Made by a program: the position numbers and the translations under genes. The notes beneath the pieces are model-generated. The model worked only from the letters and a program-made list of their open reading frames with translations. It had not been told where the DNA came from and did no database searches. This document shows positions 1-64,000 of a stretch of DNA of 64,000 nt, piece by piece. This DNA is from an uncultured Gammaproteobacteria bacterium (GTDB lineage: Bacteria; Pseudomonadota; Gammaproteobacteria; CAWCPV01): contig CAWCPV010000005.1 in assembly GCA_963797555.1 (NCBI GenBank), positions 1 through 64,000 of the forward strand, written 5' to 3'. The stretch's first letter is position 1. Each line of letters begins with the position of its first letter.

Positions 1-1514
1 ACACGAAGGCCCTCGAAGACTTGGGAAGGCTGGTGCTGCTGGACCACGTCCTCTCCGGCAGCCGCCTCGACGAATACGGAAGCCACCTCTCCCAGGTCGA
101 GCGGGAGCAGGCGCGGGTGCTGCTCGCCAACCAGCGCGACCAGATGCGCAGCCGCATCAAGAACCACCTGTTGGCGGCTTACGGGATCAGCACCTTGGGG
201 TCCAGCGCCATCGACACCTCCCATGACCTCGAAGACCACTTCCTGTCGCTCGATCCGGGCCTCGACCTGCGGCCCCCGGTGGGGGCGGGCTTCAAGGAGT
301 GCCTCGTTCATCTTTTCTCCCAGGCCCTGGACCACCAGTTTCCCGCACACCCGAGATTCGACGGGGAGGTTAGGCGATCTGGACTTCGGTCAGTGCTGGA
401 CGCGGTGCGCCGTGCGGCCCAGACGCGCGACGGACGGGTCGAGGTGGAGCGCCCCAAACGGGACGAGGTGCGGCGCATCGCCGTGCCGCTCAAGCTCGGC
501 GAAATGGGCGAGATGCACTTCGTGCTCGGCGACTTCTGGAAGAGCCACTTCCTGAAGCGCCAGGCCCGGGACGGAGCCAAGGACCTCACGGTGGGACGGC
601 TGCGCCGATGGATTGACGATCCGGAGCGGCGCGGCCTGGACGCGGACATCGAGAACCTCGTCATCCTGACCTTCGCTCTTCAGACCAACCGCAGCTTCCA
701 TCTGCACGGCGGCCCCGTCGACCCGCAAATCGAGAACTTGGCCGACGAGATGGAGCTGCGGGAGCAGCAGCTCCCCGATCAAGAACGCTGGGAGGAGGCT
801 GTCAAGCGACTGTGGAGCATCTTCGGTCTTGGTCTCTCGCCACTGCTCAACGCCAGCAACGTGGCGATGCTCGTGGAGGGGGCGAAGCGCATCGCCGGGG
901 AGCATCGCGAGGCGGTGCAGCGCTTCGCCAAGGCACTGGATGGCCGGCTCATGGCGCTGGGTGTGGAACCGGCGTCGGCCGACCGCAGCAGGACGGCGCA
1001 GGCCACCTTCGGGCTGCTGGCCGCTATCCTTGGTGCCGATAGGGAGGGCATCGTGGACGCTGTCGCAAGCGCTCAGATTTCGACCTCCGAGACAGCCATG
1101 GGGGAGTGCATGATGAAGGCGTCGGAGCTTGCCGCTGCCCTGGAGAACGCACAGTGGGGTCTCTTCGATGCCATCGGGAGCCTGCCGGAGTCCTACCGCA
1201 GTCGTGCGCATGGCATTGTCGCCTCGGTCGAGGAGGCGCTCGCGCACGACGAGCACGTGACGCCGATGGGAGCCGCGCTGAAGAAGGCGCAGAGCGACGC
1301 GCTCGCGCTGCTGGGCGAGGCGGCCAGGAAACCCGTGCCTCCGGTGCCGCCGGTAGTGCCTCCCGGAAAGAAACTGGTGAAGACAGGGCGCCAACAGGTG
1401 AAGGTGTCGGACTCGGACCCGGTCCTGGAGGCCATCCGCGACGATGTCCGCGAGGTGTCCGGGCAGCCGAACGCCCTGCTCGAGGTGGAATGGAAAATCT
1501 ACACGGAGGAATGA
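1..1514 (+). CDS. pglY: BREX type 2 (Pgl) PglY-like protein, C-terminal part (5' truncated by window)
   Basis: Long clean ORF (21..1514) directly upstream of the PglZ, BrxD and helicase genes. Position and sequence fit the PglY C-terminus; the ATPase motifs would lie outside the window. Confidence 0.7.
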   Translation, partial: TKALEDLGRLVLLDHVLSGSRLDEYGSHLSQVEREQARVLLANQRDQMRSRIKNHLLAAYGISTLGSSAIDTSHDLEDHFLSLDPGLDLRPPVGAGFKECLVHLFSQALDHQFPAHPRFDGEVRRSGLRSVLDAVRRAAQTRDGRVEVERPKRDEVRRIAVPLKLGEMGEMHFVLGDFWKSHFLKRQARDGAKDLTVGRLRRWIDDPERRGLDADIENLVILTFALQTNRSFHLHGGPVDPQIENLADEMELREQQLPDQERWEEAVKRLWSIFGLGLSPLLNASNVAMLVEGAKRIAGEHREAVQRFAKALDGRLMALGVEPASADRSRTAQATFGLLAAILGADREGIVDAVASAQISTSETAMGECMMKASELAAALENAQWGLFDAIGSLPESYRSRAHGIVASVEEALAHDEHVTPMGAALKKAQSDALALLGEAARKPVPPVPPVVPPGKKLVKTGRQQVKVSDSDPVLEAIRDDVREVSGQPNALLEVEWKIYTEE

Positions 1515-1515
1515 C

Positions 1516-4182
1516 TTGGCTGCCGTGAGCCCCGTCCCGACCCCGCAGCAGGTGGCGGCCCAGGTCTCCCTAATCCTGAGCAACCGACCGGAGGCACGGG
1601 TCATCGGCATTCACCTGCCTGGCGCTTGGGCGGGCGGAGAAGACATCCAGGCGGCTGGCAGGAATGCCCGGTCGCGTTCTGCACCTCTCCGTTGGAGATG
1701 AGCGAGAAGCTGGTCCAAGCGGAGACCGAGGGGGGGCCAAGGCCGCTCGTCATCCTCACGCCACTGCGGGACACCGATATCAGCCTGGACGTTACGGCAC
1801 GTCTGGCAGGGCGCCGGCTGTTGCACATCAATCGGTGGGAGATGGTGCGAAACCTGTTCGGCGCGCAGCACATCGACCCCCGGCTGCGCCAGCGCCGGCT
1901 GGATGCGCGGATGCGCTGCTGCAGGCCGTTCCCGACAGCGGCTATCCGGTCGTCACCAGCGGCTGGCTCGACGCGGACACCGTGTGGCAGCAACTGTTCG
2001 CCAAGCACCTCGGCCTGGAGACCGGCCGGCCGGATGCCACCGATCTGGTGCGCTGGAGCCTCGACGCCAATCGGGTGAAGCGATACGAATCTCTGGCGCC
2101 GGAATTCCAAAATGGCTTGCGCGAGCGCGTGGTCGAATCGGCCGGGGCACTGGGCAGCGTGCTGGCGGATGCCATCGGGTCCGGTCACGGCTCCCTGCTC
2201 ATGCCTATCGGCCTCGTCTGCGAGGTCCTGTTCGTGGAAGGTGGTCGGGGCGGCTCCAATCTGGCTCAGGCCGTGGCGCGGCTCGAGCCCTTCCTCGGCG
2301 GGAACACGCTCAGGTCGGAGCTGGGCCGCGCCTGGTCGGGTGCCGCCTGCCATGTCCTCGACCGGATGTCGGAGGAGGAGCGTCGGGGTTGGCTGGAGCG
2401 GGCCGAGCAGCTTCTCGATGAGCTGAAGGCTGCTGGATACGCCGGTTTCAGTCGGGTCTTGCTGTCCGGCTTCGAGCAGCGCCTCGCCGCTTTCGCGAAG
2501 GGGCTGGAGCACTGCCTCGACGGCAAGAGCTCCGTCAGCGGTCTAGAGCCGCTTTCGACGAAGCGCTGCAACATCGGCAGTCGGAAACCCAGACCGAGCA
2601 GGTCGAGCACCTGGAGATGGCGCTGCGGCTGGCGCGCTATCTGGGGGCTGACCGGGCCGGTCCGCCGAGAACGCTGGGGCAGGGATGACGGCACAGGCGC
2701 GGCAGGGCGCTTCGTGGACTGGGCACGGCGCTACCTGCTGGGCGGCGATCGCCATTGAGGCGCTGGCGAACGCCTTCGGCAAGCTGTATCGGCGGGTACG
2801 GGAAGCGCGGGAGACGGAGAACCGGGCTTTCGCAACGGCCCTGGCTGCTTGGAGCAAGGCACCCAAGGCCGAGAAAGGAGTCCTGCCCATCGAGCATGTG
2901 CTCGGGGCCGTGGTCGCGCCCCTGGCCCGGCAGGTGCCGGTAATGGTCGTCGTGGCGGATGGAATGGATTTCGGCGTGTTTCGGGAGATCTGCGAGGAAC
3001 GTCCGCGCCAGGGTTGGGTGGAGTGCACGACTTCGCCGGGAGAGCCCCTGCCGGCGGTCGTGAGCATGGTCCCCACGGTGACCGAAACCTCCCGCGCCAG
3101 CCTTCTGGCGGGCAGGATCGCGACCGGCGGGAGCGACGCGGAGAAGGCCGCGTTCGCGTCCCACCCGGGCCTGATGACAACGTCCAGAGCTTCCCGGCCG
3201 GCGCTGCTGTTCCACAAGGGCGACCTCGCAGACGCCGGTGCGTCGTCGGGGCTCGCCCGAGCGGTGCGGGAGGCCCTGGCAAACCAGGACCAGCGCATCG
3301 TGGGGGCGGTCCTCAATGCCGTCGACGACCACCTCGCCAAGTCCGAGCAGCTCCGCATCCGGTGGTCCACGCGGCAGATTCCGCTGTTGGACGCCATCCT
3401 GTTCGAGGCCAGGCTGGCCGGCCGAGCCGTGGTGCTCACTTCCGACCATGGCCACGTCCTCGAAGAGAGTGCGCTCCGGCTGCAGGGCGGCGCAGAAGAA
3501 CGCTGGCGAAGATACGGGGAGCCGCTGGGCGACCAGGAGATCGCCCTAGAGGGACCTCGCGTGAACACGGCGGCGGGCGAGGATCGCGTGATCGTCCTGT
3601 GGAGCGAGGCGGCGCGGTACTGCGTCAAGAAGAACGGCTACCACGGCGGCGCGACGCTCCAGGAGGTGGTGGTCCCGCTGGGCGTTTGTGCCCGCCGGGT
3701 CAGGAGCCGGGAGGGGTGGGCGCCGCTCCCGGAGCTGAAACCGGACTGGTGGACGGCCGGCGTCGCGGCTTCCAGGGCACCTTCCCCCGCACCCGAAAAG
3801 CGCAGGGCGAAGGCCGGAAGGACGCAGGCGAGCCTGTCGAGCCAGCCCCGCCCCCGCGCGCGGCGGCACAGGCCACCCATGGATTCCGCGGCTTCTCGCG
3901 TGCGACGTGTACGGACCTGAACGGCGCATGGCCGGCCGTCTCGCCCCATCCGATGAGACCGTCCAGACCATCCTGGCGGCGCTTGCAGAACGGAACGACC
4001 GTGTGCCTCGCGTCATCCTGGCCCAGGCCACCGGGCAGCCTGGTTTCGCCTCCGGGGCATCCTGGCCGGACTGCAGCGTGTGCTGAACGTGGACGGCTAC
4101 CAGTCGTGGCAGTGGACGAAGCAGCACGGACGTCGTACTGGATCGGCAACTGCTGCTGAAGCAGTTCGAGCTCTCCGGATGA
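1516..4182 (+). CDS. pglZ: BREX-2 phosphatase PglZ (split by several frameshifts)
   Basis: Fragments 1444..1701, 1626..2078, 1664..2758 and 2685..3920 join into one protein with alkaline-phosphatase-family motifs VADGM, PTVTETSR, TSDHGH and GYHGGATLQE. It ends LLKQFELSG* with an ATGA overlap into brxD. Start approximate. Confidence 0.85.
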
Positions 4183-5509
4183 CGGATATCCAGGTCAGCC
4201 CGCAGCGGCGGGACGAGATCATCGACGCGCTGCGCCGCGGCACGGTGCCGCCGCCAGGTCTCGACGCTGTTGGCGGTCGGGCTGGAGCGGTTCGAGCCCG
4301 CCATCGAGGACGAGCTCGAGGCCGTGCGGACCGGGCGCGGGATGTTCAAGGCCGTGCGCGGCGAGTACGGCAGCGGCAAGACGTTCTTCGCCCGATGGCT
4401 GGAGGAGCGGGCGCGCGCGCCGGGCTTCGCCACGTCCGAGGTCCAGATCTCCGAGACCGAGACGCCGCTGCACCGGCTGGAGACCGTCTACCGCCGGCTG
4501 ATCGAGCGGCTGGCCACGGCCGACACGCGCCGGGGCGCTTTCCGCAGCATCGATCGATGGGTGGTTCTACACGCTGGAAGAGGACGTTCTGGCCGCGACG
4601 GGCGACGATGCCCCCGACGACGCCGCCCTGCTCGCCCGGACCAACGAGCTGCATGGAGCAGCGGCTGGCCGAGGTGACGCAGACCGCGCCCACCTTCGCC
4701 GCCTGCCCTGCGGGGCTATCGGCAGGCCGCTGGCGGACGGGGACGCGGCCATCGGCCGACGGCCTCCTCGCCTGGCTGGCCGGCCAGCCCAACGTGGCGG
4801 CCGGCGACAAGCGGCCGCCGGGCATCAAGGGCGACATCGACCACTTCGGGGCGTTGAGCTTCCTCCAGGGCCTGCTGATCGTGCTGCGGGACCGGGTCAT
4901 GCCGGGCTCGTGCTGGTGCTCGACGAGGTGGAGACCCTCCAGCGGGTGCGCGGCGACGTGCGGGACAAGGGCCTCAATGCCCTGCGGCAGCTCATCGACG
5001 AGGTGGACTCGGGGCGATTCCCCGGCCTGTATCTGCTGATCACCGGGACGCCGGCGTTCTTCGACGGTCCGCAGGGCGTCCAGCGGCTGGCGCCGCTGGC
5101 CCAGCGGCTGCACGTCGACTTCACGACCGACGCCCGATTCGACAACCCGCGGGCGGTCCAGATCCGGCTCGCGGCTTCGATGCGCGGAAGCTCCGTCAGG
5201 TGGGCGGAGGGTGCGCGACCTCTTCGCGGCGCACTGCCCCGATGCCGGCCGCATACGGGAGCGCTGCCGACGACGACTATATCGCGGCGCTCGCCGAGGC
5301 CGTCGCCGGCAAGCTCGGCGGCAAGGTGGGCTCGCGCCGCGGGTGTTCCTGAAGAAGCTGGTTGGCGACGTGCTGGACCGCATCGACCAGTTCCCGGATT
5401 TCGACCCGCGACAGCACTACGCGCTGACCGTTCACGATCCGAGCTGACCGACGTGGAGCGCAACGCCAGAGCGGCGGCCGGCGTGGACGACATCGAGCTG
5501 AAGGTGTGA
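4179..5509 (+). CDS. brxD: BREX system ATP-binding protein BrxD (frameshifted)
   Basis: IIDALRRGTVP N-terminus, Walker A GEYGSGKT, Walker B LVLDEVE, LLITGTPAFFDG, spread over several frames. Confidence 0.85.
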
Positions 5510-7624
5510 GCGCCTTCGACCGCCTCCATCCTGCGCTCCAGCACCACATCGTCAACAGCCTCGGATGGCGTGCCTGCGGCCGCTTCAGGAGGCGGCCATC
5601 CCGCCGATCCTGGCGGGCAAGCACTGCGTTGCTGCTGGCGCCCACCGCCGGCGGCAAGACCGAGGCGGCCGTATTTCCGCTGCTCTCGCGCATGCTGACC
5701 GAGGCTGGCGCGGTCTGAGCGTCCTCTACATCTGCCCGATCAAGGCCCTGCTGAACAACCTGGAAGCGCGGCTCTCGCGTTACGCGAGCCTGGTCGGGCG
5801 CACGGTGGGCGTCTGGCACGGGGACATTGGCCCCACCGAGCGGGCCCGGATCGGCCGGGAGCCGCCGGACATCCTTCTGATCACTCCGGAGTCGCTGGAG
5901 GTATGCTCGTCTCGCGCCGGGTGGAGCATCGTGCATTTTTTGCCGGCTGCGGGCCGATGGTCGTCGACGAAGTGCATGCCTTCGCGGGCGATGACCGCGG
6001 CTGGCATCTCATCGCGCTGCTGGAGCGCATTTCGCGGTTGAGCGACTGGAATCTCCAGCGGCTCGGTCTCTCCGCGACCGTCGGCAACCCAGAGGAGTTG
6101 CTGCAGTGGCTAGCGCCCGGTTCAGCGGTGGCGGGGTGAGGTGGTAACGCCCGCCGATGCGGCGACGGCCGACGCGGAGGTGGAGCTGGATTACGTGGGA
6201 AACCTGCCCAACGCTGCGCTCGTTATCTCGCGGCTGCATCGCGGGGAAAAGCGCCTGGTTTTCTGCGACAGCCGAAGCCAGGTCGAGGACCTCGCTGCGG
6301 AGCTTCGGGGGCTCGGTGTAGGACTTATGTGTCCCACAGCTCGTTGAGCGCCGATCACAGGCGGCAGGCGGAACAGGCGTTTTCCGAAGGGGAGAACTGC
6401 GTGATCGTGGCGACCAGCACCCTGGAGCTGGGGATCGACGTGGGCGACCTGGACCGCGTGATCCAGATCGATGCCCCGTACAGTGTCGCAGCGTTCCTGC
6501 AACGCCTGGGTAGAACCGGGCGGCGTCCCGGGACCACGCGGAACTGCCTCTTTCTCGCGACCACCGACGAGGCGTTCGTGCGCGCTCTGGGGCTGCTGCA
6601 ACTATGGCGAGACGGGTACGTGGAGCCGGTCATCCCGCCCCCTTTGCCTTACCAGGTGCTCGCGCAGCAAGTGATGGCTTTGGCCCTGCAGGAAGGCGGA
6701 ATAGGAAGGTGGACTTGGCGCGAGTGGCTCGACCGGTTCCTGGAGATCTCCGGCATTTCGCGGGACGAGGCCGATGCCGTCATTCGGCACATGCTCGAGA
6801 ATGGCATTCTGTTCGAGGACGCCGGGTTGCTCTCGCTGGGAGCCGAAGCAGAGAGCCGCTTCGGGCTCAGGAATTTCCTGGAGCTGTTCTCCGTCTTCAG
6901 CACTGCGCCGACGTTCGCAGTGCTGCACGGATCGACCCATATCGGTGACGTGCACCCGCTCACGTTTCAAATCGCTGCCGAGCAGCCCCTCTCGCTCACG
7001 CTGGGCGGACGGTACTGGACGGTCAAATTCGTCGATTGGCGACGCAGGCGCGCCTATGTGGAGCCGACCGACACGGGCGGCCGATCCCGTTGGCTGAGCA
7101 GCGGCCAGCCCCTGCACTTCCACGTGTGCCAGGCGGTTGCGAGAGTCCTGTCCGGCGCGGAGCTGAACTTCAAAATGTCGAGGCGCGCCCACCGCCAACT
7201 GGCCGAGTCGCAGGACCAGTTCGCCTGGGTAGACGGTCTCTCTTCGGCACTGGTAAAGGATTGCGACAGGCTGACCTGGTGGACCTTCGCAGGCCGCCTG
7301 TTCAATGCGGCCGTGGCAGCGCAGTTGCGTGCGCGGGGGTATGCGGCCCGATACGACAATTACTCGGTGTCCTTGGGTCGGGGCGCCGGTGCCTCTTTGT
7401 CCCCGAACGACATCAGGGAGCTGCTCCACGACACGGTGCCCGCTTTCTCGACGCCACTGGCGCAGGCCGCGATCGCGGACATCAAATTCATCGAGTGCGT
7501 GCCCCCGAGCCTGGTGGCCCGGATGACGGCGGCGCGCTTTGATCAGTCTCACGTGAGAGAGGCCCTGCTCCGTGCGCCGCTCAGATCGCTGGCAGCGGAA
7601 CCGGATGTGCCGAGGGCCGAGTGA
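5506..7624 (+). CDS. brxHI: BREX-2 Lhr-like DEAD/DEAH helicase BrxHI (5' half frameshifted)
   Basis: SF2 motifs APTAGGKTEA, DEVH, SATVGNP, ATSTLELGIDVGDLD and QRLGRTGRR; GTGA overlap with the brxD stop. Confidence 0.8.
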
Positions 7625-7793
7625 GAGCGAGTCCCCAGCCATGAGTTCCGGCAAACGCCGCAAGGGTCACCGTAAGGCACTGCCGTTCTCCGGGCCGGCG
7701 GCCTCAGACGGCGCCGCACCCGCCGGTCAATCGCTCAGACATCGCGATCTGGAGCTTCTCTGGGGCGCTGAGGAAACTTGTGGGAAGCCAATA

Positions 7794-7883
7794 TGGCGGA
7801 TGGGGTGGGATTCGAACGCACGAAACACTTCCGCACGTGCCGGATTTCAAGTCCGGGCCAATCGGCCGGTCTGCCACCCATCC
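7794..7883 (-). tRNA. tRNA-Ser(UGA)-like, degenerate (possible pseudo-tRNA)
   Basis: Minus strand has acceptor stem GGATGGG/CCCATCC, anticodon arm CCGGA-CTTGAAA-TCCGG, a long variable arm, T-loop TTCGAAT and a GCCA end; 90 nt. There are mismatches in the D and T stems. Confidence 0.75.
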
Positions 7884-8197
7884 CGACCCTGCCAGATTTG
7901 GCGCCGGCCGCTCGCTTAACGCGGCGCTTGCCGCGAGACCTGCGCCGCCGCTGGGAGCGAGCCGCGGCTTGGCGCCCGGCGCCAAAGGTTGCCGGCGGAT
8001 CTCGGCCGTCGCACCGCGGCTGGATGCTTATAATCTGACAGCTCAGGAAGCTCTGCACAGGTGTTGCCGTTCGTCCTGAGCCTGCCGAAGGGCTCGCCAG
8101 ACGGAGCTTGATCAGACGCCTCATCGAGTCAATGGATTGTTACAGCCTTTCAGGGCACGGAGCAGTGAGCAGAGATGAGCAGATGGGATAGCGCGAC

Positions 8198-10542
8198 ATG
8201 ACCGCCAAGACTGCATTGTTCGTCCAGAGGGCCCTGCTTGGGCTCGCGCTGACGGCACCGTGCCTGGTCGGCGCCGACACCGGCGTTCCGCCCCAGGCCG
8301 CTCCGGCCGCGGGACAGGGCAGTGGGGCGCCCAGTTACGTCGGCGCGCAGACCTGCGGGCGCTGCCATCGGGAGGAGCAGAAACGCTGGATGGGTTCGGA
8401 CCACCAGCGCGCCATGCAGGAGGCCAACGAGCGGACGGTGCTGGGCGATTTCGACGGCGCGCAGTTCACGTACTATGGTCTGACGTCCACGTTTTTCAAG
8501 CGCGGCGGCAAGTTCATGGTCCGTACCGACGGCCCCGACGGCGCGCTGCACGACTACGAAATCGCCTACACCTTCGGTGTCCGTCCGCTGCAGCAATACC
8601 TCGTCGCATTCCCCGGCGGCCGCCTGCAGGCGCTCTCTATCGCTTGGGACAGCCGCCCCAAGGAACTGGGAGGGCAGCGCTGGTTTCACCTGTATCCGAA
8701 TGAGCGGATCACCCGCACCGACAGCCTGCATTGGACGGGTCCGAATCAGAACTGGAATTACATGTGCGCGGAATGCCACTCGACCCATCTGCAGAAGAAC
8801 TACGATCTGAGCGCCGACGCCTACCGCACCACCTGGTCCGAGATCAGCGTGGCGTGCGAGGCCTGTCACGGGCCTGGCTCGCGCCACGTGGCCTGGGCGG
8901 ACCGTCAGGCGGGCTGGGAGCAGATCGACCGTGATCCGGCCAAGGGGCTGTCGGTGCGCTTCAACGAGCGGTCCGGGGTGCGGTGGGTGATGGACGACAA
9001 GACCGGCATCGCCCGCCGCTCCAAGCCGCGGGAATCCGACGTCGAGATCGAAACCTGCGCCCGGTGCCACGCCCGGCGCGGCCAGATCTGGGCGGACTAT
9101 GTGCCGGGACGCCCGATCCTGGACACCCATCTGGTGCAACTCTTGACCCCCGGCATGTACTACGCCGACGGCCAGATGTCGGATGAGGTGTACAACTACG
9201 GTTCGTTCCTGCAAAGCAAGATGTTCCGGGCCGGCGTCACCTGCAGCGACTGCCACGATCCGCACAGCCTGAAGCTGCGGCGGCCGGGCAACGGTGTCTG
9301 CGCGCAATGCCATCGCGCGGACAAGTACGACACCCCCGCCCATCACTTCCACAAGGCGGACTCCGCCGGGTCGAGCTGTACGGCATGCCACATGCCGACC
9401 ACGACCTACATGGTGGTCGATCCCCGCCATGACCACAGCATCCGTATCCCGCGCCCCGACCTGTCGGTCCGTTTGGGCACGCCCAACGCGTGCAACAAGT
9501 GCCATGCCGACCGCCCCGCCGCGTGGGCGGCCGATCAAATAAAGCACTGGTACAAGCAGCCGAACGAGGGCTATCAGCAGTTTGCCGCAGCGCTGCAGGC
9601 CGGGCGCAGCGGGGCGCCGGGCGCGGAACACCTCCTGACGAAGCTGGCTGGTGATACCGCCCAGCCCGACATCGCCCGCGCCACGGCCCTGGCGGCCCTG
9701 GGCCGCTATCTCAGCCCCGCTTCCGTAGGTGCGATCCGCGAGGGTCTGAAGGATCCCGACCCGTTGGTGCGCCTGGGCGCGGTCCAGGCGCTGGTGGCTG
9801 CAAACGTAGAGCCCCGCATGCTCCTGCCCCTCCTCTTCCCCATGCTGCAGGACCCGGTCCGCGCCGTGCGCATCGAGGCCCTACGCGGGCTGGCGCCGGT
9901 CCCCACCGACCAGTTCCCGGCGGCGGTGCGGGAGGTGCTCGACAAGGCCACGGAGGAATACATCGCCGCGCAGCAGACCGACGCCGACCGCCCGGAGGCG
10001 CATATGAATCTCGGGCTGCTGTATAGCGAACGCGGCGAGTACGACAAGGCCGAGGCCGCTTATCGCACCGCACTCAGGTTGCAGCCCAGGTTCTGCAGGC
10101 CTGCGTAAATCTGGCCGACCTCTACCGGCTGCAAGGCAAGGACGACGAAGGAGAAAAGGTTCTGCGCCAAGCCGTGGCGCTTGCGCCCAACGACCCGGAC
10201 GTGCAGCACGCGCTGGGGCTGCTGCTGGTGCGGCAGAAACGCCTGTCGGAGGCCGTCGATGCCCTGGCGCGGGCCGCCCGGCTCAATCCTGGCAACGCCC
10301 GCTACAGCTACGTCTATGCGGTCGCGCTGAACTCCACCGGCAAGCCGGAGGAAGCCATTCGGGTGTTGGAACAGGCCAACGCGCGTCAGCCGAATGACCG
10401 CGAGGTCCTCTTCGGCCTCATCGCCTTCCAGCGCGACCGGGGCGATTTGGCGGCCGCCCGCCGCTATGCGGAGAAGCTGTCCGCGCTGTCGCCCCAGGAC
10501 CCGGCCGTGCAGCAGCTCATCGATCAGCTAAAGGGGCAGTGA
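8198..10542 (+). CDS. Exported multiheme cytochrome c (8 CxxCH) with HEAT and TPR repeats; one frameshift near 10095
   Basis: Signal peptide; CGRCH, CAECH, CEACH, CARCH, CSDCH, CAQCH, CTACH, CNKCH; HEAT-like DPDPLVRLGA; TPR repeats continue in ORF 10174..10542. Confidence 0.85.
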
Positions 10543-10619
10543 GCGGCGGTACGCCCGGCACGTCGCGTGGGCCGTGCCCGGCTTGCCGGTCCCCCGCTCC
10601 ACAATCCTCCGAGACCGCG

Positions 10620-10797
10620 GGACATGGTCCGGCAGGGCCACCACATCCATCGGTGTGGAAAGGCCGCTCAGCCCGAGTATGCGCCACCGCTGCGCGCAGC
10701 GACTCGATGTGGCGCACCAACAAATCCGTGCAACGCTCCAATAGATTGACCGTGAAGAAGTAAGTGCCGCCGGGCACACGATAGCGGCGACGGGCAT
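10620..10797 (-). pseudogene. REP-associated tyrosine transposase (RAYT) N-terminal remnant
   Basis: RVPGGTYFFTVNLLER...LRAAV...RPFH..VVALPDH is the typical RAYT N-terminus; frameshifted and truncated. Confidence 0.75.
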
Positions 10798-10826
10798 GGC
10801 GCGAATCTTATTCGCCCCGATGAATC

Positions 10827-10859
10827 CGGCGGAACGCCCGCAAGGGGCTTCCGCCCTAC
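10827..10859 (-). repeat. GTAG-type REP palindrome
   Basis: Minus strand GTAG-GGCGGAA-GCCCC-TTGC-GGGCG-TTCCGCC, adjacent to the RAYT remnant. Confidence 0.7.
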
Positions 10860-10946
10860 GCGGGCTAGATTCCTCCTGCCTGCGCATACCATGCGGCGGA
10901 TCGCCCTCGCGGGCATCCGCTCTACACGGACCAAGGCGGCGGGCGC

Positions 10947-11234
10947 TTAGAAAAACGTCTTGAGGATGAGCGCCACGATTCCGCCCAGAAGCAGACCGAG
11001 CATCCACTTGACGAGGGTTAGCTCGCCCTTGAGACCCTCGAAGCGAGCATCTATTTTTAGTTCCAACTCCTTAATGTCGCGCTTGACTTCCGCAACATCG
11101 GCCTTGGTGGCAAGCTCGGCTTCACCGCTTGCGTCCTTGATGGCCTCGGCCAGGGCTTCGGCCTGGCTTTCGGTAAAGCCGGCCTCCTTGAGGCGTTTGG
11201 AAAATCTCAAGGTGTCAAATGCGACCGTGGTCAT
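10947..11234 (-). CDS. DUF1640 / CCDC90-like small coiled-coil membrane protein
   Basis: FDTLRFSKRLKEAGFTESQAEA, LATKAD, C-terminal TM helix; AGGAGGAG RBS. Confidence 0.85.
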   Translation of the reverse strand: MTTVAFDTLRFSKRLKEAGFTESQAEALAEAIKDASGEAELATKADVAEVKRDIKELELKIDARFEGLKGELTLVKWMLGLLLGGIVALILKTFF

Positions 11235-11393
11235 AGCTCCTCCTGTTTCGGCACTATAGCACGGCGCCAGACTTCAGGCCGGGAGAGACCCTATGTGCCG
11301 GTTCGCGCCAACCCGACCCATGGCGCACTCGTAAGAAACCGCCTCCGCGTTGCGCGGGAGGCGGTCTTTCGGTGCTATTCCGCGGAGGAGAGT

Positions 11394-11425
11394 GTTGGGT
11401 TGCGGCGGACCGCGACCCAACCTAC
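11394..11425 (-). repeat. GTAG-type REP palindrome
   Basis: Minus strand GTAG-GTTGGGTCGCGG..CGCCGCAACCCAAC hairpin, next to the second RAYT remnant. Confidence 0.7.
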
Positions 11426-11449
11426 GCGGTTACGCGGCTTACTACACAG

Positions 11450-11665
11450 GCTGCGCGGGCTCGCCACCCGCACCGATGAGCGCCGCTCAGGGGGGGCCCA
11501 CGGCCCGCACGAAGCGTATCTTGATGGCCTTGATACGATTGGAAAAATCATCGTCGCCAGGGGGCAGGGGTGAGCACACAATGGACATGATCCGGCAGGG
11601 CCACCACATCCATCGATGTGGAAAGGCCGCTCAGCCCAAGTATGCGCCACCGCTGCGCGCAGCGA
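11450..11665 (-). pseudogene. Second RAYT remnant (internal part with HUH motif)
   Basis: LRAAVAHTWAERPFHID / LPDHVHCVLT / GDDDFSNRIKAIKIRF across frames; HUH motif HVH. Confidence 0.7.
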
Positions 11666-11682
11666 GCACCGGTTGCCGCAGG

Positions 11683-12253
11683 CTAGCGCGCCCACAGGAC
11701 GCCCAAATCGATATCGATGGCGTCGAAGGGCTCCGCTCGAACCGCGACGCCGCCGGCGTGGGTGGCGATGAGACGGTAGGTCTCGCCGTCGAGTCCGGTA
11801 AACCTCCAGCGTCTCGGCCAACGGGTCCACCAACCACAGGTGGGGGACCGTCTCGCGGCGGTACAAGGGCAGCTTGCGCGTGCGGTCGTGAGCCTGCGTC
11901 GAAGGCGATATCACCTCGCACAGCCAGTCCGGGGGCAGCGTCAGGTAGGCCGCGTCGGGCAGCGCCGGCATGCGCTCGCGACGCCACCCCGCCAGATCCG
12001 GCACGACGATGTCAGGCTCGGGGCCCAGGTGAAGCTCTGGCTCGTACAGAAACAGCCAGCCGCCGGGACCGCCGCGACCCCTCCTGAAGGGCGGACCGAG
12101 CACCTCCCCCAACACCGTGGCGGCCTGAGCATGTCGGGTAGAAGGCCGCGGCTGTGCGTACAGCTCGCCGTCGATCACCTCCGCGATAAGGTGGGCCGGG
12201 GTGGCGAGCACATCGGCGTAAGTCGCTCGGCGGGCTGCAATGGCCTCTGCCAT
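11683..12253 (-). CDS. Uma2 / DUF820 family PD-(D/E)XK endonuclease (frameshift near 11790)
   Basis: AEVIDGELYAQPRP, EPELHLG..IVVPDLAGWR, PDWLCEVISPST, HLWLVDP; C-terminus IDIDLGVLWAR* is in another frame. Confidence 0.85.
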
Positions 12254-12596
12254 GACGGCAGTATGTCACAGCCGCGGTGCGTGACAAAGGCTGCGGAGCT
12301 CCGTCCAACGGTGCTCCCGAGCGGCAACGGCGTGCCATACAGCGTGTCGCTGGGCTCGCGTTGCATGTCGGCCGTCCTGCCGCCGAGTCGAAGAGAGGTC
12401 CGGTGGAGCGGGCTGCTGCGCTGCATGTCTGAGCGCTGAACCGGGACAGGAACACTGCAGTCCGTGCTTGGGAAACCGCCGCCAGTGACCCGCATCAGCA
12501 CGGGTGTACAGCGGATCGCGCAGGCGTATAGTTTTCGCGACGACCGCCGGGATGAGCCGCTCACCCCTGTTGCCGGGTTGATGAGTGAGGAGCCTG

Positions 12597-13358
12597 ATGA
12601 CCTCAACCGTGTTCAGAAGCTTCCTGGTGTCCGCCGCGCTGGCGCTCTCGGGCTGCGCGCAGCTCGGTCTGTTCCAGCACTTCGCTCCGGTCGAGAGCCC
12701 CCGGCCGGCGGTCGGCGACCGCTGGGTGTATGAGCTGCTGAATGGCTACAACCGCGTCGTCATCCGCAAGGTCACCCAGGAAGTGGTCGCGGTGAGGCCG
12801 AAGAAGATCGAGGTGCGGGTCACGGAGCAGCCCGGCGGCGCCTACGCCCGCACCTTCGCACCGGGCTGGAATCCCCACTCGGGCGAGATGGCCCCGGGTC
12901 TCCCGGCAGGATTTGGCTACGAAAAAACCATTCCTTACGGGGTGCCCGTGGACTATTCGCCTGCCCTCCTCGAGTTTCGCTTTCCCTTGACCGCGGGAGA
13001 GCGGTGGAAGACCACCGTCCTGGTCACGGATCCGGCGACCGGCAAACAGGTCAAAGCTGACGTGTGGGCCCGGGTCTTCGGGTCGGACCGGCTGAGCACG
13101 CCGGCGGGCCAACTCGCTGCAATCAAGGTCTACCACGACATCTACTACCGCGACTGGGATTGGTGGCGGAGCCAGACCCGCATGCAGCTCACCGACTGGT
13201 ACGCACCGGCCGCAGGCAACGTCGTCCGCCGGGAGATACAGCCAAGCTACTACGATTACACGCGGGGCCGGCTCGGCGCACCCGAACTCGTCCTGGGCGA
13301 CTACCTGATCTACCGGTTGGTCGAGTACTCGCCGGCCGCGTCGAACAGCAGGCACTGA
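12597..13358 (+). CDS. Hypothetical lipoprotein
   Basis: GAGGAG RBS, lipobox LSGC, clean 253-aa beta-rich ORF. Confidence 0.7.
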   Translation: MTSTVFRSFLVSAALALSGCAQLGLFQHFAPVESPRPAVGDRWVYELLNGYNRVVIRKVTQEVVAVRPKKIEVRVTEQPGGAYARTFAPGWNPHSGEMAPGLPAGFGYEKTIPYGVPVDYSPALLEFRFPLTAGERWKTTVLVTDPATGKQVKADVWARVFGSDRLSTPAGQLAAIKVYHDIYYRDWDWWRSQTRMQLTDWYAPAAGNVVRREIQPSYYDYTRGRLGAPELVLGDYLIYRLVEYSPAASNSRH

Positions 13359-13436
13359 CGGCCGCCGTCCCCACGCCTTTTCGCTTTGCGGGATGCACGG
13401 GAGGCTCCGGCGCCGGAAGCGCCCGCCGGGCCCTCC

Positions 13437-14611
13437 TCAGCCTCCCGGTTTCGCGGCAGTCGTCTGGGGCACAGCCGTTCTCAGCTTGTCGAGCTGCTCT
13501 CTGGTGAGCGGCGCCGCGACTGTCTGCAGCATCTGCGTGAGATCGGCACCATGCTTCAGGAACACCCATTTGTCCTTCTGATCCGGTTGCGCGACGTCGC
13601 CGGTGAAATCCGCAAAATCGAACTGCAGTGCGTTTGCCCAGTCGGGGGGGATCGGGACGATTCCCTGTGCCATGTCGAGGTTCTTCTTCGCGGCGTTCCA
13701 CGTGGCGACCGCGATCTTCCCGGTCTTGTCATACTCCTTCAGGGCCGCGCTGTCATGGCAGTCCTTGCAGGGTCTGCCCTTCTCCATCGTCGTGTGGGAA
13801 AAGAACGGGGCCACCGTGTAGAAGGTCTTGCCCTTGTACACCAAGGATTGGTAAGTGGCGGGATAGACCTGGTCCTTGCCCCTGGTCCGCTGCCCTTGCG
13901 GTTGAGGAGCATGACGAAGCCTCTCCCCTGGCTGATGGCCCGTTTGAGCTTGCCGTTGACCGCCACCTCCGTCTCGAAGTGGCAGTTGTTGCAAGTGACC
14001 ACCGATTTGACGTGGCAGGCTGCGCAGGCCAGCCGGTCTCCATGAATCGCGTGGCTCGCCGGACTCAGCTTGGCCGGCTCGTGGCAGTGCTCGCACTTGG
14101 CGCCGATGCCGCCCGGCACCAACATCGACGCCCGATCGCCTGCGGGCCGGTGAAGTTGGTCGCCCGTATGGCAGGAAATGCACGTCATGCCGCGGCGCAC
14201 GTGGAGGTCTTGCCAGCCCGGATCCTTGGGCTCCGGCAGGTTCTTGAAGAAACCGACCTCGGCGGCTTGCCGCGTGTGGCACTCCAGGCAGATGGCAGGG
14301 GAGCTCACGCTAGGCTTGTTGGAGAAGTCGTGGCAATCCGTGCAGCTCGGGACGTAGGGCTGGGGAAGCGGCGAGCCATCGGCGCGCTTGCCGGACTTCT
14401 GATGGCAGTGAACGCAGGCGAGATCGCCGAAAGCTATGCCGGTCAGCTTTTCGAACCCTCCACTTTCCTTGTGATAGAAAGTCTCCTTGCCCGGTCGCTC
14501 GAAATGCAGACTGTTGGGTTGCGGCTGTTGGCCGAGGGCCTCTGCGCCGGCCGCCGCCCCGGCGACGGTCGGCATCAGGAGAACGAGTGCTAGTGCGTGG
14601 GCGCGTTTCAT
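13437..14611 (-). CDS. Exported multiheme cytochrome c (8 CxxCH); frameshift near 13885
   Basis: Signal peptide; CVHCH, CTDCH, CLECH, CISCH, CEHCH, CAACH, CNNCH, then CKDCH in the second frame. Confidence 0.85.
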
Positions 14612-14947
14612 CCTTCGGTACCCCCCTGTTTCTCGTGTGTCATCCCGGTGGGCCGCGGCGTCTCCGCCACAGCGGCGCTGGGATCGCCCGGCCCGTCGTC
14701 GCTATGCCAATCGTTCGCACCGGAACCCTGCCCCGCGTGGAGCAGAAGCCCCTCCTGGCCCCGAGAGCTCTTTGTCGAACGCCCGCGTCCAACGGCTCGG
14801 ATCGCAAGGATACCGAACCGGGTCGGCTCCGGCCAGACCCCGGGCTGATTCGGCGAGCCATTCAAAGGGGCGGTAACACCGTGCGGCGGCCGGGTCGACG
14901 CGGTCTCCCCCCGGCGGCGAACCGCCCCCCAGCTCGCGCCGTGCAAT

Positions 14948-14979
14948 AAAAAACCCATCCCCCCTCGCGAGGGGATGGG
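14948..14979 (-). terminator. Intrinsic terminator of the large cytochrome gene
   Basis: CCCATCCCC...GGGGATGGG hairpin followed by T6 on the minus strand, ~60 nt after the stop at 15039. Confidence 0.7.
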
Positions 14980-15038
14980 CGTGTGCTACGGAGGCGGTCG
15001 GGCTCCGCGCGCGGAGCCCGGCCCAGACCCCTACACGA

Positions 15039-18000
15039 CTACGGGCAGGTCACGCCCCGATCGGCTCTATGGCAGACCGTGCAGCCGATCGGCTTGCCCG
15101 CGGGCACGTTGGTGCCTTTCAAAGAGCGGGCGGCCTTGGCGGCGGAGAGCACGGTGCCGCAGCTCGAGCCGCGAGTGGTCCCGCCGTGACAGGCCTGGCA
15201 CTTGTTCAGGTAGTCGGTATCGTTGTAACTGCTGCCGGTGAAGAGCTGCCTGTGGATATTGCTGCTCGCAAACGGCGTGTTGTCGCCGATCGGGTGCAGC
15301 CCATGGGGCCCGGCCAAAGTCGCCACGCTGTCCATCTGGCTGGCGTGGCAGGTGGAGCAGTTGGACACCAAGCCGGTGTGGCCCTGGAGCTGAATCGCCG
15401 TCTGGTTGTCGTTGGCGACGTAGGTCCCGCTCGAGGGGGTCACCGGCCACTCGGCATGGGTCGGCCCGTGGCAGGCTTCGCAGTACATATTGGGGCCGTT
15501 GGGGCCATGGCCGTTGGTGAACCCGTAGCTGTAGGCGGGCGACTGGCCGCCCACACTCGCCCGATAGAGCTTCGGGTTGGCCCCCGGCGCGCTGCCCGCA
15601 GACGCTGCCGGATTGATGACATCCTCCGCGAAGCGCTTGTTGGTCGGGACGATCGGGGTCACCTTCGGGCAGCTTCCCGGGGCCTGTGTGGTGCAGTTCG
15701 CACCCGTCACGTAGGCCTGCCGCAGTCGTATGCCGTCGGCATAGCCGGCGGTAGTGGTCGTATCGACGATGACGCCCGGCGTCCCAGCCATATTGGTCTT
15801 CGCATCCCCGGTATGGCAGGAGCCGCAGCTCGGCTCGTTCACCCACGGCACGCGGGGCGTGCTGGCGTTGGTGTAGAAGTTGTTCGCCAAGATGAAGCTG
15901 CCGCCGGGCATGTTCCGCGAAAAGTCATCACCCACCTGCGTCATCTGGCCGTGGCAGTCCTGGCAGACCAAACCGCCGTTGGCCATGGCGCCGCGCATGC
16001 ACTGGGTGACCTTGCCGGGGTGGCACTGGTAGCAGGTCGCGGTGAGGATGTTGTCCTTCTGTGTCGAAGTCCGGTTGTTGGGCGCCGGCATGTAGGGGAA
16101 CAGCAGATCCGTGTAGGTGGTCGAGACCGCCGTGCCCGCCGCGTTGCGCAGCCCGTGGAAATTGTGGATGACGCGCGACATCGACTGGTTGTTGGCCTCC
16201 GCGGCCAAGCCCGGCAGCACCGAGTTGGTCGGACCCAACTGGATAAGATCGAGCGCCGGGGTGTAGTGACAGGTCTGGCACACCACCGGCGTCTTGTTGA
16301 CCAGGCAGTTGGCGTTGGTCGTGTTCGGATTGGTCCTGAGGTCGCACGCGGTCGGATACTTCGAGCCCTCGTTGTAGTCATGCAGGCGCAGGATGTTCTT
16401 GTCCGACGCCCACTCGATGCTCACCGCGGTTGGCAGCGTGCTGGCCAGCGGATCCTGTTCGGAGCTGGCCAGGTTGTTGACGCCGAGCTTGTTCGCGATG
16501 TTGTTCGCCACGGTCGATGTTGGCCGCCGCATAGTTCGGGTCGCCCGGGTCGGCATGGCAGCCCTTGCAGTCGGCCTCCGCCGAGATCGGGAGCACGGTA
16601 TCGACCGTCGCCAGCAGCGTGCCCGCGGAAAGACCGAGGGCGTTGCCGGGGGCGGCCTTGGCCTGCACCCGCATCAGCGGATAGGAGTTGAGGCGCCCGG
16701 CATCGTCGTAGGTCGTCATCGGCACGCCTTCGGCGGTGAACCAGTTGAGGTTGCTCGCGATATAGCCGAACGGGAAGTTCGCGAAGAACGGCCAGTTGTT
16801 GACGTAGAGCTTCACCGGCTGCGGCTGGTTGGCCGTGTACGGGCTGCTCGCAATCGCGGTCGGCTGGTTGGGCGGCGAAGCCGTGGCGCTGGTGGTGAAG
16901 GTGGTGATCGCCGGCATGGTCTGCTGGTCGAGCACAGCATTCGTTCCCTGCTGGTTGCTGGGCAGGAGGTTGCCGTTGGCGTCGAGGTACCACAATTCGA
17001 GGTTCGGCACCGCCAGCCCGACGTCGTCAAAGTTCAGAGTGTTCGGGTAGAACAGCGGCAGGACGCCCGGCGGATAGAACGGACCGTACGCGGCCGGGCG
17101 GTGTCCCAGAAGTTGGTCTTGTAGACCGAGCCCGCCGGGGCGCTGAAGCCCGGAGGATTGGTCTTGCCGAACACCGGGTCGGACGAGTTCGAGGCGGCCG
17201 AGTAGTAGACCTCCACGTCCCGGTCGTCCAGCCCCACCGCGCCGCCGCCGGAATGCGTCGGCTTCTGCAGCACGCGCACGTTCAGCACGTTGAACGGCGG
17301 CAGGATGCTCAGCACCCGCGTGTCGAGGTCGCCGCAGTGCATGCCCAGATCATTGACCGCCACGATCTGGTAGCCGGTCAAGCCCGTGCCGGACGCGGGG
17401 TGGTCCGAGTTGTCGCTCGCGGGCGCCGGCTGCTCCGAGACGTCGCCGCTGCCGCAGCCGGGCTGGCCGCTCTGGCCGCAGCTCTGGCTCGTGGAGTTGA
17501 GCGAGTGCGTGCTCGTGCCGCCGCCGATGTTCACCGTCAGCGCCAAGGGGGGGGTCGAGGTACCGACGTTGTTCGCCGCGTCGTAAGCCTTGGCGGTCCA
17601 TTGATGGGTGCCGTTGTTAGCGCTGGTGAACGACCACAGGTAGAGGTACGGCGTGGAGGTATCGGTCGCCACCAAGGTAGCACCGTCGTAAAACTCCACC
17701 TTGGTCACTCCCACGTTGTCGGAGGCGCTGGCGGTGAGAGTCACGGTCTGCGCCGTCGTGTAGGTGGGACCCGGCGGGGCGGCGCTTAGCGACACCGTGG
17801 GCGGCGTAATGTACTCCGCCGCCTTGGATGGTGATGGTCCGGGTCGGATTGCTGCTGCAGCTCTGCGCCGTCGGCTTGGTATTGTCGGTCACCGCGAGCG
17901 TGGTGGTGGAGGTGCCGGCGGTGTTGTACACCACGTTGCTCACCGAGTTGCTCGTGCTGCTGCTGTTGTTGGTGGTGCTGCTAACGGGGTTTCCGGTCGG

Positions 18001-18255
18001 GAATGTCCAGTTGTAGTTGTACTTCGCCTTGTTGCCGCCGCCGCTCACCGTACCGGTGTAGCTGACCGACTGGCCGGCCTGTATGGTGACGTTGCCGCTC
18101 GGCACGGTGATGGCACACGTCAGCGCGGCGCTCGCGCTGCCGGGGTAGCCACCCCACAGCAGCCCGGCCGCAAGGACGGCCACTGCGGCCGAGATCCGGC
18201 TCCAGACGAGCCCGGCGCGCGCGCCCGGCTCGCGAACATTATTCGTCATACCCAT
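15039..18255 (-). CDS. Large secreted multiheme cytochrome c (9 CxxCH) with N-terminal PKD and bacterial Ig-like domains (~3 frameshifts)
   Basis: GGAGGAGGAG RBS and signal peptide; PKD-like YNWTFPTG; Ig-like TLTASASDNVGVTKVEFY; NDLGMHC..ILPPFN domain; CKGCH, CQTCH, CYQCH, CQDCH, CGSCH, CEACH, CSTCH, CQACH, CTVCH. Confidence 0.8.
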
Positions 18256-18877
18256 GTGCTCTCCTCCTCCAACCCCAAATCGCGGATGACCCGCTTTAAT
18301 CTGTGTCCAGTTTCCGAGCATTGCTTCTGACTCTGAATCGAGCCCTCGGATGGCGGACCGTATCACGCGGAGAAACCCTTTTCGATAGGGCTGAATGGAG
18401 ACGCCGTTGTAGCACCTACGAGACATCTCCTTGGAATTAGAGAAAGACGCTTGCACGAAGGCCGAGGCGTCATCGCGTTTCATGGACGCGGAGATGATTC
18501 CCGTATCAAGAACGACCCGGTTTGGACCTGCGTTTCGCGACTCTTCAAAGATTGGGCGGTCCCTCGCCGGCACGCGGCGGTTCCGATGGAGGCGATCGGG
18601 TGCCGCTGCAGGCCGCGTTTCGCGTATCACATTGGAACGCTTGCGCACCTCTTTTCCGCAGTCGGCCGGGAAAGCACTTGCTTCCCAGGATCCGTGGCGA
18701 CCGACGGCTCGCCGTATCCGAAGGCCCCGCACGCCCTTAAGCGCAGGCGCCTGACGAAGGCGGCTTGCCGGGGCATTATCCTTCTGGCAGAGTGGGGTTC
18801 CGCAAGCCGCCCCCACCGGGCCGCCCCCGGTATGCGGTCCGGAGGCTCAGCAGCCTAGCCAAGCATCATCAGCGCCC

Positions 18878-20483
18878 ATGATCACCGATCGATTCCGCCA
18901 ACTGGTGCTGATTCTGTATGCCGTCTCCGTATTCTCGCTGCTGGCCGCCTTCGTCTCGGGGAGCTACCTGCGACACCGCACGGAGGAGAAAGAGCAGTTG
19001 GTGGACCTGGTCCGGGAGACCGATGATTTATTCACGACCTTGGTCACCGGGCAAACGGAGAAGCTGGAGGCATTACTCAAGGTCCTCTCCATGGACGCGC
19101 AGATCCTCACCGCTTTCCAGCACAGGGACCGGGCGGCATTGTTCGGAGAAGTGTCGCCCCTGCTCGCCTGGCTGAGACACCGGCAAGGCATCACCCATCT
19201 CGATTTCTTGGATAACGATCGCAAGGTTCTCTTGCGCGTCCACCAGCCGGACCGGTATGGAGATCGGATCGACCGCCTCACGCTGCTGCAAGCCGAGCTG
19301 CACGACAGGGTCGCCGCAGGACTGGAACTCGGACCACTGGGAACCTTCACGCTCCGCGTCGTGACGCCGTGGCGCAAGGATGGACGCCTTATCGGCTATG
19401 TCGAGCTCGGCGAAGAGGTCGACCGCCTCCTGAAGCGCGTCAACGACGTGCAGCACGTCGAAGGACTGCTGTTTATCAAGAAGCGCTACCTCAATCGCAG
19501 TGATTGGCTGGCGGGCATGACCATGCTGGGGCGTGCCGGCCAGTGGGGATCGATTCCCGCAAGTGGTGCTGAGCGCAGTCACCGCCACCGGCCTGCCGGA
19601 GTCGGTACTGCGTCTGGCCGCGCAGGCTTGCGTCGGCGGTGGCGGACGGAGCGACCGGATCACCGCGGACACCAGGACCCTGCTCACTTCGGCCATCCCG
19701 TTCCCCGATATCGGAAAGCGCCCGGTGGGCTGCCTGTACTTGGTCATCGACCTCACCAAGCAGCGGGCCGGAGACCTGAGGTTCCTGTCCGCGTTGACAG
19801 CTCTGGGCGCGGGTATTGGACTGCTGATGTTCGCGGTGTTCTACTTCATCCTTGCGCGTGTGCGGTCCAGACTGGTCTTTGTCGAGCAGGATCGAGCGGC
19901 GTTGCGGAAGATGGCATCGCGCGACGCGCTGACCGGCCTCTATAACCGCCGGCATCTCTCGGACATGCTGGAACATGAACTGCTCGCCTGTCGTTCGCAA
20001 GAGCGTCCCCTTTCGCTGCTCATGGTCGATCTCGACCATTTCAAGCGAATCAACGACTCGTTCGGTCATCCCTGTGGCGATAAAATGCTGGTGGCCGTGG
20101 GGCAGGCAGTGCTCGACGAGCTGCGCGACACCGACCGGGCGGTGCGGTACGGGGGCGAAGAGTTCCTGATTCTCCTGCCCGGGTCTTCGGTAATGGCGGC
20201 CATGGAGGTGGGCGAGCGCCTGAGGGCCGGCATCGGAGCCCTGGCCATCCCGTGCTCGGAACAGGCGAGAGCCAGCGTGACCGCCAGTATCGGCGTAGCG
20301 TCCTTTCCCGACGACGCGCAGACGGCGGACACGCTTCTCAAGCTTGCCGACGACGCGCTCTACGTTGCCAAGTCATTGGGCCGCGACAGGGTCGGCCGTC
20401 CCCGCATGGCGGGTGACCCACCCCACGCCGGTTCCCCCCGCGACCGTGGGAAAGGGTTGCAGGCCGCAAGCCGGCGCCGTTAG
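18878..20483 (+). CDS. Membrane diguanylate cyclase with periplasmic Cache-like sensor domain (frameshift near 19545)
   Basis: Two TM helices flank the sensor (LRVHQPDRYGD, GLELG); DALTGLYNRR, DLDHFKRIND, RYGGEEF. Confidence 0.85.
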
Positions 20484-20575
20484 CGCGGCGGATCGGCGCG
20501 GTCGCGGCCCAGGTCTCATCCCTCGACTCTGTTCCACCGCGCCCGCAAACCACGCACCGGCCGGCCGAGTTCGGC

Positions 20576-21142
20576 CCTAACGCCTGCGAGGGTCGGCGAG
20601 CCTGTCCGTGCCGCGAGGCCGTAGATTCCCTCCGGGTTGGAGGAGTTGGGGCGGGGAAGGACTAAACTCTTAACGTGAAAGAAACGGGTTTTTGGGCGTG
20701 AAGGGGCCTGGCCGATGAAGGCCGTGGCGGGGAAGGTGAAGTGTTCAGGCTAGGGCGGGAAGGAAGCCGTAGCGCGTCAGTGCCTTGATCCAGCGTGGGG
20801 CGTTGCGTTTAACGGACAGAGCTTCATAGTTGATAACCGAGTCCCGGTAGTGTTGGCCACGCGCGAGCAGGAAGAAGATAGTCCGCTTGTCTCCCGTCGA
20901 AATACACTCAGAGGTGGGAGACGGCGGATGCCTGGACCGAATGAGCCTGAAGGCGGCAAGCCGCCGACGGCCTTTTTAACGTGCGCTCTCTATGGAAGCA
21001 ATCCGGGGTACGAGTCGGTCCGGCGGGTCACGTTAGGTTGCGGGGTCGAGCCGCCAAAAACTTGCGCGACCTCTCCCCGCCGCCTCCCACCCCGGAGTAT
21101 CTTTCATCATCGGGGGTGGCGCCAGACGCAATGATCGTTAGG
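20576..21142. other. Structured non-coding element (candidate ncRNA or non-autonomous mobile-element end)
   Basis: No credible ORF; terminal inverted repeat CCTAACG/CGTTAGG; several nested hairpins; GGCGGG(G)AAGG three times. Confidence 0.45.
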
Positions 21143-21147
21143 CTCAT
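21028..21147 (-). other. Short 39-aa ORF or disrupted gene start
   Basis: Strong RBS GGAGGAGAGAG before the ATG at 21147, ~55 nt below a sigma54-like promoter; the frame runs into the non-coding element. Confidence 0.4.
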
Positions 21148-21201
21148 GTGCTCTCTCCTCCAGGATGTGTGATGGCCCGGGTAGCTTCCGCGAGTGAAGC
21201 A

Positions 21202-21217
21202 GCACAGACCGTGCCAG
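21202..21217 (-). promoter_or_regulatory. Sigma54 (-24/-12) promoter-like site
   Basis: Minus strand CTGGCACGGTCTGTGC: TGGCACG with exact GG-N10-GC spacing. Confidence 0.55.
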
Positions 21218-21526
21218 CAGGGACGATGCACGCCGATCAATGGCTTGCCGCTTTTCGGCGGTGGGCACTGGTCGCCCCTGCACGCTCGCCGCACGGGATA
21301 GGCCGAGTCAGGGCGCGAGGCCGTATTCACTCTTGGCCCCGCACCGGGGCAGCGCCCAGCAAAGCGCGCGTGTTGCGAGCCAGCACTCCGATGCGCACGA
21401 GCGGTGGTAGGTCCCTGCGAGACGACCCCCGGTCAGCGGCATGACCTGCTGGCGCCCGCCGGCACTTCACGCCCACAGGCTTCCGATTCGGGTACACTGG
21501 CCGCCTCGCCCCGACCAGACGGCCCG

Positions 21527-22870
21527 ATGATGACCACTCAGGCTTACGAGCAAAGACGCCAGCGGCTGATCGACGCTGTCCGCAAGGAACGGGGCGCGGT
21601 GCGTCTTGCCAAGGACACCTCGAACCTGTTCCGCGAACGCACGCAGGTGGCGGCGCACAAGCTGGACGTGCGCGAGTTCGACCACGTCCTGCGCGTCGAC
21701 GTGGAGCAAGGCTGCGTAGAAGTAGAGGGTATGACGCCCTATTCGGGGCTGGTGACGGAATGCCTGAAGTACGCCGTGATGCCCACCGTGGTGCCGCAGC
21801 TCAAGTCCATCACCATCGGCGGGGCGGCTGCCGGATGCGGCATCGAGGCGTCGTCGTTCAAGTACGGTCTCGTGCACGAGACTGTTCGAGAGATGGAGAT
21901 TCTGCTGCCCGACGGGCGCAGCGTGGTCTGTACTCCGACGAACGAGCACAAGGACCTGTTCTTCGGCTTTCCCAACTCCTACGGCACGCTCGGCTACGCC
22001 TTGAAGCTCAAGGTCAGAGTCGTGCCGATCAAGAAGTATGTGAAGCTCACCCGTCTGCGCCACGGCGACCCCAACGCATACTTCGCCGACCTCGCGCAAC
22101 AGTGCGCACGCGAGGATGTCGACTTCGTGGACGGCGTCGTGTTCGGCCGCGACGAGATGTACATCAACCTCGGGCAATTCTCGGACACGGCACCCTTCAC
22201 CAGCGACTACACCTTCGAGCACATTTACTACCGGTCCATCCGCGAGCGCGCCGAAGATTATCTCGTCACGGAGGACTACATCTGGCGCTGGGACACCGAT
22301 TGGTTCTGGTGCTCGAAGAACCTGTTTGCCCAGAATCCCATCGTCCGCCGCCTATACGGCCCCAGGCGGTTGAACTCCGTCACCTATACCAAGATCATGC
22401 GCTGGAACAGCCGCTGGAAAATCACGCATTATCTCAATCGGATGCTCGGCATTCACGCCGAATCGGTGATCCAGGACGTGGAGATTCCCGTAAAGCGCGC
22501 TGCGGAGTTTCTGGCGTTCTATCACGAAGTGATCGGATTTATGCCCGTCTGGATCTGCCCAACCCGCCCTTACGACCGTAACGCCCGCTTCGATCTCTAT
22601 CCGATGGATCCCGATACCTTGTACGTCAATTTCGGATTCTGGGACGTGATCCGCGGGCGCGAGAGGCTGCCGGAAGGCTATTACAACCGCCGACTCGAGC
22701 ACCAGGTGACGGAGCTCGGTGGCATGAAGTCCCTATACTCGGACTCCTACTTCACCGCGGATGAGTTCTGGCGCATCTACAACAAACCCGCCTACGACGC
22801 ACTGAAAGCCAAGTACGACCCGGACGGCACCTTGAGCGAACTATTTGCCAAATGTGTGGAGCGCAAGTAG
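21527..22870 (+). CDS. FAD-binding oxidoreductase, VAO/PCMH family (TmsA/BfaA-like, DHCR24-related)
   Basis: VRLAKDTSNLFR, VVPQLKSITIGGA, GIEASSFKYG, FPNSYGTLGY, WRWDTDWFWCS, KSLYSDSY. Confidence 0.8.
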   Translation: MMTTQAYEQRRQRLIDAVRKERGAVRLAKDTSNLFRERTQVAAHKLDVREFDHVLRVDVEQGCVEVEGMTPYSGLVTECLKYAVMPTVVPQLKSITIGGAAAGCGIEASSFKYGLVHETVREMEILLPDGRSVVCTPTNEHKDLFFGFPNSYGTLGYALKLKVRVVPIKKYVKLTRLRHGDPNAYFADLAQQCAREDVDFVDGVVFGRDEMYINLGQFSDTAPFTSDYTFEHIYYRSIRERAEDYLVTEDYIWRWDTDWFWCSKNLFAQNPIVRRLYGPRRLNSVTYTKIMRWNSRWKITHYLNRMLGIHAESVIQDVEIPVKRAAEFLAFYHEVIGFMPVWICPTRPYDRNARFDLYPMDPDTLYVNFGFWDVIRGRERLPEGYYNRRLEHQVTELGGMKSLYSDSYFTADEFWRIYNKPAYDALKAKYDPDGTLSELFAKCVERK

Positions 22871-22889
22871 TCAGCAGAGCAAGCATCGG

Positions 22890-24785
22890 TCAACATTGTG
22901 GATAGAGGTCGGGCAGCAACCCCGAACCCCGACGGCCCTCGCTGTCCCGCCGCCGTTCCTGCAGCTCGCCGGCGATGCTGGACCAGAACGCCTTGCCGTC
23001 CCACCTCTCGGAGCGCCCGCGGTAGAGCAGCCGATCCAAGCCTTGGAGGGCGGCACGGCTTTCCTGCCTCTGCAGGCGGACCGCCAGCTCCCCCAGGCCG
23101 CGCGGTGGATGCTCCGCCCAACGGGCAGCCGACCAAGCCAGAATGGCCGCCCGGGCCGCCTGCGGATCATTCGCCCGGCAGGCGCGGTCGAGATCCCGGA
23201 GCGGCGCCGACGCACCCGTCGCCTTTCGCGCCGGCGGCGACGGCTGGCGCCCAAGCCGCTGCCGTCGCGCCCGCCACCACAGCCCCAGAGTGCTCAGCCA
23301 GGCCACGAGCAGGGCAGCCGTCAGCCAGGCCCAAGGCAGCTCGCCGCTACCGCGCCCTTCCCCGGTTGCCGGGGCTCCTGGTCTGATGGATACCGCCGGG
23401 GCCGGCGCCATCGGCATGGCGGCTGGTACGCCAGGTGCGGCGGCCGCAGGGGAGGGCGGCGACCCATTGGCAACCTGCCCGGGAGGCGCCGCCAGCACCT
23501 CGATAGTGCGGGCGGACAGCACGGCTTCCTGGGGCTGGTCGGTGGCGACGTCCCACCACGGGACGCGGATCGCCGGCAGGGAGAATTTCCCCGCCTGCGT
23601 CGGCACCAGCGCGAATTTCTCGACTCGCTTGCCGAGCAGGAACATCCCCGGGCTCTGGTCATTGATCGCCGGCTCGTCGGGGTAGACCTTCATGGAAGGG
23701 GAATCCTTGAGCGTGAGGTCCGGAAGCTGGGAGGCCGAGAGTCCCCGGGCGAGCAGGGTGATGGTGCGCGTGACCGGCTCTCCGACCCGGAACTGCGGCG
23801 GGTCCGGGGACCAGCTTTCCGAGACCGTGAGCGACTGGGCCGGCAGCCAGGTGCCGGCCGTGGCCTGGGCCGGACTGGGCCGCACCTCCAGCCCGATCTC
23901 CGGGCTGTGGGCACGCACCGGGCGCAGCGTCTCGAACAGCCGGTCCAAGGGATTGGGGCCGCCGAAGCCGTTGAAGAAGCGGTCCGGCACAGAGGACGGC
24001 CGGGCCTCCGCCATCTGCCCGGAGAACAGTATCGGGGGTATCTTGAGGGGGCCGCTGGCCTGCGGAAAGACCGCGTAGCGGCGTTCGATGACGTGATAGG
24101 TGCGGCCGTCGCGCAGCTTGTCGTAGCGCGAATCACGGCCCAGGCGCTCCACAATGGCGTTGGGAACCTGGGGATCGGCCAGGGAGCCCTGCCGCAACCC
24201 GTCGCCGTAGTAAAGGCGCAGAGTGTAGACCACTTCGGCCTGGACATATGGACGGCGGTCGTCGACCTCCGCCTCGAGAGCGACGGGCACACGGCCGCCT
24301 GGCATGGCCGCCGTTCCGGCGCCGCCGGGCAACACCTTGACGTGCAGCGGCTGCGTACTGTCCTCGCCCACCCGGATCGGTGGAATCGTGAATTCCCCGG
24401 GGGTGCGAGGCGCCAGGGTGATGGTCCACTCCAGGCGGGCGCTCACTTGTCCGTTGACGATATCCAGCCGCTGGCTCTGCGCGGTACCCAGGACTTGGAA
24501 GTCCTTCTTCAGAGGCGCTAGGTCGGGCCGGCCGGAGGAGCCGTTGCCGTCCGCTGCGATGCTGAGATTGAAGGTTTCATCCAGGCCAACCGCGCTGCGG
24601 TCCAAGTGTGCTCTCAGGTCGGCAGCCCGGGCCGATGGCACGGACAGCGCCAGCAGCAGGCCCAGGGCCAGCAGGCTGGTGGTCCAAGTTCGGTACAGCG
24701 GGCCGGGGTTCCAGGCCACCGCCCGTCGAGGGCTTCCGTAAGGGCTCATGTCTTCAGCGTTCCATTTCCAAGACTTCGGCGACAC
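22890..24785 (-). CDS. BatD family protein
   Basis: Signal/TM segment, LDRSAVGLDETFNL, VIERRYAVFPQASG, VGEPVTRTITL, C-terminal TM, LPDLYP end. Start uncertain. Confidence 0.85.
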   Translation of the reverse strand: MSPKSWKWNAEDMSPYGSPRRAVAWNPGPLYRTWTTSLLALGLLLALSVPSARAADLRAHLDRSAVGLDETFNLSIAADGNGSSGRPDLAPLKKDFQVLGTAQSQRLDIVNGQVSARLEWTITLAPRTPGEFTIPPIRVGEDSTQPLHVKVLPGGAGTAAMPGGRVPVALEAEVDDRRPYVQAEVVYTLRLYYGDGLRQGSLADPQVPNAIVERLGRDSRYDKLRDGRTYHVIERRYAVFPQASGPLKIPPILFSGQMAEARPSSVPDRFFNGFGGPNPLDRLFETLRPVRAHSPEIGLEVRPSPAQATAGTWLPAQSLTVSESWSPDPPQFRVGEPVTRTITLLARGLSASQLPDLTLKDSPSMKVYPDEPAINDQSPGMFLLGKRVEKFALVPTQAGKFSLPAIRVPWWDVATDQPQEAVLSARTIEVLAAPPGQVANGSPPSPAAAAPGVPAAMPMAPAPAVSIRPGAPATGEGRGSGELPWAWLTAALLVAWLSTLGLWWRARRQRLGRQPSPPARKATGASAPLRDLDRACRANDPQAARAAILAWSAARWAEHPPRGLGELAVRLQRQESRAALQGLDRLLYRGRSERWDGKAFWSSIAGELQERRRDSEGRRGSGLLPDLYPQC

Positions 24786-24797
24786 GCGACGACCTGT

Positions 24798-26849
24798 TCA
24801 CCAAGGGTTCCCCGGCGAGCCCAGGGCGCTCTGACGACGCAGGTGCTCTTGCAGAAATTTCTGCCGCAGCAGCCCCCCCGGATCATCGGGAATCCGGCGC
24901 AGCCACTGCTCGAGGGCCTGCTGCGACTCCGACCGCCGGGCCTGTTCCGTGGCGGCGCCTGCTCCCGCCGGGCCGGAGGGCCGGTCCGCCACGGCGCCCG
25001 TCGGCTGCCCGCCCGGCTCAGCCCCGTCGGCCCTGGCACTTTGGGGCCGTCCAGGCGACGGTCTGCCTGAGCTTGCAGCGTGTCCATCGGCGCTGCCCGG
25101 TGCGCTTCCCCGCTGGGTCTTCTGCCGCGCACCCTGCCTTTCCGGGAGCGGTGGGCTGCCGCCGCTGGCACCCGCAGACGCTTCGACGCCATGGCTCTGC
25201 TGGCCCTGGCCTGCATTCGGCCCGGCGGCAGAGGTCGCGCTGACAGCGCTGTCGGGCGTCGAGCGCTTCGCACTCGCGCCTGGCTGCGCCCCTTGGGAGC
25301 GCTGGGGATGATTCGCCGCGGATTGACCCTTGCCCGGCTGCGCTGCCGACTGGCCGCCCTGCTGGCTGGACGGGTTGCCGGTGCCGCTCTGCTGGTGGCG
25401 GCCCCGAGAGTCATTTTCCGTGCCTTGCTGACCGGTCCCGCCCCCCTTCTTCCCGGATTGGGTAGAGTCCCGATCTTGCCGGTGCTGCTGCTCTTCAAGC
25501 CATTTCTCGAGCAGGTCCTTGTTGTGGCGGGCATCCTCCATCTTCGGATTGAGCTGCAGGGCCTGGTCGTAAGCGGCCAATGCCTCGCGGGGCTTTCCCA
25601 TGTGCGCCAAGGCGTTGCCCCGGTTGTACTGGGCCTCGGCGCCCTCGATCCGGCCGAAGGCGTCGGCGGCCTGCTGATACTTTCCGGCACGATACAGCGC
25701 CGCGGCGTGCCAGGCGGGGTCCCGGAAGCTGTCGGCCGCCTGCGCCGCCTGCCCCGCGGACATCTCCCGCGCGCCCTGCTGGTCGCCCCGCAGCCACAGA
25801 TCGTTCCAGCCCAGAGCCTGGGCGGGCTGGGGCAGAAACGCAGGCATCAGCGCGAAGACAGCTATCCAGCCGCGGCGGAAACCGAAGGCGGCGAGCGGCA
25901 GCAGAGCCAGCGCGAGCCACGGACCCTCGTCCCGCCAGCGTTGTGTCGTGCGTTCCCCCGACTTGCTCTGCGCCGTGCCCGTGCGCTCCACCGTCATGGC
26001 AGCGCGCAGATCGGCATCGCCACTGCTGATGGTCCGGTAAATGCCGCCCCCGGCCTCGGTGATCTCCCGCAACGGTCCGGGATCGAGGTGGGGTACCACG
26101 ATCGCCCCGTGGGAGTCCGTCACAAAGCCGCCCGCGCTCGGGATGGGGCCGCCCTGGGGGGTACCCACGCCGAGGATGGACAGGCGTCGCCCATCCTGGC
26201 GCAGCTTTCGGGCGGCCTCCAGGGTGGCCGCCGGGTTGTCCACGCCATCGGTGATCAGTAGCACCTCGCCACCGGGCGCACCGGCCTGGCTCAGGAGGCG
26301 GCCGGCCTGTCGCAGCGCCAGATCGGGACGGCTCCCCTGCACTGGCGTCAGGTCGGTGGCGAGGGCAGGCACCATGGCGGCGATGGTGGCCGTGTCGTCG
26401 GTGAGGGGTGACACGACGTAAGGCTCCCCCGCGAACACCACCAGGGCGGTCTGGCCTTCGCGGCGCTGCTTCAGGAGATCGAGAAGCTTGTACTTGGCGC
26501 GGGCCAGTCGGGACGGCTGCAGGTCTTCCACGTCCATGGAACGGGAGAGGTCCAGCACCAGGACCGCCGCACTTTTCAGCCGGTACACCGGCTGAGGCAG
26601 CCGCGACCAGCTTGGCCCCGCCAGGGCCAGTACCGCAATCAGCCATCCCGCACCGAGCAGAGACAGGGGCACTCGGGCCGGGCGTCCGTCGCCCTCCACC
26701 ACCAGGCTCGGTAGCAGGTGCGGGTCGATGACCGCGGACCAGTCTCCCGATCCGTCGCGCCGGCGCAGCAGCCGTGCGAGCAGCATCCCCAGCGGGATGA
26801 GGGCAAGCAGCCAGAGGGGGCGCAGCAGATGGATCTCGCTCCAGATCAT
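24798..26849 (-). CDS. VWA + TPR protein (BatB/BatC-like)
   Basis: MIDAS DLSRSM, PSRLARAK, YNRGNALA TPR, Q/G/S-rich linker, WLRRIPDDPGGLLRQKF. Confidence 0.9.
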   Translation of the reverse strand: MIWSEIHLLRPLWLLALIPLGMLLARLLRRRDGSGDWSAVIDPHLLPSLVVEGDGRPARVPLSLLGAGWLIAVLALAGPSWSRLPQPVYRLKSAAVLVLDLSRSMDVEDLQPSRLARAKYKLLDLLKQRREGQTALVVFAGEPYVVSPLTDDTATIAAMVPALATDLTPVQGSRPDLALRQAGRLLSQAGAPGGEVLLITDGVDNPAATLEAARKLRQDGRRLSILGVGTPQGGPIPSAGGFVTDSHGAIVVPHLDPGPLREITEAGGGIYRTISSGDADLRAAMTVERTGTAQSKSGERTTQRWRDEGPWLALALLPLAAFGFRRGWIAVFALMPAFLPQPAQALGWNDLWLRGDQQGAREMSAGQAAQAADSFRDPAWHAAALYRAGKYQQAADAFGRIEGAEAQYNRGNALAHMGKPREALAAYDQALQLNPKMEDARHNKDLLEKWLEEQQHRQDRDSTQSGKKGGGTGQQGTENDSRGRHQQSGTGNPSSQQGGQSAAQPGKGQSAANHPQRSQGAQPGASAKRSTPDSAVSATSAAGPNAGQGQQSHGVEASAGASGGSPPLPERQGARQKTQRGSAPGSADGHAASSGRPSPGRPQSARADGAEPGGQPTGAVADRPSGPAGAGAATEQARRSESQQALEQWLRRIPDDPGGLLRQKFLQEHLRRQSALGSPGNPW

Positions 26850-27889
26850 GGGCTCGCCACCTCTCCCTCCGCAAGGTCAACGCGCGAGCGCCCGCTGCGG
26901 AGCCTGCCGGTAGCGAGCATGGCGATGAGCGCGGAGATCAGTAAGGCGGCCCCGAGGGGCCAGTAGAACAGCGGGGTCACCGGCCGGAAAGTCTCGGTGT
27001 CGGTGCTGCGCGGCTCCAGCCTGTCGAGCTCGCGGTAGATCTGCCCAAGCCCCTCGGTGTCCGCGGCGCGAAAATAGCGGCCGTGCGTGGTCTGCGCGAT
27101 CTCCTTCAGCGTGCCCTCGTCCAAGTCGCTGGACGGGTTGACCATCCGAGTGCCGAACAACGTGGGCACCTCCAGGGTGTTCGCGCCCAGCCCAATGGTG
27201 TAGATGCGCAGGCCCTCAGCGGCGGCGAGCTTGGCCGCCTGCACGGGGTCGACCTCGCCCGCCGTGTTGGCGCCGTCGGTGAGCAGGACCAGCACCCGCT
27301 GCTTCTGCGGAGTGTTGCGCAAACGTTTGACCGCCAGTCCGATGGCATCGCCGATGGCCGTCTGCTTACCCGCCAATCCGATCTGCGCTTCACTCAGCAT
27401 GGCGAGCACGGTCTTGCGATCGAAGGTGAGCGGGGTCTGCAGGTAAGCGCGGGTGCCGAAAAGGATCAGGCCGATGCGGTCCCCGCTGCGCTGCTGGATG
27501 AAGCGGCTGGCGGTCGCTTTCACCACGTCCAGGCGGGTCGCCGGCTGGCCGTCGATGTCGAAATCCGGCAGCTCCATGCTGCCCGAGAGGTCCAGGGCCA
27601 GCATGAGATCGCGTCCCTCCAGCGGCAGCGCCACAGGCGGCCCCAGCCACTGAGGCTGAGCGGCGGAGGCGACCGCCAGCGCCCAGGCCGCGTAGGCCGC
27701 GCACAGCCGGGCCCGATACCCCCCACTGCGCTTCCCAGGCCCGGCGCTCAGCTCCGCCACCCGGCTGAAAAACGGCAGCCTGAGTGCCGCGCCGCCGACG
27801 CCGGTCTCAGGCGCCGGCGGCAACAGACGCCGCAGCACCCACGGCAGCGGCAGGAGCAGGAACAGCCAAGGCTGCGCCAGCTCAAACAT
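26846..27889 (-). CDS. VWA domain protein (BatA-like)
   Basis: DLSGSM, GDRIGLILFG, TAIGDAIGLA, LLTDGANTAG. Confidence 0.9.
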   Translation of the reverse strand: MFELAQPWLFLLLPLPWVLRRLLPPAPETGVGGAALRLPFFSRVAELSAGPGKRSGGYRARLCAAYAAWALAVASAAQPQWLGPPVALPLEGRDLMLALDLSGSMELPDFDIDGQPATRLDVVKATASRFIQQRSGDRIGLILFGTRAYLQTPLTFDRKTVLAMLSEAQIGLAGKQTAIGDAIGLAVKRLRNTPQKQRVLVLLTDGANTAGEVDPVQAAKLAAAEGLRIYTIGLGANTLEVPTLFGTRMVNPSSDLDEGTLKEIAQTTHGRYFRAADTEGLGQIYRELDRLEPRSTDTETFRPVTPLFYWPLGAALLISALIAMLATGRLRSGRSRVDLAEGEVASP

Positions 27890-28379
27890 GCCCTTCCTTC
27901 TGGGCCTGCCCGTTGGCCCGTATCCATGCCTCCACGGTGCTCCCCAGGGCATCGCCGTCCAGCTCCACACCTGGGCGGTAGGGTGCACTGAGCAGCGCCC
28001 GGCCCGAGCCCTGGGTGAACCGCCCGCCGCCGCCGGTACGATCCAGAAACTGTAGCCAGCGCTCGCCGCTCAGCCCGGCCACCTCCCGCTTCGGAAAGCA
28101 AACCATCGCATAGCGGCGTAGCAGCCGGGACAGCCGCGCGGCCAGGGCCTGACGATCCCGGTCGCGGTGAAAACAATCCAGTCCCTGCGCCAGCTCTCGG
28201 AGGGCCGCCTGCTGCAGGCGCGGCGGACGCCGCCGATACAGTCGCCAGCCGGCCAGCGATGCCGCGCAGAGCAGGGCCGCCAGGAGCCACCATCCGGGGG
28301 CCGGAGGCCACCAGGACACCGCCGCGGGCAGGTGAATGTCCCGCAACGCGGACAGCGGCAGGCCGGCGGCCTGGTTCAC
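27882..28379 (-). CDS. DUF4381 family protein
   Basis: LRDIHLPAAVSWWPPAPGWW signature. Confidence 0.85.
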   Translation of the reverse strand: MNQAAGLPLSALRDIHLPAAVSWWPPAPGWWLLAALLCAASLAGWRLYRRRPPRLQQAALRELAQGLDCFHRDRDRQALAARLSRLLRRYAMVCFPKREVAGLSGERWLQFLDRTGGGGRFTQGSGRALLSAPYRPGVELDGDALGSTVEAWIRANGQAQKEGHV

Positions 28380-29337
28380 GGCCGCTCCCCCGCTCCCCGG
28401 CGGAGGTGCACCTGGAGGCCCCGACGCAGGGTATCGGCCACCGGCTGATCCGTTGCCAGGACAACCACGTGGATGCCGTGACGGTCCCGCTGCTCGTCCA
28501 GCAGCGCGCGGCGGCGCTGAAATTGACCCGCATACGCCCGACGCACGGAAGCGCTCGTCGTATCGAGGGTGGCCCGGAGCCGGCCGTCGCTGATCCGGTA
28601 GCGGCCGGGCGGCGGGGCCTGGGCCTCCAGAGGGTCGTACACCAGCACCGTCACCACGTCACTGTGGCACGACAGGCGCGCGAGGGTAGCTTCGGCCGCC
28701 CCATCCAGGTCCAGGAAGTCGCTGATCAGAAACACCAGACTGCCTGGCCGGCTGATGCGGGACAGCCGCGTCAGTGCGCTGTGGATGGCACCGCTCCCGT
28801 CCTCTGGATCGGGATCTCCCTGGTGGACATCCCGTAGGGCCTGGATCAGCCGCAGCACACCCGCTCGCGGCCCAGGGGGCGCAGCTCTTGGTGCTCCTGC
28901 CCGGCGAAAACTACCCCCCCGACCCGATCCCCGTGTCCCACCGCCGCCCAGCCGAGCAGGGCTGCGGCCCGGGCGGCCAGCACCGACTTGAACGCGACGC
29001 GGGTGCCGAAGCGCATACTGGCGCCCAAATCCACGAGCAACAGCACCGGCCGTTCCCTCTCCTCGCGGAACAGCTTGGTGTGAGGCTGACCGGTTCGGGC
29101 GGTCACGCGCCAGTCGATGTTGCGGATGTCGTCCCCCGGCAAGTAGGCGCGCACCTCGGCGAAGTCGATGCCGCGGCCCTTGAACGGCGACGCATAAGGC
29201 CCCGTCTGGGTCGTCATGACCCGCCGTTGGGGAGCCAGACCGGGCAGGCTGGCCTGGCTGCGCAGACGGATCAGCTCCTCGCTGCCCAGGATCACGCCGC
29301 CCCCGGGCATCTCGGCGCTTGCCGCGGCGGCGCTCAC
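28376..29337 (-). CDS. DUF58 family protein (frameshift near 28860)
   Basis: GRGIDFAEVRAYLPGDDIRNIDWRVTAR, KLFREERER, LISDF. Confidence 0.9.
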
Positions 29338-30362
29338 GGCACCGCCACCCGCTGCAGCAGGCGGTCGATGAAGGTATCAGGAGTCACTCCGTCCGCTTCC
29401 GCCTCGAAGGACAGCAGCACCCGGTGCCGGAGCACGTCGTGGGCCACCGACTGTATATCCTCCGGCGATACGTAATCCCGGTCATGCAGCCAGGCGTGGG
29501 CTCGGGCGCAGCGGTCCAGCGCGATACTCGCCCGCGGGCTGGCGCCGAAACGCACCCAGCGCGCCAGCTCGGCCCCATAGGGGGCAGGGTGCCGGGTGGC
29601 GGCCACCAGTTGCAGGAGATAGTCCTCCAACGCCGGGGCCAGATGCAGGCCCAGCACCTCTCGGCGCGCCCGGAACAAGTCGCCCTGGCTGATGCGCAGC
29701 GGTGCGCTGAGACCCGGCTCGATCCGGTTCGCGCTGCTCGCCTCGAGCTGGGCATGAGCCTGCTCCCGGGCAATCGCCAAGATGCGGTGCTCTGCCGCCA
29801 GGCTCGGATAGCCGACTCGGATGTACATGAGGAAGCGGTCGAGCTGGGCCTCGGGCAGGGGGTAGGTTCCCTCCTGCTCGATGGGGTTCTGCGTGGCCAT
29901 CACCAGGAACAGACCCGGCAGGGGGTAGGTCGCCCGGCCGACGGTCACCTGCCGCTCGGCCATGGCCTCGAGCAGAGCGGACTGCACTTTGGCCGGTGCC
30001 CGGTTGATCTCATCTGCCAACAGCAGGTTGTGGAACAGGGGCCCCCGCTCGAAATGGAACCCGCCGTCCTGCGGATGGAATATCTCCGTTCCGGTCAGGT
30101 CCGCGGGCAGCAGGTCGGGGGTGAACTGGATGCGGTGAAAGCTGCCTTCCAGGGCAGCAGACAGCGTCCTGATCGCCGTGGTCTTGGCCAGACCCGGCGC
30201 TCCTTCGACCAGCAGATGGCCATCGGCCAGCAAGGCCACCAGCAGGCGCAGGTTCAACGCCTCCTGCCCGACGATACGCTCGTTGAGGAAGGCCCGCAGT
30301 CGGCGGATGCCTTCAATGGCTGAACTGGGCTCCGGCAGGGCCGGCTCGGCGCTTGCACTCAT
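29334..30362 (-). CDS. moxR: MoxR family AAA+ ATPase
   Basis: EGAPGLAKT, RIQFTPDLLPAD, DEINRA, ATQNPIEQEGTYPLPEAQLDRF. Confidence 0.92.
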   Translation of the reverse strand: MSASAEPALPEPSSAIEGIRRLRAFLNERIVGQEALNLRLLVALLADGHLLVEGAPGLAKTTAIRTLSAALEGSFHRIQFTPDLLPADLTGTEIFHPQDGGFHFERGPLFHNLLLADEINRAPAKVQSALLEAMAERQVTVGRATYPLPGLFLVMATQNPIEQEGTYPLPEAQLDRFLMYIRVGYPSLAAEHRILAIAREQAHAQLEASSANRIEPGLSAPLRISQGDLFRARREVLGLHLAPALEDYLLQLVAATRHPAPYGAELARWVRFGASPRASIALDRCARAHAWLHDRDYVSPEDIQSVAHDVLRHRVLLSFEAEADGVTPDTFIDRLLQRVAVP

Positions 30363-30780
30363 CGCTATCTCTTCCCTCTTTGCTCGCGGGCTCCGCAGAG
30401 GGAGCACGGCACGGCCTGCGCAGCGCGCGGAACGCGGGAACATGGTACGTCGCTGGCTGCTGCGCGCGGGCCGCTGTGGCTGATACCGCCGAAGCGGTCC
30501 GTCCGGGCCGCCCGCCGGCGTGGTCTAGCAGGCACCAACGCTGTCGTTGACCATCGTGAACTGAAAAAATTCCTCTCGGGGGATCGAGACGGGCGCGAGG
30601 GAGGCGGCCACGAGGTTGCGGGCCCGCCCATAGCGAGCCGTGGCTCCAGCACCGCACCGGGTTACCCGCGAGGCCATCGATCCCCGGGGCCTCCTTCGCT
30701 CCCCCAGACATTTCCGGCCCATCACCGCGCGGCGGTACGGTCGGGCTGCCAGAGTGGCGATGACTAATGCCTGCAGAACA

Positions 30781-31947
30781 CTAGTGTAGTGCTTGGTAAT
30801 TAACGGAACATATATGATCTATCGCTGTCCAGGGCTATGAAGCCAAGACAGGAGAGCACTGATGCGAGTAGCCCCGATGGTCCGACTGAGCGCGGAAGAA
30901 CAGCGGAGCCTGAGGCGTGTGTCGCGTTCGAACACCACGAGTGTGAGGCTGGCCCGCCGAGCGCGCATTGTGCTGTTGGCGGCGGTGGGCATGGAGAACA
31001 AGGCCATCGCGGCGGAACTCAAGATTGGGCGTGTGCAGGTTGGGCGTTGGCGGGAGCGCTATGCGCAAGGCGGGCTGGCGGCCATCGAGTGTGACCTGCC
31101 GCGCGGAGGTCGTCAGCCCAAGGTGGATGCCGCCGAGATCGTGCGACGTACGACTCAGACCCAGCCCTTAGCAGCGACACAGTGGAGTACGCGGACCCTG
31201 GCTAAGGAAATGGGAGTGAGCGACACCACGGTGCTGCGCGTGTGGCATGCCCATGGGCTGAAGCCGCATCGTGTCGAATCCTTCAAGGTATCGCGCGACC
31301 CGAAATTCACCGAGAAGTTGGAGGACATCGTCGGGCTGTATCTGTCCCCCCCGGAGCATGCTTTGGTGTTGTGCTGCGACGAGAAGAGTCAGGTTCAGGC
31401 GCTGGATCGTACCCAACCTGGCCTGCCGCTGAAGAAGGGGCGGGCTGCGACCATGACCCATGACTACAAGCGCCATGGCACCACGACACTGTTTGCTGCC
31501 CTGAACACCTTGGAGGGTTCCGTGATTGCCCGCTGCGAGCCGCACCATCGCCACACGGAGTGGCTCACCTTCCTGCGCCAAATCGACCGCGAGACGCCCA
31601 AGGACAAGGAACTGCACTTGGTCTGCGACAACTACGCCACCCACAAACATCCCAACGTTCAGAAATGGCTGGGAAAACACCCGCGTTTCCACATCCATTT
31701 CACGCCCACCTCAGCATCCTGGTTGAACATGGTCGAGCGATTCTTCCGCGACCTGACTGTGGATCGGTTGCGCCGTGGCGTGTTTCGAAGCGTCCCCGAG
31801 TTGATCCATGCCATCAACCGCTATGTCGATGCCCACAACGCCAATCCCAAACCCTTCATCTGGACCGCCAAGGCTAAGGACATCCTGCAGAAGGTCATCC
31901 GCGCCAACGCACGTTTAAGTTCTAAACAGAATGAAGCACTACACTAG
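30781..31947 (+). mobile_element. IS630-family insertion sequence, intact
   Basis: Inverted ends CTAGTGTAGTGCTT (30781-30794) and AAGCACTACACTAG (31934-31947) with TA at both ends, enclosing a transposase. Confidence 0.92.
30862..31947 (+). CDS. IS630 DDE transposase
   Basis: HTH N-terminus; CDEKS, HDYKRHGTTTLFAAL, CDNYATH, SWLNMVERFF. Confidence 0.95.
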   Translation: MRVAPMVRLSAEEQRSLRRVSRSNTTSVRLARRARIVLLAAVGMENKAIAAELKIGRVQVGRWRERYAQGGLAAIECDLPRGGRQPKVDAAEIVRRTTQTQPLAATQWSTRTLAKEMGVSDTTVLRVWHAHGLKPHRVESFKVSRDPKFTEKLEDIVGLYLSPPEHALVLCCDEKSQVQALDRTQPGLPLKKGRAATMTHDYKRHGTTTLFAALNTLEGSVIARCEPHHRHTEWLTFLRQIDRETPKDKELHLVCDNYATHKHPNVQKWLGKHPRFHIHFTPTSASWLNMVERFFRDLTVDRLRRGVFRSVPELIHAINRYVDAHNANPKPFIWTAKAKDILQKVIRANARLSSKQNEALH

Positions 31948-32092
31948 ATTGGTCCCCTTCCCGCCGCATCGAGCCCGTCACGGAGCAATGATGCGTCCAA
32001 CGGCGCGCGCGGCGCACTCTCGGCGTGGTCCCAGGAGGTCACGCGGCTCGGGTATAATCGCTCCCCACCTGCACGGGAAAAGAGCGCCAGGT

Positions 32093-32833
32093 ATGACGTA
32101 TTGCCTCGCCATCTCGGTCAATGCCGGGCTGGTCTTCGCCTCGGACTCCCGAACCCACGGAGGGGTCGACCAAGTCAGCGTCTACCCGAAGATGCACACC
32201 TTCGCCTGGGATGGCGAGCGGGTCTTCGTCTTGCTCAGTGCAGGCAATCTGGCGACGACCCAGGCTGTGATCAAACAGCTCAAGGTGGACAATGCCGATG
32301 GGGAGACGAAGGAGAGCCTGGTGACCCTCCAGCGCATGAGCCAGGCCGCGGACTACGTGGGCCGGCTCAGCGCCGGGATTCAGCACCGCCAGGGGGCAAT
32401 GGTGCAGCAGACGGTCTCGCTGGAGGCGAGCTTCATCCTCGGCGGCCAACTGCGGCATCAGGCGCCGGAGCTGTATCTCATCTATCCCCAAGGCAACTAC
32501 ATCAGTGCCTCGCCCGATCATCCCTTCCTCCAGATCGGCGAGATCAAGTACGGCAAACCCATCCTCGACCGCATCGTCGAACCCGCCATACTGCTCGAGG
32601 ATGCCGCTCGCGGCGCCCTGGTTTCATTGGACTCGGCCATGCGCAGCAACATCTCGGTGGGACCCCCCATCGATCTGTTGATCTATGAGAAGGACAGCCT
32701 GCTGCTGACACGGCAACTCCGGCTCAAGCTCGATACGCCCTACTACGCCACCCTGCGCAAGCAGTGGAACGAGGGACTCAAACACCTCGTGAGCGAGCTA
32801 CCGCGCTTCGACTGGGAAAAGGAGAGGCCCTGA
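32093..32833 (+). CDS. Anbu proteasome-type Ntn protease
   Basis: MTYC N-terminus (catalytic Thr after Met removal), ASDSRT, SAGNLATTQ, LIYPQGN, QIGEIKYGKPILDR, SNISVGPP; TATAAT at 32053. Confidence 0.88.
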   Translation: MTYCLAISVNAGLVFASDSRTHGGVDQVSVYPKMHTFAWDGERVFVLLSAGNLATTQAVIKQLKVDNADGETKESLVTLQRMSQAADYVGRLSAGIQHRQGAMVQQTVSLEASFILGGQLRHQAPELYLIYPQGNYISASPDHPFLQIGEIKYGKPILDRIVEPAILLEDAARGALVSLDSAMRSNISVGPPIDLLIYEKDSLLLTRQLRLKLDTPYYATLRKQWNEGLKHLVSELPRFDWEKERP

Positions 32834-33004
32834 CACCTGCTGACACCTATAGTGCCCACGCCCTTCAGGTTTACTGGCGCACAGCCCGCCCACACCCTTA
32901 CCTGTGACGGGTCGCTCGGATTTCCGACAACAGGTCTCTGTATCTTGACCTCGGTGCGCAGTCGCCTTGACAGAGGGGTCCAGCTCATCGCCCCGCGCGC
33001 TTCC

Positions 33005-33436
33005 TCAGGAAGCCGGCGGGCCGCACTCCACCATGCGCTCCAAGATGAGCCCGTAGAAGGCGTCGTCGCCTGAGAAATGCCATCCTAGCTGGGTAACGCA
33101 CTGGCGGCACACCACCATCCGCCAGCGGTAACCCGAGAACCAGCTCCAGTAGTCGGTCGCCTCGCCGATGGGAGCGCAACCCGGCGCGTACCGGAAGCAA
33201 CCAAACACGAACCGGATGCCGTCGGGATTCGAGCGCCGGTGCACGTGCTGGCCCTCCACGGCGAAAGACTCCTCGCGCGTGGTCACTGGGGCGTGGCACT
33301 CTGCACAACACCACTGCGGTCCGCTGCCTGCGCTGTCCTGCGCCTGAGCGGAGTCCGCCAGGCGTTGGCACTGCTCCTCGCTCAAGCGATCGAACAAGCG
33401 CCAAGCAGCGCCGCTGCCCGTAGGAGGATGGCGCAT
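33005..33436 (-). CDS. Bacterial cereblon-like (CULT domain) protein
   Basis: Zn ligands CAEC and CRQC, NPDG, aromatic cage WSWFSGYRW...LGWHF, FYGLI. Start approximate. Confidence 0.85.
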   Translation of the reverse strand: MRHPPTGSGAAWRLFDRLSEEQCQRLADSAQAQDSAGSGPQWCCAECHAPVTTREESFAVEGQHVHRRSNPDGIRFVFGCFRYAPGCAPIGEATDYWSWFSGYRWRMVVCRQCVTQLGWHFSGDDAFYGLILERMVECGPPAS

Positions 33437-33722
33437 TCCTGCGGCGCCTGGCAGCCCAGTCCCCAACCGCCGGCCAGGAATGCATCGGGCAGTGATCATA
33501 GTTGGGGTTGGGGGATGGCATGCCGCTCTGCGCCGGCGATGACCTGGAACGGGTCCGCCCACAAGGGCGGGTGGGCGCCAGCATCCCGCCAAAGCACCCC
33601 GGCGCTTCACGAGCAGCAGGCGCGTGCCGACCGCGTCGACCACGTTACCCCTGTCCGCTCGGCCAGAAACGCATCGTCCGGGTCCACATGCCGCGCTTCT
33701 CCGCGCATCGAGCGACCCGCCA

Positions 33723-35246
33723 CTAGTGCCACATGTGGGGCTCATAGATCGCTGCGCGGCCTCCCCCCGCGGCCTTGGCCGCCTGCACCGCCCGCTTCCC
33801 AGCGCTTAGCAGATCCTCGGCCCGGTGGAACAGCGACTGCTCGCCATGCGTCACCATCCCGACGGACGCTCTGACCACGACTTCGTTCCCTGGCTCCGGA
33901 CCGAGGCTTGATGAAGCGAATCCCTGAACGATGCGCTCGCACAAAGACCGGGAAGCCTCGATGCCTGCACCGGGCAGAATGATGGCGATGCCACGGTCGC
34001 CATAGCGGGCCAACACGTCCGAATACCGCGTATAGTCGAACAAGCGAGACACCGCACCGTCCAGTACCTTGCTCGCTCTGTCCCGACCGTAAGCGGCGCG
34101 GATCCCCTCGAAGTCATCTAGCTCCACCAGGGCCAAGCTCAGGGGCCAGTGGTAGCGGCCGGCGGCCTCGAACTCCTCGCGCAGGGTCTGCTCCAGCGCC
34201 GCCCGCTCGACGAGCGCTCCCGCCATGCGCCCCCGGTCGCGCAGCTCGCGGAACTTCCCGGCTTCCTCTTCGGGCGCGAGGGCCCGGGTAGCGTCCTCGG
34301 CCTCCTCCATGGGCGCCACATGCGGTGCCGCGAAGGCCTCCTGCGCCTCTTCCAGGACGCGGTCCAGGTCCGACGCCGATACCAGTGCGCTCTCGAAGAG
34401 GAGCTCGACTTCCGGAATCTCGCTGCTCACCGACTGCAGGAGCGCGTTCAGGGCGGCGGCATCCGACCCAAGTTGGCTGCGCGCGGCGTCCGCGGCTTCG
34501 GTCAGGCGGGCGGGATCGTCGCGCAGCCAGATGTCCGCAATCAAGCCCGACACGGCCACGCAGCGCACGAACGCCCGGAAGCGTCTGTCGTCCGTTGCGA
34601 CCAGCCGCGGGTCGTGGCTTCCGGCCACCGCGTCCTGCAGGTACTCGGGGAGCTTCCGATAACGCAGCAGCCACGCGCCGACCTCTGCATGATCGCTCCC
34701 CAAACGGTCCTGCTCCCATTGCTGCAGGCGACCATGCACCCGCTGCGCTTCACCGATGTCCCGGTAGAGATCGGGGAGGGCTCGGTCGAGTGCCAGCATT
34801 CCGATGTCCTGCACGAGCCCTGCCAGGAACAACTGCCCCCTGGATCTGAGCCCGACGCTGCTGCCCAGGGCGTGGGCGCAAGTCGCCGCGAGCATAGCGC
34901 GGCGCCAGAACACGGAGTAGTCCAATCGGCCTTCGGTCCCCTCGCGCAGCGACCCGACCAGCGAGAAGCTCAAGGCGAGGCTCAGGGTCGCGTTCGGCCC
35001 CAGCAGGGTAACCGCCTGCCGCAAGTTGCGGCTCTCCCGCCGTCGGCCATACAAAGCGGAGTTTGTCATGCGCAGGACCTTGGCGACCAAGGCCGGGTCG
35101 AGGTTGATGGCCTCGGCGAGCTGCCCGATGGGCACGTCCGGATCGCGGCCCAGCTCGATGAGGCGCAGGGCGACACCCGGCAGGGCGGGCAGGTTGCCGC
35201 AGTGTTCGAGGCGTTCCAAGAGTTCGGGATTCATCGGGTGGTCCAT
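33723..35246 (-). CDS. HDOD domain protein with degenerate GGDEF domain
   Basis: LPALP, DPALVAKVLRMTNS, QDIG, HAEVGAWL; the GGDEF site reads YGDRG. Confidence 0.85.
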   Translation of the reverse strand: MDHPMNPELLERLEHCGNLPALPGVALRLIELGRDPDVPIGQLAEAINLDPALVAKVLRMTNSALYGRRRESRNLRQAVTLLGPNATLSLALSFSLVGSLREGTEGRLDYSVFWRRAMLAATCAHALGSSVGLRSRGQLFLAGLVQDIGMLALDRALPDLYRDIGEAQRVHGRLQQWEQDRLGSDHAEVGAWLLRYRKLPEYLQDAVAGSHDPRLVATDDRRFRAFVRCVAVSGLIADIWLRDDPARLTEAADAARSQLGSDAAALNALLQSVSSEIPEVELLFESALVSASDLDRVLEEAQEAFAAPHVAPMEEAEDATRALAPEEEAGKFRELRDRGRMAGALVERAALEQTLREEFEAAGRYHWPLSLALVELDDFEGIRAAYGRDRASKVLDGAVSRLFDYTRYSDVLARYGDRGIAIILPGAGIEASRSLCERIVQGFASSSLGPEPGNEVVVRASVGMVTHGEQSLFHRAEDLLSAGKRAVQAAKAAGGGRAAIYEPHMWH

Positions 35247-35306
35247 CCTCTGCGGAAGTCACCCACATTATAGTTAAGCCTAATCGGAGGTGAGGGCCGC
35301 CCCGCC

Positions 35307-36740
<1,434 letters not shown>

Positions 36741-36760
36741 TCAGCCAGCCCATCGCCGGA

Positions 36761-39700
36761 TCAAGCGGCCACATTCATCAGGTCGAGAAGCGTCTCCAGC
36801 TCCGCAGCCTTCGGCTTCACCAGCCAGAAGCGGCGCGCAATGCGCTCGAACTGATCGAAAATGCGGCAGGCCCAATGGCTCCCCGTATCGGTGACGAACT
36901 CGCCGAGGAGGGTGCGCAGGTGGTTTGCATACGCCTGCATGTTCTCCGTGTGCACTCGGTGGATATCGACGAGCTCATGGTTGTAACGGTTGACGAACTG
37001 GTTCTCGAGATCCAGGACATACGCAAAGCCGCCCGTCATACCGGCACCGAAGTTGAGCCCGGTCGACCCCAGGACCACCACGGCCCCTCCGGTCATGTAC
37101 TCGCAGCCATGATCCCCCATACCCTCGACCACCGCCACGCAACCCGAGTTACGCACTGCAAAGCGCTCGCCAGCGATCCCTGCGGCGAACAGCTTCCCTC
37201 CGGTCGCCCCGTACAGGCAAGTGTTTCCAATGATCGGGGTCTTCTCGCTGCGGTAGCGGCAGTCTCGGGGAGGGTAGATGACGATCTTGCCGCCCGCCAT
37301 CCCCTTGCCCACGTAGTCATTGGCGTCACCCTCCAGGATGAGCTGCAGACCACCGGCGTTCCATGCGCCGAAGCTCTGACCCGCCGTGCCATAGAGGCGC
37401 ACGGTGATAGGGGCGTCCTCCATGCCGTGGTTGCCGTGGCGGCGCGCGATCTCGCCCGACAGGCGAGCCCCGATGGAGCGGTTCACGTTCTTGAGGCGGT
37501 ACTGGAAATCGCCGCCGGCTTTCTGCTCGATGGCACCGAGCGCGTCCTGGACCATGGCCTCGGCCAGCGCTCCGGTGTCGAAGGGCGTATTGCTTGGCAC
37601 TTGGCAGTGCTGCGGCTTGCCCTGCGCCTCGGGCGGGACGGTGAGTATTGGGGACAGATCGAGACGCTCCTGCCTCGCAGTCTCGCCGCGGACGGCGATC
37701 AACAGGTCAGTGCGGCCGATCAGGTCCTCGAGGCGGCGCACTGCGAGTCGGGCCATCCACTCCCGGGTCTCCTGCGCGACGAAACGGAAGAAGTTCTCCA
37801 CCATCTCTGGCGATCCCATGAAGTGCTCGCGGCGCAGTACCTCGTTCTGGGTGGCCACTCCGGTGGCACAGTTGTTCAGATGACAGATGCGCAGGTATTT
37901 GCAGCCCAGCGCGATCATGGGGGCCGTCCCAAACCCGAAACTCTCGGCACCCAGAATGGCCGCCTTTACCACATCCAGGCCAGTCTTCAGGCCGCCGTCT
38001 GTCTGTAGCCGCACCTTGTCGCGCAGGTCGTTGGCGCGCAGCGTCTGGTGGGTCTCCGCCAGCCCCAGCTCCCAGGGCACTCCGGCGTACTTCACGGAAC
38101 TCAAGGGGCTTGCACCGGTCCCCCCGTCATAGCCCGCGATGGTGATCAGGTCGGCGTAAGCCTTCGCCACGCCGGCCGCTATGGTCCCTACACCCGCCTC
38201 CGACACCAGCTTCACAGACACTAGGGCATGGGGGTTGACCTGCTTCAGGTCGAAGATGAGCTGGGCCAAGTCCTCGATGGAGTAGATGTCGTGGTGCGGC
38301 GGCGGGGAGATGAGCGCGGTGCCGGGCCGCGCGTGGCGCAGCTTGGCGATCATCGCATTGACCTTGTGGCCGGGGAGCTGGCCACCCTCTCCGGGCTTGG
38401 CACCTTGCGCGATCTTGATCTGCAGGACTTCGGCGTTCACCAGATAGGCCGGCGTCACTCCGAAACGGCCGGAGGCGACCTGCTTGATCTTGGACGTGCG
38501 CTCCGTGCCGTAGCGGCGCGGATCCTCGCCTCCCTCGCCCGAGTTGGACCGACCGCCGAGGCGATTCATGGCGGTGGCGAGCGCCTCGTGGGCCTCGGGA
38601 GACAGAGCCCCCAGCGACATTCCCGCAGTGTCGAAGCGGGACAGGATGTGCTCGATAGGCTCCACCTCCTCCACAGGAATGGACGCGACATCGTCGCGCA
38701 GCCCAAACAGGTCACGGATCACCGTAACGGGGCGCCCGTTCACCAGCCCCGCGTATTCCAGATACTTCTGGTAGTCGCTGCTGCGCACCGCCTCGTGGAG
38801 GGCCTGCACCACGTCGGGATTGAAGGCGTGGTACTCGCCCCCGTGGATGTACTTGAGCAGCCCCCCTTGCCGGATCGCCTTGCGCGGATTCCATGCCTCC
38901 GCCGTCAGGGCCCGGGCATCCTCGTCCAAGTCCCGGAAGTTGGTCCCCTGGATGCGGCTGACCGTGCCGGAGAAGCACAGGTCCACCACCTCCTGGTGCA
39001 GACCGACGATCTCGAAGAGCTGAGCCCCCCGGTAGCTGGTCACGGTGGAGATGCCCATCTTGGACAGGATCTTGTACAGCCCCTTGTTGATTCCCGTGCG
39101 GTAGTTGTGGACGAGCCTGACGGCGTCGACCCCCAGGATCTCCCCGCGGCACATCATGTCGTGTAGGCACTGATAAGCCAGATACGGGATACACCGCCGT
39201 GGCCCCGTAGCCGATAAGCACGGCGAAATGGTGTGGATCGCGCGCGGTGCCCGTTTCCAGCACGATATTGGCGTCACACCTCAGCCCTTCCTGGATCAGG
39301 CGGTGATGGACGGCACCGGTGCCGAGCAGGGCATGGATGGGGATCCGGCCCTTGGCGATGCCGTGGTCGGACAGCACCAGGATTACCTTGCCGCCCTTCA
39401 CGGCGTGGACGGCCTTCTCGCACAGCTCTGCGATGGCCTCACGCAGGGTCCCCTCTTCGGGGTAGGTCAAGTCGATGATCTCGTGTGGGTACTGCGGGTC
39501 GTCGAGGGCCAATAGCTGGCGGAACTTGCTGCGCGACAGAACCGGCGAGTCCACCTCGGCGCGGTCGGCGTGCTCCGGAAACTCATCGAAGGGGTTCCGC
39601 TCACGCCCGAAGCAGGTGCGCAGGGACATCACGATCTGCTCCCGCAACGGGTCGATGGGCGGATTCGTCACCTGGGCGAACTGCTGGCGGAAGTAGTCGT

Positions 39701-41266
39701 ACAGTGACCGCGCCTGGCGCGACAGCGCCGGCAAGGGCGCGTCATCCCCCATGGAGCCGATCGCCTCCTGAGCGGCCTCGCCGAGGACACGCAGCACCTG
39801 GTCGCGCTCCTCGAAGGTGATCAGGAACTGCTTCTCGTACACTCGCAACGCACTCCCGAGCAACGATTCCGCCCCGGGATCCTCCTCGTCCAGCCTGGAC
39901 TCCAGATGCCGGGCATGCTGCTCCATCCACGAGCCGGTAAGGCTGGCGGTTCTTCAGTTGCTCGTCGACGTCGTCCGGCAGCAGGAGTCGTCCGGTCTCC
40001 GTGTCCACCGCGATCATCTGGCCGGGCTTGAGCCGCCCCTTGGCGACGACGCTCTCGGCCGGATAGTCGTACACCCCGATCTCGGAGGCCAGCGTGATGT
40101 GCCCGTCGTCCGTGATCACATAGCGGGCCGGGCGCAGGCCGTTGCGGTCCATGGCGCAAGCGGCATAGCGCCCGTCCGTCAACACCATCCCGGCGGGCCC
40201 GTCCCAGGGCTCCATGTAGAGCGAGTAATACTCGTAGAATGCGCGAAGATCCGGGTCCATGGTCTCCTCGTTCTGCCAAGCGGGGGGAACCAGCACCCGC
40301 ATGGCGCGGAAGATGTCCATGCCGCCCGCGAGGAGCGCCTCCAGCATGTTGTCCAGGCTCATGGAATCCGAGCCGGTCAGGGATACCAAGGGAAGCACAT
40401 CCTCGATGTTCGGGATGAGAGGCGTCTTGAACTTGTACCCGCGTGCTACGGCCCAGTTGCGGTTCCCCCGCAATGGTGTTGATCTCGCCGTTGTGCGCGA
40501 GGAACCTGAACGGCTGAGCCAGACGCCACTCGGGCCAGGTATTGGTGGAGAAACGCTGGTGGTATAAGCACAGCCCAGAGGCAAAACGCGCATCCTCCAG
40601 GTCGGGGTAAAAGACCGGCAGATTGGCCGGCATGATCAGACCCTTGTAGCTGATGACGCGGCAAGAAAGACTGGGGACATAAAAGGGCGGGGCTTGCAGC
40701 TCGAGTGTTTTCTCGGCGCGGCGTCGGGCCACGTACAGACGCCGCTCGAAGGTGGCCTCGTCCATTGCCGGTGGGGGATGAACGAAGACTTGTTCGATGT
40801 GCGGCAGTGATCGCAATGCCTGGGCGCCGCACGCTTCTGTACGTAAGGGCACGACCCGCCATCCCACGACGCGGAGGCCTTCGCAGATCCAATTCGCGGC
40901 CCAGCGTCTGGCGGGCACGCTCGGCGGCACTCGTCTCACGGCTCAGGAAGACCTGCCCGACGGCATACAGCGGGGCCCGAGTTGGAACCCGCATTCCTGC
41001 GCTGCGCCCCGCAGGAAGGCGTCGGGCATCTTCATGAGCAACCCGCAGCCGTCGCCGGTCTTGCCATCCGAGGCGATGGCCCCACGGTGGGTGAGACGGT
41101 TCAGGGAACTGACGGCCGTATGTACCAGCCAATGGGACGGCTGACCGTCCATGTGGGCGATGAGCCCGAAGCCGCAACTGTCCCTCTCGAAGGAAGGATG
41201 GTATAGGCTGGGGACGGTGCGGCCGCATACGGCCTCGGACATCGGGGGGCGCATCCGGTCCGGCAT
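36761..41266 (-). CDS. gltB: Glutamate synthase large subunit (several frameshifts)
   Basis: [53 protein letters not shown] across consecutive ORFs. Confidence 0.95.
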
Positions 41267-41555
41267 GGCTGTCCAAGCCTCCTAGAGCGGTGAGCGGATT
41301 GCGGCCAAAGCGTTTGTCAGTATATCGCCGGGGGTTATCGCATTCAATTTACGGCGTGCTCCGTCGAGCCTTTGCGGTTATCCGGGAAATGCCCCCAGGC
41401 GCTCTTTGTCCCCCTCGCGCTCTCTAGCCCTCGCGCAGACGGAAAAGGGCACGATCGCTCATCTCGCCCCAAGGGGGGCCTGGATGAGAACATGCGTCAT
41501 GGCGCCATGACCGCTTTCAGGTCCGGGCCGCCTGGCCGCACCGCCGAGCGCCGAC

Positions 41556-42707
41556 CTAAGTCAGCTGGGCGGCGTCGAAAAGTCGCGCGTGCTCGGCGAT
41601 CGCATAACGGTCGGTCATACCTGCGACATAATCGGCCACGACCCGTGCCCGCCCTGCCTCCCCGAGCTGCTGCTCCTGCGTGCGGGCCTTGCTCTGGTAA
41701 TCTTCCGGCAGCAGCCGGGGATCGTCGAAGAAGGCATCGAATAGCTCGCTGACGATGCGCCCTGCCTTCGCGCCCATGCGATGCACCCGGAAGTGGTGGT
41801 ACAGGTGCTCGAACAGATAGCGCTTCAGCTCTTGGTGCTGCGCCGCCATGGCCGGGCTGAAGCCGATGAGCGGCTCACCGCATGAGCGCACCCCTTCGAC
41901 ATCCCGAACCCCAGCCGCGGCAATCTTCTCGAGGCTGGTTTCGATCAGATCGGTGACCTGGCGGTTGACAAGCCGCCTCACCATCTCGTGGATGGCGCGG
42001 CGCGGCGATACCCCCGAACATGCGCGCCGCACTAGGTCATACTGCTCGCGGACCAAGGCCGCATCGTGCAGCCGGCCGAGATCGAGCAGGTTGGCCCGCA
42101 ACCCGTCATCAACGTCGTGGCTGTTGTAAGCGATGGCGTCGGCGACATCAGTGATCTGCGCCTCCAGAGTCGGCTGGCGCCCCTCAAGAAAACGCCGCCC
42201 AAGCTCCCCCAGAGCCTCCGCCCTGCTCAGGGAACAGTGCTTAAGGATCCCTTCGCGCGTCTCGTAGGTCAGGTTGAGGCCGGGGAACTCGGCGTACCTT
42301 TCCTCGATCTCCTCCACGACACGCAAGGACTGCAGGTTGTGCTCGAATCCTCCATAGGCCCGCATGCACCGGTTCAGCGCATCCTGGCCGGCGTGGCCGA
42401 ACGGGGTGTGTCCCAGGTCATGAGCCAGCGCGATGGCTTCGGCCAGATCCTCGTTCAGCCGCAACGCGCGTGCGATGGTGCGTGCAATCTGGGCCACTTC
42501 GAGGGAGTGGGTGAGGCGGGTGCGGAAAAGGTCGCCCTCATGGTTGACGAACACCTGGGTCTTGTATTCCAGGCGCCGAAACGCGGTGCTGTGTACAATG
42601 CGGTCCCGATCCCGCTGATACTCGCTGCGGAACCGCGGCGCCGCCTCCCGGTGGCGACGGCCGAGGGAGTTAGCATCGCTGGCAGCACAAGGAGCCAGGT
42701 CGTTCAT
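41556..42707 (-). CDS. dgt: dGTP triphosphohydrolase
   Basis: [43 protein letters not shown]. Confidence 0.93.
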
Positions 42708-43789
42708 GCGTCGGCGCGGCAGGCCTCCAGCGTGGGACCGAGCGACTCGGGCGGAAAGTCGGCAGACACCACGGCGCTCCCGATGGCCTTGAGCAGCACC
42801 AGACGAAGACGGCCCCCGAGCACCTTCTTGTCCACTCCCATGATCTCCAACATCCGCTGGCGGTCCATGCCCGCCGGGCAGCGCGTCGGTAGCCCGGCTG
42901 CCGCCACCAAGCCCTCCACCCGGCGGCGCTCCTCTGCGGACAGCCAGCCCATCCGCTGGGACAGATCCGCAGCCATGACCAAGCCCGCCGCCACTGCCTC
43001 GCCGTGCAGCCAACGGCCATAACCCAGCCCGTTCTCGATGGCGTGCCCGAAGGTGTGCCCGAGGTTGAGCAGCGAGCGAGGGCCAGCTTCCAGCTCGTCC
43101 GAAGCAACGACCTCCGCCTTGTTCTGACACGAACGCGCGACGGCATAAGCAAGAGTCTCGCCATCGCGCGCCAGAATTTGCTCGATGTGGCCCTCCAGCC
43201 AGACGAAGAAGGATCGGTCGCGGATCAGGCCGTACTTGATGATCTCTGCGCAACCGGCGCGCAACTGCCGGTCGTCCAGGGTGGCGAGGGTCTCGGTGTC
43301 GCTCAGAACGCAGCGCGGCTGGTGGAACGCCCCGATCATATTCTTGCCGAGCGGATGATTGACGCCGGTCTTGCCACCCACCGACGAGTCCACCTGAGCA
43401 AGCAGCGTCGTTGGGACCTGGATGAAATTGACACCCCGCTGATACGTCGCGGCCGCAAATCCGGCGATGTCGCCCACCACGCCGCCCCCTAGGGCAATCA
43501 CCGTCGTGCTGCGGTCGAAGCGCTTTCGGAGTAACACGTCGTAGATGCGCTGCACCGTCTCGAGGGTCTTGTACTGCTCCCCGTCGGGCAATACGATCGC
43601 TTCCCGCTCGAACCCGGCGAGTGCGTCCAGCACCCCGTCCAAGTACAGCGGACCCACTGTCTCGTTGGTCGCCACCAGAACTTGGCTGCCCCGGACGTGG
43701 GACGACAGAATGTCGGCCCGGCCGAGCAGGCCGGCACCGATGTAAATGGGGTAGCTGCGCTCCTGCAGCTCAACCCGCAGCGTTTCCAT
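42704..43789 (-). CDS. aroB: 3-dehydroquinate synthase
   Basis: [34 protein letters not shown]. Confidence 0.96.
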
Positions 43790-44303
43790 GGTCTCGCAAA
43801 TGCATCAGGATCTCCCTGACGACACGCTGGACTTTCTGGTCTCCGGTCTCCACGACCAGGTCCGCCACCTGACGATACAGCGGGTCTCGCTCCGTGACGA
43901 TCGCCAGCAGCCGACCGACCCGATCCTCCGTCTGGAGCAGCGGACGAACCCGGTCTCTGGCCGTGCGTTGAATCAGTTTCTCGATGGGTGCATGGAGGTA
44001 CACAACCCGGCCCCGGGTGACCAGCGCCCGGCGGTTCTCCGGTGCCAGCACGACCCCGCCACCGGTCGCCAACACGATGTCGTTGAGTCCGGTCAGCTCG
44101 TCGACGACCGCACGCTCGCGGGCGCGAAAACCCGCCTCGCCCTCCAAGTCGAAGATCAGAGAGACGGTCGCACCCGTGCGGCGCTCGATCTCGCGGTCGC
44201 TGTCGTAGAACTCCTTGCCGAGGACGGCCGCAAGACGCCGGCCGATGGTGCTCTTCCCGGACCCCATGGGCCCTACAAGGAAAATATTGCCCGACACCCT
44301 CAT
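43770..44303 (-). CDS. aroK: Shikimate kinase
   Basis: [18 protein letters not shown]. Confidence 0.95.
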
Positions 44304-44340
44304 CGGGCAGATGTGCCAGGGCGGAGGTCAGGCCGCTCGC

Positions 44341-46533
44341 TTACCCCCCCGTGGACCACCCCTCCCTGATGATCCGCGGCGTCACGAAGATCAGCAGCTC
44401 CTCCTTGTTGTTGAGTTCGCTGTCCTGCCTGAACAGGTGCCCGAACAGCGGGATGTCGCCCAGCAAAGGGATGTGGTGGTTCGCACTGGTGCGGGTGTGC
44501 TCGAAGATTCCGCCCAGCACCACGGTCTCCCCATTCTTGACCAACACTTGCGTGGTGACCGAGCGGGTGTCGATGCTGGGCACGAAGCCGCCCACGGTAC
44601 CGCTCGGCACGAACTGCCCGACGCTGTCCTTGGAGACGTGCAGGTCCATGCGGATGCGGTCGTCCGGCGTGATGTGGGGCACGACCTTGAGCTGCAGCAC
44701 GGCGTCTTTGAATGAGACGGTGGTCGCCCCGCTGGACGCCGCCTCCTGGTAAGGAATCTCGGTACCCTGCTGGATCACTGCCTCCTGCTGGTCGGCGGTG
44801 ATGACGCGAGGACTCGAGAGGACCTCGCCGCGGCCCTCCGATTGCAAGGCGGACAGCTCCAGGTCCACCAGATAGTTCGCACCGAGAATGCCGAAGGCGA
44901 TGCTCCCCGCCGTCCCGGTCTGGGGCGTCGCGGGGAGGTTGACGTTGAAGCGATTGTTGGACACCGGCGGGGTAATGGGGTAAGGCTGTCCGGTGCTCTG
45001 GATGTTGTTGATCGCCTGGGTAGTCATGCTGTCGGCCCCGGCGGCGGTCCCCGTACTCGCCAGGAACTTGTTGCCCGGGGTCGCGGTGAAGCTGGCTCCG
45101 AGCCGCACGCCCAAGTCCTTCGCGAAGTCATCATTGGCGATCACGATGCGGGAATCGATCATCACCTGCCGCACCGGAACATCCAGCGTCGCGACGAGCT
45201 GGCGGATCTCCGCGAGCTTGTCGGGTGTATCGCTGACCAGCAGGGTGTTGGTGCGCACATCCCAAGTCACCGATCCGCGCTCGGAGAGCAGCGAGTTCTC
45301 CTTGGCCTTGAGCAGAGCGGCCAGCTCACTGGCTTTGGCGTAGTTGACCTGAATGAATTCCGAGCGAAGCGGGGCCAACTGCTCCCGTTCCTTCGCCGCC
45401 TGCAGCTCTTGCTTCTCACGCGCCGCAATCTCTTGGAGCGGGGCGATCCAGAGCACGTTACCCTGCTGGCGTTTGCCCAGCCCCTTGATCTGGAGAATGA
45501 TGTCCAGCGCTTGGTCCCACGGTACGTCCTTGAGGCGTAACGTGATATGGCCCGTCACCGTGTCGCTGGCCACGATATTCAGATCCGTGAAATCCGCGAG
45601 CAACTGCAGTACGGCTCGTACCTCGATGTCCTGGAAATTCAGCGACAGGCGCTCTCCGCTGTACTTCTGCTTTTTCGCCTCGACCTGCTCCCTTGTCAGA
45701 GGCTTTACTTCCAAAGTGAACGTCTTGTCCGCCTGGTAAGCGAACTGCTCATAGTTTCCCTGCGCCGCAACGATCAGGCGAACGTTGTTGCCTTGCTCGA
45801 CGGTATCGATGGTTTCCACAGGGGTGGCGAAGTCGGCAACGTTCAGTCGCCGCTGAAGGGGCTCGGGCAGGCGCGTGTTGGGGAAGTCCACGACTATCTT
45901 GCCCCCCTCCTCTCCGACGTTCACGGTGGGCGCCGGCTGGGAAAAGGTCACCACCACCTGCCCGGCACCATTCGCTCCGCGGTGGAAGTCCACGTTGGTC
46001 ACGGCCCCAGCACCGCCGAGCGCCTGGTAAGGTGCTGGAGCCGACCGGGCTGTCGCAGTGCCCGCTTCCAGCGTGAGACGGAACTCGTTGCCGGTCCGGC
46101 GCACCTGATAGGCCACCGACCGGACCAGATTGAAGACGACCCGCGTACGCCCCATCGCCTCCACCACACTGACACTGCGGAGCATACCGACGTTCACGGT
46201 TTGCGGCGCAGACCCCATGCGGGTGCTGACGCCAGGCAGGTCGACGATGATCCGTGCGGGCTGGTCGGTGGTGAAACTGCTCGGCTCGGGCACCGGGCCG
46301 GACAACTCAAGAGTGACCTCCGCGCGCTCCCCCGGAAGAGCGGAAGGCGTGATCCCCGTCAGCGATGGGGCGGGGGCAACGGCACCGAGAGAGCCCCCAG
46401 CGCCCCACAACGCCAACGCCCCGAGAAACCAGAAAGCTGCGCGCGCGATGCCCAGAAGATCGCGCGCAGGCCCAGGCCCTGCCATTCTTTTTGCCGCAGC
46501 GCTACGGCCCCAGTATCCGGTCATTGCCGTCAC
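44341..46533 (-). CDS. pilQ: Type IV pilus secretin PilQ
   Basis: AMIN domains, LSLNFQDIEVR, VPWDQALD, ELLIFVTPRI. Confidence 0.95.
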   Translation of the reverse strand: MTAMTGYWGRSAAAKRMAGPGPARDLLGIARAAFWFLGALALWGAGGSLGAVAPAPSLTGITPSALPGERAEVTLELSGPVPEPSSFTTDQPARIIVDLPGVSTRMGSAPQTVNVGMLRSVSVVEAMGRTRVVFNLVRSVAYQVRRTGNEFRLTLEAGTATARSAPAPYQALGGAGAVTNVDFHRGANGAGQVVVTFSQPAPTVNVGEEGGKIVVDFPNTRLPEPLQRRLNVADFATPVETIDTVEQGNNVRLIVAAQGNYEQFAYQADKTFTLEVKPLTREQVEAKKQKYSGERLSLNFQDIEVRAVLQLLADFTDLNIVASDTVTGHITLRLKDVPWDQALDIILQIKGLGKRQQGNVLWIAPLQEIAAREKQELQAAKEREQLAPLRSEFIQVNYAKASELAALLKAKENSLLSERGSVTWDVRTNTLLVSDTPDKLAEIRQLVATLDVPVRQVMIDSRIVIANDDFAKDLGVRLGASFTATPGNKFLASTGTAAGADSMTTQAINNIQSTGQPYPITPPVSNNRFNVNLPATPQTGTAGSIAFGILGANYLVDLELSALQSEGRGEVLSSPRVITADQQEAVIQQGTEIPYQEAASSGATTVSFKDAVLQLKVVPHITPDDRIRMDLHVSKDSVGQFVPSGTVGGFVPSIDTRSVTTQVLVKNGETVVLGGIFEHTRTSANHHIPLLGDIPLFGHLFRQDSELNNKEELLIFVTPRIIREGWSTGG

Positions 46534-46557
46534 TCCCCAAGCCGATCATTGGTCGCG

Positions 46558-47102
46558 TTATTCGGTAAGCTCGATCCTAGCCTGCCGTTCTTGCCACCCG
46601 CCTTTCGGGTCAGGCACGATCTCTTTCAAGTCGATCTGAGCCTCTCGGATCGAGACTATCTTGCCGTAATTCTGCCCTAGGTAGTTCCCTGGGCGCACGC
46701 GATATATGGTTCCGTCAGGAACCTTGATCAGCGCCCATGACGCCCCGTCACGCTGCAGGGTACCCACCATCCTCAACGAATCCAGAGGAAATGCCTCCAG
46801 AGACTCCCGCGGACGATTGACGTCCGGATGTATGCCCGCTCCCGCAGCCACCTTCTTCTCCTCTGCCTGCGGTTGCGCAGGCGGCGTGAAGGGGTCCCGG
46901 ATCTCGCCGGCGACATAGGTGAAACTTTCGTAAGGCTTGATCTCGGGCAGGGGCTCGATGTGCCCCGGATTCATCTTTTCCAGCCCAGCAACGTAGGCCT
47001 TCAGGTCCGATAGATTATCGTGCTGCGTGCAGCCCCCTATCCAGAGTGCGAGAACGAAGGTGAGCCACGTGCTTCCTGCCCCCCTCCGACCTCCGTCGCG
47101 TG

Positions 47103-47106
<4 letters not shown>
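46558..47106 (-). CDS. pilP: Pilus assembly lipoprotein PilP
   Basis: Lipobox-like IGGC, RDPF, LEAFPLDSLRMVG, GNYLGQNYG. Confidence 0.92.
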
Positions 47107-49402
<2,296 letters not shown>

Positions 49403-49511
49403 TTAGTAGCTCGTGTTCTTATAGCACATCAAAACGTCCTGTCAACTTCCAAGTCACAAGACGTGTTAGAATAGCAACACTTCGCTCCGCGAGAAGCACC
49501 GCCCACGGGTC

Positions 49512-51859
49512 ATGAAGCTGCTCGTCAGTCTCCTCGCCGCCCTCCTCGTTGCGTTGACCCTCGCGGTTGTCGGTGTCGCGGGCCTGTACGTGTACCTCGC
49601 CCCCCAACTTCCCTCGGTCGACAGCCTCAAGGACGCGCGCATGCAGGTGCCGCTGCGCATCTACACCCGCAACGGCGAACTCATCGCCGAGTTCGGCGAC
49701 AAGCGGCGCACCCCTGTGCCCCTGAGCCAGGTTCCGGACATAGTCCGTAAAGCCGTCCTGGCAGCCGAGGACGACCGCTTTTACGAGCACCCCGGTGTCG
49801 ATTACCGCGCCATGGTACGCGCCGCACTGCATTTGCTCAAGACCGGCGATAAGTCCCAGGGAGCGAGCACCGTTACCATGCAGGTGGCGAGGAACTTCTT
49901 CCTGGACAACCAGAAGACTTACCTACGCAAACTGAGAGAGGTCCTGCTCGCACTCAAGATCGAAAGGGATCTCAGCAAGGACGAAATCCTGGAGCTCTAC
50001 CTAAACAAGATTTACTTTGGCAACAGGGCCTACGGGATCGCGGCGGCCGCCCAGGTCTACTATGGGCGCCGGATCGAAGACCTCGACCTGGCTCAGGTCG
50101 CAATGATCGCCGGCTTGCCCAAGGCCCCCTCGCGTTACAACCCGATAGCGGACGCTGGACGCGCGCTGGAGCGTCGCGGCTACGTCCTGCGCCGCATGCA
50201 CGAGCTAGGCTACATTGACGCAACGGCTTACCAGGCCGCCATGGCCGCGCCCATCAGCGCAAGCCTGCACACCGCGGCTCAGATCGTGGAGGCCCCGTAC
50301 GTGGCCGAGCTGGCGCGGGCGGAGATGGTAGGCCGTTTTGGGGACCAAGCCTACAGCGGGGGCTACAAAGTGTACACGACGGTGGATGCGCGCCTTCAGA
50401 GGGTGGCTGAGTCGGCTTTACGCAAAGGCCTGTTCGCATACACGGAGCGTCACGGCTACCGAGGGCCCGTGCGCCACGTGGATCCCCGGCAGGAGCCGGC
50501 GGCGGATCGGGTTCTGCAACAGGTCCCAGCGGCCGCCGGACTCACCCCCGCTGCCGTGGTGTCGGTGCAAGCCGATGGTGCGGAGGTTCATTCGGTAGAC
50601 GGCCACTCCATCCACCTTCCGTGGGAAGGTATTTCCTGGGCGAGGCGTTACATCACGGAGAACCAGCGAGGCCGCGCCCCGAAGAGCGCCAAGGACGTGG
50701 TCAGCGCTGGCGACATCGTCTACATTCGGCCCACAGAGAGTGGGAAGTGGCAACTCGCTCAGCCTCCCGAGGTGGAGGGTGCCATCGTGACCCTCGCGCC
50801 GGCCGACGGCGCCGTGCTCGCCTTGGACGGAGGGTTCGACTTCTACCGCAGCAGTTTCGACCGGGTCACGCAAGCGCAGCGCCAGCCGGGATCGAGCTTC
50901 AAGCCGTTCATTTACTCCGCTGCCCTCGACAAGGGATTCACTCCGGCCACCCTCATCAATGACGAGCCCGTCGTGGTCGAAGGCACAGACCTGTCCGACC
51001 TCTGGCGTCCCGAGAACTATACCGGTAGGCTCTATGGGCCCACGCGCGTGCGTGAAGCCCTGGTGCACTCCCGCAACCTGGTGTCGGTCCGACTGCTGCG
51101 CTCTATCGGCATCAACTATGCTATCGACTACGTCTCTCGGTTCGGATTTCCGCAACAGCAGCTTCCGCGGGGCCTGTCCCTCGCGTTGGGGAGCGGCGTC
51201 ACCACGCCCTGGCAGCTCGCCGGGGGGTACGCGACGTTTGCGAACGGCGGCTACCGCATAGTACCGTACCTCGTCCAGCGCATCACCGGGCCGGACGATG
51301 AGACCCTGTGGGAGGCTCACCCGGCGCGGGTATGCGGAAAGTGCACCGACAATCCCGCCGCCGCTGAACGCATCATCACGCCGCAGAATGCCTACCTCTT
51401 GACGTCCATGATGCAGGACGTCATTCGCCGGGGCACCGGACGGGGGCGCTCGTGCTCGGGCGCAACGATTTGGCCGGCAAGACCGGCACCACCAATGACC
51501 ACCGTGACGCCTGGTTCTGCGGTTTCAACGCGGACTTGGTCGCCACGGCCTGGGTGGGGTTCGACCAGCCCAAGGCACTCGGGGAGGGCGAAACCGGGAG
51601 CCGGGCGGCACTCCCCGTGTGGATCGAGTTCATGAAAGAGGCGTTGAAGGGTGCGCCGGAACATCTTCTTGAAGAGCCGTCGGGGGTGGTGACGGTGCGT
51701 ATAGATCCGCAAACGGGGCTCCTGGCCAAGTCCGACCAAACGAACACTGTGTTCGAGGTCTTTCAAGCGGACTCGGTCCCGGACCAAGTCGCTGGCGGTC
51801 CGTCAGGCGAGGCGCCGCAGCACGGCGGAGCCATTAGCATTCCGGAACAGCTGTTCTGA
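49512..51859 (+). CDS. mrcA: Penicillin-binding protein 1A (frameshift near 51445)
   Basis: EDDRFYEHPG, GASTVTMQVARN, SSFK, SRN, GKTGTT; divergent from pilM. Confidence 0.95.
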
Positions 51860-51958
51860 AACCCCGACGATCGCTCCTCATGATTGGGTTGTATGCCGCA
51901 CGTCTTCTCGCGTCCCGATCCCTGCCAGGGATCGCGGCGTCGAGCGGCCCGTGAGCGC

Positions 51959-52561
51959 ATGGCCGCGCGCAGCGAGGGGCGTGGCAAAGCCTTGCGCGAG
52001 CGGATCGCGCAGGAGGCTGCACGCCTCATCGCAGAGGAGGGCGTAAGCGACTATGGCATGGCCAAGCGCAAGGCCGCCACGCATCTGGGGGCCTTGGATA
52101 GCAAACACCTGCCGCGGAACTCGGAAGTCGAACACGCACTGATCGACTATCAGCGGCTATTTCAGGCCGACACCCAGCCGGCCACTCTCCGACGGTGGCG
52201 ACTGAGGGCCGTAGAGGCCATGGAATTCCTGGAGAAGTTTCAGCCGCGGCTGGTAGGCGCCGTCCTGACCGGGACTGCCGGCCCATACTCGGACGTCGAG
52301 CTACACGTGTTCGCCGAAACACCCGAGACGGTGGCCCTCTTCCTCATGCAGAGCCGCATCCCGTACCGGCAAGCGGAAAGACGCCTGCGCCTGGCCGCCG
52401 ACCAGTACGCCGTCTACCCGACCTATCGGTTCCTTGCCGGTGACGCTGCCATGGAGCTGACCGTGTTCCCGATCGATGGACTGCGCCGGGCGCCACTCAG
52501 CCCCGTCGACGGCAGACCGCTCAAACGTGCGACGCTGCGTACCGTGCGCGAGCTGCTATAG
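51959..52561 (+). CDS. Conserved hypothetical protein with nucleotidyltransferase-like motif
   Basis: RIAQEAARLI, AKRKAA, PRLVGAVLTGTA..SDVELH. Confidence 0.7.
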   Translation: MAARSEGRGKALRERIAQEAARLIAEEGVSDYGMAKRKAATHLGALDSKHLPRNSEVEHALIDYQRLFQADTQPATLRRWRLRAVEAMEFLEKFQPRLVGAVLTGTAGPYSDVELHVFAETPETVALFLMQSRIPYRQAERRLRLAADQYAVYPTYRFLAGDAAMELTVFPIDGLRRAPLSPVDGRPLKRATLRTVRELL

Positions 52562-53788
52562 CGACACGGGCGGCCGAGCGACACCACTCCGCACGGCTGC
52601 TTCCTCGACTGCACCGGCGACGCGTGACAACAGGCGCGGGTCGAAGGGCTTGGGGATGATGTAGGACGGGCCGAAATCGATGTGGTCCAGCCGGTAAGCG
52701 AGCAGCACCTCCAGCGGCACCGGCTCACGGGCCAATGCCTTCAGAGCATGGAGGGCAGCCAGCTTCATCTCCAGGGTGATGCGCCGCGCACGCGCGTTCA
52801 GCGCCCCGCGGAATATATAGGGGAAGCCGAGCACGTTGTTGACTTGGTTCGGGTAATCAGACCGGCCCGTCGCCATGATCAGGTCGTCGCGCGCGGCGTG
52901 CGCGGCGCTCGGCAGAATCTCCGGATCCGGGTTCGAGAGGGCGAACACCACGGGCCTTGCCGCCATGCTGGAAAGGGTATCGGAGCCCAGCAGATTGGCG
53001 CCAGACAAACCGATAAACACATCGGCACCACGCATGGCATCGGCCAAGGTTCGTGCGGGCGTATCCGCTGCGAACAGGCGCTTGTAGGGATTGAGATCCT
53101 GACGCCCACCATGTATCACACCCTGGCGGTCCACCAGCAGCATTTGCTCTTTACTTGCTCCCAGCGCGAGCAGCAGTCGCATGGAGGCGATGGCAGCGGC
53201 TCCCGCCCCTAGGCAGACGATGCGCACCTCTTGCAAGGTTTTTCCCTGCACCTCCAAGGCGTTCAGCAGCGCCGCACCGAGGATGATGGCGGTGCCATGC
53301 TGGTCGTCGTGGAATACCGGGATGTCCAAGCGTTCGATGAGCGCCTGTTCGATGGCAAAACATGCAGGAGACGCGATGTCTTCCAAATTGATCCCACCAA
53401 AACTCGGGGCGATGCGCACCAACGTCTCGATAAACGCCTCAGGAGATTCCGCTTGCACCTCGATATCGAACACGTCAATGCCCGCAAACTTCTTGAACAG
53501 CACTCCCTTGCCTTCCATGACTGGCTTGCCGGCCAACGGTCCCACGTTCCCCAGGCCGAGCACAGCACTGCCGTCGGTAACCACTGCCACGAGGTTGCCT
53601 TTCGATGTGTACCGGTACACCGCCTCGGGGTCTTCCACAATAGCGTGAACCGGTGCCGCAACACCTGGAGTGTAGGCTAGCGACAGATCCTCCTGGGTTG
53701 CACACGGCTTGGTGATGGCCACGGCGATCTTGCCCGGGGTAGGTTCACAATGGTATCGCAGGGCAGCGGATTTCAGTTGCTCGGACAC
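52556..53788 (-). CDS. NAD(P)-dependent malic enzyme (short form without PTA domain)
   Basis: SLAYTPGVA, KPVMEGK, INLEDI, FHDDQHGTA, TGRSDYPNQVNN. Confidence 0.92.
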   Translation of the reverse strand: MSEQLKSAALRYHCEPTPGKIAVAITKPCATQEDLSLAYTPGVAAPVHAIVEDPEAVYRYTSKGNLVAVVTDGSAVLGLGNVGPLAGKPVMEGKGVLFKKFAGIDVFDIEVQAESPEAFIETLVRIAPSFGGINLEDIASPACFAIEQALIERLDIPVFHDDQHGTAIILGAALLNALEVQGKTLQEVRIVCLGAGAAAIASMRLLLALGASKEQMLLVDRQGVIHGGRQDLNPYKRLFAADTPARTLADAMRGADVFIGLSGANLLGSDTLSSMAARPVVFALSNPDPEILPSAAHAARDDLIMATGRSDYPNQVNNVLGFPYIFRGALNARARRITLEMKLAALHALKALAREPVPLEVLLAYRLDHIDFGPSYIIPKPFDPRLLSRVAGAVEEAAVRSGVARPPVSL

Positions 53789-54026
53789 GATGAGAGACCT
53801 AGGGAGCGCTCCGCAGGCTGAGCAGTCGCGACCGACCGAGGGCGGCTGCCTGGGACCGGCTCAGGACGTGCACAAATCGAGCGACCCCGCCCCGCCCGGC
53901 GCTGCTCCGCCCTTCACGGCGCGGGAGGGTGGGGACAGCGTCGGCGGAGAGGCGTCGTTCCGCAGCAAGGCACTTGGCAGGCGGGGGGCTTCGGGGGACG
54001 AGGACTGGCCTTGCAGACGACCCGGA

Positions 54027-54236
54027 TTACCGGTCCCCGAGGCCGTACTTCTGACGGAAGCGATCGACCCGCCCGGCCGTATCCATGAGCTTCTGCTTAC
54101 CCGTGTAGAAGGGATGGCACGCCGAACATACCTCCACATGGAGGTCATGGCAAAGCGTCGATCGCGTCTCAAAGGTGTTTCCGCAACTGCAGGTGACCTT
54201 GATCTCACAGTAGTTTGGATGGATAGCCGCTTTCAT
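54027..54236 (-). CDS. rpmE: 50S ribosomal protein L31 (Zn-binding type)
   Basis: [27 protein letters not shown]. Confidence 0.96.
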
Positions 54237-54419
54237 CGCACCACCTCTGGAAAGAACACTTCCGTACCTGAGCGAAACGCATAATGTTATAGCAATCGAC
54301 GGCAGCGGGGCAACCGCCTGTCCAGGTGGCCGCGAACGGGGAGGTTTCCCCGCGTTGCCAGCCCATGCGTTTTCGGGCAACCTCTGCCTGCCGCACAGAC
54401 CCCCACAGAGGGAGTAACC

Positions 54420-54977
54420 ATGGACCTCGTTGGACTGATCCTGTTTGTCGCCCCGTTGATCGTCTTGGGATGGGGCGTCGTGTCATACAACCGGCTCGTA
54501 GCGCTCCGCAACCAAGTTAAGAACGGCTGGCGCCAGATAGACGTACAGCTCAAGCGGCGGCACGACCTCATCCCGAATCTGGTAGAAACAATCAAGGACT
54601 ACATGGCCTACGAGCAGGAGACGCTGCAGAAGGTCATTCAGGCCAGGAATCAAGCCCTCGGCGCCCAGGCTCCCGAGGAAACCGTGCGGGCCGAGGGAGC
54701 GCTCACCGGCGCCTTGGGTCGTCTCTTTGCGCTCATGGAACGCTATCCCGACCTCAAGGCAAACGAGAGTGTGTCGAGGCTCACGGAGGAACTCACGGCG
54801 ACCGAGAACAAGATCGCCTTCGCCCGCCAGTTTTACAACGACAGTGTGATGTCCCTTAACACCGCGGTCCAGAGCTTCCCGTCGAGCCTAGTTGCCACGC
54901 TCTTCCACTTCCAGGAGGCGGCGTATTTCCAGGCTCCGGAACAGGACACCGCGGTCCCGGCGGTGGACCTCCGCTGA
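54420..54977 (+). CDS. lemA: LemA family protein
   Basis: [35 protein letters not shown]. Confidence 0.93.
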
Positions 54978-54984
54978 TCCGGCC

Positions 54985-56103
54985 GTGTCGCTCACCGCAG
55001 GCGTTGCCTGCCCGGAATGCGGTACTGCCAACCACGGGGGGGCCGCGGTCTGTCGCCTATGCGGAGCATTGCTGCAAGCCGGCGTCACCCCGAGCCGTCG
55101 GCTGCAGCGAAAACTCCTGCGACGTACCGACTTCCTGGCCGCCGTGCAGCAGAACGAGAGACGCACGCGTCGTCTAATCGTCACGTTGCTTCTGGTTACG
55201 GCGGCGCTCGGCTATCTGGTGGGCTGGAACCTGCAACTGCTCGCGGACGCCGCGCCGCCGCCCCCAGCCCCCGCCGTGTTGTTCCTGAGCCGCTGGGGAA
55301 TCGCAGGAGCGATGATCATGCTCGTCGGCGGCGGCCTGTGGTCCCTGTTGGCAACCAGGCTAGGAGACCGGATCGTGATCGAGCTGACCGGCGCCCGGGA
55401 AGTGTCTGCGGCCGCCGAGCCGCAGATCCACAACGTGGTGGAAGAGATGGCGGTAGCTGCCGGGCTGCCGAAGCCGCACGTTTACGTGCTGGAAACCACC
55501 GCGATGAATGCGTTCACGACGGGAATGAGTCCCAGGCGCAGCGCGGTCTGCGTAACGCGAGGCCTGCTCAACAACCTTACCCGCGAGGAGCTCCAGGGCG
55601 TTGTTGGCCACGAGATGGGCCACATCGTCAACCTGGACATGCGCTACGCCACCGTCGTGGCGGTCGTTGTGGGTTTGGTCGCGCTGGTAAGCGACGGCGT
55701 GCTGCGGTCCATGCGCTACGGCGCAGGCCGCAGCCTGCAGCGTTCGGCGCGCCGCCGTCCTAGCGTCGGACCGGTGGTGGTCCTCGCGGCGATGATCCTG
55801 TTCGCCGTAGCGGCCCCCCTGTTCGCCAAGCTCGTCCAGATGGCGGTGTCACGGCAACGGGAGTTTCTGGCCGATGCGACCAGCGTGCGCCTCACGCGCA
55901 ACCCCACGGGACTCATCTCGGCGCTGGAAAAGCTGGCTTCGTCCGCCGGAAGACCGTTCCCAGGGGTCAACCGCGCCACGCAACACATGTTCATCGTAAA
56001 CCCGCTGCGCGACTTCTCCGAGCGGGCCAGCGCCCTCATCGCCACCCATCCGCCCATCGAGCGCCGCATACGGCGGCTGCGCAATCTGGGGGGCCGGAGC
56101 TGA
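54985..56103 (+). CDS. htpX: HtpX-like M48 zinc metalloprotease with N-terminal zinc ribbon
   Basis: CPECG..CRLCG, NAF, HEMGH, SRQREFLADA, THPP. Confidence 0.85.
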   Translation: MSLTAGVACPECGTANHGGAAVCRLCGALLQAGVTPSRRLQRKLLRRTDFLAAVQQNERRTRRLIVTLLLVTAALGYLVGWNLQLLADAAPPPPAPAVLFLSRWGIAGAMIMLVGGGLWSLLATRLGDRIVIELTGAREVSAAAEPQIHNVVEEMAVAAGLPKPHVYVLETTAMNAFTTGMSPRRSAVCVTRGLLNNLTREELQGVVGHEMGHIVNLDMRYATVVAVVVGLVALVSDGVLRSMRYGAGRSLQRSARRRPSVGPVVVLAAMILFAVAAPLFAKLVQMAVSRQREFLADATSVRLTRNPTGLISALEKLASSAGRPFPGVNRATQHMFIVNPLRDFSERASALIATHPPIERRIRRLRNLGGRS

Positions 56104-56107
56104 ATTC

Positions 56108-57364
56108 TCACCGCTTCATGGACTCGAAGAACTCTCCGTTGGTCTTCGTCACCCGCAGGCGCTCGAGCAGAAACTCGATAGCCTCCAGTTCATCCATGGG
56201 GTGCAGAAGCTTTCTCAGTATCCACATCTTCTGGAGTTCGTCGGGGCGGGTGAGTAGCTCCTCCCGACGCGTCCCCGAGCGGTTGATGTTGATCGAAGGA
56301 TAGATGCGTTTCTCCGCGATGCGCCGATCGAGGTGGATTTCCATATTACCCGTGCCCTTGAACTCCTCATAGATCACCTCGTCCATGCGCGAGCCCGTAT
56401 CGATCAGCGCAGTGGCCATGATGGTCAGGCTACCGCCCTCCTCGATGTTGCGAGCCGCCCCGAAGAAGCGTTTCGGCTTCTGCAGGGCGTTTGCGTCCAC
56501 GCCGCCGGTCAGCACCTTGCCCGACGACGGCACCACCGTATTGTAAGCGCGTGCCAGGCGCGTGATGGAGTCGAGCAGGATAACTACGTCCCGCTTGTGC
56601 TCGACCAACCGCTTCGCCTTTTCGATGACCATCTCGGCCACCTGCACATGCCGCGTCGCGGGCTCGTCGAAAGTGCTCGAGATGACCTCCCCGCGTACCG
56701 ACCGAGCCATATCCGTGACCTCCTCGGGGCGCTCGTCGATAAGCAGAACCATGAGGTAGCACTCGGGATGGCTCGCCGTGATGGACTGGGCGATGTTCTG
56801 CAGCATCATCGTCTTACCAGCTTTAGGGGGTGAGACAATAAGGCCCCGTTGCCCCTTACCGATGGGGGCAGTGAGATCGATGACCCTGGCGGTGAGGTCT
56901 TCCGTGCTGCCGTTGCCACGCTCCAGCGTGAGGCGCTGAGTGGCAAATAGCGGCGTAAGATTCTCGAACAGGACCTTATGCTTGGCGTTCTCGGGCGGCT
57001 CGAAGTTGATCTCGCTGACCTTGAGCAGCGCAAAGTAGCGTTCTCCTTCCTTCGGAGGTCGGATCTTTCCCGACACCGTATCACCAGTGCGTAGGCTGAA
57101 GCGGCGTATCTGACTGGGGGATACGTAGATGTCGTCCGGCCCCGCGAGGTAGGAACCGTCCGCGGAGCGGAGAAATCCGAACCCGTCCTGCAACAGCTCA
57201 AGAACGCCATCGCCGTGGATGTCCTCTCCCCGGGCCGCGTGCGCTTTCAGGATAGCGAAGATGATGTCCTGCTTGCGCGACCGCGCCATCCCCTCGATCC
57301 CGATAGACTCGGCGAGCTCCACGAGATCTGCGGCAGTGCGTTGTTTGAGTTCAGTAAGATTCAT
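56108..57364 (-). CDS. rho: Transcription termination factor Rho
   Basis: [30 protein letters not shown]. Confidence 0.98.
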
Positions 57365-57520
57365 GACGGGTCTTCTGCAACGGGCGCGGGCAGGAATTAC
57401 CCGCGTGGCGAGCCTGGGACGAAGCGTTCGGAGTTCGAATGAGGGTCCGCTGTGTGCGGTGGGGGAGCTGCAACGGACTTAGTCTAGGGTAATCGGACGG
57501 CCGCGTCTAGTGCCCAACGT

Positions 57521-57847
57521 CTAGAGATGCGAATCCAGGAAGGCACCCAGCTGCGACTTCGAAACGGCGCCTACCTTGGTTGCCTCCACATTGCCGTTCT
57601 TGAACAGCATGAGTGTGGGAATGCCGCGAATACCATACTTTGGAGGTGTCTTCGGATTCTCGTCGATATTGAGCTTGGCAACCTTGAGCTTATCCAGGTA
57701 TTCCTCGGCGGCGTCCTCCAGCACAGGCGCGATCATCTTGCAGGGCCCGCACCACTCGGCCCAGAAGTCGACCAGCACGGGCCGAGACGACCTGAGCACG
57801 TCCTCATCGAAGGTCTCGTCTGTCACCGCCACGATACGACCACTCAT
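57521..57847 (-). CDS. trxA: Thioredoxin
   Basis: WCGPC; upstream of rho. Confidence 0.97.
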
Positions 57848-57985
57848 AGGCTCACCTCCAAGTCTGGTTCCACGGGCGTCGGGAACTGCAGATTATCTTG
57901 CTATAATGACTCAACATTTGAGCCCAACGCCGTCTCCATTGCAAGTGCCCGGGGCCGGACTCTCCACCTCTTGAGCCCTTGAGCC

Positions 57986-59248
57986 ATGCGCGCCGAACAC
58001 TTCACCGACACTCGCTTCGACCAATTCGACCTCCCGGCGGCGGTGCTTCAGGGCATCGCAGAGGCCGAGTTTACCCACTGCACGCCCATCCAGGCAGAGA
58101 CCTTGCCCCTGGCCCTGCAGGGCGCCGACGTTGCTGGACAGGCCCAGACCGGCACCGGCAAGACTGCAGCGTTCTTGGTGGGGACACTGAACCGCCTGTT
58201 GACGCGTGAACCTCCAGCGGACCGCAAGCCCAACCAGCCGCGCGCACTCATCATGGCCCCGACCCGCGAGCTGGCGGTACAGATCGCCGCAGAGGCCGAG
58301 GTGCTGGGCAAGTTCGCCGGGATGCGCATCGGGTTGGCTTACGGAGGGGTCGGTTACGAAAGCCAGCGCGAGTTCATCAGGGCGGGGGTGGACATTCTTA
58401 TCGGGACGCCGGGCCGCCTCATCGACTACTGCAAACACCACGTGTTCGACCTCCGCGCCATTCAGGCGGTAGTCGTCGACGAGGCGGACCGTATGTTCGA
58501 CCTCGGCTTCATCAAGGACATCCGGTTTCTCCTCCGGCGTATGCCCCGCCCACAGAATCGGCTCAGCATGCTGTTCTCGGCGACGCTGTCCTGGCGCGTG
58601 ACGGAGCTGGCTTACGAGCACATGAACAACCCCCGGATCATTCGCACCACTCCGGAGCAAGTCACTGTACCCAAGGTACGCGAGGTTCTGTACCACGTAG
58701 CCAAGGAAGAGAAGGTCCCGCTGCTGCTCGGCCTGCTCAAGCGCATGGTACCCGGGCGGTCCCTAGTGTTCGTCAATACCAAACGGGTGGCGGACAGGGT
58801 CGGTGCCTACCTGACCGGAAACGGTTTCCGTGCCGCATCGCTGAGTGGGGACGTCCCGCAGCGTCAGCGCCAGCAGATACTGGAGCGCTTCAAGCATGGT
58901 CACCTCGACATCTTGGTGGCCACGGATGTCGCGGCCCGCGGTCTCCACATTCCCGAAGTCAGCCATGTCTTCAACTTCGACCTGCCGCAGGACCCCGAAG
59001 ACTACGTCCACCGTATCGGTCGGACGGCTCGGCTGGGCGCGAGTGGTGAAGCCGTGAGTCTCGCCTGCGAGCAGTTCGTCTATTCGCTCCCAGATATCGA
59101 AGAATACATCGGGCACAGTATCCCGCCCGAGGCCGTGACCGACGAATTGCTGATCGAGCCGCGCCCTCCCGTCCAGTGGGATCGTCCTCGGCAAGCGGTA
59201 CCGCCGGGACGGCGGCGGCGCTCCGGCCACGCGCCAGCGAGGCGCTAG
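57986..59248 (+). CDS. rhlB: DEAD-box RNA helicase RhlB
   Basis: [23 protein letters not shown]; divergent from trxA. Confidence 0.9.
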
Positions 59249-59297
59249 CTACCGCGCATTGACCTCGTCATCTTCTGGCGCAACAATATTGCGCACC

Positions 59298-59371
59298 GCG
59301 GGTGTAGTTCAATGGTAGAACGTCAGCTTCCCAAGCTGAGAACGTGGGTTCGATTCCCATCACCCGCTCCA
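59298..59371 (+). tRNA. tRNA-Gly(CCC)
   Basis: Canonical 74-nt cloverleaf GCGGGTG...TCAGC-TTCCCAA-GCTGA...TTCGATT...CACCCGC-TCCA. Confidence 0.96.
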
Positions 59372-59579
59372 TCGTTGCCGAGGCCTGATGCACCTCGCTG
59401 CCTCCCGAGCGTCGCGAAGAGTGACAGGAGGAAAAGCCGCCCCGGCCCGACGGCCTCGCCAGAGCGCACGAGCCTTGAATAGCCCTGGCGGGCATTTAAG
59501 ACTCTTTGCTTGCGCTCTCACGCCTCCGCGCCTCCCACCCTGGACGCGACTTTCGCCTTCCGCGCCGCTCGCGGCCTGC

Positions 59580-59785
59580 ACCGCGTAGCCACTATGGAGG
59601 CTCTGACGCCTGCGTCCGTCATCCCGGTGGCAGACTTCCCGACGTTCCGCGCACAACCATGCGGGTGACCCAAACATCGCCTTCACCGTCATGCCAGCGC
59701 GGCTCATGCGTTTCGGGCTTCGCCTTACCCTACCCGGCTCGCCGTCATTCCCCACCAAATCGAGTTCGTCTCCTACGGACCGAAC
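59580..59785 (-). mobile_element. Group II intron ribozyme fragment (part of D1 to start of D3), no RT and no D5/D6
   Basis: Minus strand GTAGGAGACGAACTCGATTTGGTG, GGCGAGCCGGGTAGGGTAAGGCGAAGCCCGAAAC, GTGAAGGCGATGTTTGGGTCACCC and GCAGGCGTCAGAGCCTCCATAGT resemble bacterial group II intron sequence (recognised from memory). Confidence 0.6.
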
Positions 59786-59795
59786 CTCCGGTGTG

Positions 59796-62471
59796 CTAGT
59801 GAGCCTCGTCCCAGTTCTGCCCCACTCCAATTTCCACCACCAGCGGCACCGATAGCTCCGCCACCTCAGACATCAGACGGCGGACGGCCTCCTGCACCGT
59901 GGGGACGGCGTCTTCGGCAACCTCGAACACCAGCTCGTCGTGCACTTGCATAATCATGCGGACACTTGTCTCGTCAAGACACCGATCGCAGCTTATCATC
60001 GCCCGCTTGATGATGTCGGCGGCCGAACCCTGCATGGGAGCGTTGATGGCCGTCCGCTCTGCCTGCATGCGCCGCTGAGCGTTGGAGACATTGATCTCCG
60101 GAATGTAGAGCCGACGGCCGAACACCGTCTCCACGAAGCCGCGCTGCCGCGCCTGGACACGCGTCGCCTCGATAAAAGCCTGGACCGCCGGGTAACGCGC
60201 GAAGTAACGTTCGATATAGTTCTGTGCTTCCTCTTTCGGAATCCCGAGCTGACGTGACAGTCCGAAGGACGACATGCCATAGACCAATCCGAAGTTGATG
60301 GCCTTGGCGCGACGCCGCTGATCCGCGCTCACGCCGTCCAGGGCCACTCCGAACACCTCAGCCGCGGTGGCCAGGTGAATGTCTTCGCCCGCCGCAAACG
60401 CGGCCCGCAGGCGCGCGTCCTGAGACAGGTGCGCCAGAATACGCAGCTCAATCTGGGAGTAATCGGCGGCTACCAGCCGAAAGCCCTGGTCGGCCACGAA
60501 CGCTTGGCGGATTCTTCGTCCCTCCAGCGTCCGGACGGGAATATTCTGGAGATTGGGATCCGAAGAAGACAGACGCCCTGTAGCGGCCACTGCCTGATGA
60601 TACGAGGTGTGCACACGGCGGGTGCGCGGATTGACCTGCTGGGGAAGCTTGTCCGTGTATGTGGACTTGAGCTTGCTGAGGGAGCGATACTCCAACAGCA
60701 GGTGTGGCAGCGGGAAGTCCAAGGCCAGCTCGCTGAGGACGTTTTCCGCCGTGGACGGCTGCCCCTTAGGGGTCTTCTGCAGGACGGGCAGCCCCAACCG
60801 GCCGAATAGTACGTCCTGCAACTGCTTCGGCGAGTCGAGGTTGAACGCTACTCCAGCGAGTTGGTGTGCCTCGCGTCGCACGGCGTCGATGCGCTGCGCC
60901 AGCTCGCGGCTCTGGGCCTCGAGCTGCGCGCGATCCACCCGCACGCCACGGCGTTCCATACGGGAGAGAACAGGTACCAACGGGATCTCGATCTCGTCGA
61001 ATAACGCTTGCACACGGGCCTCAGCGCATACGCGGGGCCACAGCGTCTGATGGAGGCGCAGTGTCACATCTGCATCCTCAGCGGCGTAGGGCGCTGCCTG
61101 CTCGATGGGCACCTCGTCGAAGCGCAACTGGCCTCGGCCCTTGCCGGCCACGTCCTCGAACCGGATGTTCCGGTGGCCTAGGTACTTCAACGCCAGGGAA
61201 TCGAGGTCGTGGCGAGTGGCGGTGCTGTCCAATACATATGACTCCAGCATCGTATCGAAGCGGATGCCGCGCAGGTCGACGCCGTGTCGCGCGAGAACGC
61301 TCATGTCGTACTTCAGGTTGTGGCCCAACTTCGGTCGCGCTGCATCCTCCAACAAAGGCCGCAAGCGGCCCAGAATCTCGTCGCGATCGAGCTGCTCGGG
61401 GGCGCCTGGGTAGCGGTGGGCCAACGGGACGTATGCCGCCTCTCCTGCGGCCACCGCAAAGGAGACACCAACGACCTCCGCCTGCATGTAATCCAGACCG
61501 GTGGTCTCGGTGTCGAAGGCAAACAAGGGAGCGGCGGACAGCCGCTCCAACCAGCGCTCCAAGCCGACCTTGTCGGACACGACTTCATACTGGGGTGGGG
61601 TGGTGGTTTCGGGCTCGGCGGAAGGCAGTTGCGCCAACCAGGTTTTGAACTCGAGGCGTTTGAACCATCCGCGGAGTGTCTGCGCGTCGGCCTCGCGGCG
61701 CCGCAGCCCCTGGAGACCGATAGGCAGAGTGATATCGCGACGTATCCGCGCCAGCTCCCGCGACAGCCGCAGTTGGTCCAAGTGCTGGCGCAGGCTCTCT
61801 CCGACCCGCCCGCCCAGATCCCCGGCATGCGCGACGAGGCGTTCCAGCGAACCATAGTCCTCCAGCAGCCGCGCCGCGGTCTTGGGGCCGATTCCTGGCA
61901 CCCCTGGGATGTTGTCGATCTTGTCCCCCACCAAGGCCAGATAGTCGACGATGCGCTCCGGAGGGACGCCGAACTTCTCGACCACACCACGTATGTCCAG
62001 TGTTCTCCCGGTCATCGTATTCAACAGCGTTACCCGGCCGTCCACGAGCTGGGCCATGTCCTTGTCACCGGTCGAGATGACACAAGGAAAACGGGAGGCC
62101 GATGCCTGCTCGGCAAGGGTTCCAATGACATCGTCGGCCTCGACACCCTCCACCACCAGCACGGGAATCCCCATGGCGTGGATCACCCGCTGCAAGGGCT
62201 CCACCTGTCCCACCAACTCATCAGGCATAGGCGCACGGTCGGCCTTGTAGCGCTCGAATAGGTCATCACGGAAGGTTCTACCGCTGGCGTCGAACACCAC
62301 CGCAACAAGCTCGGGTTCGTAGTCGGCGAGAAGCTTGCGCAGCATGTTCACCACGCCATAAACCGCGCCGGTCGGCTCTCCCTGGGAATTGCTCAGCGGC
62401 GGCAACGCGTGGAAGGCCCGGTACAAATACGAGGAACCGTCGACAAGGATGATGGGTTTGGTCTGTGGCAT
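59796..62471 (-). CDS. polA: DNA polymerase I
   Basis: LVDGSSYLYRAFHA, FDTET, GRLSSSDPNLQNIP, DYSQIELR, QVHDEL. Confidence 0.98.
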   Translation of the reverse strand: MPQTKPIILVDGSSYLYRAFHALPPLSNSQGEPTGAVYGVVNMLRKLLADYEPELVAVVFDASGRTFRDDLFERYKADRAPMPDELVGQVEPLQRVIHAMGIPVLVVEGVEADDVIGTLAEQASASRFPCVISTGDKDMAQLVDGRVTLLNTMTGRTLDIRGVVEKFGVPPERIVDYLALVGDKIDNIPGVPGIGPKTAARLLEDYGSLERLVAHAGDLGGRVGESLRQHLDQLRLSRELARIRRDITLPIGLQGLRRREADAQTLRGWFKRLEFKTWLAQLPSAEPETTTPPQYEVVSDKVGLERWLERLSAAPLFAFDTETTGLDYMQAEVVGVSFAVAAGEAAYVPLAHRYPGAPEQLDRDEILGRLRPLLEDAARPKLGHNLKYDMSVLARHGVDLRGIRFDTMLESYVLDSTATRHDLDSLALKYLGHRNIRFEDVAGKGRGQLRFDEVPIEQAAPYAAEDADVTLRLHQTLWPRVCAEARVQALFDEIEIPLVPVLSRMERRGVRVDRAQLEAQSRELAQRIDAVRREAHQLAGVAFNLDSPKQLQDVLFGRLGLPVLQKTPKGQPSTAENVLSELALDFPLPHLLLEYRSLSKLKSTYTDKLPQQVNPRTRRVHTSYHQAVAATGRLSSSDPNLQNIPVRTLEGRRIRQAFVADQGFRLVAADYSQIELRILAHLSQDARLRAAFAAGEDIHLATAAEVFGVALDGVSADQRRRAKAINFGLVYGMSSFGLSRQLGIPKEEAQNYIERYFARYPAVQAFIEATRVQARQRGFVETVFGRRLYIPEINVSNAQRRMQAERTAINAPMQGSAADIIKRAMISCDRCLDETSVRMIMQVHDELVFEVAEDAVPTVQEAVRRLMSEVAELSVPLVVEIGVGQNWDEAH

Positions 62472-62501
62472 ATCGCGATTGGGACAGTGGGCAACGATGG
62501 C

Positions 62502-63226
62502 ATGATGGTTGTGGACGGCAAGTCGTCTCACCCGGCGCCGCGGCCCGTAGACGATACGTTGCTCCCCCGGGAGTCCTTGGAAGATCTTTCAGATCATGGC
62601 CGAGTTCGTCGAGGGATTCGAGCGGTTGACCCAGATCCGTCCGGCAGTGAGCGTCTTCGGTCGTCTCGGATTCCCCCGGCCATTACCACACTGCCCTAGG
62701 AGATCGCCCGCGCGCTACCGGAGGCAGGCTTCAGTGTCGTCAGCGGTGGCGGACCGGGCATCATGAAGGTCGCGAACCGGGGGGCCTATGCGGGGAAATC
62801 CCCTTAGCATTGGCCTAAACATCGTGTTACCCCGCGAGCAGACGGCCAATCCCTATCAGGACATGTCCTTGAACTTCAGGCACTTCTTCTCGCGCAAGAT
62901 CATGTTCGTGAAGTACACCGCCGCGTATGCCGTGCTGCCGGGCGGGTTCGGAACCCCGGATGAGTTAGCCGAGATCCTCACGCTGGTGCGGACGGGCAAG
63001 ACCCGGCGCATCCCCATCATCCTGTTGCACGAGCCGTTCTGGCGCGGCTTGGTGGACTGGTTCCGCGACATCCTGGCTCCAGAAGACACGATCAGCCTGT
63101 CGGACCTGAGATTTGTATGTCATCCTGAATGAGCCCCGAGAAATGGTGAAAGCCATCTTCGACTTCTACCGGCACCGCGGCTTTAAGCCTTCTGCGTGGG
63201 AACGTGAGATAATGCTCGCACTATAA
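62502..63226 (+). pseudogene. LOG-family (TIGR00730) protein, disrupted
   Basis: KIFQIMAEFVEGFE, SGGGPGIM, FFSRKIMFVK, PGGFGTPDE; several frameshifts and premature stops. Confidence 0.75.
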
Positions 63227-63245
63227 CCGTTCACTGTAGGCATTG

Positions 63246-63629
63246 ATGCACCGCTCCGTCCTCGCCCTCACGCTGCTGGCCGCGGCGCTTGCACAGGCGC
63301 AGCCGCAGCCTCTACCGGACTTGGAGAGGCCGCCCGCCCCCGTGGTCGGCCAAGGCGCCGCAGAGGCAGGCAAGGGGCCCTCTCGGCCCCAAGAGCCTGT
63401 GCCACCGCCAAACGCCGGCGGCATCGAGCCCGAGATCACCATTACCCACAGGGGGCAGGTCATTGTACAGGAATACCGGATCAATGGGCGTCTCTACATG
63501 ATCCGGGTCATTCCTCCCATCGGCTTCCCCTATTACCTCGTCGACACCAATGCCGACGGCGTTTGGGATACTCGGCTGAACGACCTAGCCCCGATCGCCC
63601 CGCCCCAGTGGATTCTGTTCAGCTGGTAA
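63246..63629 (+). CDS. DUF2782 family exported protein
   Basis: Signal peptide, EPEITI, EYRINGRLYMIRV.P..G.PYYLVD, PQWILFSW. Confidence 0.85.
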   Translation: MHRSVLALTLLAAALAQAQPQPLPDLERPPAPVVGQGAAEAGKGPSRPQEPVPPPNAGGIEPEITITHRGQVIVQEYRINGRLYMIRVIPPIGFPYYLVDTNADGVWDTRLNDLAPIAPPQWILFSW

Positions 63630-63689
63630 TCGCGACAGGGCCGCATATCGGTCAGCCCAGGAAACCGGGGTCGCGTTGCAAGATTCGGT

Positions 63690-64000
63690 TGGGGCGCTCA
63701 TCGGAGCGAGGTGTTCGGCCCGCACGAATTCCGAGTGAACATCAAGCCGAGGACAAGCCCACTCGTCATGTCCCATGAGGGTCCACGTCATCTCCCACTG
63801 CTGGTCGAGGGTGCAGAGGAGGAGGAGCGGCTCGGCTACACCGCCGAACTCATGGTCTGTCTTGCAGATCGCGGCTTGCCGTCGCCGCGGCCCGTTGCCG
63901 ACTCCCGGAGGCCCCCTGAGGCACATCGACGGCAGGCCAGCGATTCTCGTATCGCGGCGGTGCGGGACCCGGCCAGGCATCCCGACGGTAGCCCAGTGCA
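63690..64000 (+). pseudogene. Degenerate type II homoserine kinase (thrB)-like fragment, runs off window
   Basis: ELMVCLADRGLPSPRPVAD / LRHIDGRPAILV..PTVAQC in shifted frames; expected synteny polA-LOG-DUF2782-thrB; no recognisable N-terminus. Confidence 0.5.

Follow-up and report, generated by a model that had tools for sequence, protein, structure and literature searches.

In the genome of an uncultured gammaproteobacterium, an odd stretch of some 0.5 kb which appears highly structured and free of genes separates a plus-strand gene for a GGDEF diguanylate cyclase (19533-20483) from another plus-strand gene, whose product has a FAD_binding_4 domain (a FAD-binding oxidase; 21404-22870). The G+C content of the region is about 0.58-0.66, compared to 0.69-0.75 in its surroundings. 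The question raised by this locus is whether it represents an RNA gene in its own right or a part of something larger. A first-pass annotation of the window (the whole stretch of 64,000 nucleotides analysed here), made from the letters alone, had delimited an "ORF-less" element at 20576-21142 and proposed that it was either a novel non-coding RNA or an IS110-type RNA module without its recombinase; all 20 motifs which it listed are found where it placed them. The second proposal was essentially right, as judged from copies in the same genome, from a closely related metagenome contig and from a covarying RNA in the left end. Rather than a new class of non-coding RNA, the unit is very probably a copy of a multicopy IS110-family insertion sequence whose recombinase gene was lost by internal deletion.

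Copies of the element in its own genome

The region 20484-21530 was used as query against the assembly from which the window derives (G000: 20 contigs, 84.6% complete). The 35 matches obtained fall into two blocks, block A (20670-20879) and block B (20889-21142), which lie about 1.1 kb apart at several places in the genome. The open reading frames located between them match the Pfam families PF01548 (DEDD_Tnp_IS110) and PF02371, and copies next to IS110 transposases, for which the first-pass annotation had suggested searching, are thus present. Block B, which precedes the recombinase gene, is the non-coding left end (LE) of the element; block A combines the 3′ end of that gene with the right end (RE). 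Full-length copies in this genome are 1.55 kb long and include the DEDD/IS110 recombinase. When compared to the PDB, the intact 406-aa ORF of the genome matches the transposases of IS621 and ISCro4 (E = 6e-10 and 3e-11, respectively), and its IGLDV, MEST and KTDxxDA motifs, which carry the first D, the E and the D..D, are aligned with those of the two transposases.

Alignment of six own-genome copies together with their flanks revealed that similarity is lost precisely at ...|CTAACGATCATTGCG and TTTCACGTTAA|..., which places the element at 20670-21141. The coding strand of the intervening recombinase is opposite to the plus strand of the window, and the element therefore lies on the minus strand, a correction to the orientation first given. 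Its parts are as follows:

20670-21141, minus strand: whole element, assigned as an internally deleted IS110-family insertion sequence of 472 bp (from own-genome copies, environmental contigs and alignment with metagenome contig L105).
20887-21141, minus strand: left end (LE) of 255 nt, intact until 1 nt short of the recombinase start codon; structured RNA gene of bridge-RNA type.
20886-20887, minus strand: deletion junction, without microhomology (from contig loose ends and comparison with L105).
20745-20886, minus strand: remnant of the recombinase gene, 142 nt, comprising 1 nt, 46 codons (RTIFF...GFLPALA) and a stop codon at 20747-20745 (from translation).
20670-20744, minus strand: non-coding right end (RE), 75 nt, terminating in TTTCACGTTAA.
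20576-20669, no strand assigned: flank outside the element, holding CCTAACG (20576) and GGCGGGGAAGG (20650); no copy or contig enters it.

Both ends are recognised independently by profile searches with nhmmer. A profile of 52 orthologous LEs matches the window with E = 2.2e-77 over model positions 1-254 of 262, and the RE profile matches with E = 2.2e-15 across 20773-20670. The termini of the six copies, CTAACG... and ...CACGTTAA, are identical in orthologous elements from other genomes. The termini (CTAACG.../...CGTTAA) thus present a 3-bp repeat, CGT/ACG, around TA, and the donor junction, CGTTAACG, is palindromic. The flanks differ among the six copies and TAA is present at both element junctions, so that the crossover may lie anywhere within C-TAA.

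These boundaries differ from those first proposed, since copies and contigs stop at 20670 and at 21141-21143. The supposed pairing of the ends, CCTAACG (20576) with CGTTAGG (21136), joined a 7-mer outside the element to the true terminus of its left end. CCTAACG occurs three times in the window when both strands are counted: at 20576, at 21031, within a guide segment described below, and at 21136, at the IS terminus. GGCGGGGAAGG is found only at 20650, outside the IS, and at 20726, inside the RE. Neither the LE nor the RE profile matches anything in 20576-20669, and on these grounds we rejected both a decayed left end on the plus strand and a former right end on the minus strand as readings of 20577-20669. 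The CCTAACG at 20576 and the second GGCGGGGAAGG are probably due to chance.

The element displays the features by which IS110-group members are recognised: a long non-coding LE (255 nt) and a short RE (75 nt), an order which is inverted in the IS1111 group (criterion of PMC11208160); no more than a very short sub-terminal inverted repeat; multiple copies at different sites, which have a short core in common at both junctions and no target duplication beyond it; and, in the full-length copies and L105, the DEDD and Tnp domains (PF01548 and PF02371). The window copy is a defective member of this group, keeping only the last 46 recombinase codons. The label "ORF-less" therefore holds for the element apart from 20745-20886, which is coding in origin. 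The RNA module had been likened to a 3′ non-coding end; it is instead the left end, located 5′ of the deleted recombinase gene, in the manner of the IS110 group and not of IS1111.

Relatives in other genomes and decay within the host genome

A 22-mer from the LE matched five metagenome contigs, of which only L105 and L106 contain the full left end. L105 includes a full-length element at 375-1927 with an intact 406-aa ORF at 632-1849 and is the closest full-length relative, with 95.7% identity to the window in the LE and 93.1% in the 3′ part. Identity of the window copy to the main family of its own genome is 93% in the LE and 83% in the 3′ part.

Orthologous loci were identified at no fewer than 79 places in other genomes (>= 79), mostly of Beta- and Gammaproteobacteria, with 72-81% amino-acid identity, and several of these orthologues include intact recombinases of 406-412 aa. 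The resulting family table comprises 72 unique insertions. Insertion sites per IS type are numerous: one type occupies 24 in a single Methylomarinum assembly. In the plasmid collection, a distant blastn search gave no record with >=80% cover of the IS and no IS name, the best match being a Comamonas plasmid (75% cover, 68.9%). An order-level genome search returned only the genome of the window itself and no relatives.

Within G000, damaged copies are common. Three further remnants carry other internal deletions (C3:253692-253891, C6:96397-96913 and C20:44566-45064), and an extra A which splits the recombinase ORF, giving GAAGGCG in place of GAGGCG, is common to five of the seven copies holding this site. 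Two of the frameshifted copies, C10 and C14b, are identical and a third, C5b, is 99.9% identical; each of the three, like C14a, has its own locus and its own flanks. The genome retains the 406-aa ORF intact only once (C3:589170-590390), in a copy without LE positions 1-180. The second copy without the extra A, with a 395-aa ORF, carries a 2,461-bp insertion within its LE. Hence both copies without the extra A have damaged LEs.

The deletion

Compared to L105, the window copy is missing positions 631-1710 of that contig, that is 1,080 bp. The gap begins 1 nt ahead of the ATG and closes with the third base of the codon that stands 47th when counted back from the end of the gene. The two halves are collinear, on the same strand, and abut without foreign bases, and the C-terminus encoded by the remnant is nearly identical to that of the 406-aa ORF of L105. 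A single internal deletion has very probably removed the DEDD/serine recombinase gene from an IS110-group copy. It left an intact 255-nt LE, with its RNA and two guide-like segments, a 3′ remnant of the recombinase gene and an intact 75-nt RE. Lacking a recombinase, the copy cannot move by itself.

We also collected contigs from four public runs over 20300-21500: two DNA runs (X1 and X3) and two RNA libraries (X15 and X17), with small shares of at most 0.19. Contig coverage is confined to 20670-21143, and loose ends fall at 20669/20670 and 21141/21143; none of the four runs has a contig in 20300-20668 or 21161-21500, and none in X15 lies over 20670-20924, an absence from contigs proving nothing in itself. 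Loose ends of contigs from X1, X3 and X17 enter the start of the recombinase gene or its 3′ part exactly at 20887 or 20886. The junction 20886|20887 itself is present as a single copy in the genome. No contig bridges it in X1, X3, X15 or X17, which again proves nothing, and a 22-mer spanning it has no exact match among metagenome contigs. Two X1 contigs (20887-20972 and 20943-21043) show zero differences to the window LE, which suggests that decay has had no time to show.

Contigs from the RNA libraries include parts of the LE (20925-21142 in X15 and 20942-21093 in X17); this is a contig-level observation, and carried-over DNA or full-length copies of the element in some other organism may be their source. 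A promoter scan detected no sigma-70-like promoter within or upstream of the LE, and terminator-like sites number 1 compared to 0.7 expected.

A conserved structured RNA in the left end

The LE of the window was aligned with those of two further G000 copies and of 31 orthologues, and the resulting alignment of 34 sequences was folded with RNAalifold. The consensus fold is nested, P1 enclosing P2, the unpaired segment ss1 and P3, and P3 in turn enclosing P4, P5, the unpaired segment ss2 and P6. Its components in the window are:

21076-21089, minus strand: 5′ strand of helix P1, pairing with 20915-20928; 11 pairs, 7 with compensatory changes.
21049-21071, minus strand: hairpin P2, with two registers about equally supported.
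21031-21038, minus strand: ss1, ACCUAACG, resembling a left target guide (two variable nt, CUAA and CG); covaries with the left flank.
21015-21024, minus strand: 5′ strand of helix P3, pairing with 20930-20940; 10 pairs, 3 with compensatory changes (for example UA to CG, 12 of 34).
21003-21013, minus strand: hairpin P4; no pair with compensatory changes.
20984-21000, minus strand: hairpin P5; 1 pair with compensatory changes.
20976-20983, minus strand: ss2, CACGUUAA, resembling a left donor guide and identical to the right-end terminus; covaries with the RE terminus.
20945-20971, minus strand: hairpin P6; 10 pairs, 6 with compensatory changes.
20930-20940, minus strand: 3′ strand of helix P3.
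20915-20928, minus strand: 3′ strand of helix P1.

Compensatory changes on both sides were observed in 19 of the 45 pairs (92 cells), and the LE thus carries a conserved structured RNA supported by covariation, the check which the first-pass annotation had advised. Paired cells amount to 95.9%, compared to 35-46% when partners are slid by 1-3 columns, and none of 500 shuffles reached the observed values on four of five measures. All 45 consensus pairs are formed in the window copy and all 65 invariant columns of the alignment are intact. The LE of the window copy shows 17 differences to the main G000 family, 15 of which fall in unpaired columns. When this LE is folded alone, the same architecture results, and it is more stable than that of shuffled sequence (z = -2.6), only 3 of 200 shuffles being equally good. 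We infer that the RNA acts as a bridge RNA.

The stems which had been picked out by eye fared unevenly against this alignment. The GGCGG-CAAG-CCGCC stem forms the tip of the covarying hairpin P6. GTCTCCC is paired in the consensus, its partner being the GGGAGGCGGCGG strand at 21076-21089 instead of GGGAGAC. GGTCG/CGACC includes compensatory changes in two of its five pairs and represents an alternative register of P2 which has some support. CCACCCC/GGGGTGG, on the other hand, shows no compensatory change, is broken in 7-11 of the 34 sequences and does no better than shuffles, and the same applies to TAACGTG/CACGTTA (no compensatory change, broken in 5-9 of 34), whose two halves proved to be the unpaired segments ss1 and ss2.

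At the gathering score, the only Rfam match in the whole window is a tRNA located elsewhere. When the threshold was relaxed to E <= 10 for 20300-21700, only three chance-level matches appeared (E 2.2-3.6); those to snoRNA models trace to a conserved GAUGAUGA motif and are likewise at chance level.

Guide-like segments

Each of the two unpaired segments varies together with the DNA at the ends of the element. In ss1, the nucleotide preceding UAA (C or U) is the same as that of the DNA in 71 of the 72 unique insertions. The two nucleotides 5′ of CUAA match the left flank in 52 of 71 cases at position -1 and in 31 of 70 at position -2, compared to shuffled means of 22.7 and 15.7, respectively, and none of 5000 shuffles reached the observed values. 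The shuffle was global and ignores host base composition; positions -3 to -5, which give no signal, serve as an internal control.

In ss2, the sequence follows that of the RE terminus (CACGTTAA, CACATTAA or CACGCTAA, and also AATGTTAA against CATGTTAA). Among 65 elements, ss2 and the terminus agree at eight of eight positions in 38, at seven in 26 and at six in one. Three ss2 variants, with GT, AT or GC before TAA, are fully matched and one is matched at seven of eight positions. Both segments are identical in the window copy and in the main family of the genome.

In the nomenclature of Durrant et al. (2024, PMC11208160) and Hiraizumi et al. (2024, PMC11208158), ss1 corresponds to the left target guide of a bridge RNA and ss2 to its left donor guide. 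Both are top-strand in sequence and would consequently pair with the bottom strand. The effective target is only about NN-CTAA, which fits the many insertion sites per IS type.

For the right guides, the variable positions of the right donor were scanned for mutual information with every RNA column (53 LE types), and no complementary partner emerged. Apart from the invariant TAACG, no segment was found that could pair with either the right target or the right donor. The 4-nt linker following P6, the loop of P2 and the 3′ tail, compared visually with the right flanks, showed no consistent pairing. The right target flanks are barely conserved and the palindromic donor junction blurs the assignment of right guides. 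Of the canonical guides, only the left half is demonstrated in this family.

Origin and possible activity of the window copy

The simplest origin for the unit, an internal deletion in a full-length IS, has to be weighed against two others. It might have been put together from two separate fragments, a left end and a 3′ end each standing alone, through recombination between copies or nested insertion, and the different identities of its halves to the main genome family (93% and 83%) speak for such an origin. L105 represents a single full-length lineage, however, and matches both halves similarly (95.7% and 93.1%); contig depths of the two halves in run X3 are similar as well (39.1 and 29.6), and a composite origin has also to accommodate the collinearity of the halves and their clean joint. 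We consider it very improbable. An independent structured RNA, a fragment of a group I intron or an attC site split by an insertion had been suggested from local motifs, the only features in favour of such readings. Homology to full-length IS copies accounts for every base of 20670-21141, whose termini are those of the IS, the relaxed Rfam search yielded nothing above chance and no group I intron even at E <= 10, and of the P7-like motifs one (20660) falls in the flank and the other (20874) in what remains of the recombinase gene. Readings of this kind have almost no likelihood left. The deletion derivative of an IS110-group element thus accounts best for the locus.

A further question is whether this derivative is still in use. 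Its ends and RNA gene are intact, so that excision, insertion or use of its guides would be possible with a recombinase supplied in trans. It might accordingly be a live, non-autonomous, MITE-like element composed of a guide RNA and ends, moved by the recombinase of another copy and/or serving it with RNA in trans. The intact termini, invariant columns and pairs described above and the two guide-like segments shared with the main family are in keeping with this. So are the near-identical frameshifted copies at different loci (C10, C14b, C5b and C14a), which suggest trans mobilisation, and the only intact 406-aa ORF (C3:589170-590390), which sits in a copy without LE positions 1-180. Moreover, the bridge RNA of IS621 is functional in trans (PMC11208160), and IS110s of ~800 bp consisting of the recombinase only have been reported (preprint 10.64898/2026.08.14.744561). 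Against this, the junction exists as one copy in the genome, with no bridging contig in the four runs and no junction 22-mer among metagenome contigs; several copies of the 472-bp unit at different sites, as would be expected of a MITE, were not observed. The shared frameshift could be an artefact of assembly or consensus, the genome is 84.6% complete and may include intact copies that went unseen, and the window copy, with 93% identity in the LE and 83% in the 3′ part, is of another lineage than the resident recombinase. A live element of this type is unlikely, perhaps a one-in-five proposition; we give about the same low weight to the narrower claim that the unit, given its identity and deletion, is mobilised or used in trans. 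Most likely, the window copy is a recent, inert deletion remnant, a view to which both its single-copy state and the three other G000 remnants with different internal deletions lead. The pattern suggests a recent decay product of deletion-prone IS turnover in this genome rather than a selected module.

The arrangement of the genome as a whole also invites a speculative reading, in which the IS110-type system would be split into components: the recombinase in a copy without guides, and the guides in the five frameshifted copies and the window unit. We regard this as doubtful. If it were so, the 472-bp unit would be a live element mirroring the recombinase-only IS110s of the preprint, the near-identity of C10, C14b and C5b would be a trace of trans mobilisation, and an unusually short left target guide (~6 nt) in a nested fold would explain the loose CTAA targeting.

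Whatever its activity, an odd 0.5-kb stretch that seemed structured and ORF-less is explained as a defective IS110 copy, which should be useful for annotation. It provides a natural RNA gene of bridge type with both recombination ends and no recombinase. Because the only intact recombinase in the genome lacks its own guide region, complementation in trans between IS110 copies becomes open to test. The guide requirement of bridge recombinases could also be informed by this family, in which both left guides clearly covary with the DNA, the target guide is very short and right guides were not detected.

Comparison with known systems

The full-length family resembles IS621 of Escherichia coli, an IS110-group member, in several respects. 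Both have a DEDD and serine recombinase of the same Pfam families (with similarity to PDB 8wt6). Their LE is long and their RE short, they lack long terminal repeats, and one short core recurs at both junctions. In both, a structured RNA is encoded by the LE, ahead of the recombinase gene and in the same orientation, and includes segments composed of left target plus core and left donor plus core which covary with the DNA. There are differences as well. The window copy has no recombinase gene, and that of its family is 406 aa long compared to 328 residues in chain 8wt6_A. The core is (C)TAA in the window family and CT in IS621, and the left target guide is ~6 nt (two variable nt and CUAA) instead of 9 nt, which would make for loose targets. 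Right target and right donor guides were not found in the window family. Its predicted fold is nested, in contrast to the three tandem stem-loops of the IS621 bridge RNA (PMC11208160; PMC11208158). The IS621 RNA also works when supplied in trans (PMC11208160).

Among recombinase-less derivatives, the closest described are the MITEPpu9 or orphan ssr9 units of ISPpu9 from Pseudomonas putida, present in eight copies in KT2440 and proposed by their authors to move by means of a transposase supplied in trans (PMC12288879). Like the window unit, they are short recombinase-less derivatives of an IS110-family element which retain the IS ends and an RNA gene. They are multicopy and carry the sRNA Ssr9, whereas the window unit is single-copy and has a left end of bridge type. 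A narrow literature search gave no description of a deletion derivative holding the bridge RNA only, within the accessible text; the supplementary tables of PMC11208160 may cover the subfamily.

The recombinase-only IS110s of ~800 bp, which lack a 5′ UTR and from which the authors of the preprint (10.64898/2026.08.14.744561) infer that bridge RNA can act in trans, offer a further point of comparison. That survey required >=95% of the coding sequence and so would have filtered out remnants such as ours. The components are separated in both cases, and the copy at C3:589092-590468 in G000 is of the recombinase-only kind. The window unit is the mirror case, an RNA and two ends without a recombinase.

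Decay of the IS110-family elements in the genome

The only intact recombinase gene found in the genome of this organism (G000) is a 406-aa ORF at L017:280-1497 (-), carried by the copy G000 C3:589092-590468, and this copy is devoid of left-end positions 1-180, the region including both guide-like segments. That deletion drives decay of the family in this genome is shown by three further remnants, internally deleted at junctions other than that of the window copy:

G000 C3:253692-253891, remnant of the same IS family
G000 C6:96397-96913, remnant of the same IS family
G000 C20:44566-45064, remnant of the same IS family

The copy G000 C3:303876-307863 is interrupted in its left end, directly after the guide-like segment ss2, by a 2,461-bp insertion which is flanked at both ends by GCCGTC, includes a 535-aa ORF on the opposite strand and is probably another IS. 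The recombinase ORF of the interrupted copy is 395 aa long because 33 nt have been lost in frame, a loss also present in the copy C14:152685-154206.

An extra A (GAAGGCG in place of GAGGCG) splits the recombinase ORF within the DEDD domain in five of the seven G000 copies which retain the site:

C5:191255, extra A
C10:12950, extra A
C14:153149, extra A
C14:367908, extra A
C16:195013, extra A
C3:306807, no extra A
C3:590183, no extra A

Pairwise identity among copies C10, C14b and C5b is 99.9-100%. The additional nucleotide could stem from a common mutation which inactivates the ORF or from an error of assembly, or it could be a frameshift overcome by read-through.

Flanks of the window copy

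Three short sequences lie just outside the window copy:

20576-20582, CCTAACG, beyond the right end
20650-20660, GGCGGGGAAGG, beyond the right end
21146-21162 (-), GGAGGAG-7 nt-ATG, directly upstream of the left end

The first two are located 10-94 nt beyond the right end of the IS. CCTAACG occurs only three times in the window, the remaining two occurrences being located at the terminus of the IS and in its guide segment, while the 11-mer GGCGGGGAAGG occurs only twice, the second time at 20726 inside the right end. Profiles of the IS ends gave no match to the flank which carries them, and their presence there is possibly due to chance. On the left side, a frame read from the ATG of GGAGGAG-7 nt-ATG across one CTAA and on into the right flank reaches a stop within a few codons, so that there is no evident disrupted gene.

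A conserved left-end motif outside the supported helices

CC(N)GAUGAUGAAAGA, together with CCACCCC just before it, is near-invariant throughout the family (window 21099-21113 (-), left-end positions about 29-42). Both lie outside every supported helix and might serve as a promoter or as a binding site for a protein; matches to C/D-box snoRNA models also arise from them, at chance level.

Insertion sites of other copies

One IS type is inserted at least 24 times in a single Methylomarinum assembly (loci L076-L102), and the flanks of these insertions show hardly any conservation past G-CTAA. Some of the insertions are arranged in tandem. In L094 a spacer of 1 nt separates the right end from the left end that comes next, and a second left end is also present nearby in both L090 and L092. 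In G000, the copy C14:366817-368373 appears to be located within another transposase gene (L003:1716-2489, in the flank of the copy on C14), whose product may resemble an ISL3-family transposase.
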